Part shown: positions 1 through 30,537 of the stretch, piece by piece | Numbering within the stretch: position 1 is the stretch's first letter | How the letters are laid out: every line of letters begins with the position of its first letter | Source: an uncultured Candidatus Saccharibacteria bacterium | GTDB taxonomy: Bacteria; Patescibacteriota; Saccharimonadia; UBA4664; CAYXHD01 | Direction of reading: 5' to 3' | NCBI GenBank assembly: GCA_964410005.1 | Contig: CAYPFI010000001.1 | Coordinates: forward strand, 1-30,537 | DNA: 30,537 nucleotides | Program-made: the position numbers and the translations under genes | Notes under the pieces: generated by a model | Database searches by the model: none | Seen by the model: the letters and a program-made list of their open reading frames with translations, nothing else | Told to the model about the DNA's origin: nothing

Positions 1-7906: not shown

Positions 7907-9484
7907 CTAGAAATCGAGTACGTGCTCAACTTCTTCTAGTGTAGTCTGCCCATTAAGGACTTTTAAGATGCCATCCTGTACAAGCGTGACCATACCCGAG
8001 GCGACAGCTACTTCTTCAATCTGATCAGCTGTGATCTGATCGGTTCCGCTCAAAAGAACTTCTAGTTCCTTAGTCATTACTAATTGCTCAACTACGGGCA
8101 CACGGTCACGGTACCCGAGGCCATTGCAGGCCGCACAGCCTTTACCCTGGAAGACCGTAGCGCTGTTGAGTCGGGCTTGGGTTTCCGCTGGCAGATTGCT
8201 GAGAGCTTTTTGAATTCGAGCCTTGGTAACGCTATCGAGCTCCACGGCTTGCTTACAGTTTTCACATACCTTACGAAGGAGACGCTGGGCATTGATGATC
8301 TTGAGGGAAGAGGCGAGTAGTGCGTTGTCGCCAGCCATATCGAGTAAGCGACTGATAGCCGTGGATGCAGAGCTAGCATGGAAGGTAGATAGCAGTAGGT
8401 GGCCGGTGAGCGAAGCCTGTAGGGCGGTTTTGGCGGTGTCCAGATCACGAATCTCGCCAATCATAATAGTGTTGGGGTCTTCACGCAAGACGGCTCGGAG
8501 TTTTTCGGCAAATAACTCCTTATCTTCGCTATGGATGGGGATTTGGGTGACACCAGGAAGATCATACTCAACAGGGTCTTCCAGGGTAATGACCTTAGTT
8601 TCTGGGGTGTTGAGTTCATTCACAATAGAGTAGAGTGCAGATGTCTTACCTGAGCCAGTAGGGCCAACAGCCAGTATCATGCCGTTGGGGCGATGAATAG
8701 CGGTCTTGAGGGTAGCGAGCTGCTGCTCAGAGAAGCCGCGATTGTCGATTCTGAGGAAGGTGGCCTCCATGCCAAAAATACGGACTACAATTTCTTCGCC
8801 GTGGAAGGAGGGGATGGTCTCGATACGCATGTTGACTGACTGCTTGGCGCCCTTGATGTCGACGAGATCAAAGCTGATACGACCGCTTTGTGGGTCATCT
8901 GAGCCCCATTTGATGTTGGCGCGGGTCTGGAGGTCAGCTAGGAAGATTTTATAGCTCTCAGTGTTTACTTCAGTAATAGGATGAAGCGTCCCGTCGATAC
9001 GGAAGCGAATACGAGCAGCAGCTTCTTGTGGCTCGATATGAATATCGCTGGAGCGCAGTAAGTGGGCTAGCTGAGCAATTAACTGGAAGGCTTGCTTGGG
9101 AGCGGTGGCGGCTAGGCGTGGGCCAAAGGCAGCAAAGTCGCCGTCGAGCTCCTTCTTGAAGCTACCTAGATACAGAGCATTAATAATATCTTGGTAACCA
9201 GCATCACTAATCGTTTTAAAGGTAACTTGGTGGCCTTCAAGTTTGGCGGCGATGGTCTGGAGCTGTGTCCGATCGGTGGCTGTCGTGATGCCCAACTCAA
9301 CCGCCTTAGTCTCTGGACCATATACCAGAGGGGCTATACGGTATTCGAGGAATTGTTCATAGGTAAGTAAGCCATCGAGTAGCGGATAGCTAGCTAGATC
9401 ACGAATATCCAGGTAGGGAGTACCACTACTTATGGCTAGCTGCTGAGCGGCTGCCTCGGATGCGGTACGCTGTTCATCGTTCAT
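7907..9484 (-). CDS. pilB: GspE/PulE/PilB-family type IV pilus assembly ATPase
   Basis: Walker A GPTGSGKT, Asp box TLEDPVEY, Walker B IMIGEIRD, His box GHLLLSTFH, tetracysteine CENC...CAAC, and RIRFRIDG motif. Start placed at MNDEQ (9484), 8 nt after TGcTATTAT. Confidence 0.9.
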   Translation of the reverse strand: MNDEQRTASEAAAQQLAISSGTPYLDIRDLASYPLLDGLLTYEQFLEYRIAPLVYGPETKAVELGITTATDRTQLQTIAAKLEGHQVTFKTISDAGYQDIINALYLGSFKKELDGDFAAFGPRLAATAPKQAFQLIAQLAHLLRSSDIHIEPQEAAARIRFRIDGTLHPITEVNTESYKIFLADLQTRANIKWGSDDPQSGRISFDLVDIKGAKQSVNMRIETIPSFHGEEIVVRIFGMEATFLRIDNRGFSEQQLATLKTAIHRPNGMILAVGPTGSGKTSALYSIVNELNTPETKVITLEDPVEYDLPGVTQIPIHSEDKELFAEKLRAVLREDPNTIMIGEIRDLDTAKTALQASLTGHLLLSTFHASSASTAISRLLDMAGDNALLASSLKIINAQRLLRKVCENCKQAVELDSVTKARIQKALSNLPAETQARLNSATVFQGKGCAACNGLGYRDRVPVVEQLVMTKELEVLLSGTDQITADQIEEVAVASGMVTLVQDGILKVLNGQTTLEEVEHVLDF

Positions 9485-9570
9485 ATATGACAATAATAGC
9501 ACTATGGGCCTCAAAATGCTTGTGTTCAGCTTTCCAGGATGCTTTAATGAGCTTAAGGTCTTATATCTCT

Positions 9571-11001
9571 ATGCAAGAAACCAAAGGCGCACCCAAGCAG
9601 GTGCAACTCAAAAACTCCCACTGGAAGCAATGGCTACTTGTAACTGGCATTGTGGCGGGAAGCTTTGCATTGCTCAATTTGGCCATCTGGGGCATTTATT
9701 ATAACCGAGCATATCCTGGCGTGAAGGTCGGGGCTACAAATCTTGGCAACGCCTCTCGAGTAGGTGTTCGATCTCAGCTTGGCGCCAGTACTAATGCATA
9801 TCTATTGACCGTTGAGGTAAAAGGCCAAGAAAAGACGGTTCAGCCGAGTGACATCGGTCTGACATATGACTTAGAGTCAAGTACGAGCCAGGCAGTGAGT
9901 CAGGGAAAGAATTTTATCGTGCCGTTATATGGGCTTATTGATGCTTGGCGACATGGCCAGACAGACCTTACGTATAAGGTGGATGAAGCGAAATTGGCGA
10001 GTGTGTCAACTGATCTGGCGGGGCCAGAATCAACGCCGGCTACCGATGCCAAGGTGGTAATTACTGGCGATCAAATAAGTGTTGAGGCTGACAAGCCAGG
10101 ACAGGGCGTTGATTCTCGAGTACTCCAAGGGCAGATTGAGGAGCAGTTGCTTGTCGCGGGTCGTCAGGTTAGTGCATCGGAGGGCTCAACCCAAGCTAAG
10201 ATCGATACCAAGGAAGCAGAAGTTGTCGCAGACGAAGCTCGAAAGCTAGTGAGTCTCAAGTTTGAGGTGCAAGCAGGCAGCAAGAGCTTTGCACCAGATA
10301 AGGTCGAGATAGGGAAATGGATTACGTTTACTACCGATAAAGAAGAAAAGCTGACAATTGCTCCTAATAAAGACGCGATTAATACCTATGTGGCTTCGGT
10401 AGCCAGTCAGGTCGATGTCGCGGCGGTAACTAAGCAGATTAACATGGTTAATGGCGCGGTACGTACGGTAAATGAAGGTAAAAATGGTTTGGCCCTCGAT
10501 CAGGCAGCCTTGGTTGCAGCTCTGGCAGCTGGAATTACTGATAAGAAGGAGACGGTTGCCCTCGGAGTGGCTAATACGGTAACTTTCAAGACCCGCACCA
10601 ATAACACAGTTGATCTGGAGGGTAAGTATATCGAGATAAATTTAAGCCGCCAACACCTGTGGGCTTACGACAACAAGCAGCTGGTCTTTGATGCGCCTAT
10701 TACATCCGGTGCAACCGGCGCCGGCTTTGCTACCGTACAAGGCCTATTTAGTATTAAGGCCAAGCAAACGAATCGTAATTTAAATGGCTATGGTATTGGC
10801 TACGACTACAATGTCTTTGTAAATTATTGGATGCCATTTAGCGGCAACTATGGCATGCATGACGCGTCATGGCGCACGTCATTTGGTGGTCAGGATTATT
10901 ACTACGGCGGCTCACACGGCTGCGTGAATTTGCCGGCCGCGGCGGCCGCGTGGGTATACAACTTTGTGAACGTCGGGACGCCCGTGTGGGTGCATTCGTA
11001 A
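9571..11001 (+). CDS. L,D-transpeptidase (YkuD family) with N-terminal TM helix and peptidoglycan-binding-like domains
   Basis: YIEINLSRQHLWAY, YWMPF, and catalytic GMHDASW...GSHGCVNL. TM helix WLLVTGIVAGSFALLNLAIWGIY. Start uncertain (9547 or 9571). Confidence 0.88.
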   Translation: MQETKGAPKQVQLKNSHWKQWLLVTGIVAGSFALLNLAIWGIYYNRAYPGVKVGATNLGNASRVGVRSQLGASTNAYLLTVEVKGQEKTVQPSDIGLTYDLESSTSQAVSQGKNFIVPLYGLIDAWRHGQTDLTYKVDEAKLASVSTDLAGPESTPATDAKVVITGDQISVEADKPGQGVDSRVLQGQIEEQLLVAGRQVSASEGSTQAKIDTKEAEVVADEARKLVSLKFEVQAGSKSFAPDKVEIGKWITFTTDKEEKLTIAPNKDAINTYVASVASQVDVAAVTKQINMVNGAVRTVNEGKNGLALDQAALVAALAAGITDKKETVALGVANTVTFKTRTNNTVDLEGKYIEINLSRQHLWAYDNKQLVFDAPITSGATGAGFATVQGLFSIKAKQTNRNLNGYGIGYDYNVFVNYWMPFSGNYGMHDASWRTSFGGQDYYYGGSHGCVNLPAAAAAWVYNFVNVGTPVWVHS

Positions 11002-11038
11002 GGCCCTTCTAAGGCCCTGTGGGGCGCGTTAGGACATA

Positions 11039-11068
11039 AGTTTGGCAAGTCTTCGCCAAGCTTTTTTT
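11039..11068 (+). terminator. Intrinsic terminator after the L,D-transpeptidase gene
   Basis: AGTTTGGC/GCCAAGCT stem followed by a T7 tract (11062-11068). Confidence 0.7.
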
Positions 11069-11145
11069 GATGAAGCTAGGCGGCTTACAAATTGATAGTT
11101 GCCCGTGGGGGAGTGAACATGGACTTTGGGGTCTCATATTTTGAT

Positions 11146-11174
11146 AAAAGAAAAACGGCTTTGGAAAGCCGTTT
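11146..11174 (-). terminator. Intrinsic terminator on the minus strand (smpB 3' region)
   Basis: Minus strand AAACGGCTT-TCCA-AAGCCGTTT followed by TTCTTTT. Confidence 0.7.
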
Positions 11175-11234
11175 CTCGGGTGTATTTTGCTTGGTTTTTG
11201 TTTTGAGTACTTTTTTTATCCAGTACCTATTTCA

Positions 11235-11264
11235 AGAATAGCCCAGAAGCATAAGCAGTGTCAA
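11235..11264 (-). promoter_or_regulatory. Putative sigma70 promoter inside the smpB 3' intergenic region
   Basis: Minus strand TTGACA (11264-11259), 18-nt spacer, TATTCT (11240-11235). No ATG lies between it and the terminator. Confidence 0.5.
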
Positions 11265-11300
11265 CACTTTTTTACTAAAAAAGTTACGCTTTCCGCGCAA

Positions 11301-11747
11301 CTATTTTTGATTCTTAATTTCGCGGGCGATGTCGCGTTGCGTTTGGCGGGCTTTTAAGACGGCACGCTTGTCGTATTTTTTTTGTCCGCGGCCAAGACCG
11401 ATTTCTAATTTAACAAGCCCGCGTGAAATGCCAATGGCCAATGGCACGGCCTGTACGTTGGCGTGCTTGGCGGCGATGATTTCGTCGAGCTGTTTTTTGT
11501 GGACGAGAAGTTTGCGTGGGCGTGTGGGGTCGTAGTCGCCATTGGCCGAACTATTGGCGTATTTGCGAATGTGCGCGCTTACTAAGTAAGCTTCGCCGCC
11601 ACGAATACTAACATAACTGCCTTTGAGGCTGACTTCGCCGGCCTTGGCGCTTTTGACTTCGGCGCCAGACAACACTAAACCAGCCACTATTCGTTCATCG
11701 ATAGCGTAATCATAGGTTCCGCGCTTGTTTTTAGCTACGATTTTCAT
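11301..11747 (-). CDS. smpB: SsrA-binding protein SmpB
   Basis: N(K/R)xA..Y.I...AGLVLSGAEVKS, DPTRPRKLLVH, KLEIGLGRGQKKYDKR and a basic C-terminal tail. Confidence 0.97.
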   Translation of the reverse strand: MKIVAKNKRGTYDYAIDERIVAGLVLSGAEVKSAKAGEVSLKGSYVSIRGGEAYLVSAHIRKYANSSANGDYDPTRPRKLLVHKKQLDEIIAAKHANVQAVPLAIGISRGLVKLEIGLGRGQKKYDKRAVLKARQTQRDIAREIKNQK

Positions 11748-11793
11748 GCTTACATTATACCTTATAGGGGCCTATATCTGATATAATTGGCCT
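11748..11793. promoter_or_regulatory. 46-bp bidirectional promoter region for smpB and argS
   Basis: Minus TATAAT (11759-11754) plus 6 nt to the smpB ATG; plus TATAAT (11782-11787) plus 6 nt to the argS ATG. Central palindrome TATAGG-GG-CCTATA (11763-11776). Confidence 0.7.
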
Positions 11794-13386
11794 ATGGTTA
11801 CCCAAAAACTCAATTCTGAGCTCTCAAAACTGATTAAAAGCACCTTTGATCTGGACATTACGCCTGATCAGGTTCAATTTATGCCTGCAGAGGAGCAGTT
11901 TGGCGACTTCGGCACCAGTGTTGCTCTCCAGTTGGCTGGTCGATTAAAGCAGAATCCCCGAGAAATTGCTCAACAACTAGCTGATTCCTTCGAGAGTGAA
12001 GTTGTAGCCAGGGTTGATGTAGCTGGGGCTGGATACCTAAACGTCACGCTAAAAGAGGATTACTGGAAGACGGTTCTATCTGATATTAACGCTGATTATG
12101 CCAAAAATGACCTTGGTAAGGGTCAAAAAGCCCAAGTTGAGTTCATTTCTGCTAATCCCACCGGCCCAACGACTATTGGTAACGCCCGCGGCGGCTTTAT
12201 TGGGGACGTACTCAGTAATGTATTGGCCCAATCTGGCTATCAGGTTACACGTGAGTATTACTTTAATAATGCTGGCACCCAGATTAGCAAGCTTCTTGAG
12301 AGTATTAAGATGGAGGCTGGCTTGCTTCCTGAGACAGAAGAGCGCCAGTACAGGGGAGAGTACATCGAGAAGATGGCTGCCCAGTACAAAGAAGAGCTCT
12401 CGAGTAAATCAGATGAAGAATTAGCTACTTTAATTACGACTCATATCTTAAGAGAATACATTGAGCCAGCCGTTTCCTCGATGGGAATCACCTTTGATGA
12501 GTGGTTTAACGAGAAAACAGTCTTAGAAGATGGTAGTTTTGACGCTACTATCGAGAAATTAAAGGCGTTAGACCTGGTATTTGAGCGCGATGGAGCTGTT
12601 TGGCTCAATACCGGCAAGCTCGGTGATGAGCGAGAAGAGCGCGTTATTATTAAAAGCAACGGCGATCCTACCTATATGGCACCGGATATTGCCTATCATG
12701 CCAATATCTTTGGAAAACGTGACTTTGACTACGCCATAAAGGTGTTGGGCCCTGACCATATTGCCCAATTCCCGTCGGTAAAAGCTGCCGTTATGGCGTT
12801 ATATCCAGATAAGCGCCTCGAGATGGCGGGTTATCAATGGCTGCGCCTGATGAAGGATGGCAAGGAAGTAAAGGTTAGTAAGCGATTGGGCCAGTTTGTT
12901 ACGGTTCAAGATCTGATAGATCAGGTTGGCGTAGGGGTAGCTCGTATGCTCATCCTGATGCGCTCCAGTAACAGCATGATGGACTTTGATCTGGACTTGG
13001 CGCGCCAACAGAGTAACGAGAACCCTTACTACTATGTAATGTACAGCTATGCGCGTGCTTGCTCGCTCTTAAATAAGGCTAAAGAGGCTGGTTTAGAGCC
13101 TGGGACGAAGCCAAATGATCTTGATGTAAATGATGTGCGTTTGATAAAGGCTTTATCTGATTTGCCTACGGAAATTCCTGAAATTACCGCTGATTATCAA
13201 GTTCATAAGCTGGCCTTTATGGCGCATGAGTGGGGCAAAGCCTTCCATGACTATTATGAAAGCGCTCGCATTCTTGATATGGAGCCCGAAGCAGCCGGTA
13301 CGAAGCTGCTCGTTATCGAGAAATATAAAGTGGCGCTTGAGGTGCTGCTCGGGATTCTCGGTATCGAACCTGTCTCCTCTATGTAG
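11794..13386 (+). CDS. argS: Arginine--tRNA ligase
   Basis: FGDF/AGAGYLN N-terminal motifs, VEFISANPTGP, REYYFNNAG, SNGDPTY, KVSKRLG, and ENPYYYVMYSYAR anticodon-binding domain. Confidence 0.97.
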   Translation: MVTQKLNSELSKLIKSTFDLDITPDQVQFMPAEEQFGDFGTSVALQLAGRLKQNPREIAQQLADSFESEVVARVDVAGAGYLNVTLKEDYWKTVLSDINADYAKNDLGKGQKAQVEFISANPTGPTTIGNARGGFIGDVLSNVLAQSGYQVTREYYFNNAGTQISKLLESIKMEAGLLPETEERQYRGEYIEKMAAQYKEELSSKSDEELATLITTHILREYIEPAVSSMGITFDEWFNEKTVLEDGSFDATIEKLKALDLVFERDGAVWLNTGKLGDEREERVIIKSNGDPTYMAPDIAYHANIFGKRDFDYAIKVLGPDHIAQFPSVKAAVMALYPDKRLEMAGYQWLRLMKDGKEVKVSKRLGQFVTVQDLIDQVGVGVARMLILMRSSNSMMDFDLDLARQQSNENPYYYVMYSYARACSLLNKAKEAGLEPGTKPNDLDVNDVRLIKALSDLPTEIPEITADYQVHKLAFMAHEWGKAFHDYYESARILDMEPEAAGTKLLVIEKYKVALEVLLGILGIEPVSSM

Positions 13387-13416
13387 TAAATACTATTATT
13401 TTTAATAGTATTTACT
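13385..13416. terminator. Perfect 14-bp AT-rich inverted repeat between convergent genes (putative terminator)
   Basis: AGTAAATACTATTA-TTTT-TAATAGTATTTACT. Confidence 0.55.
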
Positions 13417-13430
13417 CTTAATATGCTTAG

Positions 13431-14345
13431 TTATCGGATTCGGAGCTTCTTGTAGCCGGCTTTTATGCCATCAACGGATTTGTGTGCTACCTTCTTAGTA
13501 GACGGAACAGCAACGCTGACAGTCCAATGACCAAATCGGCTGGCAAGCACCACGACTTTTCGGCTCGTTTTCTTTATGGCAGGTACCGTTGAGGCTTTAG
13601 CGACATCACCAAAGCTCTCTTTTGAGCTGATATCGATTACGGTTGTGTTTCCACCTGCGGCAAACTCAGCCAGGTATTCAGGTGCGGCAATTTCGATAAT
13701 CACCGCAGCAGCGCGGTAACTATCTAGTCGATTGTCAGCCAGCTTGGCGAGCTTAGTCGCACTAGTGGTCGGCGTGTTGTCCATGATACTGTTCTTTATC
13801 TGATCAATACTTATGTGATGGAAAAGCCCAGGTGTTGCCAGGAGCAGTTTGTCGCCACTCTTGATCTGGCCGTCAGCTACTTCAGAGAAGGTCGATTGCT
13901 TCTTGCTGGAGACCTGTTGGGGTAGTGAGTCGGTGATACGAATAAAACTACGGCCACGATTCATATGGGCTTCGGCTTTTCCAGTGTGCACAACAGATAC
14001 AGTCTGATCCTTAATGTGCACAACTACGGCATTGATGGCGGTCGTTGGATACTGGCTAGCTAGGGCCTTATTGGCATGAGAGATAGCGGTCTCGAAGGAG
14101 AACACTTCTTGGTCGCTGCCAGGGATAGGGAAGAGGTGGTCGAGTTGGCCAGTGATGAGCGCCGAAACGGCATCACCAATTTTAACATCACCAAGTACCT
14201 CGATGAGGCCATAAACGGTAGTAGCCGACTCTTCTTGATTGAGTTGAATCTCTGAGCCGCGTTCATAGCAATAGATAAAGCTACTGGCACCAGATCGGCG
14301 AGTGCGGGGTATAATCTGAGCGGCATAAGGCACGAGCATAGACAT
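13431..14345 (-). CDS. PP2C/PPM-fold protein with degenerate catalytic motifs and a basic C-terminal tail (304 aa)
   Basis: FETAISHANKAL, AVVVHIKDQTVSVVHTGKAEAHMNRG and GQIKSGDKLLLATPGL resemble PP2C segments. Start at 14345 has AGGAG 9 nt upstream. Confidence 0.65.
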   Translation of the reverse strand: MSMLVPYAAQIIPRTRRSGASSFIYCYERGSEIQLNQEESATTVYGLIEVLGDVKIGDAVSALITGQLDHLFPIPGSDQEVFSFETAISHANKALASQYPTTAINAVVVHIKDQTVSVVHTGKAEAHMNRGRSFIRITDSLPQQVSSKKQSTFSEVADGQIKSGDKLLLATPGLFHHISIDQIKNSIMDNTPTTSATKLAKLADNRLDSYRAAAVIIEIAAPEYLAEFAAGGNTTVIDISSKESFGDVAKASTVPAIKKTSRKVVVLASRFGHWTVSVAVPSTKKVAHKSVDGIKAGYKKLRIR

Positions 14346-14430
14346 GTTGGTTAACTCCTGTTGTAACTCCATAATAGCGCTTATGGCTCAGATAGGCAAC
14401 AGGTTGTATAATAGAAGCAATAGGAGGGGC

Positions 14431-17253
14431 ATGGAGTTAACTGATTTAAATCAAGCGCAGCGAGCCGCCGTCGAGCATGACAAGGGGCCGCTCTTGGTTG
14501 TGGCTGGCGCCGGTACTGGTAAGACGCAGGTTATTACTCGTCGTATAGCTTATCTGGTCCAGGAGCGTGGTGTACCGGCCAGCCAGATACTGGCGCTAAC
14601 CTTTACCGATAAAGCGGCTCACGAGATGCAGGAGCGTGTTGATAGCTTGTTGCCGTATGGAGTAGTCGATACCAATATTATGACCTTTCATAGCTTTGGT
14701 GATCAGATAGTACGCGAGTATGGCCTAGAAGTTGGTCTGATGCCGGGTTCAGTAGTGATGAGCACGGCTCAACAGCTGGTATTTATGCGCGACAACATTG
14801 ATAAGTTTAATCTGGAGTACTTTGCGCCTATCAGCAAGCCCGATAGCCTCCTCGGAGAGCTGGCTTCCTATTTTGGGCGGCTCAAGGAGGAGATAGTTTC
14901 GCCTGGAGCTTATCTGAAGTACGCAGCAGGCCTAGAGGATCTCGATAGAGAAAAACACATGGAGCTGGGGCAAGCTTATCGTATCTATTGTCAGCTTACT
15001 CGAGAGAGAGGGCTCATGGACTTTGCTGATCAGATAGCGTTGCCGCTAGAGCTCCTCGAGAAGCGTCCTAATATCGTGCAAGAGTTGCGAAAGCGCTACC
15101 AGTATATCTTGGTTGATGAATTCCAAGATACGAACATTTCGCAGAATAAACTTGTTCAGCAAATTGCCGGCCCATCTGGGAACATCATGGTGGTGGGTGA
15201 TGATGATCAGAGTATTTATAAGTTCCGTGGTGCGGCGATTAGCAATATTTTGGATTTCTCTTCCACCTATAAGGATACGGCCCAAATCGTTTTAACCGAA
15301 AATTATCGTTCAACCCAGCAAGTTTTGGATGCTGCCTACCAGCTCATCCAGCACAATAATCCGGATCGTCTCGAAGTCCGCAACGCAATCAATAAGCAGC
15401 TTCATGGCCAAATAACTGGTCCTGAGCCGGTGTTGCTCACTGCTGCAACAGGTGACGACGAGTATGAGCAGGTAGCCACCATGATTGCTCAGGCGATCAA
15501 GAAGGGTGAGAGTGCAGGCGATATGGCGGTACTTATCCGCAAGCGTAATCAGGCTGCCTTGGTTATTCGTGCTCTCAAGAATGAAGGAGTGGATTACTAC
15601 TATGCTGGAAATGAAAGCCTGTATGACCGACCAGAGGTGGCTGTACTCCGCGACTTCTTGCAGGTAACAGTTGACCCAACAGATTCAGTTGCTCTCCATC
15701 ACTTGCTGGCCAGTGAAGCGTTTGAGGTGCCGGTAGATCTGTTGATGAGGCTGGGCGCTCAGGCCAAGCGGACCAACATTACGCTTGAAGAAGCTCTGCG
15801 GCAGGAATCAGAATTACCAGAATTACTTGATCAGATAACCGAGTGGCGCAAGCTCTCAAGAGACCTTAGTGTGGGCAAACTACTCTTTAAATTCTCCGAG
15901 GATACCAGCTATCTTGGTAACCTGGTGGAGGCTGCTCGTGATAATCCAGTTAAGGAACAACGCGTCCGCAACGTGGCCAGCTTCTTTACGAGTATAAGCG
16001 AGTACGAGAAGGTAGCCGGTGATACCTCGGCGTTAGCCTACCAGGCTCTGGAAGAAACCTTACGCCAGGCTGGTGATACCTCGGTAGTTAGTGAGATTGA
16101 CGCTTCGCCTGATCAGGTTCAGATTCTTACAACTCATGCAGCCAAGGGCTTGGAGTTCGAGAGAGTATTCATCATTGACCTGGTGGCCGGGACCTTCCCA
16201 TCTATTAATCGCCGAAGTGGCTTAAGTATTCCGCCGGAGTTGCTGGCTGAGGAGCTGCCTGACGAAGGCGCCGCACACATTCAGGAAGAGCGACGCTTGA
16301 TGTATGTTGCGATTACCAGGGCTAAGAAGCATTTGACCTTATCGTGGGCAGCTGATCATGGTGGAAAACGATCCAAGAAGCCCTCGCCATTTATCGGCGA
16401 AGCTTTGGGTGGCGAGCCTGAGGCGCATACCGAGACGAGCGTTCAGGGAGTATTGCAGTTTACCAAGAACTTCGCGACAACTACCAAGAAAGAAATTCAG
16501 CAAAACGCACGATTTATACAAGGCGATTGGTTGGCCCTGACGCCCCATCAGATAGACGACTACTTGATGTGTCCGCTTAACTTCTACTACATTCATGTAC
16601 TAGAAGTGCCGCAACCGCCGCAACCGTCCCTGATGTACGGCACCTTAATGCACGGTTTAATCCATAGTTATTATCTACAACGCCAGAATGGGGAAGTTAA
16701 TATCGAGGTTTTGCACGAGGCAATCGATACGCAGTGGCGCAGTGAAGGCTTTGTTAGCAAGGGGCAGGAGACGCGCCGCAAGGAGCAGGCTCATAAAGCA
16801 CTCGATTACTTTATTGCGAGGCAGCAAGATGAGCTTGAGGCGCCGACTCGGATGGAGATGCCCTTTGAGTTTGAGCTGCCAGATATGAAGGCTCGTATTC
16901 GAGGGCGCATGGACGCGGTTATTGAAGGTGAAAATGGGGTAGAGATTCGCGACTACAAGACAAGTGACGTAGATGATCAGAAAAAGGCTGACAAGAAGGC
17001 TAAGGACAGCTTGCAGCTTGCAACTTATGCGCTAGCTTGGAGGAGTATGATGGGTAAATTGCCTCAAGCAGCCACATTGGACTATATCGAAACTGGTGTT
17101 CGCGGCACAACATCGCCAACAGATACAAGCATTGATGCTTTGTTGCAAAAAATACAACAAGTAGTCGATGGTATCAGGAGTGGCAACTTTGCACCCAGCG
17201 GAAATCATTTTTACTGCGTTCACCGTAAGATTCAGGAGGGTGATGATGCGTGA
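14431..17253 (+). CDS. UvrD/PcrA-like SF1 helicase fused to a C-terminal PD-(D/E)XK nuclease (AddA/AdnB-like architecture), 940 aa
   Basis: AGAGTGKT, LTFT, TFHS, LVDEFQD, VGDDDQSIYKFRGA, ENYRS, THAAKGLEF, EERRLMYVAITRAK; nuclease GRMDAV...EIRDYKT. Start at ATG 14431 has AGGAGG upstream. Confidence 0.92.
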   Translation: MELTDLNQAQRAAVEHDKGPLLVVAGAGTGKTQVITRRIAYLVQERGVPASQILALTFTDKAAHEMQERVDSLLPYGVVDTNIMTFHSFGDQIVREYGLEVGLMPGSVVMSTAQQLVFMRDNIDKFNLEYFAPISKPDSLLGELASYFGRLKEEIVSPGAYLKYAAGLEDLDREKHMELGQAYRIYCQLTRERGLMDFADQIALPLELLEKRPNIVQELRKRYQYILVDEFQDTNISQNKLVQQIAGPSGNIMVVGDDDQSIYKFRGAAISNILDFSSTYKDTAQIVLTENYRSTQQVLDAAYQLIQHNNPDRLEVRNAINKQLHGQITGPEPVLLTAATGDDEYEQVATMIAQAIKKGESAGDMAVLIRKRNQAALVIRALKNEGVDYYYAGNESLYDRPEVAVLRDFLQVTVDPTDSVALHHLLASEAFEVPVDLLMRLGAQAKRTNITLEEALRQESELPELLDQITEWRKLSRDLSVGKLLFKFSEDTSYLGNLVEAARDNPVKEQRVRNVASFFTSISEYEKVAGDTSALAYQALEETLRQAGDTSVVSEIDASPDQVQILTTHAAKGLEFERVFIIDLVAGTFPSINRRSGLSIPPELLAEELPDEGAAHIQEERRLMYVAITRAKKHLTLSWAADHGGKRSKKPSPFIGEALGGEPEAHTETSVQGVLQFTKNFATTTKKEIQQNARFIQGDWLALTPHQIDDYLMCPLNFYYIHVLEVPQPPQPSLMYGTLMHGLIHSYYLQRQNGEVNIEVLHEAIDTQWRSEGFVSKGQETRRKEQAHKALDYFIARQQDELEAPTRMEMPFEFELPDMKARIRGRMDAVIEGENGVEIRDYKTSDVDDQKKADKKAKDSLQLATYALAWRSMMGKLPQAATLDYIETGVRGTTSPTDTSIDALLQKIQQVVDGIRSGNFAPSGNHFYCVHRKIQEGDDA

Positions 17254-17710
17254 TGATGCATGGCTCCATGGGCGTCTAGATTATATCTGGGATAGTTATT
17301 TTGCAGATGTGGAGCAGGAGAATATCGTACGAATTGTCTGGGGCAGGAAGGCTAAAACCAGATTGGGATCGATTCGACTTGATCCGACCGACCCCAGCAT
17401 CACAATTATCACAATTAACAGGCTCTATCAGGACGAATTCATCCCAGAATACGTTGTAGACGCTACTATTGTTCATGAGCTTACCCATTATGCCCATGGC
17501 TTTAATTCGCCGCATGCTCAAAAGCAAACTCATCCCCATGCTGGGGGAGTAATGGCCAGGGAGTTCGCCGAGCGAGGATTAACAGATATGTATAAGGCTC
17601 AAAAGCGTTGGCTGAAGGCCAATTGGGGGGCTTTTGTTGCCGGACATTTTGGTCCACCTAAACCGCGCCGACGTAAAACGAGCATTCCGACACTAAAATG
17701 GTTTACGTAG
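17246..17710 (+). CDS. SprT-like zinc metalloprotease domain protein (154 aa)
   Basis: HExxH motif VHELTHYAHG, downstream HPH, and RLGSI...ITIN. AGGAGG 6 nt upstream; overlaps the helicase stop (ATGCGTGA). Confidence 0.75.
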   Translation: MRDDAWLHGRLDYIWDSYFADVEQENIVRIVWGRKAKTRLGSIRLDPTDPSITIITINRLYQDEFIPEYVVDATIVHELTHYAHGFNSPHAQKQTHPHAGGVMAREFAERGLTDMYKAQKRWLKANWGAFVAGHFGPPKPRRRKTSIPTLKWFT

Positions 17711-17784
17711 AGATGAAAAAAGCCTTTTAAAGCACAACCACTATGAGGTATAATTTAAGCAAATAAAAGACCAGGTTAAACCAG

Positions 17785-20700
17785 GTGAAAAAATTGCGCA
17801 AAATAATTCGTCAAGAAGTCGCCACTCTGCCCCGACAGAGTATTGCAGCCATGAAGGTGGCTTTTGGCGTACGTGCACAATACGCCACTATCATGGCACT
17901 GGCCGTACTCATGGCCACGCAAATTGCTGGGGTCGCAATATTCTCTGGGAGAGCCGCCGCGGCCTTACCATCACTTAGCCTGGAGCTCGAGACGCGAGAA
18001 GTCAGTGATGTGAACGTTAGTTATCAAAATAGCGCCAATCTAAAATTTAATCTACACACAAATGACCTCCATAACCTCAAGGGTGCTGCTTATAGCTTTG
18101 AATATGGTAGTACTACGAGTTATGGTGAAGAGGCTAATGTCGAATCTACCCAAGTTGTCAGGGACTCAGAAATGTCATTCTCTGGCGGCCCAACCTATCA
18201 ATATGGGGGCTATGGCCAGACCAAGGACCATCAAGGAAATATCTATAAGATATACAACGGAAATCTCTACAAATATAATTCGGCGGGTCAGTACCTCTTA
18301 CAGGTGACGGCTACTCCTAATCATTTCCAGGGATCATCGCGCGCTGATTTAGTGTTTGATTCACAGGATAACCTCTATGTCGGGGGATTTGGCGGTGTTA
18401 TTGAGAAGTATTCGCCAAGTGGTAATCTACTGAACACCATAGGGTCGGCTACTTACATTCAGATTGCTACTGATCCGGATGATAATCTTTATGTGGTCGA
18501 ACAGCGGACGGTCAGTGGCTCGCTGGTTCATAAATACGATGCCGCGGGTGCGCTTGTGGATGAATTTGTGATGCCGATTGGTACCGCAGTTCTGTGTGGT
18601 GGAGATTTAGCGATAGACTCCGCCGGGAGCCTTTATGTGAGTATTTCTGATTGTGATTCCCAAACATCAGACTCGATTCAAAAACTCTCTTCAGATGGGA
18701 ACCTCACTGATACCTGGGCCATACCGGTTGCCGGTACATTATACATAGATGACAGTAATATTATTTATGTTCGTGGTCAGGCCACACTTACGACTGAGGG
18801 TGACCCAATCCCGTCACCGGCTACTTTGCCCCTAACTTCATATATGCTGGGCTACAATGTACTGCTTGATGTAGACACCGAACATGGCTTGGCCCATATG
18901 ATGAATCGCGACGAGAATGTGGTAATAACCTACGCTCGTACGGCTTCAGTCGAGGTAGGTAATCTTCAATGTGGTGAAACCTATCATTACCGAGCTAAGG
19001 CCGTTGCCGGAAGCGAGACGGTATACGGTGAAGATCAAGAGACTATCGTTCCTTGTAATCCCCTCAACATTCTAACCGGCTGGATTCCAGATGGTCCGCT
19101 CGGTGAGGCCTATGAGGCACAGATACAGACAAATGCTTCTGGTGGAACAACAACCTTTAGTATCGTTGATGGGCAACTTCCGCCCGGCCTTGATCTGGAC
19201 AGCAGCAGCGGCGCGATAACGGGAACCGCGATTGAGGCCGGCAGTTTTGAGTTCACGATTCGCGCAGAGAATGACGGCGCGAATACTCCGGGAATCGATG
19301 AACAAACATTATCCATGTATGTCACGGGGCAGAACTTGGATGTGGTTGATAGTAATAACAGTATGTATGTTGGGGACGCTTATACTAATCAGGTCCAGAC
19401 TACTGGCGGACTTGGGGGCGAGATCCAGTTTGGGAAAGATCCAAGTTCCAATGATGATTTCCCGCCCGGCATCACTATGAGTAGTACCGGCGCGATAACT
19501 GGCACGCCTACCCAGGCTGGGTCGTATGCTGTGCTCGTACGTGTCACGCAAGGGCCACTCACCGGCGTTGGTTATGTACAATTCCAGGTAGAGAACCCGA
19601 CTTATAATGAGATTAGTATCTCGGGTGGAGGGCTTAATGGTGCGCGAGTGGGCCGTGCTTATAGTGAGGACATGGGTTACTATACTGGTAATGGCTTTGG
19701 ACCAAAAACCTATGCTATTACAGCAGGTGAGTTGACGCCAGGGCTCGAGCTCAATCCGCTCACCGGTATCATTAGCGGGACACCTGTGACGGCGGGAACG
19801 TATGAATTTACCCTGGAAGTAACCGATATCACAGGTAGTGCGAGTGGTGAGTTTACTATGCCGGTCGCGCCGACGGTTGTTCAGGGTACCAATACGCCTA
19901 TTGTTACGATTACCTCGCCAGCCGATAGTACTCAGTTTGATGCCGACCATGATAGTGTTGTCGTCACCGGTACCGGCCCGGCTGGCCAGTCGATTGTGGT
20001 ATCGATGGATGGCTATGAGCTAGGAACTGCCTCTGTTAACGACGGCGGCACCTGGAGCTATACGGTGGATGATATATTCCCGGGAGATCATAGTTTTGAG
20101 GCTAAATATGTGCCAGTTGGTGATCTTGCGGTATTGGGAAGCCTTGTGGACGGTGATATGACTGCTGAAAATGGTAAAGTCACAATTATCGATATGGGTA
20201 CCGGCAAAAGGATCCAGTCCATCTCACTCCCGCCATACTCATTTGTGTATGTATCGGCCATCAATGAGGCCGGCACCAAGGCCTATGTGGCTGGTGGACG
20301 ACTCAACTTAGACGAGGTCGGAGATGGTGCTGTCTCTACGCCATTCTTGTATGAAATTGATCTTGGAACTGGCATGTTGGGTCGCACTTTGGACATGTCG
20401 TCAATTGGCCCCGATCACACCGTTAGTGCCCTTACGCTTATTAATGATCATACAGCGTATATCGAGTATGGACGTAGCTATTTAGAGTCAGCCATCACAT
20501 CGGTGAATCTGGATACCATGACACTTGGCAGCTCCGTAGGTCTTCCCCTAAGCAATGATTACACGGTAAGTAATAATCCCCGAGGTCGAAATATATCGCT
20601 GGTCGAAGCCAATGGCCGAATATACAGCTCATTATCCACACAGGATGATGATGACTTGCAAACCGCTACGGTTATTAATCGATCAGATAACTCAATGCAT

Positions 20701-21915
20701 AGCATTACAATTCTCAATGACCCGTTATGGTATAACTGCGCAACTGAAGTTATTAAGTCCGGTAACGATGTTTATTATGTGGCCAATGATAAGATCGTTA
20801 AAATGAACACTACTAACGGCACTGTCGCGAGCACTATTACCATGGGCAGCACCTTGCAGAGTACTCAGATGTGTGTGAGGTCGCTCCAGATAGATGCGGC
20901 CCATAATAAAGCCTACGTGCTCGCCAACGGTGTGTTGTTTACGGTGGACTTATCGAGCGGGGCGACTACCAAGGTTCAGGATCAGGTCGGGTCTCTGTAT
21001 ATCAATGCTTGGGTGGATACGTACATTGATTGGATGAAGCAGCTGCAGCCTAACCAAGAAATAACTGATGAGCTGAGGCAAATGTTCTTTGACCAGCTAA
21101 GTAATAGTTTGCCAACATCGCTTCCGTATCAACAAAGTAATCTCATGTCACTTAACAGTGATGCCAGTATGCTTCATATTTTCTGGATGACAGGTATTAT
21201 CAGTAATTTTAACACCGTTACTTCTCAATATGTTCAATCTACACAGAGTTACTATGGCTACGCTGGATATAGCATACAGTCTGGCGCTCAGCGCTTGGTC
21301 GCGCCGGCTACCGTTTCGCCTTCAGCTTCAGTTTCGTTTTCAGTAGAGGAGGGTGAAATTGTGGAACCGGGCTGCGTTGATGATTCGTGCGAACCGGTTG
21401 ATCCCGATTGTCTTGAATCATGTGAGCCAGAAGAGCCTGGTGAGCCAGAGTTGCCAGGAGCTATTGTGCCGCAGTTGACTCCTAAGCCTGTTGTCGCAAC
21501 CACGCCCATCAAAGGATCTCCGGCGGTTGTGGCTGTTCAGAACTCACTCTTGGCGCTCGTGGCTCGCATTCCCGAACCACTGGCTGTCGGCTTGCCATGG
21601 CTCCTGTTGTCGCTGGCTCTCATCCTGGTTTCATCCCAGTATTATCAGGTCCTTGCTGAATCGGCTGGAACCAAGAAAATGCAGGATCGCGTCGATCATC
21701 AAAGGCGACTTGTAGAAGAACAGAATAACTTTGTGGCTCTTTCGACTCACTATCTGCACACGCCACTCACCGTTATGGAGGGGGAAATTAGCTTGATGGT
21801 TAAAGCTGGAACACTAACTCAGGCCCAGGCAACTAAGCTGCGAGCAACGCTTACTAGTCTAGCTGCCGAAGCTGAGGCCGTACTCGCACGAGAAGAGCAG
21901 AATAAGGTAGAATAG
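17785..21915 (+). CDS. Large membrane-anchored surface protein (1376 aa): FN3-like domain, NHL-like propeller, three He_PIG-like Ig repeats, Big-like domain, second propeller, TM helix, cytoplasmic coiled coil and HisKA-like helix
   Basis: FEYGSTTSYG...TYHYRA; FDSQDNLYVG/TDPDDNLYV/IDSAGSLYV repeats; LPPGLDL..GAITGT, FPPGITM..GAITGTP, LTPGLEL..GIISGTP; PIVTITSP..GTWSY; TM LPWLLLSLALILV; NNFVALSTHYLHTPLT. Confidence 0.85.
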   Translation: MKKLRKIIRQEVATLPRQSIAAMKVAFGVRAQYATIMALAVLMATQIAGVAIFSGRAAAALPSLSLELETREVSDVNVSYQNSANLKFNLHTNDLHNLKGAAYSFEYGSTTSYGEEANVESTQVVRDSEMSFSGGPTYQYGGYGQTKDHQGNIYKIYNGNLYKYNSAGQYLLQVTATPNHFQGSSRADLVFDSQDNLYVGGFGGVIEKYSPSGNLLNTIGSATYIQIATDPDDNLYVVEQRTVSGSLVHKYDAAGALVDEFVMPIGTAVLCGGDLAIDSAGSLYVSISDCDSQTSDSIQKLSSDGNLTDTWAIPVAGTLYIDDSNIIYVRGQATLTTEGDPIPSPATLPLTSYMLGYNVLLDVDTEHGLAHMMNRDENVVITYARTASVEVGNLQCGETYHYRAKAVAGSETVYGEDQETIVPCNPLNILTGWIPDGPLGEAYEAQIQTNASGGTTTFSIVDGQLPPGLDLDSSSGAITGTAIEAGSFEFTIRAENDGANTPGIDEQTLSMYVTGQNLDVVDSNNSMYVGDAYTNQVQTTGGLGGEIQFGKDPSSNDDFPPGITMSSTGAITGTPTQAGSYAVLVRVTQGPLTGVGYVQFQVENPTYNEISISGGGLNGARVGRAYSEDMGYYTGNGFGPKTYAITAGELTPGLELNPLTGIISGTPVTAGTYEFTLEVTDITGSASGEFTMPVAPTVVQGTNTPIVTITSPADSTQFDADHDSVVVTGTGPAGQSIVVSMDGYELGTASVNDGGTWSYTVDDIFPGDHSFEAKYVPVGDLAVLGSLVDGDMTAENGKVTIIDMGTGKRIQSISLPPYSFVYVSAINEAGTKAYVAGGRLNLDEVGDGAVSTPFLYEIDLGTGMLGRTLDMSSIGPDHTVSALTLINDHTAYIEYGRSYLESAITSVNLDTMTLGSSVGLPLSNDYTVSNNPRGRNISLVEANGRIYSSLSTQDDDDLQTATVINRSDNSMHSITILNDPLWYNCATEVIKSGNDVYYVANDKIVKMNTTNGTVASTITMGSTLQSTQMCVRSLQIDAAHNKAYVLANGVLFTVDLSSGATTKVQDQVGSLYINAWVDTYIDWMKQLQPNQEITDELRQMFFDQLSNSLPTSLPYQQSNLMSLNSDASMLHIFWMTGIISNFNTVTSQYVQSTQSYYGYAGYSIQSGAQRLVAPATVSPSASVSFSVEEGEIVEPGCVDDSCEPVDPDCLESCEPEEPGEPELPGAIVPQLTPKPVVATTPIKGSPAVVAVQNSLLALVARIPEPLAVGLPWLLLSLALILVSSQYYQVLAESAGTKKMQDRVDHQRRLVEEQNNFVALSTHYLHTPLTVMEGEISLMVKAGTLTQAQATKLRATLTSLAAEAEAVLAREEQNKVE

Positions 21916-21926
21916 GAAGCGCACGT

Positions 21927-22002
21927 CAGGGTGTAGCGCAGTTGGTAGCGCGCAGCGTTCGGGACGCTGAGGTCGGAGGTTCAAGTCCTCTCACCCTGAC
22001 CA
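21927..22002 (+). tRNA. tRNA-Pro (anticodon CGG)
   Basis: Acceptor CAGGGTG/CACCCTG (C1-G72, A73), anticodon stem CAGCG/CGCTG with loop TT-CGG-GA, TTCAAGT T-loop, encoded CCA; 76 nt. Confidence 0.97.
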
Positions 22003-22023
22003 TTATTCCTGTATAATAGAAGC

Positions 22024-23067
22024 ATGGTGGAAGTGCTTCTTATTCTTATGATCGTTCTCTTGTTGGCTGGTTTTGCTGGCATCCTCTTTATGATTAATCA
22101 AAATAAGAAGCCAGTGCAGAATGATACTGCATTAGGGCTTATCAAGGCTGATTTGCAGGCTATGAAGGATGCTATTGATCGCAGTAGCCAGCAGACCCAG
22201 AGCAGTGTATTTAAACAGATCTCAGAAAGCAGCAAGATCATTACCGATGTCACTGATCGACTGGCTAAGCTGGACGAGACTAACCGCCGTGTGGTAGATG
22301 TGGCCGATGAACTCAAAACGTTGCAAAATGTACTACAGAACCCCAAGCAGCGCGGGGTACTGGGAGAGTATTACCTCGAGACGGTCCTTGATAATGTGAT
22401 GGCACCTGATCAGTACCAATTGCAGTATGAGTTCAAGAATCACGACAAAGTCGATGCGGTGATTTTTTTACAACAGGGTAAAGTGCTGCCGATTGATAGT
22501 AAGTTTAGCCTTGAAAACTACAATCGTCTCCGAGAATCCAAAGATAAATCCAACAATGAGAACTTAATTAAGTTATTCAAGCAGGATCTTAAGAATCGTA
22601 TCGATGAGACGGCCAAATACATCCGTCCTGATGAGAACACCATGGACTTTGCTTTTATGTTTATCCCAAGTGAAGCCATCTATTACGACCTTCTGATTAA
22701 CCAGGTAGGTACGACTGGTACAAGCGCCCGCGACCTCATCGAATATGCCTTCCGAGATAAGCATGTGATTATTGTAAGTCCTACATCATTCATGGCCTAT
22801 CTCCAGACAGTGCTACAGGGCCTTAGGAGCTTACAGATTGAAGAACAGGCTAAGGAGATCCAGAAGCGAGTAGGGCAGCTTGGAACTCATCTAGCGGCTT
22901 ATGACACGTATTTTAGTAAGGTAGGTAACTCCTTATCAACTACGGTTAATCACTATAACACCGCACACAAGGAACTTGGCAAGATCGACAAGGACGTAAT
23001 GCGTATTGCGGGGACAACCCCTTCAATTGAGCCGCTGTTGGTTGATAAGCCGAGCACTGACGAGTAA
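22024..23067 (+). CDS. rmuC: DNA recombination protein RmuC
   Basis: N-terminal TM helix and coiled coil, NPKQRGVLGEYYLE, DAVIFL...IDSKF, FAFMFIPSEAIY, IVSPTSFMAYL. Confidence 0.92.
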   Translation: MVEVLLILMIVLLLAGFAGILFMINQNKKPVQNDTALGLIKADLQAMKDAIDRSSQQTQSSVFKQISESSKIITDVTDRLAKLDETNRRVVDVADELKTLQNVLQNPKQRGVLGEYYLETVLDNVMAPDQYQLQYEFKNHDKVDAVIFLQQGKVLPIDSKFSLENYNRLRESKDKSNNENLIKLFKQDLKNRIDETAKYIRPDENTMDFAFMFIPSEAIYYDLLINQVGTTGTSARDLIEYAFRDKHVIIVSPTSFMAYLQTVLQGLRSLQIEEQAKEIQKRVGQLGTHLAAYDTYFSKVGNSLSTTVNHYNTAHKELGKIDKDVMRIAGTTPSIEPLLVDKPSTDE

Positions 23068-23076
23068 GATATAAGC

Positions 23077-24057
23077 ATGAGCAAACGTATTATTTCCGGC
23101 ATCAAACCAACAGGTAGCCTGACCCTGGGGAATTATCTTGGCGCTATGCGTCATTGGGCGCCATTACAGGAGAAGGGCGAGGCTCTGTACTTTATTGCCG
23201 ACCTCCATGCCCTTAACGATAGACCAAAACCAGAAGATATACGTAGCCAAACGCTTGATATGGCGGCCTGGTTGCTAGCGACTGGAATCGATCAAGAGAA
23301 TATTTTTGTGGAGAGCCAGGTGCCGGCCCACGGTCAGCTCCAGACCATCCTAAATAACTACGTCACCATGGGCGAACTGAGTCGTATGACACAGTTTAAA
23401 GATAAGAGCTCTAAAAAGGGTGCAGAGGGTCAGGTGGCCGGTTTGTTCGAATATCCGGTACTGATGAGCGCCGACATTCTTTTGTACGATATCGACCTGG
23501 TCCCTGTTGGTGATGATCAGCGCCAACACGTAGAGCTGACGCGTGACATTGCTACGCGCTTCAATAACCTTTATGGCGAGGTATTTACGGTTCCATCCGC
23601 TGATATTCAGAAGGAATCAGCTCGTATTATGAATCTGCAGGATCCAGCTCGTAAGATGAGTAAGAGTGATGCTGATAATGGGGGCGCTATCTATCTTCTT
23701 GATACTGAAGATGAGGTTAAGAATAAGATAAAGCGTGCAGTGACTGATTCGGGTAGCTCAATTGAGGCCGACAAGGATCGTCCGGCGATTTATAACCTGG
23801 TTCAGATATTCGCAGCCGTTACAGGTAAGAGCAGTGAAGAGGTCGTTGAGCAGTTCGCAGGTAAGGGCTACGGGGACTTTAAGCAGGAGCTAGGCAGCGC
23901 AGTAGCGGCGAAGGTGGGAGAAGTGCAAGAGGCCTTCCATAATTATCGTAATGATGAGAATAAGCTCCAGGAGATCCTGGCAAAGGGTGCAGCTAAAGCC
24001 AATGATCGAGCTGAAGCAAAGCTGAAAGAAGTGAAGAAGGCAGCAGGATTACTGTAG
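23077..24057 (+). CDS. trpS: Tryptophan--tRNA ligase
   Basis: SGIKPTG.LTLGNYLGA, IADLHA, MTQFKDK, YPVLMSADIL, VPVGDDQRQHVEL, KMSKS. Confidence 0.97.
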   Translation: MSKRIISGIKPTGSLTLGNYLGAMRHWAPLQEKGEALYFIADLHALNDRPKPEDIRSQTLDMAAWLLATGIDQENIFVESQVPAHGQLQTILNNYVTMGELSRMTQFKDKSSKKGAEGQVAGLFEYPVLMSADILLYDIDLVPVGDDQRQHVELTRDIATRFNNLYGEVFTVPSADIQKESARIMNLQDPARKMSKSDADNGGAIYLLDTEDEVKNKIKRAVTDSGSSIEADKDRPAIYNLVQIFAAVTGKSSEEVVEQFAGKGYGDFKQELGSAVAAKVGEVQEAFHNYRNDENKLQEILAKGAAKANDRAEAKLKEVKKAAGLL

Positions 24058-24102
24058 GATCCGGAACACTTAACCTTCGGAAGTCTGATATATCTTTTAT
24101 AT

Positions 24103-24137
24103 AAATAGTTAACCGAGAGGTTAACTATTTGTTTTTT
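24103..24137 (+). terminator. Intrinsic terminator after trpS
   Basis: Perfect 12-bp stem AAATAGTTAACC/GGTTAACTATTT with a GAGA (GNRA) loop, then G and T6. Confidence 0.8.
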
Positions 24138-24266
24138 ACTGATGGGGCAGATGGAGAGGTTAAGTACGGCTAAAAGCTTAACAACGTTGTGAATAATACA
24201 CACATGATATATCAGTATATAGGATATACGTTGATTATTTTACAACATATATTGCACTCAATAGCA

Positions 24267-24296
24267 TTGACACAAGCATAAGTACTATGCTATGCT
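24267..24296 (+). promoter_or_regulatory. Near-consensus sigma70 promoter with no protein gene immediately downstream
   Basis: TTGACA (24267-24272), 18-nt spacer, TGcTATGCT (extended -10; TATGCT 24291-24296). Confidence 0.6.
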
Positions 24297-24302
24297 TCTT
24301 AT

Positions 24303-24590
24303 GTAGTCGAAACAAGCAGCTTCACAACAGAATAGTTCCTCTCCCGCAAGCTCAGACTTTCCAAAAGAGACCTGAGGTCCATACTCATGTCTAGTACCTG
24401 TCCGATTCATCGTTCTGTCCAGTTCCGACCCTCGTCCCTCGTCGTTCCCAGGTTTACGGTAGGGCAAGTCCCGCTTAGAATTATCCCCCTTAATTCTAAG
24501 CCGGGCTCGTCCTACGGTAGATACATCTTGTCGGTAGGGACGTGATCACAACCGCACCTCCTCTGTGATTACATCTCTACCGGCTAGGCC
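24303..24590 (+). ncRNA. Candidate structured non-coding RNA, family not recognised
   Basis: Follows the 24267 promoter. Long hairpins at 24459-24515 and 24530-24584 whose non-Watson-Crick pairs are G.U on the plus strand; small hairpin at 24351-24376; no convincing ORF. Confidence 0.5.
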
Positions 24591-24671
24591 ATGCTCGCGT
24601 ATATTTTATTAATAGCGTGGTGTGGTGGGTAGACACCATCATTTTACTTTTACGGCTTTCTTTCCGGCTGT

Positions 24672-24744
24672 AGGAGTAGACCATGCGGGCCGACAAGCGC
24701 CAATGTAACAACTATTTGGGTGGATTCGCCGGCCCGCAACTTCT
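24672..24744 (+). other. Long interrupted hairpin upstream of a terminator (candidate small RNA or leader element)
   Basis: TGCGGGCCG (24684-24692) pairs perfectly with CGGCCCGCA (24730-24738). Extended by AGGAGT/ACTTCT across a 6-nt bulge. Confidence 0.45.
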
Positions 24745-24759
24745 TTTATAACGTTCTCG

Positions 24760-24787
24760 AAGAGACCATCGCCAGTGGTCTTTTTTT
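24760..24787 (+). terminator. Intrinsic terminator 45 nt upstream of the membrane protein-pheS-pheT operon
   Basis: AAGAGACCA/TGGTCTTTT stem with a 7-nt loop and T7 tract (24781-24787). Confidence 0.75.
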
Positions 24788-24832
24788 ATTGGGATAATTT
24801 TGACATAATAGAGAGAGAAAGTTCGAGGTGTT

Positions 24833-25216
24833 ATGACATTACAAGGAGTCAGTCGGGCAGGTATAGCCTTGGTCTGTAGCGGCCTGGTGGTCGCATTGCT
24901 TTTGAGTATGGCGATAACGAGTCCCACTAAAATTGGCCCTGCAGGAGTGACGCTATGGTTCATGGGCTTTTGGGTGGTGCTATCGAGTTGTATAGCGTTT
25001 GTTAATTATGAGCTGGTAATGCGCTTTGGTAGAGAAGCCACTAAGGTTAATGGACACAAGGTAAAGGCGGGAAGTGCGCGTCATGGATTATTGTTGGGGG
25101 GTGCCCTGACGGTTATCTTGGCTTTGAGTAGTTTGCAACAACTTGACCCTCGTGATGTTGGATTGATAATTGCCTTTGTGCTACTGGTTGAATTTTATAT
25201 GAGGACACGACGATGA
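24833..25216 (+). CDS. Hypothetical integral membrane protein (127 aa, about 4 TM helices), translationally coupled to pheS
   Basis: Four hydrophobic segments; GAGGTG upstream; ATGA overlap with the pheS start. Confidence 0.75.
   Translation: MTLQGVSRAGIALVCSGLVVALLLSMAITSPTKIGPAGVTLWFMGFWVVLSSCIAFVNYELVMRFGREATKVNGHKVKAGSARHGLLLGGALTVILALSSLQQLDPRDVGLIIAFVLLVEFYMRTRR

Positions 25217-30537: not shown

Follow-up and report, generated by a model that had tools for sequence, protein, structure and literature searches.

The window, that is, the whole 30,537-nucleotide stretch of DNA analysed here, carries a giant surface-protein gene that begins with a GTG codon and ends at a stop codon at 21913-21915 (Table 1). 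Relatives of the encoded protein include an identical sequence (P0002) and an orthologue at 70% (P0003), plus others. The gene occupies a helicase / SprT-like / tRNA-Pro locus and is directly followed by tRNA-Pro, as the sequence-only reading had described. The junction of stop codon and tRNA-Pro recurs in L003, L004 and L006 (3-4 loci in all); the tRNA gene is a conserved neighbour that marks the true gene end. No terminator-like site was found between the gene and tRNA-Pro, the promoter/terminator scan remaining at chance level. Pfam scans of 18 ORFs of the window retrieved neither HATPase_c nor receiver domains, and a local HMM run on every stop-to-stop ORF 70 aa or longer found no receiver domain, in agreement with the initial statement that the window holds no response regulator. 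Similarly, searches of all frames of the window (partner phmmer included) found no HATPase, either of the partner type described below or as a remnant. No HATPase_c domain lies C-terminal to the DHp hairpin in the 1376-aa protein, which is thus not a complete sensor kinase.

Table 1 Features of the surface-protein gene and its downstream neighbour (positions of the window).
Feature	Positions	Strand	Basis or remark
Whole gene; type-I-like surface protein, 1376 aa, with TM helix and DHp-only tail at the end	17785..21915	+	ORF list
N-terminal 60 aa, predicted signal peptide or N-terminal anchor	17785..17964	+	Conserved among family members
Ig-like ectodomain repeats	19099..20070	+	Pfam and NCBIfam matches
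Outer juxtamembrane helix and R-I-P-E-P kink, residues 1249-1265	21529..21579	+	Alignments A1, A3; AF2
Transmembrane helix, residues 1266-1289, LAVGLPWLLLSLALILVSSQYYQV	21580..21651	+	Sequence; AF2; conserved in A1
Cytoplasmic connector helix, residues 1290-1315	21652..21729	+	AF2; aligns to HK853 pre-H-box helix
DHp helix alpha-1 with H-box FVALSTHYLHTPLTVMEGE, residues 1316-1341	21730..21807	+	Invariant in A1
Codon of His1322, predicted phospho-acceptor	21748..21750	+	His invariant in A1, A2, A3
Hairpin turn G-T-L-T, residues 1342-1345	21808..21819	+	AF2; Gly and Thr invariant in A1
DHp helix alpha-2 (residues 1346-1375) and C-terminus	21820..21912	+	AF2; aligns to HK853 and EnvZ alpha-2
tRNA-Pro(CGG)	21927..22002	+	ARAGORN; 11-nt gap after stop; conserved neighbour

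The N-terminal 60 aa begin with the conserved basic motif KKLRKxxRQxVxTLPxQSLxAMKVAFGxRAQY, after which comes a hydrophobic stretch ending in ...IFSGRAAA, and display 53-73% identity to the orthologues of L002-L005. The ectodomain contains three He_PIG domains, with the best stretch at residues 439-499 (Pfam, E 1.5e-24), and a Big_6/Ca-tandemer-like domain at residues 712-762, for which the Big_6 match (E 1.2e-4) remains under the Pfam cut-off. A Ca_tandemer match in the ectodomain (NCBIfam, E 6e-6) is likewise under its cut-off. Sequence searches of the remaining ectodomain against solved structures found no relatives. The C-terminal module of 128 aa (residues 1249-1376) is 66-91% identical between family members where the ectodomains share 26-69%, a conservation well beyond chance.

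The AF2 model of the tail displays a confident two-helix hairpin (pLDDT 87), in which helices spanning tail positions 16-93 and 98-127 are connected by a four-residue, non-helical turn at positions 94-97. The hairpin is preceded by a helix at positions 2-12, which breaks off in the region of the juxtamembrane kink, where Pro1263 is invariant family-wide (alignments A1 and A3). The transmembrane (TM) helix sits inside the continuous helix of positions 16-93. The TM, helix and H-box strings of the sequence-only reading are all present in the protein: LPWLLLSLALILVSSQYYQVL corresponds to residues 1270-1290, KKMQDRVDHQRRLVEEQNN to residues 1297-1315 and FVALSTHYLHTPLTVMEGEISLM to residues 1316-1338. 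The second of these was called a coiled coil and is, in the AF2 model, seen only as part of one unbroken helix. The chain ends 38 aa past the "...SLM" of the H-box string and 48 aa past "TPL", close to the 45 aa first estimated. Weak matches to HisKA, PhoR and PorY (Pfam, NCBIfam) all land on the alpha-1 region. The residue after His1322 is a Tyr, where canonical kinases have Glu or Asp; this Tyr is found in at least 90% of the sequences of A3, in both tail-only and fused members, with few Phe or His. In canonical HisKA kinases the Glu/Asp after the His takes part in catalysis, and the chemistry of the tail may thus differ from the canonical one.

Assignment of the tail to the HisKA/DHp fold, first made from the H-box string, holds for the family, while the tail of the window does not reach significance by itself. 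Against Pfam HisKA (PF00512) this tail scores 15.0-15.2 bits, below the gathering threshold of 26.9, although HisKA matches 36 of the 37 family hairpins at E<=0.1 (best E 2.6e-8). Homologous hairpins score 20-27 bits, with P0148 passing the cut-off at 27.2. The family profile A3 matched more than 30 solved DHp domains in the PDB with both helices aligned, including HK853 (E 2e-6) and EnvZ (1.6e-3). In this alignment the tail His of FVALSTHYLHTPLT falls on the His of the HK853 H-box SHELRTPLT, the phospho-acceptor His260. Searches with the tail of the window as single query were less informative: phmmer against the PDB gave a best E of 1.4, and a word-indexed homologue search retrieved one truncated relative only. 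The top Foldseek match of the tail model was the CpxA DHp at a non-significant E of 0.16, a hairpin being too simple for a fold search of the isolated tail to be decisive. By profile comparison, homology of the tail to HisKA/DHp is thus established transitively, through the family.

The absence of an ATPase domain is a property of the gene. An exhaustive profile search (335 matches in total) found the tail at the extreme C-terminus, at E<1e-30, in 31 representatives. The variable surface proteins that keep the tail thus fall into 31 or more sequence clusters, and paralogues with the same tail and different ectodomains, for which a search had been suggested, exist. In 31/31 of these tail-only representatives the chain ends 45-52 aa past the H-box. 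Metagenome contigs from three runs cross the stop junction with no differences and no indels, which disposes of a possible frameshift near 21915. Between the window and L003, pN is 0.05 in the cytoplasmic tail and 0.19 in the ectodomain, with saturated pS (0.64-0.98), and tail dN/dS is approximately 0.04; by this measure the cytoplasmic tail is under strong purifying selection. The stop after the first DHp hairpin (DHp1) is a conserved, selected state and not the product of mutation or assembly error. No paralogous tails were found in the reads at 80% likeness to the tail of the window, as expected from the saturation of synonymous sites, and scanning the metagenome contigs with tail patterns gave no match.

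Many of the non-terminal profile matches are internal and extend over the full profile (E 1e-18 to 1e-8), with approximately 355 residues following. These belong to fused Saccharibacteria kinases, in which ectodomain, TM1, DHp1 with its His, a TM2-TM3 pair, a His-less second hairpin (DHp2) and HATPase follow in this order. Examples are P0147, P0148 and P0150, and giant forms include P0145, P0179 and P0184. HATPase_c is matched by the fused proteins with E values between 1e-16 and 1e-20, and it is their matching hairpin that gives the HisKA scores of 20-27 bits; His237 is the sole invariant His among them. The model of a fused kinase displays two hairpins with a TM hairpin between them, followed by an alpha/beta ATPase domain, and its second hairpin plus ATPase matched kinase cores at E of about 1e-11 and TM-score up to 0.77, DivL being among the fold matches. 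The fused kinases are direct homologues of the tail over a region that starts at the juxtamembrane Pro and takes in both helices of the DHp (E down to 1e-18), and they share with it the SHY.xTP H-box and the phylum. In contrast to the window protein, which ends after the first hairpin, they continue into TM2-TM3, the His-less hairpin and HATPase_c. In sequence terms, the tail corresponds to the N-terminal half of such a fused kinase, whose gene was split after DHp1 in one clade. The split pairs sit at a pyruvate-kinase locus, with which the fused kinases show no synteny except at L052.

The search for stand-alone HATPase genes recovered the missing half. The partner is a membrane protein of 305-351 aa that holds HATPase_c only, and its gene overlaps the tail gene by 4-17 nt in eight loci (L001, L002, L005, L007-L011), in which the two genes are translationally coupled. 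The overlap is absent from the locus type of the window, where no partner gene lies next to the tail gene. L001, the sole reference genome with a tail-only gene, showed a single one, and several sensors alongside one kinase are seen within a single genome only in the tandem pair of L007. The N, G1, F and G2 boxes are invariant in the partner family, while the position of the acceptor His is variable (S/D/E/N). Since the partner keeps its ATP-binding motifs invariant but lacks a His, it needs an acceptor, and it resembles an active ATPase devoid of a substrate His rather than a scaffold. When the hairpins of tail and partner were compared profile to profile, the match was weak (E 0.031, probability 1.6%), and an internal duplication of the hairpin is suggested mainly by HMMER cross-hits. 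The option that the tail pairs with a true kinase is upheld as to the existence of a coupled ATPase subunit and revised as to its nature, because a protein without a phospho-acceptor His is not a true kinase but half of a fissioned one. A partner-like gene is present in each of the four bioreactor runs in which the window occurs. The depths are 8.8/7.1/6.8/6.4 for the partner-like contig and 8.8/7.1/9.2-7.2/5.5 for the window contig, and by matching depth alone the former may belong to the same genome as the window. Of about 50 Saccharibacteria kinase loci, no more than 2 have a receiver domain within 8 kb, and none is adjacent.

The window protein probably belongs to a Saccharibacteria-specific kinase of the HisKA type that is split by nature, and would serve in it as the subunit that senses and accepts the phosphoryl group. 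The large ectodomain of Ig-like domains and repeats would lie outside the cell, and the single TM helix would run unbroken into the cytoplasmic connector and the DHp hairpin with His1322. Tail and partner subunits would associate in the membrane, allowing the ATPase domain of the partner to phosphorylate His1322 in trans. Binding of a ligand or host surface by the ectodomain would modulate this phosphorylation via the continuous helix from the TM segment to the H-box, and the phosphoryl group would pass on to a response regulator encoded elsewhere. The copy in the window is an unlinked paralogue at its helicase / SprT-like / tRNA-Pro locus. Such a parasite of other bacteria may thus sense contact via a giant surface protein. 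Since the same tail is found on several paralogous surface proteins, these proteins, with their different ectodomains, probably have one catalytic subunit in common.

An extension of the split-kinase reading, which we put forward tentatively and regard as possible rather than probable, is a "plug-in" receptor kinase in which one catalytic membrane subunit serves interchangeable giant surface proteins. The catalytic subunit would consist of two TM helices, the His-less hairpin and the ATPase, and each surface protein would bring its own ectodomain together with the sole phospho-acceptor His. Under this scheme, one membrane polypeptide would as a rule phosphorylate another in trans, and host-contact sensors could be swapped or added by exchanging ectodomains between the conserved N-terminal segment and the tail. 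If so, an epibiont with a tiny genome would gain combinatorial sensing of host surfaces.

The strongest rival to the split-kinase reading, itself unlikely, regards the tail as a non-catalytic module, that is, a dimerisation, clustering or anchoring hairpin, or an unphosphorylated regulatory decoy acting on ATPase/DHp domains by analogy with RetS on GacS or with DivL. DivL is a His-less kinase-like protein, and RetS-GacS exemplifies regulation by heteromeric DHp contacts. The His-Tyr pair in place of the canonical His-Glu would suit such a role, as would the lack of a response regulator nearby and the unlinked position of the window copy with respect to any ATPase gene. A related class of proteins, in which the H-box helix lacks the return helix and no partner is nearby, suggests that the helix may have a role other than in a canonical four-helix bundle. 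However, the conserved pattern F..L.[ST]H...TPLT retains the phosphotransfer residues and goes beyond a mere hydrophobic heptad, while the His-less partner with its invariant ATP motifs needs an acceptor and is translationally coupled to the tail in eight loci.

It is improbable that the tail works on its own, independently of the 305-351 aa ATPase, in phosphotransfer (HPt/Spo0B-like) or as a HisKA phosphatase acting on a response regulator. In SMART, approximately 3.7% of HisKA proteins do lack a HATPase, about half of them with the phosphatase motif (PMC3591291). In the tail, Thr is kept at His+4, the T/N position of the phosphatase motif H-E/D-x-x-T/N, but Tyr replaces its acidic residue. 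The linkage of the genes, like the existence of fused ancestors, indicates the ATPase partner specifically, and a receiver search of Saccharibacteria loci did not find a cognate regulator.

Two further explanations of the tail do not survive. The best PDB matches of the narrow profile A1 were LuxR-type helix-turn-helix (HTH) domains (E 0.08-0.1), and an I-P-E-P motif just before the TM helix recalls a PEP-CTERM-like sorting signal. A LuxR/GerE-type HTH is effectively refuted by the family profile, with which HTH domains drop to E 0.33 and kinases rise to the level given above, and by the AF2 model, an extended two-helix hairpin rather than a compact HTH, in which the would-be recognition helix is acidic. 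A sorting signal is effectively refuted as well, since "PEP" is unconserved in the wider family, the first Pro alone being invariant, and a conserved cytoplasmic domain of 86 aa follows the TM helix, whereas PEP-CTERM signals end in a short basic tail. Finally, the view that the gene is a pseudogene of a truncated kinase, or that a frameshift or assembly error created its end near 21915, is refuted: distant homologues do run on for approximately 355 residues into a HATPase domain, but 31 representatives share the end point, four loci have the same stop and then tRNA-Pro, the contigs of three runs agree over the junction, the tail is under strong purifying selection and no HATPase-coding remnant lies in any frame of the window.

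The tail resembles HK853, EnvZ, CpxA and WalK/YycG in the succession of TM helix, connector and two-helix DHp hairpin. Canonical HisKA kinases and the window family share the H-box F..(S/T)H.L.TPLT, with the family His falling on the phospho-acceptor, and the fused relatives display the classical DHp+CA core fold. In contrast to canonical HisKA kinases, the window protein lacks a CA domain, has the His-Tyr pair and carries an ectodomain of approximately 1200 aa, and in the fused relatives two TM helices and a second, His-less hairpin lie between the His hairpin and CA. The partner shares with DivL a DHp-like hairpin without the phospho-acceptor His; unlike a His-less scaffold, it retains all catalytic ATP-binding motifs invariant. 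In Rhodobacter sphaeroides, CheA3 and CheA4 carry the acceptor and the ATP-binding domain on separate proteins, do not autophosphorylate singly and form one kinase together (PMC3591291). These proteins belong to the CheA class, are cytoplasmic, use a P1 acceptor of the HPt type and have no surface-protein fusion but a biochemically proven function, whereas the window family has a DHp hairpin and a function deduced by comparison. According to work cited in PMC3591291, EnvZ DHp and CA on separate polypeptides can stay active. That split is artificial and involves soluble fragments in vitro, whereas the one proposed here is natural, with both parts predicted to be membrane proteins and the partner ATPase, unlike the EnvZ CA fragment, retaining a degenerate hairpin.

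The architecture, initially put forward as a candidate undescribed one, is not unique to the window gene, as it belongs to a Saccharibacteria-wide family of fused and split forms; a literature search found no description of either form. The one split kinase with biochemical characterisation that PMC3591291 names is of the CheA class, and switch-like responses are predicted there for split kinases. A natural split kinase of the HisKA class with membrane-bound halves would thus be an addition to two-component signalling, and it is unusual that acceptor hairpin and ATPase are kept apart, with membrane helices between them in the fused forms and a gene boundary in the split ones. In the window family very large, fast-evolving surface proteins are joined directly to what is predicted to be histidine-kinase chemistry. 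Saccharibacteria live attached to other bacteria. To our knowledge, their host recognition and contact signalling are little understood and work centres on type IV pili; the family offers a concrete candidate host-contact sensor. In current annotation the tail proteins are listed merely as Ig-domain or hypothetical proteins, because their tails fall under the Pfam threshold, and the partners are listed as kinases despite having no acceptor His.

The ectodomain of the giant surface protein contains three He_PIG Ig-like domains (Pfam, E 1.5e-24), and the protein ends 48 residues past the '...TPL' of its H-box. The sequence-only reading had described this end as a HisKA/DHp-like helix lacking an ATPase domain and the window as lacking a response regulator. 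Both descriptions hold. The three strings that it quoted are present in the tail gene, and domain searches across the window found neither HATPase nor receiver domain in the other genes, which encode a second giant fn3/M26 protein, a PilB-like ATPase, an L,D-transpeptidase, SmpB, the tRNA synthetases ArgRS, TrpRS and PheRS, a UvrD/PD-(D/E)XK helicase-nuclease, a SprT-like protein and RmuC. The single tail matches Pfam HisKA below threshold (15 bits, where the cut-off is 26.9; E 0.026) and, over the same residues, the NCBIfam PhoR and PorY kinases weakly (E about 1e-4).

Features of the window and of the tail gene
Feature	Location	Strand	Remarks
tRNA-Gly	922-1006		anticodon ACC, 85 nt; ARAGORN call
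Second giant protein	1561-7671	-	2036 aa; fn3 repeats, M26 IgA1-protease N-terminal-like regions
PilB-type T2SSE ATPase	7907-9514	-	adjoins second giant protein
Giant surface protein (tail gene)	17785..21915	+	GTG start, 1376 aa
Conserved N-terminal segment	17785-17890		tail gene
Hydrophobic helix	residues 1270-1290		tail gene
Charged helical stretch	residues 1297-1315		tail gene
H-box string FVALSTHYLHTPLTVMEGEISLM	residues 1316-1338		tail gene
tRNA-Pro(CGG)	21913-22002		span is stop codon plus tRNA; tRNA starts 11 nt past the stop codon

When 1.84 billion representatives were searched exhaustively with the tail profile, 31 proteins of 398-2123 aa proved to carry the tail at the extreme C-terminus (E<1e-30). 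In a second tier (E 1e-18 to 1e-8) the whole profile, from the juxtamembrane Pro through TM helix and connector to the two hairpin helices, is matched internally and followed by a very constant stretch of ~355 residues. The second-tier proteins are fused kinases and display, in order, a signal peptide, an ectodomain ranging from one Ig domain to >1600 aa of NHL or He_PIG repeats, a Pro-containing juxtamembrane motif, TM1, a connector helix, the H-box hairpin, TM2 and TM3, a second helical hairpin without His, and HATPase_c (E 1e-16 to 1e-20). The His of the first hairpin, within the pattern F[IVL]xL[AS]SHY[LI][RNH]TP[LI], is their only invariant His. Their first hairpin scores 20-27 bits against Pfam HisKA, with P0148 above the cut-off. 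When tail-only and fused members were scanned singly, HisKA was matched by 36 of the 37 hairpins (best E 2.6e-8), and no other family by more than eight. HMMER cross-hits suggest that the first and second hairpins are internal paralogues; a profile-profile comparison of tail and partner hairpin supports this weakly (E 0.031), in the right register. The fused form occupies 55 reference-genome loci, nearly all from Candidatus Saccharibacteria or Saccharimonadia, and the tail-only form is found in one reference species and in metagenome contigs. Fused kinases typical of Saccharibacteria also occur in L013, from a bin labelled Nevskiaceae, and L053 (Babeliales), both probably mis-binned or mislabelled.

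The ATPase half also exists as a separate protein. In L001, a locus of a Saccharibacteria MAG, the same tail is borne by a 642-aa DUF285 protein, and 17 nt ahead of its stop codon begins a partner gene whose 306-aa product combines two TM helices with a helical hairpin and HATPase_c (E 6e-24) and has no match to HisKA. A tail gene with an overlapping partner also occurs in L002, L005 and L007-L011, the locus order being tail gene(s), partner, pyruvate kinase, PGK/TIM and PcrA. The partner family (34 clusters, 63-100% identical to the L001 partner) measures 305-351 aa except for one truncated member and carries HATPase_c only, while nearly all ordinary kinases lower in the same match list add HisKA. 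The N, G1, F and G2 boxes do not vary, and the H-box-like helix RSAFxYxxS-x-xL has a variable S/D/E/N at the His position. The partner is thus apparently an active ATPase without an acceptor of its own; because such an ATPase is fused or translationally coupled to a hairpin whose acceptor-type His is invariant, we infer from these sequences that the tail would be its phospho-acceptor.

In a split HisKA-type kinase, the tail protein is probably the subunit that both senses and accepts the phosphoryl group. The earlier suggestion of pairing with a true kinase is borne out in that a separate ATPase gene exists, but the partner is half of a fissioned kinase rather than a complete one. The main rival, a dimerisation or regulatory tail that is not phosphorylated, would agree with the His-Tyr substitution in the H-box, with a related class keeping the H-box helix only and with the lack of a regulator: a detector built from textbook receiver sequences placed a receiver domain within 8 kb of the kinase in 2 of about 50 Saccharibacteria loci and directly adjoining it in none. 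It is nevertheless less likely, given the coupling of the acceptor-less ATPase to the invariant His.

Split kinases are a known but rare class, of which CheA3/CheA4 has been characterised biochemically, and of the HisKA proteins in SMART 3.66% carry no HATPase (PMC3591291). HATPase-only proteins are the subject of a 2026 preprint on new HisKA-like profiles, in which Patescibacteria are not mentioned. The Saccharibacteria tail would be a variant of these known classes, and its interest lies in its placement on giant, variable proteins at the surface of an obligate epibiont. Our literature search found no account of the tail/partner family or of kinase tails on Saccharibacteria surface proteins. 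The architecture is a phylum-specific family and not a one-off.

Damage as the cause of the missing ATPase was rejected. Besides the 31 tails with the same end, the closest relatives, whose ectodomains (1218-2123 aa) are only 35-70% identical to that of the window protein, share 66-91% identity over the last 128 residues and all end 48-49 aa past the H-box. The orthologous loci L003, L004 and L006, from unrelated samples, keep the window's order of helicase-nuclease, SprT-like gene and tail gene, and in each the tail-gene stop codon leads directly into the same tRNA-Pro. The window sequence is present in four bioreactor metagenome runs, and contigs from three of them cross the stop codon and tRNA with zero substitutions and zero indels. 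In runs X3, X1 and X4, Logan contigs break within the tail-coding region (window 21651-21679, 21784-21801 and 21876), which may reflect assembly-graph branching on words common to paralogous tails in the community. Between the window and L003, the closest pair, pN is 0.05 in the cytoplasmic tail against 0.19 in the ectodomain, and dN/dS of the tail is about 0.04. As tail synonymous sites are saturated across pairs (pS 0.64-0.98), these values indicate purifying selection on the protein and not recent gene conversion. The short gap of 11 nt between stop codon and tRNA-Pro, the lack of a terminator-like site within 21913-22002 and the retention of the junction in four loci suggest that mRNA and tRNA are probably co-transcribed; tRNA processing would then set the mRNA 3' end.

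The family profile, built from the 37 sequences with the window's tail in the first row, matches more than 30 solved kinase DHp domains, including HK853 (E 2e-6), EnvZ, CpxA, WalK and DivL. The alignments span both helices and place the tail His on the H-box His of HK853, the phospho-acceptor His260 of that kinase. A LuxR-type HTH, favoured by a narrower profile (E about 0.1), was rejected (E 0.33 with the wider profile). AlphaFold2 modelled the tail from a 37-row alignment (pLDDT 87) as the helical hairpin that the sequence-only reading had named as a check. The outer helix is short and ends in a kink at I-P-E-P; a single unbroken helix then runs from the TM segment through the H-box and, after a turn of four residues (GTLT), a helix of 30 residues leads back. 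Foldseek put the DHp of CpxA at the top (probability 0.97-0.99; about 3 Å across 73-81 columns), although with E 0.16, as is expected of a fold this simple. The model of the fused kinase P0147 (pLDDT 79) displays two hairpins separated by a TM hairpin, then an alpha/beta domain. Over its last ~235 residues this model matches classical DHp+CA cores (E about 1e-11, TM up to 0.77).

The window, an entire 30.5-kb contig, represents a second locus type without an adjacent partner. Each of the four runs holds one contig matching part of the L001 partner gene (80% likeness), whose unaligned flanks translate to NKTAELRELL and TSSTRVDAA against KKTAELRDLL...TSTVTVDA in the L001 partner. Depths of these contigs (8.8/7.1/6.8/6.4) track those of the window contigs (8.8/7.1/9.2-7.2/5.5), which would fit a partner gene at another site in this genome.

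Ectodomains of the tail genes preceding the partner vary between NHL, He_PIG and DUF285 (L001, L002, L005, L008 and L010 versus L007), and L007 (1305-10017) carries two tandem tail genes and a third giant protein truncated by the locus end. At this conserved trehalase ... partner/pyruvate kinase locus, ectodomains look to be exchanged in cassette style while the N-terminus and the tail stay conserved. In L010 (7835-11041), the PcrA/UvrD helicase 3' of the partner locus contains an intein (PF14890) that is absent from this helicase in L007, L008 and L009. Giant surface proteins of Saccharimonadia include a third class (P0165, P0169, P0172, P0180, P0182, P0201, P0254 and L067 2488-7623) that ends only 15-20 aa past the H-box, with TM, connector and helix 1 present and the return helix absent; the L067 gene is followed by HIT, UppP and RNase H, and no gene for an ATPase partner lies close by.

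About 35 residues ahead of the hydrophobic segment at the N-terminus are conserved among family members (KKLRKxxRQxVxTLPxQSLxAMKVAFGxRAQY), including P0003, P0004, P0006, P0007 and P0010. Signal-peptide n-regions are not usually so long or so conserved; the segment may be an extended signal peptide specific to the lineage, or may lie in the cytoplasm before an uncleaved first TM helix. The second giant protein carries no kinase tail, and its PilB-type neighbour indicates a type IV pilus context.

Follow-up and report, generated by a model that had tools for sequence, protein, structure and literature searches.

A conserved structured RNA, very probably an independent gene, between trpS and the pheS/pheT operon in a subclade of Candidatus Saccharibacteria

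The interval between trpS and a membrane-protein/pheS/pheT operon of an uncultured Candidatus Saccharibacteria bacterium very probably harbours an independent plus-strand gene for a structured non-coding RNA of ~490 nt, with its own promoter and terminator, which represents a previously undescribed RNA family restricted to a subclade of the Candidatus Saccharibacteria. The family core consists of a long hairpin (Block B), between one and three hairpins specific to individual lineages and a 3' hairpin (Block C, GCGGGCCGaCAAGCGCCAA...GCCGGCCCGC). The function of this RNA is probably tied to the start of translation. The locus was analysed within a stretch of 30,537 nt (contig CAYPFI010000001.1 of assembly GCA_964410005.1), hereafter referred to as the window.

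Saccharibacteria and other ultra-small episymbionts possess genomes of about 1 Mb with few recognisable regulators, and some cultivated Saccharibacteria are now genetically tractable, so that the RNA is testable there. The strain TM7x has no validated small RNAs according to a transcriptome preprint of 2022 (bioRxiv 10.1101/2022.03.25.485537). The RNA described here measures 0.3-0.5 kb across the family and is more conserved than the adjoining essential aminoacyl-tRNA synthetase genes; its conservation, clear covariation and near-consensus promoter thus place it among the few candidate RNA-level regulators or ribonucleoproteins (RNPs) of the group. The seed alignment and the covariance model constitute a ready-made family for the annotation of Saccharibacteria genomes.

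The proposal of an unannotated structured RNA on the plus strand, made in a first-pass annotation, is supported by the fold, the conservation, the covariation and the outcome of searches against Rfam. The 4227 covariance models of Rfam 15 were applied at gathering thresholds and then more permissively, with cut-offs of E<=10 (window) and E<=5 (homologues). At gathering thresholds the window matched only tmRNA and two tRNAs, all of them elsewhere; at E<=10 the region 24040-24860 returned only mir-1267 (20.6 of 70 bits) and isrD (18.2 of 37 bits), and at E<=5 the six homologous loci returned only istR (E 0.4), no relevant family being matched in the window or in these loci. Folding of the plus strand at 24295-24600 gave -96.5 kcal/mol (z = -5.17, against -2.57 for the minus strand). 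The consensus structure of the long form comprises 110 pairs, 98.3% paired, with 11 compensatory pairs, and none of 500 shuffles was as good; as the first reading had noted, wobble pairs are G.U on the plus strand, at least 13 of them conserved.

The start of the RNA would lie near 24301-24305, 5-9 nt past the -10 box, and its 3' end is the U-run of the terminator, near 24787. The unit had at first been taken to be ~290 nt long and to end at 24590; three further conserved helices follow that position, and then the terminator, giving ~490 nt. The stretch originally flagged, 24267-24590, is the front portion of the gene. The near-consensus promoter seen at the outset is present and is the best promoter-like site within 23900-25000; its TTGACA and TGnTAnnnT elements are kept in all the homologues, the distant ones included. 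The terminator stem shows compensatory C-G to U-A changes among the homologues. The coordinates of all the features are collected in the table.

Table. Features of the RNA gene and its surroundings in the window
Feature	Position	Strand	Remarks
Perfect palindrome ACAACGTTGT	24181..24190	.	~115 nt upstream of RNA start
Inverted repeat CGTTGAT-N5-TACAACA	24229..24247	.	Just upstream of -35 box; conserved
Sigma-70-type promoter: TTGACA (24267-24272), 18-nt spacer, TG-extended TATGCT (24291-24296)	24267..24296	+	10/12 positions
Whole RNA	24301..24787	+	~490 nt; conserved blocks and consensus structure
5' block GUAGUCGAAACAAGCAGCUU...CCCGCAAGCUC.GACUUUCC	24303..24357	+	Conserved, long form only
Degenerate tandem GUCCGN(N) repeats	24358..24450	+	Predicted weakly structured; length-variable
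Block B, long hairpin, loop UCCCCCU (24484-24490)	24454..24520	+	~26-27 predicted pairs; family signature
Hairpin H2, loop 24550-24563	24527..24587	+	Folding -30.6 kcal/mol, z = -5.07
Hairpin H3 GCCAUGCUCGC / GCGUGGUGUGGU, AU-rich loop	24588..24626	+	10 pairs, 1 compensatory
Hairpin H4 ACUUUUACGG / CUGUAGGAGU, loop of variable length	24646..24677	+	10 pairs, 1 compensatory
Block C, hairpin GCGGGCCG-ACAAGCGCCAA...UUUGGGUGGAUUC-GCCGGCCCGC, then U-rich tract	24684..24738	+	Second family-wide element
Intrinsic terminator, stem 24761-24769 / 24775-24783, seven T at 24781-24787	24761..24787	+	
Extended -10 box of downstream operon, TGACATAAT	24801-24809	+	Bounds RNA, outside it
Purine-rich leader and SD GAGGUG (24825-24830), ATG at 24833	24801..24832	+	Outside RNA

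Homologues were found in about 12 distinct relatives, nearly always close downstream of trpS. The blocks of the RNA are 88-98% identical to those of the homologous locus L081, as compared with 70-80% for the flanking genes, and the adjacent membrane protein reaches no more than 64-67% identity. No copy of the RNA adjoins trpS in the Saccharibacteria-labelled metagenome-assembled genomes (MAGs) L054 and L067 and in the Patescibacteria locus L040. BLAST searches of phage and plasmid collections and a scan of viral contigs with the Block C pattern yielded no matches; a search for related loci based on TrpS returned only relatives from other phyla at 51% identity or less, and one based on the alignment of the membrane protein a single MAG. 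Exact-pattern scans recovered one genome and two metagenome contigs, and the degenerate Block C pattern recovered L093 along with two chance hits in GC-rich coding DNA.

The gene neighbourhood varies among these loci. A PilZ gene on the opposite strand separates the RNA from trpS in L088 and L089, a peptidase gene, likewise on the opposite strand, lies between the RNA and the pheS operon in L090 and L091, and in L095, L097 and L098 the RNA is followed by another gene, which in L097 is a same-strand His_Phos gene. The intervening opposite-strand genes, the His_Phos neighbour and the -10 box belonging to the downstream operon itself therefore indicate that the RNA is an independent gene. The first gene of that operon encodes a 127-aa multi-pass membrane protein without a Pfam family; it follows the RNA in most loci and lies apart from it in L090 and L097. 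The core of the leader region 24801..24832 is nearly invariant among the long-form homologues, and the operon is among the few genes of the window led by a Shine-Dalgarno (SD) sequence. In line with the earlier impression, many genes of the window look leaderless, with TATAAT placed 6-9 nt before the ATG.

Block B carries the clearest signature of the family. The hairpin first described at 24459-24515 is present as claimed, with its core CTTAGAATTA/TAATTCTAAG and the loop TCCCCCT, and its covariation is strong: over nine distinct sequences, 14 of the 26 pairs show changes on both sides, 95.7% paired, a result matched by none of 500 shuffles, and all nine distinct forms share an unchanged UCCCCCU loop. 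A covariance model of Block B (R1) gave one plus-strand match in each locus hit, with E-values of 1e-12 to 1e-19. The sequence of Block B is identical across many wastewater and freshwater sequencing runs and is present without differences in contigs from several RNA-seq runs, these being unstranded assembler contigs of which some extend beyond both ends of the RNA. Covariation in the outer stem of Block C was observed at four positions among ten sequences; in L089, CUUUCUUUUU directly follows Block C, which appears to serve as the terminator there.

Possible targets of the UCCCCCU loop were not enriched in the window, where six sites with two or fewer mismatches were found against 7.9 expected, and the sole perfect target is the complement of the loop itself. 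A kissing or pseudoknot interaction in which this loop would pair with the G-rich side of Block C was considered and rejected, as no register held across the lineages when judged by eye; a U-to-C change that is uncompensated also opposes it.

The 5' block, which forms a short hairpin (24318-24322 pairing with 24348-24352), is lacking in the distant homologue forms. A hairpin reported at 24351-24376 does exist in the window; it is not conserved and is absent elsewhere, since it arises from an insertion specific to the window. The strand asymmetry noted earlier for 24337-24561, 13 TCC versus 1 GGA, was reproduced by our count; composition-matched shuffles of this stretch give a probability of 0.0035 for 13 or more TCC, and its excess of TCC over GGA is the highest among the 225-nt stretches of the 30.5-kb window. 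The excess is due to the degenerate tandem GUCCGN repeats. GTCC is enriched in all six analysable long-form homologues (P<=0.005), each carrying 4-8 copies spaced mostly at 5-8 nt; GGAC was not found in the repeat tracts of these six. The tract is only ~54% identical to that of L081, with indels, and other low-complexity single-stranded tracts occupy its place in further loci, CA-rich in L097 and L105 and made up of CACCU repeats in L090.

Hairpin H2 suggests a link of the RNA to translation initiation through the anti-Shine-Dalgarno (anti-SD) sequence of 16S rRNA. The hairpin at 24530-24584 with the loop AACCGCACCTCCTCT is present as first described, and this loop contains CACCUCCU (24555-24562), the anti-SD core, which is invariant in eight long-form sequences and predicted to be unpaired. 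The C-rich and anti-SD-like loops emphasised in the first-pass annotation thus hold up as conserved and predicted unpaired elements. A compensatory U-A to C-G change in H2 was observed in two sequences. The 5' arm of H2, UAGGGACGUGAUC (24535-24547), is complementary to the 3' tail of 16S rRNA at 12 of 13 pairs. In a comparison made with the E. coli rrn operon, the antisense match of H2 to the 16S 3' end scored 30, whereas shuffles reached 28 at most, the 3' tail being the best match of the H2 arm within the whole operon. The SD-like arm of H2 is locked within a 20-bp helix.

Among the other forms, CCGCACCUC, which contains the anti-SD core of 16S rRNA, is unpaired in two divergent and otherwise unalignable ones, L090 and L107. 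Anti-SD 5-mers number 31 over seven forms against 16.7 expected (P about 0.009); such motifs are weak or absent in the distant forms L093 and L088, and inspection by eye revealed none in L105. Mimicry of the 3' domain of 16S in the same sense, with AGUCGaAACAAG, ACGGUAGGG and GAUCAC..CACCUCCU following one another as they do in 16S, was also considered. Its local alignment scored 20, a value that 16 of 500 shuffles and other regions of the window attained as well, and the sense score against the whole rrn operon was 24 with a shuffle mean of 22.3. It was therefore rejected as not significant, which leaves the antisense (SD-like) match as the only one to stand out.

Tentatively, and with somewhat less than even confidence, we favour an RNA that acts in trans, its exposed pyrimidine-rich elements binding SD regions and thereby lowering translation. 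Pyrimidine-rich single strands would be presented on rigid helices, the binding elements being the UCCCCCU loop, the CCGCACCUCC loop with the 16S anti-SD core and, in this lineage, the GUCCGN tract. Their partners would be purine-rich, most likely the SD regions of the leadered mRNAs, which form a minority in a genome whose genes mostly look leaderless; binding of the RNA would reduce the translation of these leadered mRNAs. H2 itself could be viewed as an intramolecular copy of the extended SD/anti-SD helix. If the anti-SD and SD-like elements do engage ribosome-binding sites or the 30S subunit, the RNA would exemplify how a translation system that is mostly leaderless controls its few SD-led genes. 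A more far-reaching and rather improbable version is that this Saccharibacteria-specific RNA, carrying both the SD and anti-SD halves, is devoted to controlling 30S initiation, or acts as its decoy, in a mostly leaderless bacterium, and that it may sit in an essential OLE-like RNP replacing protein regulators that genome reduction has removed.

Nearly as probable as the SD-binding RNA acting in trans is a role as a protein sponge or as the scaffold of an RNP: many copies of one RNA-binding protein would occupy the GUCCGN repeats and/or specific proteins would bind the invariant loops, the RNA titrating a protein or assembling a particle as do CsrB/RsmZ, 6S and OLE RNA. Paired and unpaired parts are both highly conserved over about 490 nt, the stems (for example UUAGAAnnAUCCCCCUUnnUUCUAA) as much as the loops, a pattern more typical of RNPs or of RNAs with tertiary structure than of sRNAs that act by base-pairing. 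Within the predicted weakly structured tract the repeat motif and its copy number (4-8 GUCC) are kept and the exact sequence and length are not, and other lineages swap the repeats for other single-stranded low-complexity tracts; the complement of the motif, NCGGAC, does not resemble an SD sequence and so hints at a protein partner, toward which the tract points at least as much as toward the capture of ribosome-binding sites. The size and the ornate architecture also fit an RNP. However, no candidate partner protein was identified, no protein gene was observed whose presence tracks that of the RNA, and the repeat tract, limited as it is to the long-form lineage, cannot be the function of the whole family. 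The position of the RNA directly upstream of the membrane-protein/pheS/pheT operon in most lineages raises the further prospect, unlikely in our judgement, of a cis-acting leader, either T-box-like or a protein-binding attenuator, that regulates terminator read-through. An RNA-run contig (X24, 24691-24858) crosses the terminator into the ORF, and the CACCUC of the H2 loop complements the operon SD GAGGUG. This reading is opposed by the Rfam T-box model, which gave no match at E<=10, by the opposite-strand peptidase gene in L090 and L091 and the different downstream gene in L095, L097 and L098, by the conserved extended -10 box that the operon carries itself, and by a terminator made of a strong hairpin and seven U. 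UUUGGGUGGAUUCGCC loosely resembles the T-box sequence; the bulged helix of Block C is, however, mirrored relative to the T-box antiterminator, and the T-box reading of UUUGGGUGGAUUCGCC was rejected since Block C pairs upstream and the terminator is a separate hairpin.

A highly derived housekeeping RNA (RNase P, SRP or 6S RNA) missed by the models is very unlikely, even though the gene is single-copy, strongly promoted, very conserved and near RNase P RNA in size. For a complete Nanosynbacter genome the NCBI annotation pipeline reports only two ncRNAs (PMC8830319); if tmRNA is assumed to be counted among these two, one of the usual trio would have gone undetected. No match to RNase P, SRP or 6S RNA was obtained at E<=10 in the window or at E<=5 in the homologues, the multi-hairpin folds do not resemble the 6S rod with its central bubble, and the RNA is lacking downstream of trpS in two Saccharibacteria-labelled MAGs. 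Blocks B and C contain neither the universal RNase P P4 strands, GGAAAGUCC and ACAGAAnCCGGCUUA, nor the SRP helix-8 motif. A resemblance to RNase P through GGAAAGUC was rejected: within the 5' block this sequence sits on the minus strand, in the wrong position and in the long form only, without a model match. The minus strand as a whole hardly merits credence as the functional transcript. On it the repeats read NCGGAC and contain GGA, which had suggested a CsrA/RsmA-type sponge, and a weak promoter-like site (9/12) occurs at 24834-24805; but this site coincides with the promoter and leader of the next gene, which are conserved on the plus strand, no terminator follows the region on the minus strand, and the minus-strand fold is weaker (z = -2.57). 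The consensus promoter and the covarying terminator both belong to the plus strand, and the conserved G.U pairs would turn into A.C mismatches, so that the opposite-strand proposal is contradicted by promoter, terminator and wobble pairs alike. GGA occurs three times in the 496-nt plus-strand RNA and abounds on the minus strand alone. It is equally hard to credit that the element has no function as RNA and is a small protein gene, the relic of a mobile element or a signal at the level of DNA: mechanical ORFs do overlap it (24387-24545, plus strand, 52 aa; 24285-24467, minus strand, 60 aa), but they are not conserved, their indels are not multiples of three and their stop positions differ; substitutions track base-pairing and not codon periodicity, and the element is syntenic, with a single plus-strand match per hit locus and none in the phage and plasmid collections.

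Comparison with characterised RNAs places these properties in context. RNAIII of S. aureus (hairpins 7, 13 and 14) and RsaE/RoxS share unpaired C-rich motifs of the UCCC type on stable hairpins, of which UCCCCCU and CACCUCCU are the counterparts here, and each of these RNAs is likewise encoded by a gene in its own right, with a promoter and an intrinsic terminator of its own. At about 514 nt, RNAIII is also similar in size. However, the Saccharibacteria RNA comes from a different phylum, shows no homology to them in sequence or structure (negative with Rfam), is much more conserved overall in sequence and adds the GUCCGN tract and the paired SD-like and anti-SD-like arms; unlike RNAIII, it encodes no peptide. 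With CsrB/RsmZ it has in common many copies of a short motif that is kept while number and spacing vary, but the motif on the transcribed strand is GUCC(G) and not GGA, and the repeats occupy a single-stranded tract instead of hairpin loops. OLE, ROOL, GOLLD and raiA are likewise large (here about 0.3-0.6 kb), multi-helix, lineage-restricted and very conserved, and, just as ole is followed by oapA, the Saccharibacteria RNA usually lies just upstream of the gene for a small multi-pass membrane protein; no Rfam model of these RNAs was matched. T-box leaders also adjoin aminoacyl-tRNA synthetase genes and show a helix, a 7-nt bulge and a helix with UGGA, followed by a terminator. In the present RNA, by contrast, it is the other strand of the helix that carries the bulge, a specifier loop was not identified, no model was matched and the position is not always directly upstream of a synthetase gene.

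A few further observations concern the signals around the gene. The terminator at 24761-24787 is missing from the list of the promoter/terminator signal scan, and the weak isrD match comprises only the terminator hairpin and its U-run. Upstream, the palindrome ACAACGTTGT is operator-like and may have a regulatory role; this exact sequence occurs once in the window, and ACAAC/GTTGT elements like it are found at the same place in the homologues. The inverted repeat CGTTGAT-N5-TACAACA, a putative transcription-factor site, is shared by L089, L090 and the long-form homologues, and the spacing between its GTTG and CAAC is 9 nt.

The region between trpS and the membrane-protein/pheS/pheT operon encodes a conserved, structured plus-strand RNA with its own promoter and terminator, which constitutes a new family. 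The extent of the RNA was examined with a conservation profile of identity by region between the window and L081, the locus of an uncultured Candidatus Saccharibacteria MAG. No other species-representative genome has the hairpin core in exact form, and the window is accordingly assigned to a Saccharibacteria (TM7) genome. As conservation extends from the promoter to a hairpin with a U7 terminator in alignments with three, then seven, close homologues, the RNA is considered to be ~490 nt long, and the element of ~290 nt reported in the first-pass annotation represents its first 60%. Several helices, including the terminator, show compensatory changes in these alignments. A terminator-like site at 24622-24642 was rejected as the conserved 3' end, the homologues having no U-run there.

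Homologues were collected by way of the neighbouring membrane protein, complemented by DNA-pattern searches, and the RNA was found in ~12 distinct relatives. The protein family comprises 72 clusters, seen here solely in Saccharibacteria-type contigs. Close homologues have a long form of ~470-510 nt (window, L081-L083, L085-L087, L100, L102), and divergent forms measure ~310-520 nt (L088, L089, L093, L090/L091, L095/L097/L098, L105, L106/L107). All forms share a strong promoter (TTGACA-17/18-TGnTAnnnT), Block B, a hairpin of ~26-27 pairs with an invariant UCCCCCU apical loop, and Block C, GCGGGCCG-aCAAGCGCCAA...GCCGGCCCGC, followed by a U-rich tract or terminator. In nine distinct Block B sequences, 14 of the 26 pairs carry changes in both partners and the paired fraction of cells is 95.7%, with shuffle and slid-partner controls all far below; the outer stem of Block C covaries at four positions. 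A Block B covariance model gave one plus-strand match per locus hit (E 1e-12 to 1e-19) and none in the trpS loci of other CPR, Chloroflexota or Firmicutes. The long-form consensus structure contains 110 pairs (98.3% paired), with compensatory changes in 11 pairs. In a wastewater contig (X5), Blocks B and C are retained and the intervening 144 nt (H2-H3, window 24524-24667) give way to 144 nt of unrelated sequence, which suggests that the middle domain may be exchanged as a module between lineages. The Saccharibacteria-type RNA is also present in L093 (DATIHE010000064.1), a contig placed in the bin of a 'Candidatus Nanoarchaeia archaeon'; its ORFs match, by size alone, the order trpS-RNA-membrane protein-pheS, and it is probably bacterial and mis-binned.

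Features of the window in and around the RNA, with regional identity to L081
Feature	Position	Strand	Remark
tmRNA	469-847		Rfam, 95.5 bits
tRNA, long variable arm	922-1003
Large ORF	1561-7671	-	2036 aa
Leaderless-looking divergent pair	11301-11747 / 11794-13386	- / +	common 46-nt intergenic region
Large ORF	17785-21915	+	1376 aa
tRNA	21927-21999		Rfam; just before rmuC
RmuC	22024-23067		flanking ORF
TrpS	23077-24057		flanking ORF
ACAAC/GTTGT palindromes	24181-24190, 24229-24247		conserved
Promoter	24267-24296	plus
RNA	~24301-24787	plus
5' hairpin	24318-22 / 24348-52	plus	long-form consensus
GUCCGN tract	24358-24450
Possible closing helix enclosing B, H2, H3	24444-47 / 24627-30	plus	long-form consensus
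Block B	24454-24520	plus	long-form consensus
H2	24527-24587	plus	long-form consensus
H3	24588-24626	plus	long-form consensus
H4	24646-24677	plus	long-form consensus
Block C	24684-24738	plus	long-form consensus
Terminator	24761-24787	plus	long-form consensus
Operon -10 box	24801-24809		TGACATAAT
Multi-pass membrane protein	24833-25216		flanking ORF; 127 aa, no Pfam family
PheS	25213-26217		flanking ORF
PheT	26217-28523		flanking ORF
Identity region			flanking coding DNA, ~70-80%
Identity region	24301-24350		94%
Identity region	24351-24450		~54%
Identity region	24451-24600		88-94%
Identity region	24651-24850		86-98%

The features on which the first-pass annotation relied were largely borne out. 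Its near-consensus promoter (TTGACA, 18-nt spacer, TATGCT with an upstream TG; 10/12 match) is the best-scoring promoter-like site within the surrounding 1.1 kb, and both long hairpins, one with the core CTTAGAATTA/TAATTCTAAG and loop TCCCCCT and the other with loop AACCGCACCTCCTCT, are present in the window. The hairpin at 24351-24376 is real but was created by an insertion specific to the window, and it is not conserved. The TCC:GGA count in 24337-24561 is exactly 13:1 on the plus strand (P = 0.0035 for TCC given composition), the most extreme asymmetry in the 30.5-kb window. The TCC excess originates between the 5' block and Block B of the long form, where degenerate tandem GUCCGN(N) units make up a weakly structured tract of variable length, with 4-8 GUCC copies (looser GUYC, up to 10), mostly 5-8 nt apart, and without GGAC motifs. 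Six long-form homologues could be analysed, and GTCC is enriched in every one of them (P<=0.005). The repeat motif is conserved while the tract sequence is not, a hallmark of multivalent binding platforms. In the distant forms this tract is absent and its place is taken by low-complexity single strands of other kinds, rich in CA in L097 and L105 and made of CACCU repeats in L090.

The H2 loop GCACCUCCUCU, invariant in the long form, holds an 8-nt anti-SD core, CACCUCCU, and the H2 5' arm UAGGGAnGUGAUC is complementary to 12/13 of the 16S rRNA 3'-terminal bases, one G.U counted; among alignments with the entire E. coli rrn operon, this antisense match ranks highest (score 30; shuffle mean 22.3, maximum 28). 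H2 thus forms an SD/anti-SD-like helix within one molecule, with a second anti-SD copy in its loop. An SD/anti-SD-like hairpin also follows Block B in L093 and L105, and the CCGCACCUC motif recurs in the forms of L090 and L107, where it is predicted to be unpaired and the helices around it do not align with H2. Across seven forms, anti-SD 5-mers number 31 against 16.7 expected (~2x, P about 0.009). The homologues do not preserve the extension of this complementarity into 16S helix 45, which hence carries no weight. Few units in the window are SD-led, the operon adjoining the RNA among them; many genes appear leaderless, as noted earlier, because TATAAT ends 6-9 nt before ATG and no SD is present (11748-11793, 22010-22023, 28555-28572 and others).

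Because the anti-SD motif is conserved and H2 has an SD/anti-SD architecture, the explanation ranked first, tentatively and at less than even probability, is that the RNA would act in trans through exposed pyrimidine-rich elements that capture ribosome-binding sites or serve as an anti-SD decoy. A protein sponge or RNP scaffold is a close second and a real possibility, favoured by the GUCCGN tract and by the unusually high conservation of paired and unpaired sequence alike; the two are compatible and not exclusive. In their proposed working, the C-rich-loop regulators of Firmicutes (RNAIII, RsaE/RoxS) and/or motif-repeat sponges (CsrB) are closest, while OLE and other large ornate lineage-restricted RNAs are closest in look, a likeness that in OLE extends to the neighbouring small membrane-protein gene. 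Membership in RNAIII, RsaE/RoxS, CsrB, OLE, T-box, RNase P, SRP and 6S was tested and failed for each, no known Rfam family matches, as expected of a novel RNA, and no description of it was found in the full-text literature. According to a transcriptome preprint on TM7x, that strain has no small RNAs that have been validated (bioRxiv 10.1101/2022.03.25.485537). The RNA is thus rated a new family within a known general kind, the trans-acting structured bacterial ncRNAs, with a modest chance of being something more unusual.

A cis leader for pheST is unlikely, because in L090 and L091 an opposite-strand peptidase gene stands between the RNA and the membrane-protein/pheS operon, and this operon is equipped with a conserved extended -10 box, a leader and an SD (GAGGUG) of its own. 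An opposite-strand PilZ gene likewise separates trpS from the RNA in L088 and L089, and a His_Phos gene lies 3' of the RNA in L095, L097 and L098. With other genes intervening on either side, the RNA is an independent gene, neither leader nor 3' UTR. A derived housekeeping RNA is improbable given the failed RNase P, SRP and 6S tests, with the caveat that, for a complete Nanosynbacter genome, the NCBI pipeline reports no more than two ncRNAs (PMC8830319). The opposite-strand reading of the GGA motifs as a CsrA sponge, raised in the first-pass annotation, is highly improbable, since the promoter is conserved and the terminator covaries on the plus strand, and at least 13 conserved G.U pairs, whose plus-strand orientation had been recognised, would become A.C mismatches on the minus strand. 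Folding of 24295-24600 yields -96.5 kcal/mol (z = -5.17) on the plus strand and z = -2.57 on the minus, against dinucleotide shuffles. A non-RNA explanation has an equally slight probability, the overlapping mechanical ORFs showing no conservation among the homologues compared.

Block B occurs at 100% identity, with neighbouring blocks at 85-95%, in contigs of many wastewater, freshwater and gut metagenomes and of several RNA-seq runs, including a small fish-gut metatranscriptome and an oligo-dT sludge library; the window's own sequence was found in bioreactor metagenomes. The RNA-seq contigs are consistent with transcription of the RNA and prove neither strand nor ends, being unstranded and in some cases reaching beyond it.

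The adjacent membrane protein has roughly four helices and its stop overlaps the pheS start (ATGA). It is entered in the protein collection as an 84-aa product; the 127-aa start is favoured because the N-terminus MTLQGVSRA is conserved. The palindromes upstream of the RNA promoter and a related ...TTAATTACAACAA element ahead of the membrane-protein/pheS region in an AT-rich lineage (L097 2130-2150; L099 2125-2150) may be a shared operator of some transcription factor. PheT (PheRS beta) is ~890-940 aa in L088, L089, L095, L096, L099 and L105, with precomputed NlpC/P60 peptidase hits (PF00877) inside it, some marked weak, pointing to an inserted domain that would be unusual for an aminoacyl-tRNA synthetase; the window PheT (768 aa) is without this domain. 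The Rfam search found no rRNA, RNase P RNA or SRP RNA within the window. The 1376-aa ORF contains He_PIG and bacterial Ig-like repeats, and its product is likely a surface protein.
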